From IMG/VR virus record IMGVR_UViG_3300005264_000006, positions 1,831 through 65,830 of that record: a stretch of DNA of 64,000 nt; one strand, written 5' to 3'. This DNA is from a virus. Taxonomy: Duplodnaviria; Caudoviricetes. Below are positions 1 through 64,000 of the stretch, in pieces. Within the stretch, counting starts at the first letter, position 1. The number at the start of each line of letters is the position of its first letter. The position numbers and the translations under genes were made by a program. The notes below the pieces were generated by a model. That model was given only the letters and a program-made list of their open reading frames with translations. It did no database searches and had not been told where the DNA came from.

Positions 1-2124
1 GATAAAAACGGAACAGTTTACCAAAGAGCGAATTTGATTGAGACACCGATGGGTTTTTTTAGGAAAGATATAGAATCGGTTAATAAGAAAAAATTTATGA
101 AGTGGCTTGACTTAAGAGTAAAGGCACAGAACATGGCTAAATCGTACTTAAAAGCAAGAAAAACCATTGAAGATCCAATGTATAAATTACTAGATGGCAA
201 GCAATTTCGAATCAAAACATTCACGAATGGAGGATTCGGTATCATGGGTTTACCGGCAGATAGGAATTATTCAAAGTTCATTTTCAACAACACGACTCTC
301 ATGTGTCAGGATTTAACTAAGAAAATGATGTCAGTTTTGAAAGAACTTGAATATGTTGTCGTTGGAGGGGACAGTGTTACTGGTGATACTCCATTGCTTT
401 TAAAAAAAAATGGAATAATTGAAATAAAAACAATAGATGAAATTGCTACATGGAATAGAAAAACTCAAAGGAAAGAATATGGAGAATGTGAATATGAGGT
501 TTGGAGTGAAAATGGTTTTACAAAAATAAAACAAGTTATAAGACACAAAACTAAGAAAAAAATATTTAGGGTTTTAACACATTGTGGTTGTGTTGATGTT
601 ACAGAAAATCATAGTTTGTTAAACGAAGATAATAAAAAAATAAAACCTTCTGAACTTATAATTGGTAATCATTTATTGTATTCTTTTCCAGAAAATTTTC
701 CCGAAACTAAAAATGAATTAACTATTGATGAATGTTGGTTGATGGGTTTGTTTTATGCAAACGGAACTTGTGGCAAATATGAATATAAATCTGGAACAAA
801 ATATCAATGGAATATAAGTAATGCAAATTTAGATTTATTAAAAAAAGCTAAAAAAATAATTCCAAATTCAAAAATATTAAATACAAGAAATTCTTCAGTT
901 GTGTATAAGTTAGTGCCAACAAAATCAATAAAAAAAATGTATTTAAAATATAAATGTTTTTATAATAAAGGTTACAAAACAATACCAAAAATCATTCTCA
1001 ATTCTTCTTATGAAAAGAGAAAAGCATTTTTTGATGGTTATTATGTGGGAGATGGTAATAGAAAATGGAGAGGAATTAGATGTGACAATAAAGGTAAAAT
1101 TGGTTCAATGAGTCTATTTTACTTGATGAAATCATTAGGATATAATGTTTCAATAAATACAAGAAAAGATAAACCAAATATTTTTAGATTAAACGGAACA
1201 TTAAATAAATTAATAAAACAAGAAGGAGAAATAAAAAAAATAGAAGAAATTGGAATTGTAGATGATTATGTATATGATTTGGAAACAGAAAATCATCATT
1301 TTCAAGCAGGTGTGGGAAATTTGATAGTTCACAATACCGACTCTTGTTTTGTTTGTCTTAATAGTAAAAAATTAGAAGATGCAATACAGGAAGCGACAGA
1401 ATTAGTTTCTAAAATAAACAAAATAATAGATAACTATCTTTATAGAGTTTATAATATACAAAAACACACTATGAAAGTTGGATTGGAAACTATATCGGAT
1501 AAATTCTGGGTTAAAGCAGCTAAAAATTATGTTAAAAGAAATCTCTGGAAAGATGGTTCCATTCTCGATAAACCTGAATTAGAAATAAAAGGTATATCTC
1601 AAAAAAAGAGGAACACGTCAAAATTTGTTGCTGACTTACAATCTACCATGATAGATATATTATTAAATTCTTCCAATGTAGAAGAAGATTTTAAATTACT
1701 TATGAAAGTTTTGGATAAAAATTTTGAGAAATTACCTTGGACTTATATTGCACCAAAAGGAGCAATTAATAGTGATATAGATGATTATGATATAGGTAAT
1801 AGAAATGCACGGGGAGCGAGAAATGCTCGTGAATATTTTAACAAGTATTTTAACCCGGGTGACAATCCTTACATAATGCCATTTAAACAGTTTCCTAAAA
1901 AGTTAAACGGGAAATTTGTTGCTCCTTACAAGGGAGACGTAATTGTCTTATCTTTCGATGAAGAAGATGTGGAAGAAATTAAAAGTTTAGGATTCTTACC
2001 GGATTATGAGGAATTAAAAAGAAGTCAATTAAATGAGAAATCAAAACCGTTTCTTAGTTTAATGGATACTTCTTATTATAAGATGAGAGCATTAGATAAA
2101 GTGAGCAATGATATGGAATTATGA
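1..2124 (+). CDS. polB: Family B DNA polymerase, C-terminal part (5' end outside window), intein-containing; ends in DMEL
   Basis: Frame is open from base 1. Motif B-like KQFRIKTFTNGGFG, motif C GGD|TDS split by an intein, then AKNY and EIKG motifs. Confidence 0.93.
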   Translation, partial: DKNGTVYQRANLIETPMGFFRKDIESVNKKKFMKWLDLRVKAQNMAKSYLKARKTIEDPMYKLLDGKQFRIKTFTNGGFGIMGLPADRNYSKFIFNNTTLMCQDLTKKMMSVLKELEYVVVGGDSVTGDTPLLLKKNGIIEIKTIDEIATWNRKTQRKEYGECEYEVWSENGFTKIKQVIRHKTKKKIFRVLTHCGCVDVTENHSLLNEDNKKIKPSELIIGNHLLYSFPENFPETKNELTIDECWLMGLFYANGTCGKYEYKSGTKYQWNISNANLDLLKKAKKIIPNSKILNTRNSSVVYKLVPTKSIKKMYLKYKCFYNKGYKTIPKIILNSSYEKRKAFFDGYYVGDGNRKWRGIRCDNKGKIGSMSLFYLMKSLGYNVSINTRKDKPNIFRLNGTLNKLIKQEGEIKKIEEIGIVDDYVYDLETENHHFQAGVGNLIVHNTDSCFVCLNSKKLEDAIQEATELVSKINKIIDNYLYRVYNIQKHTMKVGLETISDKFWVKAAKNYVKRNLWKDGSILDKPELEIKGISQKKRNTSKFVADLQSTMIDILLNSSNVEEDFKLLMKVLDKNFEKLPWTYIAPKGAINSDIDDYDIGNRNARGARNAREYFNKYFNPGDNPYIMPFKQFPKKLNGKFVAPYKGDVIVLSFDEEDVEEIKSLGFLPDYEELKRSQLNEKSKPFLSLMDTSYYKMRALDKVSNDMEL
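373..1335 (+). mobile_element. Intein (321 aa) with LAGLIDADG homing endonuclease in PolB motif C
   Basis: Begins SVTGDTP, block B VTENHSL, LAGLIDADG-like LMGLFYANG and FFDGYYVGDG, ends VYDLET...IVHN followed by Thr (TDS). Confidence 0.95.
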
Positions 2125-2351
2125 ATTTATACGAAGCAAAAAAAAAGAAGAAATATAAAGTAACTACAATAGATTCCGGTTTTAAAGCAAGAAATAGATT
2201 AGGAGAATTAGGTATTTTTAAAGGAGTTATAATCGAAAAGATAGAATCTATTTTACACGGTCCTTTAAAAATTAAAGTAAAAGACACAATATATGCTTTA
2301 GGTAAAGGAATATGTAAAAAAATAATGGTGGAAGAAATTGAAGATTCTTAA
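2121..2351 (+). CDS. feoA: FeoA-family (SH3-like) protein
   Basis: RLGELGIFKG...GPLKIKVKDTIYALGKGICKKIMV matches the FeoA pattern; ATGA overlap with the polB stop. Confidence 0.8.
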   Translation: MNLYEAKKKKKYKVTTIDSGFKARNRLGELGIFKGVIIEKIESILHGPLKIKVKDTIYALGKGICKKIMVEEIEDS

Positions 2352-3009
2352 TTTATTCGCAGGAATTGGCGGAAATCGTTTTTTGTGGGGTGACGAACAT
2401 GAGGTTACAGCGGTAGAACATGATGAAGAAATAGCAAAAATTTACAAAAGAAGACATAAGAGTGATGAAGTTATCATTGCGGATGCCTATGATTATTGTC
2501 TTTGGTCTTATGATAAATACGACTTTATTTGGGCTAGTCCACCTTGTCCTACACATTCCATTTGTAACAATTTTCTACACGCACAAAATATAAGAAGATA
2601 CCCCGATATGAATCTTTGGAAGATAATTATATTCTTACGTTATTATACTACCTACAACAACAATAAAATTGATTGGGTTGTAGAAAACGTGAAGACTTAT
2701 TATGAACCTCTTATTGAGCCTTCATTTATATTAGGAAGACATTATTTCTGGTCTAATGTTCGAATACCACAAAAAACTTATGAATACTCGACAATTACGA
2801 TTACTAACGCAAAAACTACTACAAGAAGAGATAATTGGAAATACTTGGAAGAGTTAGAAAATTATCTTGGGATTAATTTATTTGATGATATAAATGGGGA
2901 AAAGAGAAGACAATTATTAAGAAACTGTGTTAAACCGGAAATGGGAAAATATATACTAGATTATATAATGAATGGTTCAACAGAAGTTAGTGATGATATG
3001 GAATTATGA
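2338..3009 (+). CDS. C5-cytosine DNA methyltransferase; ends in DMEL
   Basis: Motif I LNLFAGIGG, motif IV SPPC, motif VI ENV. Confidence 0.9.
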   Translation: MKILNLFAGIGGNRFLWGDEHEVTAVEHDEEIAKIYKRRHKSDEVIIADAYDYCLWSYDKYDFIWASPPCPTHSICNNFLHAQNIRRYPDMNLWKIIIFLRYYTTYNNNKIDWVVENVKTYYEPLIEPSFILGRHYFWSNVRIPQKTYEYSTITITNAKTTTRRDNWKYLEELENYLGINLFDDINGEKRRQLLRNCVKPEMGKYILDYIMNGSTEVSDDMEL

Positions 3010-3917
3010 AAATTGGTTTGTTTGATATAGATAGTAAAATAGGAAATTTGGCTTTAATGAAATTGTCAACATATCATAAGAGATTAGGTGATGAAGTTGA
3101 GTTTTACGATCCTTTCTTTTATAAGGAATATGATAGAGTTTATGTATCAAAAATATTCTTTTATGAACATCCAAACGATAAATATATAAAAAATTGGATG
3201 ATTAAGGGTGGAACCGGTTTAGATATATATGCAAAATTGCCTTATAATGTTGAGCATATATATCCCGATTATGATTTATATGGGATTGATTATGCAATGG
3301 GTTTTATAACCCGTGGTTGTATTAGAAATTGTTCTTTTTGCGTTGTTCCTAAAAAAGAAGGAATGGTTAGAAAAAATGCCGATTACACCGAATTTACAAA
3401 AGAACAAGAGAATGTGATGTTAATGGATAACAACATTCTTGCATACAAAAATCATTTAGAAGAACTAGAAAAATTGAAATGGGAAAATACTCATAAACAT
3501 TTTGATTTTAATCAAGGATTAGACATTAGATTAATTAATAATGAAAATGCAAGAGCATTAAGAGAAATAAAAATATGGAAGGGTAAATATAGATTCTCAA
3601 TGGATCATCCAAACATGGAAAAAATTTTTGAGAAAAAAATAAAAATTCTGAATGATGCGGGTATAAGTAACGGAATACTTCGTGTGTTTTTGTTAGTTGG
3701 TTATGATACAACTCCAGAAGAAGATATGAAAAGAATACAATTTCTTAAAGAACGAAAAATAAAAGCATTTGTTATGCCTTTTAATAAATTTGACAAGTAT
3801 CAGAGTAGATTAGCAAGATGGGTTAACAGATTTTATTATGGTTATATTTCTTTTGAAGAATTTTGTGATAATTTTACCAAGGCAGATTTAAAATTTGTAA
3901 ATGACATGGAATTATAA
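3006..3917 (+). CDS. Radical SAM protein; ends in DMEL
   Basis: TRGCIRNCSFC (CxxxCxxC), MDNN, DFNQGLD; N-terminal NLALMKLS domain. Confidence 0.9.
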   Translation: MKIGLFDIDSKIGNLALMKLSTYHKRLGDEVEFYDPFFYKEYDRVYVSKIFFYEHPNDKYIKNWMIKGGTGLDIYAKLPYNVEHIYPDYDLYGIDYAMGFITRGCIRNCSFCVVPKKEGMVRKNADYTEFTKEQENVMLMDNNILAYKNHLEELEKLKWENTHKHFDFNQGLDIRLINNENARALREIKIWKGKYRFSMDHPNMEKIFEKKIKILNDAGISNGILRVFLLVGYDTTPEEDMKRIQFLKERKIKAFVMPFNKFDKYQSRLARWVNRFYYGYISFEEFCDNFTKADLKFVNDMEL

Positions 3918-4440
3918 AAATCAAAATGTTGTGAGAATAGTGGTAGATAAAGTTTTGTTTAAGTCAGAATCTATTGAATGGGGTACTCCTCAATATCTTT
4001 TTGATGAATTAAATGAAGAGTTTGATTTTGTTTTAGATTGTTGTGCTAACGAAAAAAACCATAAATGCGAGAAATGGTTTTCTAAGGAAGAGAATGGATT
4101 ATCGGTAGATTGGTTCATTTATAAAAGGGTTTTTATGAATCCTCCTTATGGAAGACAATTAAAACATTGGATGAGAAAAGCATATGAAGAATATTTAAAA
4201 GGAACAACTGTAGTTTGTTTGGTTCCGTCAAGAACCGATACTATTTGGTGGCATGATTATTGTATGAAAGCTACTGAAATTAGATTCATTAAAGGTAGAT
4301 TGACATTTGAGGGAGCTAAAAATTCCGCACCTTTTCCATCGGCAATCATTGTTTTTCAAGTAAGAGATTATCCAAACTTTTTTGGAGAAGTAAGTAAATT
4401 TATTAAGAATGATGAAGTTAGGTGCATTAGTTATGAATGA
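3901..4440 (+). CDS. Phage-type N6-adenine DNA methyltransferase (true start may be a downstream GTG)
   Basis: EWGTPQYLFDELNEEF, LDCCA, NPPYG, VPSRTDT, RFIKGRLTF. Confidence 0.9.
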   Translation: MTWNYKNQNVVRIVVDKVLFKSESIEWGTPQYLFDELNEEFDFVLDCCANEKNHKCEKWFSKEENGLSVDWFIYKRVFMNPPYGRQLKHWMRKAYEEYLKGTTVVCLVPSRTDTIWWHDYCMKATEIRFIKGRLTFEGAKNSAPFPSAIIVFQVRDYPNFFGEVSKFIKNDEVRCISYE

Positions 4441-5337
4441 ATGTATTTCGGAGGTGATAGCCAGCCTTGGGTAATTGGGTACAATCCTTATTGGGCTGGT
4501 ATTGACGGAGGTAAGTATAATTTATTAGATTATATTTTACCTTTTCCAAGACACACGACTTTTATAGAAGTATTTGGAGGTAGTTCGGTTGTTTTGTTTA
4601 ATAAAATACCTTCTCAGATTGAAATTGTAAATGATATAAATTCACGATTAATTAATTTTTGGGAGACAATTCAGAAAGCGCGAAGAGAATTTGTAGATTA
4701 CTGTAAAAACGAAGGAGGATTAGATAGTCGAGTTTTATTTGATAAATATAGAAAAAAAGCAGATAAGAAAGTTGAAGATGCTTTTCGTTTGTATTATATA
4801 AATCGTCATAGTTTTTCACAAATGAATAATGCTTATCACGGAATTTCATTTACAGGAAATGATCAATGGCATTCTCCTTATCTTAATAAGTTAGAACATA
4901 TAGACGAATATTATGAACGAATAAAACATGTACAGTTTGAATCTCAATGTTTCAGAAGATTACTTAAGAGATGTGATAGAGAAAACGCTTGTATTTATTT
5001 AGATCCTCCGTATTTTAAAGGAGGTGATATTTATGAATACATGGTTGGAGTAGAAACAAGTTGGTCTCATCAAGAATTTGTAGATTTAAGAACTTTATTA
5101 AAAGGATTAAAAAAAGCTAAGTTTGTTCTTAGTATAGATGAAAAGAATTTTTGGTTAGAAGAAATGCCGGATTTATACATACAGCCGATAGAAAGAATTA
5201 ATAATGCCTCCCTATCTATTGGAAAAGAGAAATCTAGGAGTATTGAATATGTAATTAGAAATTATAATCCAAAAACTACTCCGACCATGAGAGATTTTGA
5301 TGGCAAAAATAAAATAAAAAACGATATGGAATTATGA
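4441..5337 (+). CDS. Dam/D12-class N6-adenine DNA methyltransferase; ends in DMEL; N-terminus ambiguous
   Basis: GGK, FIEVFGGS, EIVNDIN, YLDPPY. Confidence 0.9.
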   Translation: MYFGGDSQPWVIGYNPYWAGIDGGKYNLLDYILPFPRHTTFIEVFGGSSVVLFNKIPSQIEIVNDINSRLINFWETIQKARREFVDYCKNEGGLDSRVLFDKYRKKADKKVEDAFRLYYINRHSFSQMNNAYHGISFTGNDQWHSPYLNKLEHIDEYYERIKHVQFESQCFRRLLKRCDRENACIYLDPPYFKGGDIYEYMVGVETSWSHQEFVDLRTLLKGLKKAKFVLSIDEKNFWLEEMPDLYIQPIERINNASLSIGKEKSRSIEYVIRNYNPKTTPTMRDFDGKNKIKNDMEL

Positions 5338-5654
5338 TGGGTGTTTATGATTGGTTACCTAACGGAAGTCAGGTAAAATGTTGGAAATGTAGAATGGAAC
5401 AACTTGATGTAGATTCTAAGGTAGGAAAATTAGTAGGGGAGAAAAATTATATTGTTTTATTACGGGAAGGCGGTTATGTAAAAGTTATTAATAAAAAAAT
5501 TTCTAAAATTTCTAGTCATAGAAAGAAAAAAGATCCTAAGGATTTTAAATTACCTGTTTTTGATAAATACGGAGAAATGCTTTTTAGTAAAGAAGACATG
5601 CATGGGTTATTACCCAATGAATCATATTATTATTGTGAGAGAATTTATGACTGA
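5334..5654 (+). CDS. Hypothetical protein
   Basis: 106-aa ORF with ATGA overlap; MGVYD...QVKCW N-terminus. Confidence 0.6.
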   Translation: MMGVYDWLPNGSQVKCWKCRMEQLDVDSKVGKLVGEKNYIVLLREGGYVKVINKKISKISSHRKKKDPKDFKLPVFDKYGEMLFSKEDMHGLLPNESYYYCERIYD

Positions 5655-5747
5655 AACAATTAAGTGTAAAATCATCAAAAAATAGAAGAATTAAATGAGT
5701 ATATAACTAAATTAGAAAAAAAACATGTTGAAAAAAATGTACATTGA
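5647..5747 (+). pseudogene. Probable internally deleted or frameshifted small gene
   Basis: MTETIKCK... stops at 5685; another frame reads HQKIEELNEYITKLEKKHVEKNVH-stop and overlaps the next start. Confidence 0.4.
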
Positions 5748-6465
5748 AAACCCAAAAACAAAAGGTTCGGGGATCGTGTGTGCCATCCCTCAAAAAGGAA
5801 GATGTCCTAATGAATGCGAAGATTGTTTCTTCCAATCGGGACGTTCTTATTTAGAACCTTTAGAAGAAAATTTACCTAATATGCCAGATTTAGAAGAAAC
5901 ATATGGTAGAATTGTAAGAGTTAACGATGGTAATGACAGTAACATTGATAGAACAAATGTTATGGAATCTGTAAAAGAATTTCCATGGAAATTTTACAAC
6001 ACTGCAATACCAAGAGATTTAGAAGAGTTTGAAGATCCGTTTGTTCTTACTGTAAATCCCGGTTACATGACTGATAAAAGTTGGCATAAGTTAATAACAA
6101 TTCCAAAGAACTTAATGTATGTAAGAGTAAGAACAAATTGTTGGAACTTAAATCTTGTAAAAGAAGTAGTAGAATATTACACAAAAAAAGAAGTACCGGT
6201 AATCTTAACATTCATGGCGTATTTTGACACTCCAATTCCATCTGCGCATGAGGATGATTACATATTTAGAAAGAGAACTCTTAATTCTTATAATGCTATA
6301 ACCACACAAGCATGGAGAGAAATAATGAGAATGTTTCAAGACAATCATTATGTCTATTCTTGCGGAAAGATTGAAGGAGAAAAAGGAACAACCAAATGTG
6401 CCAGGTGTGGAAATTGTATTAGAGAATATTTTGTAACATTAGAAAGGTTAAGAAATGAGTTATAA
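5725..6465 (+). CDS. Radical SAM-like Fe-S protein (start probably 5737)
   Basis: CPNECEDC (CxxxCxxC) near the N-terminus, plus C-terminal CARCGNC. Confidence 0.7.
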   Translation: MLKKMYIENPKTKGSGIVCAIPQKGRCPNECEDCFFQSGRSYLEPLEENLPNMPDLEETYGRIVRVNDGNDSNIDRTNVMESVKEFPWKFYNTAIPRDLEEFEDPFVLTVNPGYMTDKSWHKLITIPKNLMYVRVRTNCWNLNLVKEVVEYYTKKEVPVILTFMAYFDTPIPSAHEDDYIFRKRTLNSYNAITTQAWREIMRMFQDNHYVYSCGKIEGEKGTTKCARCGNCIREYFVTLERLRNEL

Positions 6466-6949
6466 TAAACGAATAGAACAAGGTTACAAAAAATTAGGTT
6501 TAAAATTAGATAAGGACGGATACGTGATGAAGAGTATTTATTTTGCCCATCCATTCGATAAATGGAATAGCAACCAAGAAAAAATGATAGAACAAATCTT
6601 AACTAAGAGAGGTTATGATGTTATAAATCCTTTTAAAAAAGAAGATAGAATAAACAAAAAATACGGAGTTAATAACTATTACGATAATCCAACATTTGAA
6701 TTTGCCAAAGAAATAATAGAAAAAGATTATGAATTGGTTAAAGAATGTGATGAATATTTTGGTTGGTTTCCAAAAGATGTCACAATGATTGGTACACCTC
6801 TTGAATTATCTTGGGCAAATTCACTAGGTAAAAAGATTACGGTTCTTTGTTATAAACCGCAACCTTTCTTATGGATGTATTCCGATATATTTTATATAGG
6901 CTATGAGAATTTTAAAAATGACGTTAGATTCTATGATAAAGAAGTTTAA
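6455..6949 (+). CDS. Nucleoside 2-deoxyribosyltransferase/N-glycosidase-like protein
   Basis: IYFAHPF, VINPF, KDYELVKECD, GTPLELSWA..LGKKI. Confidence 0.8.
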   Translation: MSYNKRIEQGYKKLGLKLDKDGYVMKSIYFAHPFDKWNSNQEKMIEQILTKRGYDVINPFKKEDRINKKYGVNNYYDNPTFEFAKEIIEKDYELVKECDEYFGWFPKDVTMIGTPLELSWANSLGKKITVLCYKPQPFLWMYSDIFYIGYENFKNDVRFYDKEV

Positions 6950-7385
6950 TGAACTTTTTGGAAAGTGTTTGGAAGAAGATAATAAAAACATGCGAGAATA
7001 TGTCATACAGGCTTCTGCTTCTAGGATAGAAGGATTAATTTCATTAGAAAAATTTTATAAAGATCATACTCCGAGAGAGAGTTTTTATAACTTTACAGAA
7101 TTACCAAAAATAATTAATAAGAAAAATCAGGTTATAGCTTTTGGTAATAGGTTTTTCCCTTTCGAAAGAGTTAAAAAAGTTTTAGAAAATTTCTTTCAGA
7201 ATGGTGTAGAAGTTGGTCTTTATCACGGAAAAGGGGTTTCGGTTCTTGTTTTTAAAATTGATGAAAATTACGGGATTATGATGGCAAATAAAAAAGATAA
7301 AAAAAAGAAAGACACAAATGAAGTATTATATAGATGGGAAGATTTATTTTTCCACAAAAATTTTGGAGACGATATGGAATTATGA
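6903..7385 (+). CDS. Hypothetical protein, weakly sliding-clamp-domain-like; ends in DMEL
   Basis: C-terminal half FPFERVKKVL...VEVGLY...VLVFKIDENYGIMMA resembles the last PCNA/beta-clamp subdomain by eye only. Confidence 0.55.
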   Translation: MRILKMTLDSMIKKFNELFGKCLEEDNKNMREYVIQASASRIEGLISLEKFYKDHTPRESFYNFTELPKIINKKNQVIAFGNRFFPFERVKKVLENFFQNGVEVGLYHGKGVSVLVFKIDENYGIMMANKKDKKKKDTNEVLYRWEDLFFHKNFGDDMEL

Positions 7386-7561
7386 GTGAAGATGATGAAG
7401 CACAAACTTTGGCTAATAAGTTTTTTGGGAGAATTGGCGATTGGGGTTTAGAATGGGAAGTATTAACGTTCTTGTTTTTAATACTTAATAAACAATTTGA
7501 TATATCTTATGAAACTATAAATAGTGCACTTGAAGAAGCATTAAGAGAGTGGGATGTTTAA
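7382..7561 (+). CDS. Small hypothetical protein (MSEDDEAQ...)
   Basis: ATG overlaps the DMEL-TGA stop; 59 aa. Confidence 0.6.
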   Translation: MSEDDEAQTLANKFFGRIGDWGLEWEVLTFLFLILNKQFDISYETINSALEEALREWDV

Positions 7562-7564
7562 TGA

Positions 7565-8419
7565 ATGTTACGGCCATTTGAATTAGTACAAAATAACATA
7601 ATAAAATTTTATAGAAAAGATAAAAAAAAGAAGGTGAATGTGAATATAACCGCTAAATTTTTGATTACCAGCGAGATGAGGGTAGGTTCTCGTTGGATTC
7701 ATTATTTATTACAGGACATAACTGATTACCGTGTAACTCCGGAAATAGATGTAAGATTGATTGCAGGTACTGAAAAAACAGTTAGAAGTTATTTTAACCA
7801 AAAAAGAATTCCAAAGTATCATCACACAACCCAATTTCAAATATTAAGACATGTAAAACCCCATGATTATAAAATAATTGGTATAGTTAGAAATCCCTTC
7901 GATAGGATTACTTCTCTTACTTTTCATCAACGGTACAAACCTCCCGGAAAAGGATTAGAAAAGATAAAATTAGCATCAAGTGATATTGAAGCAGTGAGAA
8001 CTGCTTTTTACCACGAAGACTATCGTATTGACAATGAAAGACAATTTATCTTAATGGTTCCTGGTGCTAGTACAAAACAATTTAAATCGGGGAAAACCGA
8101 AAAACGCGGAGAATTGGAACAAAATTACATATGGACAACTTATGAATGGTTAAAAGAAGACACGTTCGGAGAAATTAAAGTAATACTGGATTTCTTAGGT
8201 TTTGATTTAAAAGATACATTTATTAAAACAAAAATAAGAAAACACTCATTTAGAAATAAAAGTGGAAGGGAACCCGGTCAAGAAAAAAGAAATGATGAAT
8301 GGAGAAGAAAGGGAGTTAATGATGATTGGAAGAATTTCTTTACGGAGGATATGTATAAAGATGGTATCGTCGAACAAGCAACTTATTTAATGATTAAAGA
8401 AAATGAGGAGAAAATGTGA
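7565..8419 (+). CDS. PAPS-dependent sulfotransferase
   Basis: 5'-PSB-like SEMRVGSRW, 3'-PB VRNPFDRITS, C-terminal RRKGVNDDWKNFFT (RKGxxGDWKNxFT). Confidence 0.9.
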   Translation: MLRPFELVQNNIIKFYRKDKKKKVNVNITAKFLITSEMRVGSRWIHYLLQDITDYRVTPEIDVRLIAGTEKTVRSYFNQKRIPKYHHTTQFQILRHVKPHDYKIIGIVRNPFDRITSLTFHQRYKPPGKGLEKIKLASSDIEAVRTAFYHEDYRIDNERQFILMVPGASTKQFKSGKTEKRGELEQNYIWTTYEWLKEDTFGEIKVILDFLGFDLKDTFIKTKIRKHSFRNKSGREPGQEKRNDEWRRKGVNDDWKNFFTEDMYKDGIVEQATYLMIKENEEKM

Positions 8420-9583
8420 ATGGAAACCGAATACAAATTTAGAGCATTACCAAAACAATCAAAAAGCAGGATAAATACAATGTTTTATTTTTGTCCTTAT
8501 CTTGCTTACTGTAACGACTATTTAGGTGAAAGAAGTGGAGAAGTCAGTGTAAGAACCGCTGTTGGTACGGATGCACACATGATTCTTGCTGAATTTTGGA
8601 AAGTGTTTGATATAAATTATTTATATAAAGAATTTAAGGTCGACCCTAATATAGATTTAGAAAATAATCCAATAACTTATTATTTTTATGGTATTTGCAT
8701 GGAACTAACTCCAAAATATGATAGGGAAGTTCAGGTATTACAGAGAATATATTGGAAATTTGCTAAACTACAGGCAGCAAGGTTCTTAGATTTGTATCAA
8801 ATGTTTAAAGGAAACAAAATAAAAGTATATAAATATTTTACACCGGAAAAAGTAGAACAATATTATTATAATGAAGATTTAGAAATTTATGGAACTATTG
8901 ATTGTGTTTATAAAATACCGAAATTAGGTGAGCAACTAACAGAAGCATTATTTATTAGCGATATAAAAACCGGTAACATACCGGCAAGTGTCAGGAGAGG
9001 AGCTATAAAAGTTGGTGATGAGACATCGGTTAAAGTACCACCTAAGTTTATGTTTGAGATTCATTTTTACGCACTACTATATTTAACACAACATGGTTGG
9101 TATTTTAAAGATGAAAAAGTTCGGAAATTTGTTTTGAATAATGAATATTTTGATGAAATAACAAAAACTTACAAGAGTTTTGGATTGGGTAAAACAAAGG
9201 AAGAAGAACAAGATTTACAAAAGAAGAAGAAAAAATATATTAAAAAGATAAATCATAAGTTATATATTTATAATTATGCTCTTGAAAAGGAAATAGAATT
9301 AAATTATGGAGATTTAATTGTTGGTTATTTGTTCTTAACAGGAGATCCAAATATTAAAGATCCGGTTGTTGTTAAAAAGAAATTTACTTATTCTTCTTTT
9401 AAAGCAGTTTTATTAAAAATTAATTTATCAAGAGCAATATGGTTTAATAAAAATAATAATGAATTTTATCTTGTTAGACTTATGAAAACAAGACCGGAAT
9501 ACAATAAATATAAATGCGATAATTGTAGTCGAAAAGAAAAGTGTTTATTAGAAATAGAACAAGAATTTAAAAAGAGGAAATAA
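8420..9583 (+). CDS. Cas4/AddB-like PD-(D/E)xK exonuclease
   Basis: FCPY, GTDAH, GTIDC, DIKTG and C-terminal CDNCSRKEKC Fe-S ligands; no CRISPR array nearby. Confidence 0.85.
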   Translation: METEYKFRALPKQSKSRINTMFYFCPYLAYCNDYLGERSGEVSVRTAVGTDAHMILAEFWKVFDINYLYKEFKVDPNIDLENNPITYYFYGICMELTPKYDREVQVLQRIYWKFAKLQAARFLDLYQMFKGNKIKVYKYFTPEKVEQYYYNEDLEIYGTIDCVYKIPKLGEQLTEALFISDIKTGNIPASVRRGAIKVGDETSVKVPPKFMFEIHFYALLYLTQHGWYFKDEKVRKFVLNNEYFDEITKTYKSFGLGKTKEEEQDLQKKKKKYIKKINHKLYIYNYALEKEIELNYGDLIVGYLFLTGDPNIKDPVVVKKKFTYSSFKAVLLKINLSRAIWFNKNNNEFYLVRLMKTRPEYNKYKCDNCSRKEKCLLEIEQEFKKRK

Positions 9584-9584
9584 A

Positions 9585-9824
9585 ATGTGTTGGGAACATG
9601 AAAATGAATATTGTAATATATGTTTTGATTTTTTATGGAATGATTACGGAATATTTGATGGAGAATCTATTGTACCTCTCTTGAGAGGTTTTAATATAGA
9701 ATTTAAAAATCATAAATCAGAGACGGAATGTAAGAATAAATTTTTTGATTTCTTATCAAAATGCCATGACGAAGGATTAATCAAACATATAATGGTACCA
9801 GAAAATTTGAATGCGGATGAATAA
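9585..9824 (+). CDS. Hypothetical Cys/His-containing protein
   Basis: 79-aa ORF tightly packed in the operon. Confidence 0.55.
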   Translation: MCWEHENEYCNICFDFLWNDYGIFDGESIVPLLRGFNIEFKNHKSETECKNKFFDFLSKCHDEGLIKHIMVPENLNADE

Positions 9825-9827
9825 ATT

Positions 9828-10868
9828 GTGTTTATCGAAACCGGTGTTTCACATCGCAGACCATTTAGGAAAATGTTTATTTCTCAACAAGAAGCTATTA
9901 AAGATTTCAATAAGTATAAACAATTCTCGAATATTTACCATTCTATATATATGTTTAAATTAAAAGAAGAGAAATTTGATAAATACGGAAATTTCATTAG
10001 ATTTGGTCCCGATTATAATACCGCTATAATCACAAAAATTAGTCTTGACTTAGATTCGTATCGAACCATGCGAGTTAATGGAGATGTTATTGAAGTATAC
10101 ACCGATGATGGATTAATTTCTATTAATAAATTTGCTGAATGGTGTGAAAAACATGATTATATGAGAGAATATGTTTTTTCTGGAGGTGGTTTTTATGGGA
10201 TTATTGCTGCTAAAGGGCACCCACTAAAACTAAGAGATGGAATGTTAAAATTAGGACAAGAAGCTAGTCTTGTAATTGATCCTGCTACTGTTGGTGATAC
10301 AAGCAGGATGAGAAGAGTTCTAAATTCTTATAATTTTAAAGAACATAGAAAGTGTTATTGCATACCTTTAAAAGAAGAAGAGTTATCTTTAGATTATCAC
10401 CAAATAAGAAAATTAGCTCAAACACCGAGATTTAGGCAAAAATATATTTATGGAACTAAATCTTATAATTTAGAAAAATTTAAAATTGATAGTTATAAAC
10501 TCACAAAAAAAGAATTATTTGTTGATATAGAGAAAAATTTAGATGCCGACAAAATTCTGGAGAAGTATGGTTGGGAAACAGACGATTTTTGTGATACGAT
10601 TAAACATATTATAAGTAGAGATTATTTAGGTCATTATTTAAGATTTGAATTAATTAAATATTTAAAATCGGTTGTTAAGATGAAATTTACAGATTGTGTA
10701 AATTACATAAATGCACTGTTAGGAGCAGAAGGAAGACATTCTCTTACTGAAGGTCAAGCAAAATATGTTTATGGAAGAAATAGGGTGTTCAATCCAACCA
10801 AATTAAAAGCATCCGGTTTATGTCCGGTTAATTGTTACAAATGTTTGCGACTTCGTGATTTAATATGA
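9828..10868 (+). CDS. Archaeo-eukaryotic primase, PriS-PriL fusion
   Basis: LDLD, FSGGGFY, DTSRMRR catalytic motifs; C-terminal FCDTI..HYLRFEL..GLCPVNC PriL-like domain. Confidence 0.85.
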   Translation: MFIETGVSHRRPFRKMFISQQEAIKDFNKYKQFSNIYHSIYMFKLKEEKFDKYGNFIRFGPDYNTAIITKISLDLDSYRTMRVNGDVIEVYTDDGLISINKFAEWCEKHDYMREYVFSGGGFYGIIAAKGHPLKLRDGMLKLGQEASLVIDPATVGDTSRMRRVLNSYNFKEHRKCYCIPLKEEELSLDYHQIRKLAQTPRFRQKYIYGTKSYNLEKFKIDSYKLTKKELFVDIEKNLDADKILEKYGWETDDFCDTIKHIISRDYLGHYLRFELIKYLKSVVKMKFTDCVNYINALLGAEGRHSLTEGQAKYVYGRNRVFNPTKLKASGLCPVNCYKCLRLRDLI

Positions 10869-10915
10869 CTTTATTCTAAACGAAAAAAAAATAATAGAGG
10901 AATTAATAGCTCCAA

Positions 10916-12145
10916 ATGAAATTAACTGAAATAATTCAGGTAAAAAAATCAAAAGAATTATCAAAAGCATGCCATTTAGCTAAGAACCTTTATAATTTGG
11001 CTAATTGGTATTTTAGACAGGATTTCTTTAATTTAAATAATTTTTTATCGTATTATGATTTAGATTTTATTTTAAAAGACAAGGAAGCCTATAAAAATTT
11101 ACCTTCTCAAACAGCCCAACAAATTTTAAAGTTAGTTATTAAGAATTGGAAATCGTATTTTAGAGCATTAAAAGAATATAAACGAGATTTCAAGAAATTT
11201 AAAGGAAAACCGAAGATTCCAAGATACAAGAAGAAAAACGGAGAATCAATCATTATTTTTACAAATCAGCAATGTAAAATTAAAGAAGGCTATTTACATT
11301 TTCCAAAAAAGAGTAATCTCGACTCTATTAAAACCAGAATTATAGATGTATTAAATCAAGTAAGAATAATTCCTTTAGGTGTAAAATATAAAGTTGAAAT
11401 TGTGTACGAGAAAGAAGCAACCGACTTAGAATTAGATAAAGAGCACGTTTTAGGTATTGATTTAGGGTTAAATAATCTCATAACTGCTGTAAATAATAAT
11501 GGATGTAAACCATTTATTGTTAAAGGTGGGATGATTAAATCTATAAACCAATACTATAATAAACAGTTAGCATATTTTAGAAGCATTGAAAATAAGAAGG
11601 GCAATTTTATTGATACTAAAAGAATTCAAAAACTACATTTAACTCGAAATAATAAGATCAATACATTATTTCACCGAATCTCTAAGAACGTAATTGAATA
11701 TTGTATTCAAAATAATATTGGAACAATAGTAATTGGATATAATCGAGGTTGGAAACAGAAAATCAATATAGGAAAAAGGAACAATCAGAATTTTGTAAAC
11801 ATCCCTTTTAATCAACTCTTAAAACAAATAAAATATAAAGCTCAATTAAAAGGAATCCAATTTTTAACTGTTAACGAAGCCTATACTTCAAAATGTAGTT
11901 TTTTGGATAATGAACTAATTGGGCACCATGATAAATATTTAGGAAAAAGGATCCATAGAGGATTGTTTAGAACGTTCAACGGAAGGTTTCTTAACGCTGA
12001 CGTGAATGGTGCCTTTAACATAATGAAAAAAGCATTCCCAAATTCCGTTTCGGTTGATGGGATAGAGGCATTCGGACTAATGCCACAAATACTTCAACAA
12101 AACATCGTTGATAATAGTATTTGCAATAAGATGAGCACAGTTTAA
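10916..12145 (+). mobile_element. tnpB: IS200/IS605-family TnpB RNA-guided nuclease, solo (IS1341-like, no TnpA)
   Basis: AKNLYN, GIDLGLNN (RuvC-I), VNEAYTSKCS, NADVNGAFNI (RuvC-III). Confidence 0.93.
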
Positions 12146-12234
12146 CTCGTTTTAGTAGTCTGAGGATGGTAAGCATGAATTGATTTCAATTACAGTTGTT
12201 ATAGATAAAAAAAGAAGTAGAGGAGGAGAATTTT

Positions 12235-12792
12235 ATGGTTAAAGCAACATGTATTTGGTTTTTTGGTTTATCCGGTGCGGGAAAAACGACTATTGCGAAT
12301 AAATTGCGGGATAAATTCTTGGTTAGAGGTTTAAAAGTTCAGAGATTAGATGGTGATGTTGTAAGAAAAATCTTAACAAAAGATTTAGGATTTTCTATGG
12401 AAGATAGGTTTGAACATATTAGGAGAGTTGTTTTTGTAGCAAAATTGTTAATGAAAAATGGAATAAATGTTGTAGCTTCATTTATAACACCCTTAAAATC
12501 CATGAGGTATTATATAAAACAAGAATTAGGAGAAAAGTGTTTACTTATTGAATGTCGTTGTGGTTTGCAAACTTGTATTGAAAGAGATGTAAAAGGATTG
12601 TATGCAAAAGCATTAAATGGAATCATAAAGGATTTTACCGGTTTAACACAACCTTATGAAAGGGGAGGAAATGAAGTTTTTTGGGTTTTAAATACGGAGG
12701 ATTTTGAACCAAAAGAATCATTAAAAAATTTAGTAGAAAAGTTTAAATGTTTTAAAGTATTTGAACGCTTGATGAAAGATAATGAAACATGA
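12235..12792 (+). CDS. cysC: Adenylyl-sulfate (APS) kinase
   Basis: GLSGAGKTT, LDGDVVR, DLGFSMEDR, RDVKGLY, FTGLTQPYE. Confidence 0.95.
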   Translation: MVKATCIWFFGLSGAGKTTIANKLRDKFLVRGLKVQRLDGDVVRKILTKDLGFSMEDRFEHIRRVVFVAKLLMKNGINVVASFITPLKSMRYYIKQELGEKCLLIECRCGLQTCIERDVKGLYAKALNGIIKDFTGLTQPYERGGNEVFWVLNTEDFEPKESLKNLVEKFKCFKVFERLMKDNET

Positions 12793-12812
12793 TTTGTTGT
12801 AAAAATTAAGAG

Positions 12813-13487
12813 GTGTTAAAAATTATAGTTATTGATGTTGGTGAACCACCAAAAGTATTTGAAATGTTTGAAAAAAAAGGAATACCCTATATTAGAGCAG
12901 AAATAAAAATGTTTTATTGTGCTAAATGCGAAAAAATTTACATCCAACAACCTGAAGTTTGTGAATGGCTCGACAAATCTTTACATGCTCAAGCAGCTAA
13001 AATGGCTAAATATTATTCCGGTTGGAAATTTGTATTTCTTGAAGGATTTATTTCAGTTATGGTAGATGATCCTCATCATAAAAGAAGTATAAAAGCTTGG
13101 ATAAGGTCAATGAGAGTAACATTAAGAAAATATGATGTATGTATGTGGCAATGTGATGACTTAAGTCAGTTAGTTGATGAGGTTTTTAGAGTTGAACAGA
13201 AGTCCGGAGAACAACCCAAAATATATGATAAAATAGATGATAAATATAAAGGATGGTCGGATTCTAAAAAGTTTATTTGTAAATTAATTGACGTATCAGA
13301 TAAGAAAGCTGATATACTATTAGAAGAATTTAAACATCCTGTAGGAATTATAGAAGCTATATTATCAAGTGGAGTGACATTCACTAAAACCGGTAATCCA
13401 AAAGGAGTTGTTGGTCCTTTAGAAAGTGTGAAGGGGTTTGGTCCTAAATTTATAATTAAAAATAAGAAGATGTTATATGAAAAATGA
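12813..13487 (+). CDS. ERCC4/XPF-like nuclease with HhH; catalytic core appears missing
   Basis: IIVIDVGEP start, SLHAQAAKM..Y...VFLEG, C-terminal VKGFGPK; no GDY/ERK motif. Confidence 0.65.
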   Translation: MLKIIVIDVGEPPKVFEMFEKKGIPYIRAEIKMFYCAKCEKIYIQQPEVCEWLDKSLHAQAAKMAKYYSGWKFVFLEGFISVMVDDPHHKRSIKAWIRSMRVTLRKYDVCMWQCDDLSQLVDEVFRVEQKSGEQPKIYDKIDDKYKGWSDSKKFICKLIDVSDKKADILLEEFKHPVGIIEAILSSGVTFTKTGNPKGVVGPLESVKGFGPKFIIKNKKMLYEK

Positions 13488-13683
13488 AGAAACATTAGAA
13501 AAAATAGAGGAAATTTTATATTATTGGCTTATGGATATTAATGCTGGAGATAGAGATGAATATGTTATTGGTGATATGTTTATATATGAAATTATACATA
13601 AATTTTTTCCGGATTTAGTTAAAGAATTAAAAAAAATTAAAAAAAATCCACCGATGAGAGTAAATTACTTTGGAAAACATTAG
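13477..13683 (+). CDS. Hypothetical protein
   Basis: 68-aa ORF overlapping both neighbours. Confidence 0.55.
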   Translation: MKNEETLEKIEEILYYWLMDINAGDRDEYVIGDMFIYEIIHKFFPDLVKELKKIKKNPPMRVNYFGKH

Positions 13684-16384
13684 AAAAATAATATCACAAG
13701 AGTGTTTAGAACACGTACGATATGGTAAGGGAAATTTAGTATATCGTACATTTACTGGTTGTTATGATGAAGACACAAAAATATTAACAAAAAAGGGTTG
13801 GATTCCGTTTAGAATATTAACAACTAATGATAAAGTTGCATGTCTTAGTAAAAACAATGAAATGTATTGGCACAATCCATCAGTGATACAAAAATTTTAT
13901 TATAAAGGAAAAATGATAAAAATGTCTCATAGTTCACATGATTTACTTGTAACACCAGTTCATAACATGTTTCTAAGAAAACAAGACAAAAAAGAATTTG
14001 AGTTTATAAAAGCAAAAGATTGTGATTTATATTATTACGATGTTTTAAATACCGTCGATTGGAAAGGAAAAGAAGTAGAATATTTTAAATGCGGAAAAGA
14101 AAAATATTACATGGATGACTTTTTAGAATTTCTCGGATTGTACATATCGGATGGTTTTGTTAACAGTAATGAAAAATTTTATTTCTCTTCCATTGATTTA
14201 CATAATTATTTAAAAAAAATAGACAAATCTCTTGATAAATACATCCCGCAAGAATTTATGGATTTAAGTAAAAGACAGTTAAAAATATTGTTTGATTCTT
14301 TAATGAAAGGAAACGGTTCTATTAATAATCAAACCCCTTTTTACACAAACTCAAAAAAATTAAGAGATAATTTTCAAGAGTTGTGTATAAAAATTGGTTA
14401 TAATAGTACAACAAAATTTAGAAATAGAAAATCAAAAATTGATGATAGAATAAAACAAGATAAAAATTATGAAATTACAATTACTAAAAACAAATTTCAC
14501 GGTGTTGGTAAGAGGTTTAAAAGTTTCTCTGAAGAAAATTATGACGGAATGGTGTATTGTTGTACAGTACCGGAACATGTAATTTGTGTCAAAAGAAATG
14601 GAAAAATAACCTGGTGTGGTAATTCTGGTAAAACAACTACAGTATTAAAGACGTTATATGAATCCAAGGATGGTTTTAGTTGGATGTATTTTGCACCTTA
14701 TCACAAGGTAATTCAAGAGAATATGGAATTATCAAAAGTGATAGATTTTTCCAACGATTGGATTCATCTTTTATCAAGAAGACATTTATGCTTGTCAAAA
14801 GAATATAAAGAACTATCAAAACACGGGGTAAATATACAACCGTTTTGTGAGAACTTCTGTACACTAAAAGATACTCGTTGTCCTTATTATGAAAATCTAC
14901 GAAAATTAAGAGAGTATCCTTATTGTTTTGCCGGTGTTCATGCCCATATTCCCACTCTGTTACAAAAAATATTGTATGAGAAATGGAAAGGTAGACCTTT
15001 TTTCTCTTATTATGATGTTATCGTAATAGATGAATTTCCTTACAATTCTATTTATAGCCAAGTATCTTTAGGAAGAAAAGATATAACTAAACAAATAGAC
15101 ACATTGGATTTGATGGAATTAGATGGTAAATTAGAACATGTAATAAGATATTTATTAGAGAGAATGCTTATTGCTGTTGATAGTGCAAAAGGATTAGATC
15201 ACGATGATTTAAAAAGAGTATTAGTAGAAGCAAGAGGATTAAATGTAGATACATATAAGGAAACATATGACTTACAAATGTTAGAGTTGGTTAGAAGGAA
15301 AAAAATAAAAAGTCCTCCCGAAGATATCTTGCATTATATATTAGAAATAATTAAAAGACAACCTTCAAGAGACAAATTAGAATGGGTAATTCATAAAACA
15401 GTAGAAACAGTTTGGCACAAATCAAGACTATATCTAACAATTTCTAATATACCTTACTTTAAAAACTTACCGGTTAAAGTTATAGCCTTAGATGGAACAG
15501 CGGATTTACCTGTTTGGAAGTCTGTTTTAGGAGATGATTGTACAGCAATAACATTTGATTTACAATATAAAAATGTATACCAAATGATTGGAGCAAGAAA
15601 CCCCACTAGTACTATAGTTAAAAGTGGTGAATTATCTTCTTCCGGTTTAAGATTATATGAATTGTTAAAAAGAATTTGTGAATATAAGAAAAGAAAATAT
15701 AAAGTATCGGGTTATAAAGTTAAAGAAGTTAATGTTTTGATTTGTTGTAGTTATAGAATTCAACAACTATTAAAAAAGAAATTTAAGAAGGATAAGATAA
15801 CAAACTTTGAGTTTGCTACATTTTATAAGTTACGCTCACGAAATTCATATTATGAATATTGTGATACTTGTGTCTTGTTTCACGAACCAAATATTCCGCC
15901 ATTTCAAACAGAAATAATAAAGAATGTTCTGAATTTTGATTACGACACGATTAGATTAATTCATAGAGAAGATGAAATGAAACAAGGAATTGGTAGATTA
16001 AGACAAAACATACCGGTTACTCCACAAGGAAGAAAGAGAGAAAAATTACGTGAAATATTTATATTTTCATCCACCGGTTATAAGAAATTATTTCCAGACG
16101 CAAGATACATGAGATATGGAGATATGCTTTCTTATGTAAGTGGCGGGAAAAAGAGATTATATTTTGATACAATTAGAAATTTTATTACAGAACATACACC
16201 AATTTCAAAAACAAAATTAGGAAAACATTTAGATTTGTCATATTCAAAAGTAAATAGACTTGTTAGTATTTTAGAAAAAGAAGGAGACGTAAAAGTGGAG
16301 TGGGGAAAAATTACATGGATTAAAAAACCCACTTTAGAAGATGAAGAAAGATACTTAATAAAAATAGGAGGCGTGACATGGTAA
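13670..16384 (+). CDS. SF2 helicase (XPD/DinG-like Fe-S) with C-terminal wHTH, intein-containing
   Basis: Walker A TG|SGKTT split by an intein, FAPYH, Cys cluster LCL..FCENFC..CPYY, IDEFP, LDGTA, QGIGRLR. Confidence 0.85.
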   Translation: MENIRKIISQECLEHVRYGKGNLVYRTFTGCYDEDTKILTKKGWIPFRILTTNDKVACLSKNNEMYWHNPSVIQKFYYKGKMIKMSHSSHDLLVTPVHNMFLRKQDKKEFEFIKAKDCDLYYYDVLNTVDWKGKEVEYFKCGKEKYYMDDFLEFLGLYISDGFVNSNEKFYFSSIDLHNYLKKIDKSLDKYIPQEFMDLSKRQLKILFDSLMKGNGSINNQTPFYTNSKKLRDNFQELCIKIGYNSTTKFRNRKSKIDDRIKQDKNYEITITKNKFHGVGKRFKSFSEENYDGMVYCCTVPEHVICVKRNGKITWCGNSGKTTTVLKTLYESKDGFSWMYFAPYHKVIQENMELSKVIDFSNDWIHLLSRRHLCLSKEYKELSKHGVNIQPFCENFCTLKDTRCPYYENLRKLREYPYCFAGVHAHIPTLLQKILYEKWKGRPFFSYYDVIVIDEFPYNSIYSQVSLGRKDITKQIDTLDLMELDGKLEHVIRYLLERMLIAVDSAKGLDHDDLKRVLVEARGLNVDTYKETYDLQMLELVRRKKIKSPPEDILHYILEIIKRQPSRDKLEWVIHKTVETVWHKSRLYLTISNIPYFKNLPVKVIALDGTADLPVWKSVLGDDCTAITFDLQYKNVYQMIGARNPTSTIVKSGELSSSGLRLYELLKRICEYKKRKYKVSGYKVKEVNVLICCSYRIQQLLKKKFKKDKITNFEFATFYKLRSRNSYYEYCDTCVLFHEPNIPPFQTEIIKNVLNFDYDTIRLIHREDEMKQGIGRLRQNIPVTPQGRKREKLREIFIFSSTGYKKLFPDARYMRYGDMLSYVSGGKKRLYFDTIRNFITEHTPISKTKLGKHLDLSYSKVNRLVSILEKEGDVKVEWGKITWIKKPTLEDEERYLIKIGGVTW
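13760..14623 (+). mobile_element. Intein (288 aa) in helicase Walker A, with shortened LAGLIDADG domain
   Basis: Begins CYDEDTKILT, VTPVHNM, FLGLYISDG, ends VYCCTVP...WCGN followed by Ser. Confidence 0.93.
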
Positions 16385-16441
16385 AATATTTACAGGGTGA
16401 TTTAAATTCCTACGATAACGGATGAAGAATTTAAAGAATAC

Positions 16442-16786
16442 ATGTCTCTTAAGAGGAAAGAAGTTGAGAGACGAGAAGCAATTGACAAAACAATAATCAA
16501 AGGAGTTAGAGCAATTAGAAAATGGAGGAATGATCTAAAAACTCCGCGAGGTTATGCCACCATTTTTACCAATATATTAAACGAAGAATGGAAGAAAAGG
16601 GATTATCCGGAATCTTTCGTTCTTGATAGATGGAAAGTAGTGCGTAACTACTTAACTCCTGTTATTTATGTAAAGGGAGGAAAACATAACATACGACATA
16701 CATTTAGACGATATATGAAAGAATACGGATGGTTGATGAGAATTGATCGTTCGTATGGTTTATTTGAAGTAACGAAAATTATTTAA
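16442..16786 (+). CDS. Hypothetical protein (possible upstream ATT start at 16406)
   Basis: 114-aa basic ORF; GGTGA at about 16396 precedes an in-frame ATT. Confidence 0.6.
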   Translation: MSLKRKEVERREAIDKTIIKGVRAIRKWRNDLKTPRGYATIFTNILNEEWKKRDYPESFVLDRWKVVRNYLTPVIYVKGGKHNIRHTFRRYMKEYGWLMRIDRSYGLFEVTKII

Positions 16787-16830
16787 ATAACTATATTTAT
16801 AAAATAATAAAAGAGTTAATATGAATTAAA

Positions 16831-18090
16831 ATGTTAATAGATAAAATAAAGAATAGAATAGTATGCCTGTCGCAGGACCCAAAGACGATATTCAGTTATG
16901 GTTTACAAGTATTGGAACTTATTAAGGGATTACCAAAACATCAATTCCATGTTATAAGTTCTCAATACCAATATGGAAGACCGTATGAAGATAAAAATTA
17001 TTCTTATGTAACTTGGGCAAATGAGGGAGATCAAGCAAGAACAACATCAACACTTAAAAAGGTTATTGAGTACACATATCCTATTTGTGTTTTTTCTATG
17101 GGTGATATACATCATCATCCCGGTGTTAATATTGGTAAACCTCTTCAAGTTCCATGGGTTTCTTGGTTTCCATGGGATAATCACGATGTACCTGCGATGT
17201 TAAGAGCACAACAAGCTATAATGGCACCCGATATAAAAGTTACAATGAATAAATTTTCATTTGACTTGATGAATCAATACAATCTACAAGTTGATGAATG
17301 GATTTATAATATTGTTAATACTCAAGTATTTCGACCGTTAAATAAAGAAGAATTTGATAAACAACAAACGATTAAACAAAATCCAAACATTCAAGGAAAG
17401 AAAATTCTATTATTCGTTGGAAGACCATCTTGGAGAAAAAATTTAGAATTTCTTATGGGTGCATTTAAAGAATTATGTAGAAGAAGAGATGATGTAATGC
17501 TTTATTTACATGTTGATTTTGAAGATCAAGGAATACCGGATAAACCTGACTTAAATAAGTTAATTCACGGTTTAGGTCTAAAAGAAAAAATGTTGTCAAC
17601 CGAACAAAATAGATGGACAACCGGAGTAGATTCATTTTTTCTTAATAGGCTCTACAACTTTTGTGACTTATATGTTTCTCCTCACGGTGGAGAAGGTTTT
17701 GGTTTACCTGTTTGTGAAGCAATGGCAACAGGAACTCCGTTTGTTGCTACCGATTGTACTTCCATGCCGGAATTTGCAGGTAATGATGAACGGGGTCTTC
17801 TTGCTAAAGTAGAAAAAAATATAAGAGAAAAGGGAGTTTTGAGACCTTGGGTTGATGTAAAAGATTTTGTTAATAAAATAGATTGGTTACTTGATAATGA
17901 TGATGTAAGAAAAAGAATGGGAGAAAATGGAATGAAGTGGGTTAAAAAGAATTGTTCACATAATGTAATAGTTCCGCAATGGAGAAAAGTATTTACAAGG
18001 TTGGATATACCATTTTGCAGTATCGATAAAAGAAAAACCGAACTTGAGTGGTCAGAAAGATATGCACATGCTGAGGTGATGGAACAATGA
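16831..18090 (+). CDS. GT-B (GT4-like) glycosyltransferase
   Basis: LFVGRPSWRKN, EGFGLPVCEAMATGTPFVATD. Confidence 0.92.
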   Translation: MLIDKIKNRIVCLSQDPKTIFSYGLQVLELIKGLPKHQFHVISSQYQYGRPYEDKNYSYVTWANEGDQARTTSTLKKVIEYTYPICVFSMGDIHHHPGVNIGKPLQVPWVSWFPWDNHDVPAMLRAQQAIMAPDIKVTMNKFSFDLMNQYNLQVDEWIYNIVNTQVFRPLNKEEFDKQQTIKQNPNIQGKKILLFVGRPSWRKNLEFLMGAFKELCRRRDDVMLYLHVDFEDQGIPDKPDLNKLIHGLGLKEKMLSTEQNRWTTGVDSFFLNRLYNFCDLYVSPHGGEGFGLPVCEAMATGTPFVATDCTSMPEFAGNDERGLLAKVEKNIREKGVLRPWVDVKDFVNKIDWLLDNDDVRKRMGENGMKWVKKNCSHNVIVPQWRKVFTRLDIPFCSIDKRKTELEWSERYAHAEVMEQ

Positions 18091-27368: not shown

Positions 27369-29075
27369 CTAAGCAGTTCTGTATAACCTCATCCCATGAA
27401 CATATAAATTATGTTCACCATCATTTGTGTTTTTCCTCCAGTATACTCTTATAACATCTCCAGCCGTTGCAGAAATACTAGTTTCTATTGAATCACTTTT
27501 AACATTGGTAGTAATGGTAGAAATATTTGCAGTATCACCATTAGCTTGATTGTACGTTGTTGACTGAACTCCAACATATACTAAACCATGTATCGTGATA
27601 GGAGCATCATCGGCATGAAAAATAAGTTGCACGGAATAAGTTCCCGATAATGGAACAATAAATGTTGCCGATATACCTGCATCGGTATCTGCAGTAGACA
27701 CAGAAAACCAACCTTCCGTGTTTGAAACAAAACCATTATATGGTTCCATGGTTATTGGTGCAACATTCTTTTCTACCGCACTGACATCAATACCGTCAAC
27801 ATTTCCGCTTACCGTTATGTTTCCATTGATTGTTAATCCCGCAAAAGTTGGACTTGCATCACTAGTTACTGATTGACTTATATATGTATGAGAACTTCCA
27901 CTTGAACTGGCATGTGAATCGGTGTAACTATTTGCTGATGCTTCCGTTGCGTCTGCATATGCCTTAACATTACCTTGAGTACAAAGTTTAGTGTCGGAAG
28001 TTCCTAAATTATCATTATTTTCTATTTCCGTTACTCTTGCTCCGGTACCAAATCTAACACCACTATTATTAATGTCTATTCTTGCCGTTCCGTTAGTTTC
28101 AAAACTTATAGCATCGGTTGTAAATGATACAAGAGTATTTGTATTACCACTATGAATTATATCATCAGCGATAGTAACATTTGCAAAAGTTGGACTTGCT
28201 GTATTCGTGACATTTTGATTTATATAAGTGTGACTTGCTCCTGTACTTCCTTCATGGCTCGTTAAGTTTGATTGAACAGTATCAACCTCAGTTTTTCTTG
28301 CAGAATCATTATCGTTTGACGGAGCGGATAAATTTATAATCTTACCGGCAGAGTTCATATCAACAGTTCCAGCAAGAACATTACTTTTATTTCGAGCCTG
28401 TTCTAAACTAACTTGATGTGGATTACTAGTATTTGTTGTATGAGAATTAAATTCATCATATCTCATTGAATCTCCGGAAGTAGTTCCCGCCACAAGACCC
28501 GTAATTTTCTTAGAATTCATGTCAAGATTTTCGTGAAAATCCACTGCTCCGGAAACATCAAGAGTACCATCCACATCCGTGTTATCAAGATTTGTTGTTC
28601 CATCAACATCTAAATCTCCAAGAATGTCAACATTTGCTTGTATGTTTAATCCATATATATTTAATATGTTGTTTGTTTGTCTAAATCTAATATCATAAGG
28701 AGTTCCGCTTATATCTTGAGCAATTAAGACGCCGGCTTTAGCTGTTGATTCTATTCCCGTTGCGTGACCAATTCCAGACGAATCTATATAAAGCCACTCG
28801 TCATTACTAAGAGAAATGGATTGTTGTTCTACTTTAACAACTTTTCCATTCCACATTATATAACCGTTATTTAGTGTTCCACCCGAATGAGAACATCCTT
28901 CTATTACAAATCTCGGTAATAACAACATTCCTAAAATTTTATGTATCATCCATTGTATTCCAGGAATTCCATCACCGGCGTTTTGTGTATATTGTAATAT
29001 TCGAGGATCAAATCTACCGGGTCTTTGTTGCTGACTAACATCATTCATATCCCTATTATATTTATTGCTTGTCAT
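27369..29075 (-). CDS. Tail fibre/receptor-binding protein
   Basis: Fibre-type repeats (DLDVDGTTNLD, NPHQV, ASPTFA twice) and a C-terminal beta-sandwich. Confidence 0.75.
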   Translation of the reverse strand: MTSNKYNRDMNDVSQQQRPGRFDPRILQYTQNAGDGIPGIQWMIHKILGMLLLPRFVIEGCSHSGGTLNNGYIMWNGKVVKVEQQSISLSNDEWLYIDSSGIGHATGIESTAKAGVLIAQDISGTPYDIRFRQTNNILNIYGLNIQANVDILGDLDVDGTTNLDNTDVDGTLDVSGAVDFHENLDMNSKKITGLVAGTTSGDSMRYDEFNSHTTNTSNPHQVSLEQARNKSNVLAGTVDMNSAGKIINLSAPSNDNDSARKTEVDTVQSNLTSHEGSTGASHTYINQNVTNTASPTFANVTIADDIIHSGNTNTLVSFTTDAISFETNGTARIDINNSGVRFGTGARVTEIENNDNLGTSDTKLCTQGNVKAYADATEASANSYTDSHASSSGSSHTYISQSVTSDASPTFAGLTINGNITVSGNVDGIDVSAVEKNVAPITMEPYNGFVSNTEGWFSVSTADTDAGISATFIVPLSGTYSVQLIFHADDAPITIHGLVYVGVQSTTYNQANGDTANISTITTNVKSDSIETSISATAGDVIRVYWRKNTNDGEHNLYVHGMRLYRTA

Positions 29076-29274
29076 TTACATCACTTAAATTTTTTCTCAA
29101 TTCTTTTAATTCGTTTTTTTGTAAAGCAATTTCTTTCTTAATATCTTTTACTTCCTTCATATATTTATGTACTAGATATCCCTTGTATGCTCTTTCAGCT
29201 TTCTCCTTCGAATCATACATGCATTTCCCGTTACCAATTCGATATTTTCCGTTAGGACATTTATGTACTGGCAT
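29062..29274 (-). CDS. Small hypothetical protein (MPVHKCPNGKYRIG...)
   Basis: Likely ATG at 29274 after GGTGA; C-terminal coiled coil. Confidence 0.6.
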   Translation of the reverse strand: MPVHKCPNGKYRIGNGKCMYDSKEKAERAYKGYLVHKYMKEVKDIKKEIALQKNELKELRKNLSDVNDKQ

Positions 29275-29275
29275 T

Positions 29276-29938
29276 TTATAATTCACCGAATTTCCATTTA
29301 ATTTCAATATCTTCGTCAGATACTAACGGATCGTCTATATAGACTCCCGTTGCTCCACAAAACCCACTACCATAAATAGCGACCCTACAAAGCATTGAAT
29401 TCGGTTTACTAGCTTCGTGATAAGATGGATCATGTGAGGGACCTGAACTACCTAAGAATAAACCAAACTCTCTTATTTTAACTCCTGTTGGTAAAGTACC
29501 AGGAACATTAAAACGACCTGTAAATTCAAGGGTTTGATCTCTTCTAGTTACATTTAACTGTATTCTTGTACCTACTTCATTGGATAGTGTTGAGTCTTCC
29601 GGGCTTACCAACATCGTATCGGTAATTGGATAATCACAACTACCACTCGGTACACCAAAAGTTCCAACTGCTCTTTCCGATGAAGAATTATTAAACATAC
29701 AAGTTCCTGCTGCACCGTATCTGGGTTTAGTCCATAAACCTACATTTCCCGTTCCATAATTACCGGGATCTTTTGGATTATGCCAAGTCTTTCTGCCTCC
29801 TAAAAAGTCTAATATATATTCTTTTCCATCATCAACAAGAAGATTTGGAAACTCTCCCCAAACTTTTTTTTCATATTTCTTATTTCCTTTAATTATTTCT
29901 ACTTTACCTTCTAATCCAAATAATTTCATTTTTAACAA
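29276..29938 (-). CDS. Baseplate/tail-fibre attachment protein
   Basis: NLLVDDGK..., IREFGLF pattern; position after the baseplate genes. Confidence 0.6.
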   Translation of the reverse strand: MLKMKLFGLEGKVEIIKGNKKYEKKVWGEFPNLLVDDGKEYILDFLGGRKTWHNPKDPGNYGTGNVGLWTKPRYGAAGTCMFNNSSSERAVGTFGVPSGSCDYPITDTMLVSPEDSTLSNEVGTRIQLNVTRRDQTLEFTGRFNVPGTLPTGVKIREFGLFLGSSGPSHDPSYHEASKPNSMLCRVAIYGSGFCGATGVYIDDPLVSDEDIEIKWKFGEL

Positions 29939-31758
29939 ACTCCACTTACATTTGTGTTAAACAGTATGTCCGGCAAAAAGTAATTATACAATAAACCAGA
30001 AATACCACTTAGACAATCTAAATGATTCAAACCCCAACCCCAAGGATATAAGGTTTGCCAATTCTTATTTTTTGTATAACCAATAACATTTGTTATACCA
30101 AATCCATCTATAAACCCCGTGCCGGTGGTGGTGTTGTGGAATTTAATATAACCTACATTTCCCGAAGTGTTACCACTCGAAAGAAGTGTTTTATTTATAA
30201 AAGTTTTTCTATCGGAAGCATTCTGATCATAATAGATACTTATATGAGAATCGTTATCCGGAAAAATATTAAGAAGAGGTTTGCTTGAATCAACAAATCC
30301 GCTTTGTGACTGATTATATTCTACCCAATACAATTCCTGTAATCCTGTAGTTAAAATACTACATCTTAATGTTGAACTTTCTGGATGAATCCAAAAATCT
30401 ACATGACCACTATCGTATGTTCCAACCATATAACTCATTGATGAACCATTGCCTTTTAATCTTGCGACATGCCTAAATCTATCGTTAGCGTTGAATATAT
30501 CAACCGCTCCACTAGTCTGCCAAATTCCCGATAACGCAACACCTGAACTTTCGAAATTATCCACTGCTTCAATCCATCCGTTATAACATCTAAATCTACT
30601 ATTCCAATCATCATAATTGTAACTTAAACTTCCCATTTCCCAAAATTTTTTAGTTAATATTTTTGGTTTTACCTTCATTGCTAATAATCCTTGTTCAAGA
30701 AAATCATCAAGGTCACCGATTTGTTCTATTCCATAAAATCCTACAAATACACTTACACCTGCTGGTGTAACACTTCGAGCAATATATTCAGCTAAATCGG
30801 TATCTCCTGCTTCAAACGGAGCACCTAAAGTGGATGTTAAGGGTAGATTTATTTGCCAGTGAGGCATTGAATGATGATATCTTTCCGTTATAATAATATC
30901 TTCTTTTCTTACATTATAAAAATGTGCAAACATTCTTTTTATTTCCGAAATTGTGGGAGTAACCCACCATTTCTGAGTCCAACATTTATTTACAAATTCC
31001 CATATCTTAGCATTTTGAGCATTAGTTACGGGATAATCAGAAAACTTTTCTCTTGTTAATCTTACATCATAACCTTTATCAATTTGAATGCTTTTTTCAG
31101 CATTATAACCGCTATAACCATAAGAAAGACATTGTGGACAGGTATCACCTGTATTCGGGTCAATTCCAGTTCCATTACAATATGGACAAGTTGTTGGTGC
31201 TAACCATATAGAATTTAATATTTTTTTAATCATGTTGTGAATTTTATACATTCCTAAAAGCCAAATTAATTGACTACCAACACTAGCTAATACATAAAAT
31301 TTTACCTTTCCGCCTTTTTCACCGAATATGTCAACATTGGCGGTTATATCGGTTATTTCATATATCTTATTACCTAAACCGGAAATTAACCAACATGCAC
31401 TTTTTCCTGTAAATCTGGGTATTTCCAGGTATGCTTGAACTATTTCGGAACCTTTTTCATAAACATCTTTTGTTAATTCCATGCCAATTTGAGTCCACGT
31501 TTCGGTTCCTGCCTTTTCAGCAACCCTACCATATATTGTTAATGTTAAATTATTTTCTCTTATTTTTTCATCAACAATTGCTATAACAGGTCCTGGAGCA
31601 GTAACACTATCATATAAAGAAACATTCTTTTTTATGAAACCCTCTGTTCTACTCCATTCGGCAAGTTCAATTATATTTGTTCCAGCATGAGGCGTTTGTT
31701 CTCTAACCCTTTTAAATGCCGTGTTCAAATAATAATCAATTTGGTCTCTAATATCCAT
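29932..31758 (-). CDS. Baseplate wedge protein with DnaJ-like zinc finger
   Basis: Follows baseplate J; PTISEIKRM and VTPAGV motifs; CPYCNGTG..CPQC. Confidence 0.6.
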   Translation of the reverse strand: MDIRDQIDYYLNTAFKRVREQTPHAGTNIIELAEWSRTEGFIKKNVSLYDSVTAPGPVIAIVDEKIRENNLTLTIYGRVAEKAGTETWTQIGMELTKDVYEKGSEIVQAYLEIPRFTGKSACWLISGLGNKIYEITDITANVDIFGEKGGKVKFYVLASVGSQLIWLLGMYKIHNMIKKILNSIWLAPTTCPYCNGTGIDPNTGDTCPQCLSYGYSGYNAEKSIQIDKGYDVRLTREKFSDYPVTNAQNAKIWEFVNKCWTQKWWVTPTISEIKRMFAHFYNVRKEDIIITERYHHSMPHWQINLPLTSTLGAPFEAGDTDLAEYIARSVTPAGVSVFVGFYGIEQIGDLDDFLEQGLLAMKVKPKILTKKFWEMGSLSYNYDDWNSRFRCYNGWIEAVDNFESSGVALSGIWQTSGAVDIFNANDRFRHVARLKGNGSSMSYMVGTYDSGHVDFWIHPESSTLRCSILTTGLQELYWVEYNQSQSGFVDSSKPLLNIFPDNDSHISIYYDQNASDRKTFINKTLLSSGNTSGNVGYIKFHNTTTGTGFIDGFGITNVIGYTKNKNWQTLYPWGWGLNHLDCLSGISGLLYNYFLPDILFNTNVSGVC

Positions 31759-31759
31759 T

Positions 31760-33598
31760 TTATCCTATTCCTCTTTGGAGGTTTCTGGTTCCCAAATCAG
31801 GTATTTCATCATCTGCTAAATACACATCTTCTTGTTTCCAAGTGTCTTGATCCGATCTTTTAATGTATAGTTCTTTTTGTCTCCATACGTTTGGATGTTT
31901 CATTATTTCGTATTCAATCCGAGAATAAATAACATTATCTCCTGTTTGTAAAGATTCAAGATAAGTTTCTATATTCGCTATTACATCTTCTCTTACCGTA
32001 GCAAAATCAGATAATTCGGTTATATATATAATACCTTTTATATCTATATTAACTTCTTCCGATTCTAAAATTTGGTATTGAATTCCAACTGGACTAAGAC
32101 CTCCACCATCAACATAATCCAATTGAGATTCTAAAGTATTTTTTAGATTGTCAAAACCAAAACCATCTTGTGGCGATAGTATAACTGTATACCCTGCACC
32201 GTTATACCAAGTTTTGAACATTAAATCAACACCGGTTGATTGTTCCTGTGCAACGCCAGAAACATATTTATATAAACTATATCTTGAACTCTCCCCGCCA
32301 TATCCTTCAAGACTTGTTCTAATTTCCCAGTAGTTTGAATTAAAGTCTATTCCGGTAACACCGTCTTCCGGTGGATGACACCATAAATCAAACCTATAAG
32401 TTCTAGTTTTATCTAATCCGTTATATTTTAGATCAAGATTAATATCTTGGAATCCGGTAATTCCTGGAACTAAATCAACTTCCTCTATTAATGCATCATC
32501 CAAATGTAAGCCGGTTGCTACTGTATTTAATCTAATACCACATTTCAATCCAGGCGGTGCATTAATTGTTCTTCCACTTAATGTTATTCTACCTAAAGAT
32601 AATACTAAATCTCCCGGTACAAAAGATTGACTCCAAACTATATCATAAGAGTCAACCCTTTTTGTTGCTCCTGTATTTGGAGAATCCCAATTTAATACCG
32701 AAGTTTGGTCAACGCCCTTATTTTGATAAACTTTTACAGCTCTAACGCCCTCTATATTAGAAGCTAAGTCTCTAACTTTTCCAAGGGTGAAATTTCTATA
32801 TCTCGCTTCTAATTGTCTTGCCCTATAATTATCATCCGATTCTTTATCAGCACCGGAAGTTATGTCTTCACTATTTGTAACTGTTAGAAATGGATATGTA
32901 ACGCTATTAGTTATTTCTCCAACTTTAGCATTGCTAACAATTCCAGAAGCAACTGAAGTGACTTCAACTCTCTTTGTAACCTGACCCTCAACTTCAACAT
33001 AATACCCTTCATTCTCAATTATATAACCAGAACTGGTATTAAGCCAATGAATATTATTGTGATATGTTTCATCAAATTCCCAAACATTATCTGTAATTGG
33101 CGTTAAATTTTCCTTTAGTATTTGGGTAACACTTTCAACATAAGGATAATCACTGGAAAAGTATTCATATGATTCTCCGGTTTTTGTTTTTGTTTGTTTA
33201 ATTCTATATGGAATATAACTGTCGTCATCTGCTAAATAACTATTAAGAGAAGAACTAAATTCTGCTCCTTGTTGAATTAATATTGGTGCTCCATTAATTG
33301 TTGCAGTACAATCAACATATCCCTGAGCATGCGTTGCTCCTCTTCTAGGCATTCCATTTTCTATTCCGTGCTTGTCAAGCCAATTACCAACAGCATTTCT
33401 TATAGACATTTGTTCGGATGCTGTTTCTAAAAGAGTTTCATAATAAAACTCATCAAGACTATGAATTTTCATTTGTTGCCAAAGCCAAGAACTAGGTGTA
33501 AAATTAACAACATCAAATATATCTTGAGCTTTTTCTTCATAATCCTCTATAATTTCCTTTGCTGAACGCGGGGTAAATCCATTATCGTTATATGGCAT
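31760..33598 (-). CDS. Baseplate J-like wedge protein
   Basis: AVGNWLDKHG, GADKESDDNYRAR, GDNVIYSRI. Confidence 0.88.
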   Translation of the reverse strand: MPYNDNGFTPRSAKEIIEDYEEKAQDIFDVVNFTPSSWLWQQMKIHSLDEFYYETLLETASEQMSIRNAVGNWLDKHGIENGMPRRGATHAQGYVDCTATINGAPILIQQGAEFSSSLNSYLADDDSYIPYRIKQTKTKTGESYEYFSSDYPYVESVTQILKENLTPITDNVWEFDETYHNNIHWLNTSSGYIIENEGYYVEVEGQVTKRVEVTSVASGIVSNAKVGEITNSVTYPFLTVTNSEDITSGADKESDDNYRARQLEARYRNFTLGKVRDLASNIEGVRAVKVYQNKGVDQTSVLNWDSPNTGATKRVDSYDIVWSQSFVPGDLVLSLGRITLSGRTINAPPGLKCGIRLNTVATGLHLDDALIEEVDLVPGITGFQDINLDLKYNGLDKTRTYRFDLWCHPPEDGVTGIDFNSNYWEIRTSLEGYGGESSRYSLYKYVSGVAQEQSTGVDLMFKTWYNGAGYTVILSPQDGFGFDNLKNTLESQLDYVDGGGLSPVGIQYQILESEEVNIDIKGIIYITELSDFATVREDVIANIETYLESLQTGDNVIYSRIEYEIMKHPNVWRQKELYIKRSDQDTWKQEDVYLADDEIPDLGTRNLQRGIG

Positions 33599-33965
33599 TT
33601 GGCACCCCCTCTTCTATCATTATTAAATCTCCTAATTTAGATTGAACTGACATTTTAAGATGTAATTGTTGACCGTCCCTCCAAGCTTCAATTGAATCTA
33701 TTGCATAAATCAATCGTTCCTTAGCAGGATTAAGAGCATCCGCCAACAAACTCTTAACAACTTCTGTTGGTGTTCCGTTACTATTCATCTTTATTGCTTC
33801 TCTTAAATCAAAACCATAGTATAAATTCCATATTTCTGAACCTGTTTGCGTGTTCAACAGATTGTCTATAATTTGATAAAATGCGTATTTATCTTCCACC
33901 TCTATGTAATCACCACTCTCCAAAATGGGATCACCTGTTCGGAGATCTAAAAGAATTCCGGGCAT
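33588..33965 (-). CDS. Baseplate wedge gp25-like protein
   Basis: LNTQTGSEIWNLYYGFD; directly upstream of baseplate J. Confidence 0.7.
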   Translation of the reverse strand: MPGILLDLRTGDPILESGDYIEVEDKYAFYQIIDNLLNTQTGSEIWNLYYGFDLREAIKMNSNGTPTEVVKSLLADALNPAKERLIYAIDSIEAWRDGQQLHLKMSVQSKLGDLIMIEEGVPNAI

Positions 33966-34014
33966 TTTTTATCATTCCTCTTACTTGTCATTTTTTTTCT
34001 TCCTTAACCTATTA

Positions 34015-34035
34015 TTGTTTTTAAAGTTTATAAAG
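34015..34035 (-). promoter_or_regulatory. Putative late promoter (TATA box + TTAAAAACAA)
   Basis: Minus strand reads ctttataaactttaaaaacaa; near-identical copies at 52198 and 63583. Confidence 0.7.
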
Positions 34036-34078
34036 TTATGTATTTTTTAATGTCAAAATTATTTGCATTTAATCTTCC

Positions 34079-34642
34079 TCATTTTCCATTTACTTTTCCT
34101 ATACTTGCTGTTGCTACTCCTAACACTTTTCCTATGCTTGCCGATGCCACGCCTAAAACTTTATGATCGTATCCGGTTGATGTTGAGGTATAAGTCACTA
34201 TGACATAAACAACATCAAGATAGTTTCCATCGTTTTTATCCGTTGCATCACAATAATACTGAACTACTAAACTATCTAAAGCAGATTGTGACCAAGAACC
34301 ATTAAAAGAGTTACTACACCATTTAAAACTAGCTATTGTTCCTAATGAAGTTTCTTGTGCGGTTTCTCCTATACCTCCTACTATTATCTGAACTTCCGGA
34401 TGATGACTAGAATAGACTCCACCATAAGTCCAAACAGTGATATTAGTTACTTCATCAACATCATCAATCGTATCCGGAAAAGTCATGGCAATAAATTCAT
34501 TATTATCATCGGTATAACCGTTCCAAGTATCACCACCACCTGCATTTGGTTGTGTTACTGCTTCATCTACATATGTATGATCACCATAACCCCATTGATT
34601 TACCGATGTACCGTTTGGTCTTAAAGGGTCACTAACAGTCAT
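34079..34642 (-). CDS. Putative virion protein with C-terminal 11-aa repeats
   Basis: LRPNG N-terminus; KVLGVASASIG / KVLGVATASIG / KVNGK. Confidence 0.6.
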   Translation of the reverse strand: MTVSDPLRPNGTSVNQWGYGDHTYVDEAVTQPNAGGGDTWNGYTDDNNEFIAMTFPDTIDDVDEVTNITVWTYGGVYSSHHPEVQIIVGGIGETAQETSLGTIASFKWCSNSFNGSWSQSALDSLVVQYYCDATDKNDGNYLDVVYVIVTYTSTSTGYDHKVLGVASASIGKVLGVATASIGKVNGK

Positions 34643-34643
34643 G

Positions 34644-35114
34644 TTATATCAACTCATTTGTAACTTCATTTTTTCCGAAAGTCGTTTTGAAACCTATTTT
34701 TCCATATTCTTCTATAACTATTTTCATAAATTCGGAGAATCCAATTTTGCCTATACCAATATTAGCTTCATTCATTTGGATTTCATCATCACTTCCGTAA
34801 TAAATTGCAAGTTTTTTTATTGTTCTTGTACTTAAATATTCTTTAGCGTGTTCGGCCATTAATCTTACAGCTTCGGGATAATCTTCTAATTCTGCCTTTA
34901 TAGTATACGCTATTAAATTTATGACACCGTTTAATTCTTTATATCCTTTTATTAATTCAATTTTATCCGATTCATAACGATAATAGTGACAATCGGTTTT
35001 TCTTTCAATAATATTCAAATATATTTGTCCAGTTTTATTAATTCCACACCCAAAATTTTCTCTCAAGGAAGCCATTTCATTAAAATCTTCTAATGTAATC
35101 ATTTCTCTCCACAT
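34644..35114 (-). CDS. Hypothetical protein
   Basis: 156-aa ORF within the structural operon. Confidence 0.55.
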   Translation of the reverse strand: MWREMITLEDFNEMASLRENFGCGINKTGQIYLNIIERKTDCHYYRYESDKIELIKGYKELNGVINLIAYTIKAELEDYPEAVRLMAEHAKEYLSTRTIKKLAIYYGSDDEIQMNEANIGIGKIGFSEFMKIVIEEYGKIGFKTTFGKNEVTNELI

Positions 35115-35115
35115 T

Positions 35116-35982
35116 TTAAGCCACCTCCACCCAACAAATGTCTTTTACTAATACAGTGTTAGCATCTACTGCTACACCAACACATTGAACCAAATCTCCG
35201 GTAGCATATGCACTTATATCATCGGTTAATGCACCATTATCACCTACATAAATAGGATCACCTGCTGACCAATCCCAATCATCTTCTCTTACGGTTCCTA
35301 ATATTAATACTCTACCCGTCCCCACTGATACGCCAATAGCTAAATTAATACTATCCTTGTCACAAGCAGCCACTGTATTATTAGCACTAATATAAACTGC
35401 TTTACCATAAGTTTGTGTATTAGTAAGCGTGATGATTGTTCCACTATATTTTCCATCAGCACTAAGAGTTCCGTCTACTATTAATCCGTAATTTTCAGCC
35501 GGTAATATATCTTCGGTAATTATATTCTCTGTTAACGTTAAAGCATGTGATTCCACATAGGCATGTGCTTCTGCTTCAGTACATAAACTAGACACATCTT
35601 TACCATCAACATTACCAACATTAGTAATATTATGCGTGCCCATGTTAAGATCGTTTTCTAGTGTAAGAGCAGTTTCTTCCACATAATCATGGGCTTCTTC
35701 TTTAGTGTCGCCGGCATTGTCATCTACATATTTCTTAGTAGCTGCATCTTGGTTGTCATCCGGATCTCCTACACCCGTAATTTTATACGTGCCCATGGCT
35801 ATATTACCATCCGGAGTATTCCATTTATTTAATTTAAAAGCATCCACTTCTGCTTCTGTATAAACATCGGCATTAGGAATTAAAATCCACTTGTCATCTG
35901 CCGCTACATATTTAAAATACGAACCGTTTGTATTGGGTCCTATTTCATCTCCATCATTTGGACTAGTCGGAAAGAATCCCAT
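35116..35982 (-). CDS. Fibre/decoration-like virion protein
   Basis: FPTSPNDGD, DAATKKYVD, TEAEAHAYVE repeats; C-terminal cement-like domain. Confidence 0.65.
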   Translation of the reverse strand: MGFFPTSPNDGDEIGPNTNGSYFKYVAADDKWILIPNADVYTEAEVDAFKLNKWNTPDGNIAMGTYKITGVGDPDDNQDAATKKYVDDNAGDTKEEAHDYVEETALTLENDLNMGTHNITNVGNVDGKDVSSLCTEAEAHAYVESHALTLTENIITEDILPAENYGLIVDGTLSADGKYSGTIITLTNTQTYGKAVYISANNTVAACDKDSINLAIGVSVGTGRVLILGTVREDDWDWSAGDPIYVGDNGALTDDISAYATGDLVQCVGVAVDANTVLVKDICWVEVA

Positions 35983-35983
35983 C

Positions 35984-36175
35984 TTATTCCTCCAATTCTT
36001 CTAAGAATAAATTTATGTTTTCTAATTTTTTTAATTCCGATTGTAAAACTCTTAAACTTCTCTTTAAATTTGGAATACTTTCTTTAATTTCTTCAATTCT
36101 TATATTGTTTTCTTCTATTTTTTTATTTATATCTATATTCATTTTAATAACCACTCGTGTTTGAAAATTTTGCAT
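35984..36175 (-). CDS. Small coiled-coil protein
   Basis: Heptad pattern; lies between fibre genes. Confidence 0.5.
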   Translation of the reverse strand: MQNFQTRVVIKMNIDINKKIEENNIRIEEIKESIPNLKRSLRVLQSELKKLENINLFLEELEE

Positions 36176-39152
36176 ATTTAATTCTCATGTATCTAACATA
36201 AATTGTATCGGCAATTACCGGATCAAAACTATGAAATGCTCTACCGTATATTTGTATCAAATCATCAGGTTCTACACTTATATCTTCTGTTTCTGATGTA
36301 TAAGAAGATGATGCAGAAAATTGTGTGCCAATCAAAACACCGTTCTTATATACAACGGTTTGTGCAGAAGTTGCATCTGCTTCCGCTTTATGTTCCCAAT
36401 ATACTCTAATATTGCCTTTGATATGGGAAACTATTTCTTTAACTTTAACATAAGAGATGGAAGTTTTGCTCCTCTCCGTATCATTTGAATGAATTAAATC
36501 ATCAGATTCTTTAAAGAAGGTGGATTTATCATTTATTTCATCATCTACATATTTTTTAGTAGCAGCTTCTTGATTTGACGTGGGATCCACGACATTGGTA
36601 ATTTTATGGGTGTTCATGTTTAAATTTTGAGTAGCCGTGTGATTTCCGAGATTATCCGTCTCACTTGCTACTGCACCCATTACACCAACTTCTATCCACG
36701 CTTCTGCTTCTCCATTGTATCTATAAAGTGAATCATCATCTTCATCATAGTGAAAATCACCTTCACTCGGTGTTGTCGGAAATGTTGAAGATTGTTCATC
36801 AAATCTATCTATTATATTATTGACTTCAGTTTTTGTATAAATATTGGTGTCGATTTCTGTTTCGGTATAATATCTTGTATCGTGAGTATGAGAATCGTTT
36901 GCTACTACCATGTTTTCGACACTTCCGGATATATCACCACCCAAAGCTGCACTGACCGCTAAAATTGCTTCCGAATCGGTATATTTAGACATGTTAGGTA
37001 TATCATTAAACTGTAAAGTAGAAAGGTCGTGGTAATCTTCTATAACTCCCCCATCATGTGAATCAAAATCACTTTTAAAACTTGATATATCAACACCATC
37101 AACATTACCGACATTAGTTATAGCATTTCCTCCACAATCAAGCTGTTTCGCAAATATAACTTCATTATTATAAAGATTTATATAGTTTACATCTTGTAAA
37201 TCTAACATCAATTTTGTGTATCCCTTCACTCTCAAATAATATTGAGATGCATCATAATATAATCCAATTTTATATAAAGTTCCACCATCTGTACCATCTG
37301 ATGAAATTCTTGCAAGGTATCTTGAAGTATCATCATGGTAAACTGTTCCTACGTTTTCTATATCGTTATCTCCCAAATCTAAATCTTTTTCTAATGTAAG
37401 TGCGTTTGCTTCTACATAAGCATGTGCTTCTGCTTCCGTGCATAACCCAGACACGTCCTTACCATCCACGAGACCAACATAAAAAGGAGCATTTGGTGGG
37501 TAAGTAGATGTATTACTTGCATCAAATACTAAGCTTCCACTTGGGGTGCTAGTAGACCAACCTGCTGTTAAATCATCGGTTCCTAATATTCCATTAACGT
37601 TATAACTATCATCTTGACTTTGGTTACCTCCTCTAATAATAACTCTAACTTGGAAAACAACATAACTTTCATTGTTTTTAATATATATATTTTTTCTACC
37701 GGAAACATCATAAACAACTATTAAAGGTCTTGAAGAATTCCAAGCGTCTCCTATATAATACCATTCATAACTAAAACCCGATCTATTTCTAAACATGTAA
37801 ACTTGTTTTACCGGATCGCTTGTCCAATCTTGACCGAGTATTTCGACATAAACCATGTCGTATGTTCCAGAACCACTTACCGGTAAAGTACAAAGATATT
37901 TATATTCCGGTATTGATGGTGTGTTTCTACTTTCAAAACGATAATCATAATCTGATGGTATTGATGGTTTTCCGGTAAGTTCCGAATAAGCTACTTGTCC
38001 CCAAGCAGGATATGTTGCTCCCATTTTAAGAACATAATTTTCTGTTCCCGGTGTTAAATAATCCCAATCAGAAACTCCTCCATAAATTAATCTTCCGGCG
38101 GAATAACCGCCAATATCCGCTAAATCTAAATCACCGCTATGCGTGTCAAAATCGTGATTGGTGTTTGCCTTATTACCGAGTTCGCTATTTATCTTGTTTG
38201 AAGACCATAATTCCGTGGTAGAAGTTCCGGAATCATTAATTAACCTATGTTTGGTTGCTTCATCATCATTAATGTTGCTATGAGCAATGGTCGATTCTAA
38301 ATTTCCAAAAGTAACAGCTTTCTTAACATAAGAAGCACCGGAATCTTCTATAACAAATTCATCATTACTTACCGGTGTTGTTTTTGGAGTTATTGACGTA
38401 ATCTCATTAGCAATATTATCGTGAATGGCATTCGTGTCATTATGATTTAAATCTGATATATCCGATTCTTGTAATTGTGCCCAACTTATATCTGAAGCAC
38501 CTGCTTTTAAGAAATAACCATCCGTTCCCTTTGCTAAAGCTTCCCAATCACTACTACCCCCTTTTATGATAGAACCATGTGCATATGAACCTAAATCTGT
38601 TAATGGTAAACTACCCGTGTGTGGACCACTCGTACCTAAAACATGTGCCTCTGGTGTAAACTCAGAAGGTACACCGGTAAGTTCCGAATAAGCTACCTGA
38701 CCCCAAACTACATCAGAATTACCTGCTTTTAACACGTATGTTTCTGTTCCTAATGCCAAATTTTCCCAGACCGATGTTCCCCTATGGAGTATATCTCCTT
38801 GAGTTACACTGGTAATGTTAACATCGGTTAAACCATTCAAATCTAAAGAACTTTCTCCACCATTATAAAGAGAAAACCATAAACCTGATACTTCGTGCCA
38901 ACCCCAAACACCGGAAGCATCAACTCTTATTCTATTATGATCCCATAAACCAATTTCTACTTGTTGAGAAGCAGGAACCCAATTTTTTGTTTTAACAGCA
39001 AATGACATGAAAGGGTCTCCTTGATCTACATCATTCGGCATTTTCTGATTATCATAAACGCCTGATGCAAAACCATTCATGTTCATATAAAAACCCATGT
39101 GAAAACCCGTCGGATTATCATAATTTGATTGACCTTTCATATACCAAGACAT
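36144..39152 (-). CDS. Long tail fibre protein (1002 aa)
   Basis: LNGLTDVNI, WGQVAYSELTG twice, HTHDTRYYTETEID, EAATKKYVD. Confidence 0.8.
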   Translation of the reverse strand: MSWYMKGQSNYDNPTGFHMGFYMNMNGFASGVYDNQKMPNDVDQGDPFMSFAVKTKNWVPASQQVEIGLWDHNRIRVDASGVWGWHEVSGLWFSLYNGGESSLDLNGLTDVNITSVTQGDILHRGTSVWENLALGTETYVLKAGNSDVVWGQVAYSELTGVPSEFTPEAHVLGTSGPHTGSLPLTDLGSYAHGSIIKGGSSDWEALAKGTDGYFLKAGASDISWAQLQESDISDLNHNDTNAIHDNIANEITSITPKTTPVSNDEFVIEDSGASYVKKAVTFGNLESTIAHSNINDDEATKHRLINDSGTSTTELWSSNKINSELGNKANTNHDFDTHSGDLDLADIGGYSAGRLIYGGVSDWDYLTPGTENYVLKMGATYPAWGQVAYSELTGKPSIPSDYDYRFESRNTPSIPEYKYLCTLPVSGSGTYDMVYVEILGQDWTSDPVKQVYMFRNRSGFSYEWYYIGDAWNSSRPLIVVYDVSGRKNIYIKNNESYVVFQVRVIIRGGNQSQDDSYNVNGILGTDDLTAGWSTSTPSGSLVFDASNTSTYPPNAPFYVGLVDGKDVSGLCTEAEAHAYVEANALTLEKDLDLGDNDIENVGTVYHDDTSRYLARISSDGTDGGTLYKIGLYYDASQYYLRVKGYTKLMLDLQDVNYINLYNNEVIFAKQLDCGGNAITNVGNVDGVDISSFKSDFDSHDGGVIEDYHDLSTLQFNDIPNMSKYTDSEAILAVSAALGGDISGSVENMVVANDSHTHDTRYYTETEIDTNIYTKTEVNNIIDRFDEQSSTFPTTPSEGDFHYDEDDDSLYRYNGEAEAWIEVGVMGAVASETDNLGNHTATQNLNMNTHKITNVVDPTSNQEAATKKYVDDEINDKSTFFKESDDLIHSNDTERSKTSISYVKVKEIVSHIKGNIRVYWEHKAEADATSAQTVVYKNGVLIGTQFSASSSYTSETEDISVEPDDLIQIYGRAFHSFDPVIADTIYVRYMRIKYAKFSNTSGY

Positions 39153-39153
39153 T

Positions 39154-41049
39154 TTAAGTCGCCTTCGTTTTTGTAGTTATTCCACCAGTTGGTATTGCTT
39201 GTGATGGAGGTCCTGGAATTGCTGGTCCAACAGGCACCTTATGGGTGTGTGTATCTAAAGCAAGAAAATTATTTCCACCCGCTAAATTAACCATTGTTGC
39301 ACCTTCACCAATATTTACAACTCCCGCTGTATTTATTGTTATTGTACCAATTTTTAAACCACCTGCACCATCACTAATTTCTATATCAATACTAGCGTTA
39401 TCCTCTCTTGTTTTTATCTTTATTGCATTATCGGCATAAAAATTTATCTGTCCTACATCATTATTAGCAATGATTTGATATTTTCCAATTCCATTTCCAT
39501 CCGGTTCATGTCGAGGATCAACATAAAAACATCCGCCAGATAAGAGATACATTCTCGAAACATCCGTTTGAATCATAAAATCTCCACTTTTGAAATACAT
39601 GTGATTAACATTTGTTAATCCCGTATCGGTTGGTGTTTCAGTTGGTTCGGTTATTTTTTGCTTGTAAACAATTCCATGTTCAGATTCTATTATCCAATTT
39701 GCATTTTCATCATCAAAATAAATTTCTCCTTTCGGAGTCTTGAGCCTAAAATCTTTTGGATTTTTTATGGGAATAACAAATCCCTCATTGCCATCTCCAA
39801 AAACATAAGGACCTTGAACTGTATTCTCAATCCTATCATCAGGCATCAACATTATAAAGTTTGCAGGTGTATCAGGTACCGGGTATTGTATTCCTTCACC
39901 ACTTCCTAAATAAGGAGAAGTTCTTCCTATTTTACTTAATACATAAGAAGGATCGGTCACGTTTAAAACTCTTCTTCTCGGTATTTTTTTTGCAATTTGA
40001 TTTATATCCTTTTCATATGTAATTTGTTCTATATATTTTTGATCGTATTTATCTTCTTCATCATCTTCAAAATTGTGAACTATTGCTCCTACTTTTATTT
40101 GTTTGAATAATTTCTTATGTGAAAACCTAGCGTATGCCTCAGAAATTTCTTTATCTCCCTCTAAGCTATCAACAAAAACATCTCTTGTTATTTTTTCTCC
40201 AATCGGTACAAAACAACCGATAGTTTTATCTCCATTTGCTCCTACTTCATGCCTGACCCAAACACATCGTAATTCAGTCATGTTTTGTCCTTCTCTTAGT
40301 TGATAATAATAAAGAACATCAAGTGGCATTCCGTGTGAATAAATCTTAACAGTGTGAGGTGTTCTTACTATTTTAACAACCTCATTACCATCTATCATAT
40401 CAGTTGCATTTAATTCTTCATAAGTCCAAAGTTCCGGTCCAACATATAAAGAACCATTCTTAACCGACCATTCTAAAGCATTTTCATTTGTTACATAATC
40501 AATAAAATCATAAACAGTCCAATCCGGTTCAAAAGCAAAATTAGGATACTCAAACTTGGTAGATTTCTTATCTTCATCAAAATGTTCCATAAAAATTACC
40601 GGTAATAAACCGGTATTCACAAGAACTTCATATAATAATTTTTGTGCATCCCTATTTTCATCATAAGGAAGTGAGTATGTTCGTGACATAAATACCGCAG
40701 TTCTTAATAATGCATATTCTTCTTGAACTGCAAACAAAACCTTTCTTGAAGAGTTATAATCATCATAAACTGTAACAACCCTGTATTGATCTTGATGATA
40801 CACCTCATCTTTATCACCGGTAAGATATAATCTTAAATCTAATGAGTATTTAGAAAAATTATAGCTTTCCATGTCTTGATGAAAGTACCAAAGCATAAAA
40901 TCAGGCACTCCGTACATGCCGCTAAATACAACTATATCATCGTGGTATCTACCATCGGCATTATCAAAACTACCAACAAATGTTAAACTTTCATCATCAA
41001 CATCGAATGGGGAATAAAATCTTATCGCCCATTTTGCTAATTGCGTCAT
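39154..41049 (-). CDS. Baseplate hub-spike fusion (gp27/gp5- or VgrG-like)
   Basis: WSVKNGSLYV hub-like region, C-terminal beta-helix repeats, HTH metal-binding tip (DTHTHKV). Confidence 0.65.
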   Translation of the reverse strand: MTQLAKWAIRFYSPFDVDDESLTFVGSFDNADGRYHDDIVVFSGMYGVPDFMLWYFHQDMESYNFSKYSLDLRLYLTGDKDEVYHQDQYRVVTVYDDYNSSRKVLFAVQEEYALLRTAVFMSRTYSLPYDENRDAQKLLYEVLVNTGLLPVIFMEHFDEDKKSTKFEYPNFAFEPDWTVYDFIDYVTNENALEWSVKNGSLYVGPELWTYEELNATDMIDGNEVVKIVRTPHTVKIYSHGMPLDVLYYYQLREGQNMTELRCVWVRHEVGANGDKTIGCFVPIGEKITRDVFVDSLEGDKEISEAYARFSHKKLFKQIKVGAIVHNFEDDEEDKYDQKYIEQITYEKDINQIAKKIPRRRVLNVTDPSYVLSKIGRTSPYLGSGEGIQYPVPDTPANFIMLMPDDRIENTVQGPYVFGDGNEGFVIPIKNPKDFRLKTPKGEIYFDDENANWIIESEHGIVYKQKITEPTETPTDTGLTNVNHMYFKSGDFMIQTDVSRMYLLSGGCFYVDPRHEPDGNGIGKYQIIANNDVGQINFYADNAIKIKTREDNASIDIEISDGAGGLKIGTITINTAGVVNIGEGATMVNLAGGNNFLALDTHTHKVPVGPAIPGPPSQAIPTGGITTKTKAT

Positions 41050-42089
41050 TTAAAAAATTCCCCTTGTATATCTTGAACCATGTTAATATTATTTGTATAA
41101 GCACCAACTACATTATTCATAAATTTATTATTTATACTTCTTATATATTTTCCTGCTTCCGGTATATTCATGCCGTAAGACGGTAACAATTCAACAGTTG
41201 CTTTTATCATCGATTTATAAAGTGGGTGTGCCGATTCCTCTTGTTTGTAAACAACTTTCGTTTTTATCTTTTTACCTCTAGTGGGAAAGATCATTTTCTT
41301 AAATTCATATTTCGGTTCCGGATCGTATTTCCTAAAGAATATCGTGTATTCGATTTGTTTCTGACCCGTTCTATCAACCGATTGTCTCCAGGAATATGTT
41401 TCAATATACATTGATAAATATATACGATGTTTTGTAATTACCGGAAATGTTAGATGTCTATCGTGATATCCTTCACTAATATTTTTTAAATCAAATTCTT
41501 CCCATGCTTGATTATTTGCTTCAACCCTTTTTGCCACATCAATAATTGCCTGTGTTCCATCAGGTCTAGTGACTACAGCAGCACCCTTATTAACCGGTAA
41601 GTTCTCAATTTGGGAAAAATCTGTCCGATATTGATATTTTGGATGTTCGGCAACATTTGTTTGTTCTTTTAATAAATCAATTCTTGTGCTTGAGCCGTAT
41701 AAAAATAATAAATCAAGCATATTAAGAAAAATGAATCTATTAGGACCGTATGCCTTGCCAACTATTCTTAATGATTCATTTCCTCCGTCTTGGTGTGCTA
41801 AAAATATTCCTCCATTAGCCCTATATCTTACATCTCTATCGGAAATACCGTGACTTAGTTCTTCTACTGTTCCTAATGGTATACCGCCTATTACAGCAGA
41901 CGGTTGAATGTCATCTAAATTTCCGTAATAATATCTTGCTAAACCGTAAGTTAATGCTATTCCATTTAAAATAGATACCTGTGAACCATAACCCAGGACT
42001 TTATTCATCGTGTAAGCACTAAGTACTCCTCCGGCAATACCAGTCATTGTTCCTAAACTGGTCATAATTAAATTGTTTTGTAAGCTCAT
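41046..42089 (-). CDS. Tail/baseplate protein, paralogue of the upstream gene
   Basis: RANGGIFLAHQ, HLTFPVI and YIETYSW are shared with 42086-43408. Confidence 0.6.
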   Translation of the reverse strand: MSLQNNLIMTSLGTMTGIAGGVLSAYTMNKVLGYGSQVSILNGIALTYGLARYYYGNLDDIQPSAVIGGIPLGTVEELSHGISDRDVRYRANGGIFLAHQDGGNESLRIVGKAYGPNRFIFLNMLDLLFLYGSSTRIDLLKEQTNVAEHPKYQYRTDFSQIENLPVNKGAAVVTRPDGTQAIIDVAKRVEANNQAWEEFDLKNISEGYHDRHLTFPVITKHRIYLSMYIETYSWRQSVDRTGQKQIEYTIFFRKYDPEPKYEFKKMIFPTRGKKIKTKVVYKQEESAHPLYKSMIKATVELLPSYGMNIPEAGKYIRSINNKFMNNVVGAYTNNINMVQDIQGEFFK

Positions 42090-43408
42090 GTTACTAAACC
42101 TCCTAACGCTAACATAAATGTCATGCCTACATCTACTGCATCAACATCATAATAATTTTTAATCTTCCAATTCTTATTATCAATGAACCAAGTTTCTTTA
42201 CCCATCCTGAATAATCTATACATAAAATTTATTGCATAATTTAAAACTTCTTGTACTTTTGTTTCTTTTTTTAAACCATAAAATGTCTTTTCGGCATTGG
42301 CTAAAAATTCTGTCGGTTCACTATAAGTTCTTAATAATAAATCATATTCTATTGTATCTTTCTTTCCTTTAGTGGTTTCTGTGAATGAAAATGTTTCTAT
42401 ATAACAATTTGGGATTATTTCATGTTGCAAAACGACAGGAAATGTTATATGTTTCTCAAAAGCGGGAGCCTGAACTACTACATCATTTATTTTTTGCATA
42501 CTCATTACAGGTCCTGCAGTTTCTCTAAATATTTCAACATCTAATTTACTTGAACCTAAACTGGTTACAATTGGAGAGTCCCAATCAAATAATTGCATAT
42601 ATCTTTGAGTTAACAAAGAAAGTACCCATAATGAAGTTAACCATATATATCGTCCGGGACCGGTCAATTTCCCCGTTATCTTAATTGCATCACTTCCACC
42701 TGCCTGTTGATGAGCTAAGAAAATACTTCCTATGGCTCTAAATTTTACAACCTTGTTTGAGTGAGCAACTTCTATATTTTGTATTGAAGTAGGATGTTCA
42801 GTACCCATACAACCTAATGGTAAGAAACCAACAACGCATTCATTTTCTAAACCCGCTACAAGAGCACCGGCAGATAATATCAAGTCAAGACTTAGTTTTA
42901 ATTGTTCTAATGGTGTTAAAGCATATAATTTCGCTTTTAATTCTTTACCCGTCTCTAATGCGTGTTCTTTTAAATTATTCCAATAATCATGTAATCTTTG
43001 TTCGAGTGCAGCTTTTGCGTTTGAAATAGGATTTTGAAATAACTGATCCCATGTTAAACCAACATCTTCAATTTCTTGCGGTTCTTTTTGTTCTATCCAT
43101 TTATTTATTTCTACAATAGCATTGCCGTACTTAAGCCTTTGTTTTAAAGCTAATATTTGTATTCTTGAAACATTAAAATTAGGTTCATTTTCCAAAGCAT
43201 TAAGTAAAGCTTTTAATGTTTTATATTTACTTGTTCTAACCTGACCCGTTCCATATTCATTATAAGTAACCCAATGAGGACCACTAGCTTTTAGGATGGT
43301 ATCTATTAACCAATCAGAAATTTCAGTGGATTTGGAAACACTAAAACCTTGTCGTCTAAAACCAGCAAGAATTCTCATCCTAAATTGTAATTCACTTATT
43401 GGCGCCAT
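42086..43408 (-). CDS. Tail/baseplate (tube-initiator-like) protein
   Basis: RAIGSIFLAHQ, HITFPVV, YIETFSF; follows the tape-measure position. Confidence 0.6.
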   Translation of the reverse strand: MAPISELQFRMRILAGFRRQGFSVSKSTEISDWLIDTILKASGPHWVTYNEYGTGQVRTSKYKTLKALLNALENEPNFNVSRIQILALKQRLKYGNAIVEINKWIEQKEPQEIEDVGLTWDQLFQNPISNAKAALEQRLHDYWNNLKEHALETGKELKAKLYALTPLEQLKLSLDLILSAGALVAGLENECVVGFLPLGCMGTEHPTSIQNIEVAHSNKVVKFRAIGSIFLAHQQAGGSDAIKITGKLTGPGRYIWLTSLWVLSLLTQRYMQLFDWDSPIVTSLGSSKLDVEIFRETAGPVMSMQKINDVVVQAPAFEKHITFPVVLQHEIIPNCYIETFSFTETTKGKKDTIEYDLLLRTYSEPTEFLANAEKTFYGLKKETKVQEVLNYAINFMYRLFRMGKETWFIDNKNWKIKNYYDVDAVDVGMTFMLALGGLVT

Positions 43409-45222
43409 TAGAGAGTTCCTCTTCTTTTTTTTGCTTTTTCTCTATCATCATCTAAAGTTCTTTGTGCTTCGTCTCCTCTCGGATTAATATCATCCAAAGA
43501 ATCTAATGCATCATCTAACTTCTCGTTTATTGAACTTAAAGTTCTTTTAAAATCTTGTCCTCTTAATTCAATATTTTCCCTTCCTCCCAAGTATCTTTGT
43601 TTTTCCTCTTTTTCATAAGTTTCCATGGCGTCAAACAAATCACTCGATGTCATTGTTCTTATTGATTCCCTTGCCTTTTCGGTCGATTCTCCTTCCAATT
43701 CTTCCATTGTTTCCGGTTTCGTGAGAACGTTTAATATTCTATAAAGTTCATTAAACTCTTTATCAAGATACATTGTTATTTCTTCATTTACTCTTTCAGC
43801 AACCCGTTCTTCCATATCCGGAAATTTCTTATCCAGCATCTCTTTAACAACTCTTTGCCATCTCCTCTTCTTATTAAATTCTTTGAGATCCCTGTCTATG
43901 TCTATGATTGACATTTCCATGTTGAACAATCTATCATCTTTCATTTTTATTGTTCCCCATCTATAATACCAGTCCCGTCTAAATTCTTCAAAAATTGTAT
44001 ATGTAAGAGCATTATTAATCACTTCTTCTATCTGAACAAGTCTATTATCTAACTCTTCAATTTCATCTTTTATTTTCATTTCCACTATACCGGTAAAAGC
44101 ATCAAAATCAGTATCTGATATAGTAACAATCGGTTCATCGCCAAGCGGTGCTTGTTGTATTATTTGCGTAACATCTTTTTGTTCTTTTATTAAATTCTTG
44201 AGATTTATTTCACTTTCTTCCACCTGCTTTAAAACTCTTGAAAAGAATTCTTCCATATCTAATGGGATTACTTCAGCAAGTTCTTTCAAGTGTTCGGATA
44301 TAAAATCTTTTAAATCATCAACATTTATTTTAGGATTCTTAAGTTTTTCCTCAATAATTTCTAACATTTCTTTAACTTCCGGTTCAAAACTTTTCTTATT
44401 CTCTATCAACTTATTAAGAAGTTCTGTATTACCGGTAATTAAATCTTTATAATCAATGTCTTTAAGAAGATTCTTTATTGTTGTTATTGTTTTTCCATAT
44501 TTTTGCATTAAATTTCTTACAGATTTTATTTGTTTGGTTAAATTATCCTCAACACCTTCACTACCGGACGTAATTATATTTTCTAAATTATCAAGTATTT
44601 CCTTAACTTCCGGCTCGAATTGTTCCTTATTTTCTATTATTTGTTCTAATAATTGTTTATTATCTCCAATTAGTTCATCAAAATTAAAATTTTTAACAAC
44701 ATTCTTTATTTCGGTTATTTTCTTATTGTATTGTTGCATTAACTTTCTTAGGCTTTTTATCCTTTCTTCTATATCATCAAAAAGACCAGGTTCAAGTTTA
44801 ATATTCTTTATTTGTTCAATTATATAAGAAAGTTGACTCATTACATCCACTTTAATGTAATTATCAATTTCATTTAGTTTTGTTCTATAAGCTTCTAAAT
44901 GAGCAGCTATGTCAGTATCAAGAGCCATGACAAAACCATCAATAATTGCAGCAATTGCATTATTTATTATATCATCAATAAATGCTTTAATATCTTCTGC
45001 TGTTTGCGGTATTAAATCCTGTAAACTTCTACAACAATCCCTTATATTATCTAATCTTGTTAATAATCCTCTCCAAGCTTGTTGAGAAAACCAACTTGGC
45101 ATGGTAGCCTTAATTTTTCCTCCGGCTTCCTGTAAATCCCTTAACATTTCATATAAGGACATTAAATTAGAACCTTGTTCAATTCTTACCGCTATTAATA
45201 ATTCATCTATTGGAGCGCTCAT
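43408..45222 (-). CDS. Tape-measure-like helical protein
   Basis: IDELLIAVRI N-terminus, long coiled coil, 77-aa internal duplication; position after tube and chaperone. Confidence 0.6.
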   Translation of the reverse strand: MSAPIDELLIAVRIEQGSNLMSLYEMLRDLQEAGGKIKATMPSWFSQQAWRGLLTRLDNIRDCCRSLQDLIPQTAEDIKAFIDDIINNAIAAIIDGFVMALDTDIAAHLEAYRTKLNEIDNYIKVDVMSQLSYIIEQIKNIKLEPGLFDDIEERIKSLRKLMQQYNKKITEIKNVVKNFNFDELIGDNKQLLEQIIENKEQFEPEVKEILDNLENIITSGSEGVEDNLTKQIKSVRNLMQKYGKTITTIKNLLKDIDYKDLITGNTELLNKLIENKKSFEPEVKEMLEIIEEKLKNPKINVDDLKDFISEHLKELAEVIPLDMEEFFSRVLKQVEESEINLKNLIKEQKDVTQIIQQAPLGDEPIVTISDTDFDAFTGIVEMKIKDEIEELDNRLVQIEEVINNALTYTIFEEFRRDWYYRWGTIKMKDDRLFNMEMSIIDIDRDLKEFNKKRRWQRVVKEMLDKKFPDMEERVAERVNEEITMYLDKEFNELYRILNVLTKPETMEELEGESTEKARESIRTMTSSDLFDAMETYEKEEKQRYLGGRENIELRGQDFKRTLSSINEKLDDALDSLDDINPRGDEAQRTLDDDREKAKKRRGTL

Positions 45223-45820
45223 TTATTAAACCACCTAATATATCACCAAGTTTCATAGTATCCCCAGATTTAGAGATAGAATGTTTTGGCTTTATTCTTT
45301 TTTGTTTTTCTAATTTTGATAAAATAAGAAAATCTCTCTGAAGTTTTGTTAATTTAGATAATTCTCCTAACGGAACATTTAAATTAAAAACTATTGTAGC
45401 AACATGCCTTCCTTCTTTATCTCTTATTATTTCCTCAATAATTTCTTTTGGTTGATATGAAGCACCATAAATGTGTCTTGCCATTTCATGGACATGTTGC
45501 ATTGTTTTAATATCATCAAAAGAAAAAGAATCGTCTTGGAAGTCTTTCATTCCGTAGTAAACAACCCAATAATCAAGATTATCGAAATAATTTCTTAATT
45601 CAGCAAGTAGATTGTTGTCGTATGTTATTTCTTGACTTCCTTTAATTATATCCATTTTTAGTTTGAAAAAAATTTCAGCCGTTTCCTTCTTAGCTCCTTT
45701 CAAAGCATTATAGAAACACTGATCTAGTTCATAACTAGAAATAGGTCGGAGAGGTAGTTTCTCTCCATTATAATTAAAATATATTACCTCATTAATCCCA
45801 TGTGTTATGTGTTTAATCAT
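45203..45820 (-). CDS. Putative tail assembly chaperone
   Basis: Position between tube and tape measure; LPLRPIS motif. Confidence 0.5.
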   Translation of the reverse strand: MIKHITHGINEVIYFNYNGEKLPLRPISSYELDQCFYNALKGAKKETAEIFFKLKMDIIKGSQEITYDNNLLAELRNYFDNLDYWVVYYGMKDFQDDSFSFDDIKTMQHVHEMARHIYGASYQPKEIIEEIIRDKEGRHVATIVFNLNVPLGELSKLTKLQRDFLILSKLEKQKRIKPKHSISKSGDTMKLGDILGGLINERSNR

Positions 45821-45866
45821 TTTAAAACACTTTTGTTCTGTTCATTTTTTAAGAGAATCATAATTC

Positions 45867-46463
45867 TCATGCAGAACTTTTATTTGGTATTGAATCTAAA
45901 TAGTTACCGTCTCCTTCAAGCATATTATCGAAGTTTATTTCTAAATCATTAGACTCCTTTATTCTTCGTCTTAATGCCATGCATTCGAATTCCCTAACAG
46001 GAAATTCTGCTACTGTGTAGTTTGTTCTTTCGTTAGTAACCCTACAACCTAAATATTCTTCATAACCATCTATCCAAATTCCTTTATGTGGATTGTCTTC
46101 TAAATTAACATCCATATCACTAGCTAAAACCAGTGAAACATCGAATGGTTGTTGCGTAGCAGCAAGTCTCCTTAATTTTTCAAATGATACTCCGCTCTCC
46201 TTAGTAAATATAGTCAATCTTATATCTGGTACACCGTGTTGATAACCCTGATTATATCGTTCTAAAGAACTAATCCTCGTTAATGGTCTTGAGATTGAAA
46301 TGGAACCCCTATCAACCCCATAAATTTCAAAACTATCACCAGTATAATTAACCGGTGGAGAAAAGAGTTCTGAAGGATATGTTACAGTCCATATGAGCTT
46401 GACATCCCAAGTCTTAAAATTATCCGATAATAATGGTTCGGATGGTGGTTCTTCTTCACTCAT
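45867..46463 (-). CDS. Putative tail tube protein
   Basis: Immediately after the sheath; beta-rich, YLGCRV..PVREFEC. Confidence 0.6.
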   Translation of the reverse strand: MSEEEPPSEPLLSDNFKTWDVKLIWTVTYPSELFSPPVNYTGDSFEIYGVDRGSISISRPLTRISSLERYNQGYQHGVPDIRLTIFTKESGVSFEKLRRLAATQQPFDVSLVLASDMDVNLEDNPHKGIWIDGYEEYLGCRVTNERTNYTVAEFPVREFECMALRRRIKESNDLEINFDNMLEGDGNYLDSIPNKSSA

Positions 46464-46465
46464 TT

Positions 46466-47905
46466 TTATGCCTCATTTCTTATTGATGTGATTATAATTT
46501 TTTCTAAAGAACTGTACCAATAAAATCCAATTTCAATGGAAGGAATAGTTCTAGTTGCTCTAGCTGCTTGTCCAGTCGCAGTATTGTTCTTTAAATCATT
46601 CTCAATAGGAATTTTAACATATGCCAAACCATCTACAATTTTTTGACTTTGTAGAGTTTTGAATATGCCAGTAATTTTATTTTTTACTTTTTGCATTCCC
46701 TGATATGACATTTGAACTGTTCTTGAAGCTAACAATTCCCATAATCCATTTACAAGGGTTTGACTGATTATGTATTTACATCTCACGTAATTTATTCTTG
46801 AAGAGTAACCTACACCAAGAGTAAATCCATGTGAGATAAGATATGGTTCGCCAGATAACTCTTTCCTTTTCATAGGAGATGCTATTTGACCGCCATTCCA
46901 ATATGTTCTATTAATAAGGCTTTCTTCTTCTTGTATTCCCATATGAATGGTGGCAAAACTCATGGTCGTGTGCGGATGAGTTCCAGCTGTCATACCCATA
47001 TAACCAGCAGCGATGTCATGGTTTAAATCACTTGGTTTTGCTTTTATAGGTGCAACATCTTCTCTCTGTCCAACAAGATTCTTAAAATCTTCCCATTTTG
47101 TGTTTAAGGCACAACCGCTTGCACCGGGTTCTGAAGCTCCCGGTAAAGCATAAAAGAGAATACAATTTTTACCAGATATCGAGTTAGTAAATCTGCTAAT
47201 GTCAGTTAACATATTTCCATAATAAACATTGCTATCATCAGAAGTGTAACAACTTTTACTTGAAGAATTCTGATATGAAACTGCCATCATATTTATTTTA
47301 TATTGTTCGATAGTATCTGTAACATCTGCTACCGCTTTCCCTATTTTATAAGAACATGTTATTTTAGAGCCTGTTCTCGGAGGCTTATCTATTACATTAC
47401 CTGAAAGTCCATTCACGAAATTAAGTTGTCCAACCCAATTACCTAATTCATCATTTACTAATGAAAAGCCTAAACCCGTTGCTCCACCTTGTGTATTAAT
47501 CCAGTAACCTGTATTTTCGGCTACCGGGAAGTATTTCACTTCGGGAGTTCCAATAAATCCTAATGGAGGTTTGGTTGCTGTTTCATAAATGTAATCTGTT
47601 ACGTACAACATTGGTTGGTCATGGTATTCCTGTATATTACCACTTACTAAAGCTAACACGTATAACGTGCAGCCAGGAGTTGGAGTTGCAGCAAAGAATA
47701 TTGAGGTCGATTCATAGGCTTGGTCACTAACTGAAAATCCTGCATTTATTAATTGGGTTGACCAATCATTTGCATTACAAGCTATAACAGTAGAATTTGC
47801 TAAACTTGCTTCACTTCCCTGTACAACTAACATGCAATTATCCCAAGGAACTTCAGCTGGTGCTGGTGTTTCAGCATCCCAAATTATTGTTAAATATTCA
47901 CCCAT
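46466..47905 (-). CDS. Tail sheath protein
   Basis: AGFSVSDQAY..FFA N-terminus; C-terminal INYVR..MSYQGMQKV..RATRTIPSI..SSLEKIII. Confidence 0.78.
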   Translation of the reverse strand: MGEYLTIIWDAETPAPAEVPWDNCMLVVQGSEASLANSTVIACNANDWSTQLINAGFSVSDQAYESTSIFFAATPTPGCTLYVLALVSGNIQEYHDQPMLYVTDYIYETATKPPLGFIGTPEVKYFPVAENTGYWINTQGGATGLGFSLVNDELGNWVGQLNFVNGLSGNVIDKPPRTGSKITCSYKIGKAVADVTDTIEQYKINMMAVSYQNSSSKSCYTSDDSNVYYGNMLTDISRFTNSISGKNCILFYALPGASEPGASGCALNTKWEDFKNLVGQREDVAPIKAKPSDLNHDIAAGYMGMTAGTHPHTTMSFATIHMGIQEEESLINRTYWNGGQIASPMKRKELSGEPYLISHGFTLGVGYSSRINYVRCKYIISQTLVNGLWELLASRTVQMSYQGMQKVKNKITGIFKTLQSQKIVDGLAYVKIPIENDLKNNTATGQAARATRTIPSIEIGFYWYSSLEKIIITSIRNEA

Positions 47906-48512
47906 TAAAAATCACCTTAAATCTCGTGGGAGTTGCTTCTTCTTCAGAATGTATCTCTCCACGAACTTCTTCTACTAATTTCTCATCTACTTCATAGTCA
48001 GCTGGCATTCTTGACCATCTGACGTCCGTTCTAATATATACATCAACTTCGTACTCATGGATTCTATCTCCACTTCTTGCACGAAAGTTAGTTAAATCCT
48101 TTACCGGTATCGCTCTCGATCTATCTATCGAAGCTTTATTATCTTTTAAAACGTCGTTCCAAAAGCCTAGAATTCTTTTTCTTATTCTATCGGCTATAAC
48201 GACTGCGTAGTTTCTTCCACGCACTGTATTATTGTTATGATATTTTTTTGCATATATACTAACCGTGCATAATTCTAATTCACAGAAAGCATATGTATAA
48301 TAAACATCATCAACTATGCCTACTACATCTCCCATTGATGGAAATTTTTTCATGCTCGTTTGTATGAAATCAATTGCTACATATGGATATTCTCTTGCAA
48401 ATCCTTCTCCAGCTCTCCAAACTTGAATTGCAGGATTCCAAGATCCATAAGAAAAATCTACCTGATTTTGTATGTCATCAAGTAATCTATTCTTGATCGT
48501 TTCATATAACAT
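47898..48512 (-). CDS. Tail terminator/neck protein
   Basis: YPYVAID motif; position before the sheath. Confidence 0.6.
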   Translation of the reverse strand: MLYETIKNRLLDDIQNQVDFSYGSWNPAIQVWRAGEGFAREYPYVAIDFIQTSMKKFPSMGDVVGIVDDVYYTYAFCELELCTVSIYAKKYHNNNTVRGRNYAVVIADRIRKRILGFWNDVLKDNKASIDRSRAIPVKDLTNFRARSGDRIHEYEVDVYIRTDVRWSRMPADYEVDEKLVEEVRGEIHSEEEATPTRFKVIFNG

Positions 48513-48861
48513 GTATTTTTCTCACCAATCGTATTTCGGCATTTTTAAAATTGGGTTTTGAAGTATAATCCACTATATCCATAACCCTATACGTGTTACC
48601 ATTCCAAATTACTTTAGTTCTCCCTGGAATAAGAAAAACCTTCTCCATTTCATTTTTAGATACATGCGCAAATAATTGTTCTATTTGTGTATATCCTCCG
48701 TGTCTATCTTCTTCATATATTGAATCGTCTGGAAGCATAACCATGGACACATCTTGTCGGGAACCATCAGTAATTACACCAACACCACCAGAACCTCTGG
48801 TAGTTGTTGACTCATTTATTACTGTTACAATTTCCTCATGTTTTTTTTGTGTCTTAAACAT
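48502..48861 (-). CDS. Head closure protein
   Basis: KVIWNGNTYRV motif; position. Confidence 0.6.
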   Translation of the reverse strand: MFKTQKKHEEIVTVINESTTTRGSGGVGVITDGSRQDVSMVMLPDDSIYEEDRHGGYTQIEQLFAHVSKNEMEKVFLIPGRTKVIWNGNTYRVMDIVDYTSKPNFKNAEIRLVRKIHVI

Positions 48862-49460
48862 TATAAAGGTTCGTCCTCTAAATATTGATAATGAACCAGT
48901 TCTCCTTCCTCAACATCCGATAAACCCGAACCGCTTGAAACATCTGCTATCTCAATTAATGATTCATCTATATTCCAACTCCAGCCCCTTGAGGAGTTAT
49001 CCCTAGTAACCCTTGGAATGGGTGTTGGAGAATTATAATTTTTAAAAAAATCATCTCGGCAATAAGCTCGTACATAAGCGTAAGCCATCATTCTATAAGT
49101 ATCATGGGGTAACAACTGATAGAATGGTTCTGCTGCTCCTTGTGCAAAAAAGAACATGGGTTGCCATCTTTGATACGCATAAGTCACCTTATTCAAATGT
49201 TCTAAAGCTATGTCACCAGTTGTCCATTTGACGTCTCCGAAATAACATAACATTTCTAAGCCCATACAAATTGCGGCACACCATAATAAATTAAACCTGT
49301 CTTTAATGTTGACAGGTCGTAATCTGTTTGATATGATCATCTGATCTATTCTAGCGTCTATCATTTTCATAAATCGATCGGTTAAACGTGATTCATCAAA
49401 TGTTTCATCGTTTAACTTGACAAAATATGAAATGTCCTCTTTTTCTGCGTATTTTCCCAT
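48861..49460 (-). CDS. Head-tail adaptor protein
   Basis: MGKYAEKEDI N-terminus; directly after the MCP. Confidence 0.6.
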   Translation of the reverse strand: MGKYAEKEDISYFVKLNDETFDESRLTDRFMKMIDARIDQMIISNRLRPVNIKDRFNLLWCAAICMGLEMLCYFGDVKWTTGDIALEHLNKVTYAYQRWQPMFFFAQGAAEPFYQLLPHDTYRMMAYAYVRAYCRDDFFKNYNSPTPIPRVTRDNSSRGWSWNIDESLIEIADVSSGSGLSDVEEGELVHYQYLEDEPL

Positions 49461-49474
49461 GTTTATAAACCTAC

Positions 49475-50596
49475 CTACTGCATTGCTGTTTGATCAATTC
49501 TCAAAGCATTTGCAAAATCATTTACAACGGGTGTAACTGAAATTTCTGCAATGTTTTTGATTTCTAAAGGATCATGCTCTATGACTTGGTGCATATAGAA
49601 TTCCGTTGGAGACTTCCTTGCTTGTTTGTGGAGCTTGTGAGTCCATCCACAAGCAGTATAACCTAAGTTTCGGTTTGCCATTAAGCCCCATTCCCATCGA
49701 CCTGATGCGTAATCTTTGGTCATCATATCGACCTTGTTTAATCTATCCCAAGTTTGTCTTAAATAGTCACCCTTGCCTGGATAACCTTCTAAATCGGTAT
49801 TAATTCCAGGAACTTCTTTATAGGTATTACCAACTACACGAACAATTTTTAATCCTTGAATAGCACTACCCAAAACTCCTTGGGTCGTGTCCTTGATGTT
49901 AATCAATCTATCTAAGAGTTTATTATTGTCTTCTAAGTGTCTCGTGGTAACTCTTCCTAAAGCAAGAAATTCAGGCAATTCTCCGGACATTAGCTCAAAT
50001 CGGTCTTTAAGATAATTTAAATCTTTAAAAACGTCCTTGCTTGTATTACTCCAAGCTCCTGCAGCTAAATTAGCGTCAGCTGCTCCTCGAAAGGTTCCTG
50101 TTCTGACATTTACATAAGCTTGTCTTTCTAATGTTTGTGTGGAAAATGAAGCCATCACAATAGGATCTCCATAGACATACTTGGTAAGAGTAAATTCGAT
50201 GAGACGGTTGATAAAACGAATTAAATTTCTATCAAGCAATAAACGCTTGGCTTGAATGACTCCGTTTTCAAAGTCTTCTTCAAACTCTTCCATATCTTCC
50301 GGATAGCCGTTCTTAATAGTTCGGCAATTAAAAGTAATTCCTTCAATATGTGGTGCAGCCATCATATCAACTCGTTCACGGGGATCGTGAAATCGAGCCA
50401 TTCCCTGTGGATCGGCCAACCAAGGCAAACTAAAATGTTTCTTGGAGCCCTTTCCGGGAGCTTCTTTTTTGGGCATGAATCTTGTGAACATCGGCATCCA
50501 TTCTTGATCAAAGAAGTCAATTGCAGCAATATAACGCCTATACAACCAAGTAGGTATTAAGGCGGGTTCTGTTAAGTTAGACCAATCTATACTCAT
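49475..50596 (-). CDS. Major capsid protein (HK97 fold, putative)
   Basis: 373 aa after protease and cement genes; WSNTSKDVFKDL..GELPEFLALG. Confidence 0.75.
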   Translation of the reverse strand: MSIDWSNLTEPALIPTWLYRRYIAAIDFFDQEWMPMFTRFMPKKEAPGKGSKKHFSLPWLADPQGMARFHDPRERVDMMAAPHIEGITFNCRTIKNGYPEDMEEFEEDFENGVIQAKRLLLDRNLIRFINRLIEFTLTKYVYGDPIVMASFSTQTLERQAYVNVRTGTFRGAADANLAAGAWSNTSKDVFKDLNYLKDRFELMSGELPEFLALGRVTTRHLEDNNKLLDRLINIKDTTQGVLGSAIQGLKIVRVVGNTYKEVPGINTDLEGYPGKGDYLRQTWDRLNKVDMMTKDYASGRWEWGLMANRNLGYTACGWTHKLHKQARKSPTEFYMHQVIEHDPLEIKNIAEISVTPVVNDFANALRIDQTAMQ

Positions 50597-50609
50597 TTTT
50601 TTAACCTCT

Positions 50610-51137
50610 CTAAGTTAATGGATATTTTTTATGTGTTTCTGGATTAACCCAAACCAAGCCAGGTACTCCGGGTGGAGCATCTTGTAATGCTTTTCCCAAA
50701 GTATGCTTATCAGCTCTTACACCAGTTGCTACACTAGCAAGTGATTCACATCCACCATTCGATGGAATTACAGTTTGGTTGACTAAAGTCGTGTAACCAG
50801 TGTGAGTGTTAACTATAGGACAAATTCCTATTTGCATAATAAGAATGTCACGCGGCCAATAATAATCGGGTCGTAGAATCTTGTTATCACTAGATACGCC
50901 TGAAATGGCATATTTAATATCCAACGAAACACCTAAAGCTTCAACTGCTCCGGGTGTTGCATTGTCATAAGATTTAACTTTCTTCTTATTAATTGGATTA
51001 GTAACAAATCCTGTGTCTGCGTGTCGAACAATAGGTTCTCCTAATTCAACATCACTCTCGTCAGCAAGCCAGTACTTTCCTTTAGATAAGGCAGTAGTGT
51101 GTTCTTTAAACCATCCTTCTCTTCCTTGGTAAGACAT
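50610..51137 (-). CDS. Capsid cement/decoration protein
   Basis: Between protease and MCP; ALGVSL..LGKALQDA..VWVNP. Confidence 0.65.
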   Translation of the reverse strand: MSYQGREGWFKEHTTALSKGKYWLADESDVELGEPIVRHADTGFVTNPINKKKVKSYDNATPGAVEALGVSLDIKYAISGVSSDNKILRPDYYWPRDILIMQIGICPIVNTHTGYTTLVNQTVIPSNGGCESLASVATGVRADKHTLGKALQDAPPGVPGLVWVNPETHKKYPLT

Positions 51138-51141
51138 TTAT

Positions 51142-52170
51142 CTAATCACCTCTAAACCATTTCTGGAATTCCGGAGGCATGTTTCTAAATGCTTTTTTAT
51201 CCCTCTTACTTTTAAGTCCTTCATCTTCCAATTCCTCATCAATAACACTTTCGGCACTTTCCCTAAGGTCGGTTACCTCGGCCATTGGTTTTTCCTTTTC
51301 TAAATCTTTGACTCTTTCTAAGAGAAATTTCTTAGCATCTTCAAATTTGCCCTCTTTTACTAAAGATTTTGCCTCTTTTGTATAAAGTGGACGCATTAAT
51401 TCACCATCTTCTTTCACTGCTCGTTCAATTAATGGGTTTAATTCATCCATTTTTCTGGCTTCCTTTAGTTCGTCTACAACTTTCTCTTGTTCCTTAAATT
51501 TATCATTTAATTCCAAGAGCTTATCAAGAATTTCTTTACGCTCTCCTTCTTTTTCTTCCAAGACCTTGTCTTTTTCGGAAATTGATTTTTCAAGTGTAAC
51601 AATCTTGACTTCCAAGTCTTCGAGTAATTTTTCCTTTTTTGTCAATTCAGCTTCAAGAATCTTAATCTTTTTCAGTTCTTCAGCATTTTTATTGTCTTCA
51701 GGCATAATATCACTCTCGTTTACAAAATCTATCATTTTACATTCCTTGCAAGCCGGTGTCGGCGTTAAAGAATGTTCAATGACATCATAATGTATCGGAT
51801 TCCCACCTCTTTCATATTGTCTAAATCGCATTGAAATTTTTATTGGATCTCCTAATTCCTTTCGCATTTTTATAACATCCCTCACCTTTTTATGATCATT
51901 GGTATGGTTATAAATTTCATATTTACTATAAATTGATCCATCTTCAGCCTTCGATTCTAAGACCGTACCATAAATGTGGGTGTTTTTGAAATCCGGAATA
52001 ATTGGGTGTTCATGTCTCCATACAACCGGTTTATTTATGGAGTCTTGAGCCAATCTATTCAATCCTTTTTCACAAACGAAATCTTTCGTAATAGATTTTG
52101 CGGTAAACATAAACCTATCTTCCAAAACTTCTATATCCTCTAATGCAAAATCAATATTGTAATCAGTCAT
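51142..52170 (-). CDS. Prohead protease-scaffold fusion
   Basis: WRHEHP, ISMRF, EHSLTPTPAC followed by an acidic coiled coil. Confidence 0.8.
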   Translation of the reverse strand: MTDYNIDFALEDIEVLEDRFMFTAKSITKDFVCEKGLNRLAQDSINKPVVWRHEHPIIPDFKNTHIYGTVLESKAEDGSIYSKYEIYNHTNDHKKVRDVIKMRKELGDPIKISMRFRQYERGGNPIHYDVIEHSLTPTPACKECKMIDFVNESDIMPEDNKNAEELKKIKILEAELTKKEKLLEDLEVKIVTLEKSISEKDKVLEEKEGERKEILDKLLELNDKFKEQEKVVDELKEARKMDELNPLIERAVKEDGELMRPLYTKEAKSLVKEGKFEDAKKFLLERVKDLEKEKPMAEVTDLRESAESVIDEELEDEGLKSKRDKKAFRNMPPEFQKWFRGD

Positions 52171-52197
52171 TGTTTAATTATCTCCTCTGATATCATG

Positions 52198-52218
52198 TTG
52201 TTTTTAAGCTTTATAAAG
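52198..52218 (-). promoter_or_regulatory. Putative late promoter upstream of the head operon
   Basis: Minus strand reads ctttataaagcttaaaaacaa, then GAGGAG and ATG 52170. Confidence 0.72.
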
Positions 52219-52225
52219 GTGAACA

Positions 52226-52573
52226 TTAAAATCTACATCTACTGTCAAAAATGTATTGGTTAGTCATTGCTCGATGGTCTACATTCTTGTATTTTATCTT
52301 ATATCTACTATCGCCATTTATATTTCCGGGACACAGCGGTTTACGACATGACATAATAATTGAACCTTGTCCATCATATTCTGCCGCATACATTTCTTGT
52401 CCGCACCATTTACAATAGAAAATTTTCTTGAAACTTTTAAGAAAATTCTTATCATAAGCCCATCCATCATCCCAACTTTTTGATAATGTTCTACTTACAA
52501 TACTATTCCTATGCTCTAAATATTTTTTAGAGTCGTTAAACCTTTTTATTTTTTCTTGTTTTGTTATCGGCAC
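52226..52573 (-). CDS. Zn-finger protein
   Basis: CKWCG...CRKPLCPGN. Confidence 0.6.
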   Translation of the reverse strand: MPITKQEKIKRFNDSKKYLEHRNSIVSRTLSKSWDDGWAYDKNFLKSFKKIFYCKWCGQEMYAAEYDGQGSIIMSCRKPLCPGNINGDSRYKIKYKNVDHRAMTNQYIFDSRCRF

Positions 52574-52574
52574 C

Positions 52575-53132
52575 TTAACTTGCCTCCGCTATTTTTTTAT
52601 ATGCTTCTGTTAACCTAGTCATTATATCTTGCCAACCAAATACTATGGTTGCTTTTAAAATCGATTTTCTTCTTTCGTGAATCGGACCAAAATTATAATA
52701 ATAAACTCTTCCCGTTTTTCTTGAAATTCTAAACCTTGTTGTCGGTGTAACATGTGAAAGATTTATTGCACCTGAAGGTATGCCAAATAATATTCTATTC
52801 GAATGTATATCACAAAAAATTGCTCCCACCATTGTACCGGTTACAACATGAGGAGGTAATCCTCTTCTAACCTTCCAGGCTCTATATAATGGGTTATAAC
52901 TACCCCTTCTTGGAGTTGCTCCGCTAGCCATTAGCATGCGCATTTCATGTGCGTCTGTTATTTCCCATACATCATCTAAATTGTCAACCAAAACATTCAT
53001 ATTAAGAGAAGCCAGTATTCCTGCTCTTGCTCCTAACAAAGCAGCACTTATAGCAGAACCGTCTCTTAATCTATCTAAAAATCTAAGAGCACCTCCTAAA
53101 GTTTTTCGTATTATGACCCTTCTTACCGGCAT
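52575..53132 (-). CDS. Virion morphogenesis/tail completion-like protein
   Basis: YNPLYRAWKVRRG..VVTGTM motif; basic protein. Confidence 0.55.
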   Translation of the reverse strand: MPVRRVIIRKTLGGALRFLDRLRDGSAISAALLGARAGILASLNMNVLVDNLDDVWEITDAHEMRMLMASGATPRRGSYNPLYRAWKVRRGLPPHVVTGTMVGAIFCDIHSNRILFGIPSGAINLSHVTPTTRFRISRKTGRVYYYNFGPIHERRKSILKATIVFGWQDIMTRLTEAYKKIAEAS

Positions 53133-53362
53133 TATATAAAACTACCTTTAGCATCCTCATTTATTGGTGGCGAACTTTCATTAAAATCCATGTCAAATTC
53201 GTAAAATAATTGAATTATTTTCTTAACATCGGAACTATTATAACCTATCTGTCTTGCCATGCTCTTAAGGATTGGTTTCAACTTTCTCAAATTTTTATTA
53301 TTGATTCGAATTATATTTTGTAATCTTTCCATCCGCTCTTTTAATTTTTCTATTTCATTCAT
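53132..53362 (-). CDS. Hypothetical coiled-coil protein
   Basis: 76-aa ORF in the operon. Confidence 0.5.
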   Translation of the reverse strand: MNEIEKLKERMERLQNIIRINNKNLRKLKPILKSMARQIGYNSSDVKKIIQLFYEFDMDFNESSPPINEDAKGSFI

Positions 53363-53690
53363 AATTCTTGAGTTTATTTATTTCATTTAACACCCAATTC
53401 ATGTTTCTATATAATAAATTTTTAGTAGCTTTTATTGCTTCAATTATGTCTTGATAAAAATTTTTTTCCATTGCATCGTAGAAATATGAAAGTACTTCTT
53501 CATAAATCGATTCTAATCCGTTAGATAAATTCCTTAAATCTACATGACTAATAATATTACATCCAAGTAATTCATCTTTAATTGCTTCGTAAAAATCAAA
53601 ATTACTTATCTTTTCTTTGTTGATTATATGCCACAAGTCGTTCTCTAGCGCTTTCTTGATTTTGCATAGAAGACGATTGTTTGATTTCAT
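53355..53690 (-). CDS. Hypothetical protein (start uncertain)
   Basis: Overlaps the end of the portal gene. Confidence 0.45.
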   Translation of the reverse strand: MKSNNRLLCKIKKALENDLWHIINKEKISNFDFYEAIKDELLGCNIISHVDLRNLSNGLESIYEEVLSYFYDAMEKNFYQDIIEAIKATKNLLYRNMNWVLNEINKLKNYE

Positions 53691-55074
53691 CTTTTCTCAA
53701 TTCCTCATAGTTTTTATTTAAACCGTCCGTTAAAGCATTCAAAAATGGAAATGAAGTTTGTGCAGCTTTTCTTGCTTCATTTATGTCCTTAAAAATGTGT
53801 GAATTTACACCAACTTCTATTGCTTTCATTAAATTAAGCGTTTCTTCAAATATTAAATTGCTCCATTCTATATCTATATCAGTTGGTTCTATATTATTTA
53901 TTCCGTGATACGGCAATAATACATTAGCATAAAAATCTGTTAATAATAACTCGTATTGTCTTCTTATTCCTGCTATGAATCTTAACCATCCTTTTTCTAA
54001 AATCCTACCGGTAGCTAATTCATTTCCGGAAGCGTCTCTTTGACCCATGGAGCCAAAAATAGTATACATTATTTGTTTATCAAGTTCTTTTATGTACGTT
54101 ACATAAATTTCAGAACTTCTCGATGTTTGTTTCTCCAGTGTTTCAAAAGTATAATCACCTGGAACTGCTGCACCGCCAAATGATGTTATTTGCTTAACAA
54201 ATAAACTTGCATTATCGATTGCCTTTTGCATTTCTTGCGGACTTGTAGGATAAGTACTAGTTTTTGGGTCGCCTATTTTTATTATAATAAAAGGAGCCCA
54301 ATGCTTTTGTGAATATTTTCTCATAAACCAAAGAATCCATCTCTTGTAAACAATGTAGTGCATCGCATTAGCAATCGGCGGTTTTTCAAAAAAATCACCG
54401 TATAATACATTATTTAATTCATCCGGTATGTGTATTTTATTAGCAAAATTACTTGTTCTTCTAAAATTATTACCGTAATTTATTGCTTTAGAATTCCATT
54501 TTACCCAATCATGCTCATTATCTTTACCGGCTTGTCTATAAAATTGCTTCTTTGTTCTATAATATTTATAATTACTAACATGTTGAATGAATTTACGATA
54601 ACCCATCACCGGATCTTCTCTTATTTCAATTGATTTAGGATCAAGTCGTTGAACATCCACATTATCATATTCCGGTGTTCTATCATCAACTCTCCACATG
54701 AAATGTTTATGAATAATTGCATCAAACCAACTATCTCTAAGAAAACTTTCTACCGTTTGTCTTTTAACATTAATTCTTCTATTCCATTCTTCTATAACTT
54801 TCTTTGCTTTTTCATTCTTATCTAATCTTATCCTCAAACCATCACCAATGATGACGTGTGCCGTTATATCGGTAAAACTAGTGGCAATAGAATCATTCCA
54901 AAATGCTTCTTCAAGATTAACGTCATTTATTTTAATCATAACCTTTTGAAGGTTCTTGAGATCCTTGTCTAATTCATATTTATCGACTTCAATGTTGGCT
55001 GTAATTGCTTTATGACTCGGTAAATATTCCGTTTTATTTTCTTTTTCTCTCCTTATCGGCATCCAAAAAATCAC
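53602..55074 (-). CDS. Portal protein
   Basis: Near TerL; IIGDGLRI, QRLDPKSI, APFIIIKIG, IDIEW. Confidence 0.82.
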   Translation of the reverse strand: MIFWMPIRREKENKTEYLPSHKAITANIEVDKYELDKDLKNLQKVMIKINDVNLEEAFWNDSIATSFTDITAHVIIGDGLRIRLDKNEKAKKVIEEWNRRINVKRQTVESFLRDSWFDAIIHKHFMWRVDDRTPEYDNVDVQRLDPKSIEIREDPVMGYRKFIQHVSNYKYYRTKKQFYRQAGKDNEHDWVKWNSKAINYGNNFRRTSNFANKIHIPDELNNVLYGDFFEKPPIANAMHYIVYKRWILWFMRKYSQKHWAPFIIIKIGDPKTSTYPTSPQEMQKAIDNASLFVKQITSFGGAAVPGDYTFETLEKQTSRSSEIYVTYIKELDKQIMYTIFGSMGQRDASGNELATGRILEKGWLRFIAGIRRQYELLLTDFYANVLLPYHGINNIEPTDIDIEWSNLIFEETLNLMKAIEVGVNSHIFKDINEARKAAQTSFPFLNALTDGLNKNYEELRKDEIKQSSSMQNQESARERLVAYNQQRKDK

Positions 55075-55258
55075 CCATGAACTTATCTATTTCTTTTAAT
55101 AATTCATCAAATGGATTTACTCCTTCGGACATTCTAATAATTTTAAAATGTAATACCGGAGGAGAAGGTTCTAATACAATGCATGGAAATCCATCAACCA
55201 AAACAATTTTTGTTTTGTCTAATTTTCTTAATTCTTCTTCCGTCATTTCTTCATTCAT
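55034..55258 (-). CDS. Hypothetical protein
   Basis: 74-aa ORF between TerL and portal. Confidence 0.5.
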   Translation of the reverse strand: MNEEMTEEELRKLDKTKIVLVDGFPCIVLEPSPPVLHFKIIRMSEGVNPFDELLKEIDKFMGDFLDADKERKRK

Positions 55259-56934
55259 TATCTCACACCATATATATCATAACTTAAACCTCTTGGTTTA
55301 ACATTATGAACAATTATAGGTTTTTGTCTATGACCCCATAAACTAAGAGCAAACGCAATAACTCTATCATCGTGAAATGATTGAGTTCCGTATTTAATAT
55401 AATTAGTTCCTGGCATCACTTCTGCTTCAAATCTTAAACATTCCTCCCTAAATTCTCCAATTTCCGGTTCATTAGCCGGAGGTATTTCAACTAATCCTTT
55501 CGAAAACATCTTAATTACTTCTCCAATTAAATCGGGTTTTGTAGCACGAGAAATTATGAATCCCCGTGAATTCGTTTTATTGTCAAAAATTCTCGTGTTA
55601 ATTTCTTTATCGGTTCTAAGTATGTACTTCTTCCCTTCATCTTTAAATACCAATACTTTTTCTCGTTGTAAAGATCTTACATCTTCTTCAAATAATTCTA
55701 CAAGAGGATCACCCAATCCTGTGGCATCAAGAACTGCTAAATACGGATTAAATTTTTCAACTACCATCATTAATTTTCTTCTAATATATTTATAAGTTCT
55801 TCTTAAATCATTATCACCCGCAACCGATAAAGCATAATCAAGAATAACATGACCTGTCTTTTTATTTCTATGCGTTACATAAAAACAAGAAGCATCATGT
55901 TTTCTACCGTAATCAACACCTAATACATAAGCCTCTTTTTCACTAGATACAAACGCATTTCTTAATTTATGATTTGTACAATTTGTAATCCATTGTCCCA
56001 AAATAACCATCGATGCATCCGATATAATTTCTCCTAAATATTCTTGTCGACCCCAAGGTGTCCAACCATCATCATCGAGTAGATCTTTAACATCATCGGG
56101 ACTTCTTAAACCATCTTTCCAAGGATCTACATACGGAACAGAAAATCTTCCGATACCATATTTATAGTCTAATGCACCACAATCAACACAAGGATACATT
56201 TCATTAATTGGAATTTTTCCATTAGGGAAATGATCAACATTAAATGCAGATTGATGATATTCTGCTCCGCAATTATTGCAAATAATCGGTCTTGTTTCTA
56301 ATCCTCTGTAATAATAATCAATAAATTTTCCTTTTGGACCCCATGGAGTTGATAACATTATCCATCTTTCGCCGTGAGTTGTTGTAGGTAATGCTGCTGC
56401 AAATAGAATTTCTTCGTCTATTTGTGCTGCTTCGTCTGCAAATAGAAATGTATACGTTGAACCACGAATGTTGTCGGTACATGGCCAAACCTCTATATAA
56501 TTCCCGTTGTCTATTTCTAAGAAATCTACTCTTAATGATTTCCGCACGACTTTCCTCCAAAATATTGAAAACCTCAAAATTGCTTTAATTTTTCTATATA
56601 ATTTTTTTGCTGCTTTATCCGAAGCCGATATTATTCCAATCGTACAATTCGGAAACATTAATAAGAAAGCACATGCAGCATATGCACATGCACTTGATTT
56701 TCCGGTTTGTCTCGGCCAAATCATTACAGAACCCTTAGGGGTTCTTTTTACATTGCTAAATTTAAATTGTGAAAGAGGAAAACCAAATTGAATTGAATCA
56801 ATTGCATCCTTTTGAGCCTGAGTTAATGATATTTTTCTACCGGAATGATATATATCCGGTAAGAATTCTTCTATAAAATTAACAGCTCTAAAAGCAACAT
56901 CTTGAATGTGTTTGATTTCCTCTACACTAATCAC
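55258..56934 (-). CDS. terL: Terminase large subunit with zinc-ribbon insert
   Basis: PRQTGKS, FADEAA, LSTPWG, GVDYGRKHD, LDATGLG, HDDRVIAFAL. Confidence 0.95.
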   Translation of the reverse strand: MISVEEIKHIQDVAFRAVNFIEEFLPDIYHSGRKISLTQAQKDAIDSIQFGFPLSQFKFSNVKRTPKGSVMIWPRQTGKSSACAYAACAFLLMFPNCTIGIISASDKAAKKLYRKIKAILRFSIFWRKVVRKSLRVDFLEIDNGNYIEVWPCTDNIRGSTYTFLFADEAAQIDEEILFAAALPTTTHGERWIMLSTPWGPKGKFIDYYYRGLETRPIICNNCGAEYHQSAFNVDHFPNGKIPINEMYPCVDCGALDYKYGIGRFSVPYVDPWKDGLRSPDDVKDLLDDDGWTPWGRQEYLGEIISDASMVILGQWITNCTNHKLRNAFVSSEKEAYVLGVDYGRKHDASCFYVTHRNKKTGHVILDYALSVAGDNDLRRTYKYIRRKLMMVVEKFNPYLAVLDATGLGDPLVELFEEDVRSLQREKVLVFKDEGKKYILRTDKEINTRIFDNKTNSRGFIISRATKPDLIGEVIKMFSKGLVEIPPANEPEIGEFREECLRFEAEVMPGTNYIKYGTQSFHDDRVIAFALSLWGHRQKPIIVHNVKPRGLSYDIYGVR

Positions 56935-57280
56935 TAATTCTCGCCTTAATTTTAATTTTATCTTTAATTACTATATATTCATCCGTACCTAAAACTATTA
57001 ATACATCGTATTGATATGTTCTTGATTCTATTTCTTTTGTATTAGTCGGAACTAAATGAATTCTAAATTTAGAATTTGGTAAGTCTATATCTTCAATTTC
57101 ATCTGCTCCTCCGCCGGCTGCTGTATTTTTTCTTTGTAATACAATTTCGGAATCATCATCTTCTTCATCTTCTTTCATTGTAAAAGTAATTTTAGCTCCG
57201 GTTAAATCAACATTTCCTTCATTTACGGTGACATCTAATTTAACCGTGGTACCTTGAAATATTTTAATATAATTAGTCAT
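56927..57280 (-). CDS. BppU-N-like beta-sandwich virion protein
   Basis: IFQGTT..VDLTGAKITFTMK..YQYDV. Confidence 0.65.
   Translation of the reverse strand: MTNYIKIFQGTTVKLDVTVNEGNVDLTGAKITFTMKEDEEDDDSEIVLQRKNTAAGGGADEIEDIDLPNSKFRIHLVPTNTKEIESRTYQYDVLIVLGTDEYIVIKDKIKIKARISD

Positions 57281-64000: not shown

What the first reader, a model, noticed from the sequence alone, without database searches (positions are those of the whole stretch)
2104..7385. Shared C-terminal DMEL tag on five unrelated replication/DNA-modification proteins
Seen: PolB ends VSNDMEL (2110-2124), the C5-MTase VSDDMEL (2995-3009), the radical SAM protein FVNDMEL (3903-3917), the Dam-type MTase IKNDMEL (5323-5337) and the 160-aa protein FGDDMEL (7371-7385). 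The consensus is hydrophobic-x-[N/D]-D-M-E-L-COOH, and no other ORF in the window ends this way. Codons vary synonymously (aat/aac, gat/gac, TGA/TAA) while the peptide is fixed, which points to protein-level selection. Established: short terminal peptides recruit partners to replisome hubs (PCNA PIP box, T4 gp43 clamp-binding tail, SSB-Ct DDDIPF); DMEL matches none of these. Inference: a virus-specific docking code that loads the polymerase and several base-modifying enzymes onto one hub (clamp or SSB), so DNA is modified as it is replicated. A shared C-terminal degron is an alternative.
Basis: partly seen in the sequence, partly recalled or inferred. Interest (0 to 1): 0.92.

Follow-up and report, generated by a model that had tools for sequence, protein, structure and literature searches.

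The report
Shared clamp-docking tail on viral enzymes
An uncultured tailed virus ends its DNA polymerase, two DNA methylases, a radical SAM enzyme and a small unknown protein with the same four residues (D-M-E-L), most likely a short tail that hooks them all onto the virus's own sliding clamp so that new DNA is modified as it is copied.

Summary
Five ORFs in the window end in DMEL-stop, against 0.0005 expected. The motif is selected as a peptide, not as DNA. A complete 99.5-kb relative has six such tails, written with GAA/GAG, TTA/CTG and all three stop codons. More distant relatives keep D-M-x-L-COOH on the same orthologues. A distant clade carries another tail, G-D-M-M-x-P or G-D-F-L-type, shared by PolB and by methylases of three families.

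The tagged set includes the two classical clamp clients: PolB, and an AAA+ protein whose model matches the RFC large subunit. Homologues of that AAA+ protein end in PIP-like boxes. The relative encodes a PCNA-like clamp and a clamp loader. A co-fold of the clamp trimer with a methylase tail gave only weak support: 0.58 against 0.10 for the best control.

The best reading (about 0.7) is a lineage-specific, degenerate C-terminal clamp-docking tail, like the T4 gp43/gp33/gp55 tails and archaeal C-terminal PIP boxes, extended to DNA-modifying enzymes. Binding is untested. This is a new variant of a known kind. The scan also holds a rival note on this stretch (a 15-nt junction repeat), which I tested and reject.

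The parts
1..2124 (+). PolB polymerase-half gene. It runs off the window's 5' end and holds an intein. It ends ...VSNDMEL.
   Evidence: PF00136; PF14890 intein at aa 130-434 of ORF 34-2124; the exonuclease half lies upstream on the contig.
2110..2124 (+). Tail 1: GAT ATG GAA TTA TGA (DMEL, stop). The ATG of the next ORF (FeoA domain, 2121-2351) overlaps it.
2338..3009 (+). C5 cytosine DNA methyltransferase-like gene (223 aa, TTG start). It ends ...VSDDMEL.
   Evidence: PF00145, E 2.9e-8, N-terminal 76 aa. The G001 orthologue also ends DMEL, written GAG TTA TAG.
2995..3009 (+). Tail 2: GAT ATG GAA TTA TGA.
3006..3917 (+). Radical SAM protein (303 aa). It ends ...FVNDMEL.
   Evidence: PF04055, E 4e-4, below cut-off; 6505 homologues; only 1 of the 120 listed, the window's own protein, ends DMEL.
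3903..3917 (+). Tail 3: GAC ATG GAA TTA TAA. It has a synonymous Asp codon, a TAA stop and no overlapping start.
4441..5337 (+). D12-class N6-adenine DNA methyltransferase (298 aa). It ends ...IKNDMEL after a variable linker.
   Evidence: PF02086, E 1.2e-23; alignment A5, with only D, M and L invariant in the tail.
5323..5337 (+). Tail 4: GAT ATG GAA TTA TGA.
6903..7385 (+). 160-aa protein of unknown family. It ends ...FGDDMEL.
   Evidence: No Pfam, PHROG or NCBIfam hit. Atlas scores are under 0.9. Orthologues end DMEL or DMIL.
7371..7385 (+). Tail 5: GAT ATG GAA TTA TGA.

Best explanation
The tail, a hydrophobic residue followed by x-[N/D/S/G]-D-M-x-L-COOH, is a short linear docking motif at the extreme C-terminus, usually behind a flexible and often basic linker. 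It tethers the DNA polymerase, the large clamp-loader subunit and a set of DNA-modifying enzymes to one hub. These enzymes are two methylases, a radical SAM enzyme and the 160-aa protein in this window, plus a 149-aa protein in the relative. The hub is most likely the virus's own PCNA-like sliding clamp.

Enzymes riding on the clamp would act on nascent viral DNA right behind the fork. The tail is a lineage-specific, degenerate form of the C-terminal PIP-like or T4-type clamp tail. It drifts between viral lineages, and all clients of one virus follow the change.

Shown: the motif exists, is selected as a peptide, co-varies among clients within lineages, and sits on the two classical clamp clients.

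Inferred: that it binds the clamp, and that modification is co-replicative.
For: 1. Peptide-level selection.
- The complete relative G001 (99.5 kb, PolB part 88% identical) has 6 DMEL tails, written GAA TTA TGA, GAA CTG TGA, GAG TTA TAG and GAA TTA TAA.
- In five related records, 20 of the 21 matches to GAYATGNNNYTN plus a true stop lie in frame at the end of real ORFs. The backwards control pattern gave 2 matches.
- PolB homologues of 59-69% identity end DMIL, DMDL, DMVL, DMQL or DMML.

2. Concerted change.
- All five orthologous pairs differ the same way: x is E in G001, and I or V in the complete genome G002.

3. A distant clade has another tail, shared in the same way.
- L161: PolB GDMMQP, N6_N4 MTase GDMMMP, D12 MTase GDMMIP, a 196-aa protein GDMMMP.
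- L162: PolB GDMMQK, N6_N4 MTase and C5 MTase GDMMQI.
- L168: PolB GDIMDV, C5 MTase GDFLDV.
- These tails show synonymous codon differences.
- In an unselected count of all plus-strand ORFs of at least 90 aa, tails match the PolB tails of their own clade (4 of 19, 5 of 54, 3 of 9, 2 of 8 ORFs). They match those of the other clade 0 times, except L162, where 2 of 8 also match G004's DDMQL.

4. Clamp context.
- G001 encodes a clamp loader (PHROG 5846, E 1.6e-40).
- It also encodes a 313-aa protein whose model finds only sliding clamps among the 50 Foldseek hits shown: PCNA or DnaN, 491 hits at E<=0.001, best 9.4e-9, though TM is only 0.3-0.4 and the model's pLDDT is 50.
- In the complex job the trimer folded with pLDDT 88.

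5. A tagged clamp-loader subunit.
- The tagged AAA+ protein (369 aa, model pLDDT 82, last 40 residues disordered) has as its 20 best Foldseek hits chain A of yeast or human RFC:PCNA entries. By my recollection chain A is the large subunit.
- Among its 30 best sequence homologues, 20 end in DMxL, GDFLxI-type or Q-x-x-hydrophobic-x-x-aromatic tails, such as ...QVDFSKWL and ...QSNIGDFLLI.

6. Co-fold.
- For the clamp trimer plus the last 35 residues of the window's D12 MTase, the verdict was weak support: score 0.58 in 3 runs against 0.10 for the best of 3 controls.
- The mark was reached by 58 of 80 solved complexes and 2 of 110 mismatched pairs. At 0.60 or under it was reached by only 7 of those 80, and by both mismatches that passed.
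- The runs agree in at least 49% of contacts. The partner's pLDDT is at least 42.
- Solved PCNA-peptide complexes exist, so the pass may come from likeness.

7. Precedent in print.
- Archaeal PIP motifs lie at the very C-terminus (PMC6881253 and PMC3504372, passages read).
Against: - No binding was measured. The only direct computational test gave weak support, with no interface reported.
- The tail lacks the Gln and the aromatic pair of a canonical PIP box. An Asp sits where the GDFL-type relatives have Phe or Met. Its register against the PIP box is ambiguous.
- The clamp is not on the window's own contig, which starts inside the PolB exonuclease-half gene. The hub is therefore inferred from relatives.
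- The clamp model on its own was of low confidence: pLDDT 50 and TM 0.3-0.4 to PCNA.
- The small clamp-loader subunit, the third methylase (PF05869, ends ...ISYE) and an ORF of G001 at 63082-63534 that I take from its opening residues to be RNase H-like carry no tail.
- In the most divergent loci (L158, L159) I picked the like tails by eye. The permutation test used those picks and is therefore partly circular.
- Within a genome the tails are nearly identical in DNA as well, which gene conversion could also produce.
Confidence: 0.7

Rival explanations
1. The tail is a docking motif for a shared partner other than the clamp. Candidates are another replisome protein (a helicase, a primase, an SSB, or the 331-aa P-loop ATPase) or a host factor.
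For: - The peptide-level conservation and co-variation require a common partner but do not name it.
- The co-fold with the clamp was only weak.
- The tail lacks the PIP aromatic pair.
- Other proteins of the replication module carry conserved C-termini of their own: EE[DE]LW on the 331-aa ATPase and E[LV]TGDL on the 442-aa protein. So several tail codes may coexist in this replisome.
Against: - The tail sits on PolB and on an RFC-large-like subunit, the two classical clamp clients.
- In that AAA+ family the tail grades into PIP-like boxes.
- No SSB or other hub was identified in the relatives.
Confidence: 0.13
2. The tail is a C-terminal degron or another fate signal. It would mark early replication and modification enzymes for timed proteolysis, for localisation or for packaging, rather than dock them on the replisome.
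For: - A shared terminal peptide on functionally diverse early proteins fits a common fate signal.
- All tagged genes lie in the early or replication arm. None lies in the virion arm on the other strand.
Against: - Nothing explains why a degron should co-vary with PolB's tail across lineages, or resemble PIP-like boxes in the clamp-loader family.
- A virus marking its own polymerase and clamp loader for destruction has no precedent that I know of (recalled, not searched).
- Not tested here.
Confidence: 0.07
3. The conserved element is the 15-nt DNA or RNA string at gene junctions (gatatggaattatga). It would serve as a translational-coupling or re-initiation signal, an operator, or a recombination site, and the peptide would be a by-product.
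For: - Four of the five window copies are identical 15-mers whose TTATGA holds the next ORF's start.
- Given codon usage, the chance that at least 4 of 5 are written exactly so, including TGA, is 0.003.
- Accessory genes sit directly after such junctions: the FeoA ORF after PolB, and the radical SAM gene between two copies.
- The scan's note e1-6213344 proposes this reading.
Against: - The peptide persists where the DNA changes: GAG, CTG, GTT/GTG, ATA and CAA codons, and TAA and TAG stops. It also persists where no ORF starts at the junction, as at the G001 C5 MTase, the G002 356-aa protein and the L139 PolB.
- Without the stop, the identity of the codons is what codon bias predicts: GAT 81%, GAA 87%, TTA 60%, giving P = 0.11 for at least 4 of 5.
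- ATGA overlaps are a habit of this genome: 18 of 60 genes end that way.
- The GGA lies 3 nt before the ATG, whereas this genome's Shine-Dalgarno-like boxes lie roughly 6-11 nt upstream (my reading).
- The string never occurs in another frame or between genes: 0 of 5 in the window, and 1 chance hit among 21 in the relatives.
- An exact scan of IMG/VR found only single, scattered matches.
Confidence: 0.04

Closest known systems
Phage T4/RB69 clamp-binding C-terminal tails of gp43 (polymerase), gp55 and gp33 (late transcription), which bind the gp45 clamp
   Same: - A short hydrophobic and acidic segment sits at the extreme C-terminus behind a variable linker.
- It is shared by the polymerase and by functionally unrelated proteins of one virus.
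- The virus encodes its own clamp and clamp loader.
- The T4 tails can be interchanged (PMC2988020, passages read).
   Different: - The clients here are DNA methylases, a radical SAM enzyme and small unknown proteins, not transcription factors.
- The sequence differs: D-M-x-L-COOH.
- PolB is about 23% identical to its nearest cultured relatives, haloarchaeal tailed viruses and T4-like cyanophages.
- Binding is untested.
Archaeal C-terminal PIP boxes (Q-x-x-aliphatic-x-x-aromatic-aromatic) on PolB, the RFC large subunit, Fen1 and others
   Same: - The position at the very C-terminus matches what is described for archaeal clients (PMC6881253 and PMC3504372, passages read).
- The motif is present on PolB and on an RFC-large-like subunit.
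- Homologues of the tagged AAA+ protein end in near-canonical boxes.
- The partner is a PCNA-like clamp by fold.
   Different: - There is no Gln in 4 of the 5 window tails.
- There is no aromatic pair. Asp and Met take the places that Phe/Met and Leu/Met hold in the GDFL-type relatives.
- Two extra residues end in Leu.
- The clamp is encoded by the virus, and the tail varies by viral lineage.
Recruitment of eukaryotic maintenance methyltransferases to PCNA (DNMT1 PIP motif; PCNA-linked 6mA methyltransferase complexes)
   Same: The logic is the same: a DNA methyltransferase carries a clamp-binding short motif so that methylation follows the fork. DNMT1 is listed among PIP-motif proteins in PMC6881253 (passage read). 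PMC11761967 was seen only as a search listing and the start of its abstract.
   Different: - DNMT1's motif is internal, in a long disordered region, and canonical.
- Here the motif is terminal and degenerate.
- It sits on several unrelated methylase families in a virus of prokaryotes.
SSB C-terminal acidic tip (DDDIPF type) and the bacterial beta-clamp motif (QL[SD]LF type); both recalled, not taken from a call
   Same: Both are short terminal or near-terminal acidic and hydrophobic peptides used as hub codes in replication.
   Different: - The SSB tip sits on the hub itself, not on the clients.
- The beta-clamp motif has another consensus, and its clamp has three domains.
- Neither matches D-M-x-L.

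Membership tests
Canonical PIP box (Qxx[LIMV]xx[FY][FY]) | Gln at position 1 | tested here: not met
   None of the five window tails has Q in either possible register. Only the AAA+ protein of the relatives has Q-x-x-[VLI]-x-x-F directly before x-x-D-M-x-L.
Canonical PIP box (Qxx[LIMV]xx[FY][FY]) | An aliphatic residue at position 4 and an aromatic pair at positions 7-8 | tested here: not met
   A hydrophobic residue (V, I or F) lies 7 residues from the end in 4 of the 5 window tails, and V at -6 with F at -7 in the radical SAM protein. The 7-8 places read D-M. The consensus is taken from PMC6881253.
Canonical PIP box (Qxx[LIMV]xx[FY][FY]) | Binds the hydrophobic pocket of a PCNA-type clamp | tested here: inconclusive
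   Co-fold score 0.58 against 0.10 for the best control, verdict 'weak support', with no interface given.
C-terminal clamp-binding tails of the T4 type or archaeal type (functional class) | A short hydrophobic and acidic motif at the extreme C-terminus behind a variable or disordered linker | tested here: met
   All five tails are the last residues. The D12 MTase linker is variable. The last 40 residues of the AAA+ model have pLDDT under 50.
C-terminal clamp-binding tails of the T4 type or archaeal type (functional class) | The same tail on the replicative polymerase and on other proteins of the same virus, changing together between lineages | tested here: met
C-terminal clamp-binding tails of the T4 type or archaeal type (functional class) | [quoted passage not shown] | tested here: met
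   Met in the relative G001: clamp loader, PCNA-like 313-aa protein and RFC-large-like tagged AAA+ protein. The window's own contig is incomplete and lacks this region.
C-terminal clamp-binding tails of the T4 type or archaeal type (functional class) | Demonstrated binding and functional dependence on the tail | not testable with these tools
   This needs biochemistry. Only the weak co-fold is available.
SSB-Ct type hub code | The acidic tip sits on the SSB, and client enzymes recognise it | tested here: not met
   Here the tail sits on the enzymes. No SSB was identified in the relatives.
C-terminal degron | The tail confers instability through a protease or adaptor | not testable with these tools
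   No computation here bears on protein turnover.

The most novel reading that the evidence does not exclude
These viruses run a private 'toolbelt code'. The viral PCNA and a lineage-specific C-terminal tail co-evolve, which keeps them orthogonal to the host's clamp network. Any DNA-modifying enzyme the virus captures must acquire the current tail to work. This holds for methylases of three unrelated families, a radical SAM enzyme and members of a hypermodification pathway. The radical SAM gene, found in the window but not in its closest relative, would be a recent example. DNA modification would then be carried out processively on the clamp behind the fork. Tail-matching to PolB would become a sequence-only way to list the replisome clients of uncultured viruses.
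Probability: 0.35. Interest if true: 0.8.

Novelty: new variant of a known kind. Interest (0 to 1): 0.62.

Why it matters
If the tail docks on the viral clamp, this would be the first case I could find of DNA methylases and a radical SAM enzyme of a prokaryotic virus being clamp clients. Two literature searches found none: one search returned 0 papers, and one search returned 23 papers, of which none of the 10 listed addresses this by title or abstract. Supplements and subscription journals were not searched.

It would give a mechanism for how such viruses fully modify their DNA before host nucleases see it. It would show how a short linear motif drifts while all its clients follow. It would also offer a cheap rule, 'ends like its PolB', for predicting replisome-associated proteins in metagenomic viruses. 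That rule would cover the two unknown proteins here, of 160 aa and 149 aa. It is directly testable with peptides and the recombinant clamp.

Tried and rejected
- Shine-Dalgarno or coupling signal. I rejected this as the main explanation; see rival 4.
- Exact 15-mer scan of IMG/VR. It returned 115 or more stretches, each with a single match, and no multi-copy locus among the 80 shown. I took these as chance hits. It did not return the relatives that protein-based searches found.
- Profile of the clamp family against PDB sequences. The only hit was a ribosomal protein at E 0.11, which is uninformative.
- Profile of the AAA+ pair against PDB sequences. Only P-loop-level hits appeared (midasin, ABC-F, RuvB), which are uninformative. 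The fold search was needed.
- The 160-aa and 149-aa proteins. Neither has a Pfam, PHROG or NCBIfam family. For the 160-aa protein (the only one sent to the Atlas) feature scores were at most 0.81 and structure TM at most 0.50, so its function remains unknown.
- Radical SAM homologues. Of the 120 listed, from 6505 hits, only the window's own protein ends DMEL. The tail is therefore not a feature of that enzyme family. Many homologues end ...EV, which I did not follow up.
- Distant PolB alignment A6 against viral contigs. No relatives were found. The one metagenome scan then gave 24 loci.
- Permutation test of tail identity to the genome's own PolB. Observed 3.36 of 5, shuffled mean 1.63, and 0 of 20000 shuffles reached the observed value. 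It used tails that I had picked, so I treat it as illustrative. The unselected count is the fairer test, and it is clear only at the level of clades.
- The C-terminus of the 246-aa CxxxCxxC protein (...RNEL in the window...KDEL in G001...MRND and ...MKCE in others). It is not conserved and I do not count it as a tail.
- No co-variation analysis between clamp residues and the variable tail position was attempted, because too few genomes were available.

Full report
**What is there.** The window is bases 1831-65830 of a 65.8-kb IMG/VR virus contig with 32% G+C, estimated 67% complete. Replication and DNA-modification genes lie on the plus strand up to about 22 kb. The virion genes lie on the minus strand.

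Five plus-strand ORFs end in D-M-E-L followed by a stop:
- the polymerase half of a family B DNA polymerase, which holds an intein;
- a C5-MTase-like protein;
- a radical SAM protein;
- a D12-class adenine MTase;
- a 160-aa protein without any family match.

The degenerate DNA pattern occurs 5 times against 0.32 expected, always in frame before a stop. From the amino-acid composition, 0.0005 of 60 genes would end this way, and DMEL occurs nowhere else in those 60 proteins.

**DNA signal or peptide?** Four of the five copies are the identical 15-mer GATATGGAATTATGA, and its TTATGA holds the start codon of the next ORF. I therefore first took seriously that this is a junction or coupling signal. 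That is also the scan's alternative note e1-6213344. Three things speak against it.

1. Codon bias alone predicts the coding part. GAT is 81% of Asp codons, GAA 87% of Glu and TTA 60% of Leu, so at least 4 of 5 identical has P = 0.11. ATGA overlaps are a genome-wide habit, ending 18 of 60 genes.
2. The GGA lies only 3 nt before the ATG, whereas the genome's Shine-Dalgarno-like boxes lie further upstream.
3. Relatives keep the peptide while the DNA and the junction change. This is the decisive point.

The complete 99.5-kb relative G001 (PolB part 88% identical) has six DMEL tails. They are written GAA TTA TGA (three times), GAA CTG TGA, GAG TTA TAG and GAA TTA TAA. In five related records, 20 of the 21 pattern matches that end in a true stop close real ORFs. 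The remaining one closes a 3-codon ORF, and the backwards control pattern matched twice. In the window, the fifth copy (GAC ... TAA) has lost the overlapping start but kept the peptide.

**The motif evolves, and all clients follow.** PolB homologues of 59-69% identity end DMIL, DMDL, DMVL, DMQL, DMML or DMEL. Those of 42-48% identity end GDMMQP, GDFMDT, GDFLLI and the like.

In the DMxL clade the same orthologues are tagged: PolB, the D12 MTase and the ~150-aa protein in every record, plus an AAA+ protein and a second small protein in the two complete genomes. In G001 the variable position is Glu in all six tails. In the complete genome G002 it is Ile in three and Val in two, so five orthologous pairs changed together. 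G004 is mixed (Q, E, I).

Metagenome loci of the distant clade show the same principle with another tail:
- L161: PolB ...GDMMQP, an N6_N4 MTase ...GDMMMP, a D12 MTase ...GDMMIP, a 196-aa protein ...GDMMMP.
- L162: PolB ...GDMMQK, an N6_N4 MTase and a C5 MTase ...GDMMQI.
- L164: PolB ...GDMMNP, an N6_N4 MTase ...GDFMLI.
- L168: PolB ...GDIMDV, a C5 MTase ...GDFLDV.

These tails carry synonymous codon differences. In an unselected count over all plus-strand ORFs of at least 90 aa, tails match the PolB tails of their own clade and, with one partial exception, not those of the other clade. In the most divergent loci (L158, L159) the likeness is weaker and I picked it by eye.

**Who is the partner?** The window's contig begins inside the PolB exonuclease-half gene and lacks the upstream replication genes. 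I therefore read them in G001.

G001 has a clamp loader (PHROG 5846, E 1.6e-40). It also has a 313-aa protein with no family hit whose AF2 model, though poor (pLDDT 50), finds only sliding clamps in the PDB. There were 491 hits at E<=0.001, the listed ones all PCNA or DnaN, with TM 0.3-0.4. As a trimer in the complex job it reached pLDDT 88.

The tagged 369-aa AAA+ protein gives a good model: pLDDT 82, with the last 40 residues disordered. Its 20 best PDB matches are chain A of the yeast and human RFC:PCNA complexes, followed by other RFC subunits and the T4 clamp loader. That chain A is the large subunit Rfc1/RFC1 is my recollection.

So the two textbook clamp clients, the polymerase and the large clamp-loader subunit, carry the tail. 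A full HMMER search with the AAA+ protein found 60 relatives. Of the best 30, 24 end in a hydrophobic residue after a Lys-rich linker. Twenty end in DMxL, GDFLxI-type, or Q-x-x-hydrophobic-x-x-aromatic/...WL tails, such as ...QVDFSKWL...QTKLKGFWSV and ...QSNIGDFLLI.

The GDFL-type tail thus reads as the core of a PIP box: I/L, G, D, F, L. The DMxL tail is a further derived form in which Asp takes the place of the first aromatic residue. In the AAA+ proteins of the DMxL clade, a Q-x-x-[VLI]-x-x-F stretch precedes x-x-D-M-x-L, so the register is not settled.

The verdict was 'weak support': 0.58 in three runs against 0.10 for the best of three controls. The tool warns that passes at 0.60 or under are more often wrong than right unless the guess was likely beforehand. 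It also warns that likeness to solved PCNA-peptide complexes can produce a pass.

**Comparison with what is known.**
- PMC6881253 (passages) gives the PIP consensus. It notes that PIP motifs of archaeal proteins all lie at the very C-terminus, and it lists DNMT1 among PIP-motif proteins.
- PMC3504372 (passages) says the same of archaeal clients and mentions the RFC large-subunit peptide bound to PfuPCNA.

The principle is therefore known. What I did not find in print is a virus of prokaryotes whose DNA methylases, from three families across the clade, and whose radical SAM enzyme carry the polymerase's clamp tail (searches; supplements and subscription journals not covered).

No cultured relative is close. 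The best PolB matches among 50,697 phage records are haloarchaeal tailed viruses and T4-like cyanophages, at about 23% identity.

**Mechanism proposed.** The clamp loader, whose large subunit itself carries the tail, loads the viral PCNA-like ring. PolB binds the ring through its tail. The remaining pockets of the trimer, or exchange on the ring, hold the methylases, the radical SAM enzyme and the two small proteins, which act on duplex DNA just made.

The basic linkers before the tail (KNKIKN, and Lys-rich stretches in the AAA+ protein) could add contacts with the clamp's acidic C-terminal tail. PMC6881253 describes such contacts for p21. This last point is inference.

The radical SAM gene is absent from the same place in G001, and its tail is not shared by any of the other 119 homologues listed. 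A newly captured enzyme therefore seems to have acquired the tail, by selection or by recombination at the repeated junction.

**Verdict.** This is a real, conserved short linear motif selected at the peptide level. It is most likely a degenerate C-terminal clamp-docking tail (0.7). Other readings are another hub (0.13), a degron or fate signal (0.07), and a DNA-level junction signal (0.04). It is a new variant of a known kind. It is of good but not exceptional interest, because the logic has precedents in T4, archaea and eukaryotes.

Noticed in passing
window 1-2124; L006 7238-10792: PolB is split in this clade into an exonuclease-half gene (425 aa) and a polymerase-half gene (558 aa). In G001 two ORFs of about 90 aa lie between them. 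The window's polymerase half carries an intein (PF14890, about aa 130-434 of ORF 34-2124) inside the GGD|TDS motif, which G001 lacks. A 61%-identical homologue (P0009) has a like intein.
   Followed up: partly
window 2121-2351: An ORF with a FeoA domain (PF04023, E 1.3e-15) starts inside PolB's stop codon. It is absent at this place in G001.
   Followed up: no
L132 14700-17323; L136 3728-6063; L139 3190-5527: Two other proteins of the replication module have conserved C-termini of their own. A 331-aa P-loop ATPase ends EE[DE]LW, and a 442-aa protein of no family ends E[LV]TGDL. These may be further docking tails.
   Followed up: no
window 3006-3917: The radical SAM protein belongs to a very large family (6505 hits). 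One 54%-identical homologue is named by NCBI from a Candidatus Hodarchaeota MAG. Many homologues end ...L[AEV]EV, perhaps another lineage's tail. Together with PolB's nearest cultured relatives being haloarchaeal viruses, this fits the scan's note of an archaeal host, but I did not test it.
   Followed up: no
window 3901-4440: A third DNA methylase (PF05869 Dam, E 3.3e-31) lies between the tagged ones and has no tail (...ISYE). Its ATG at 3901 lies upstream of the radical SAM protein's tail, giving a 17-nt overlap.
   Followed up: no
window 5725-6949: A 246-aa protein with a CxxxCxxC motif and no family hit is followed by a nucleoside 2-deoxyribosyltransferase-like protein (PF05014, E 4e-6, just under the cut-off). 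They lie between the tagged D12 MTase and the tagged 160-aa protein. This looks like part of a DNA hypermodification pathway.
   Followed up: no
L138 4610-5170: In G003 a 186-aa DPPW-type methylase ends ...FADNGIL (gat aat ggt ata tta tga). This may be a decayed or variant tail.
   Followed up: no
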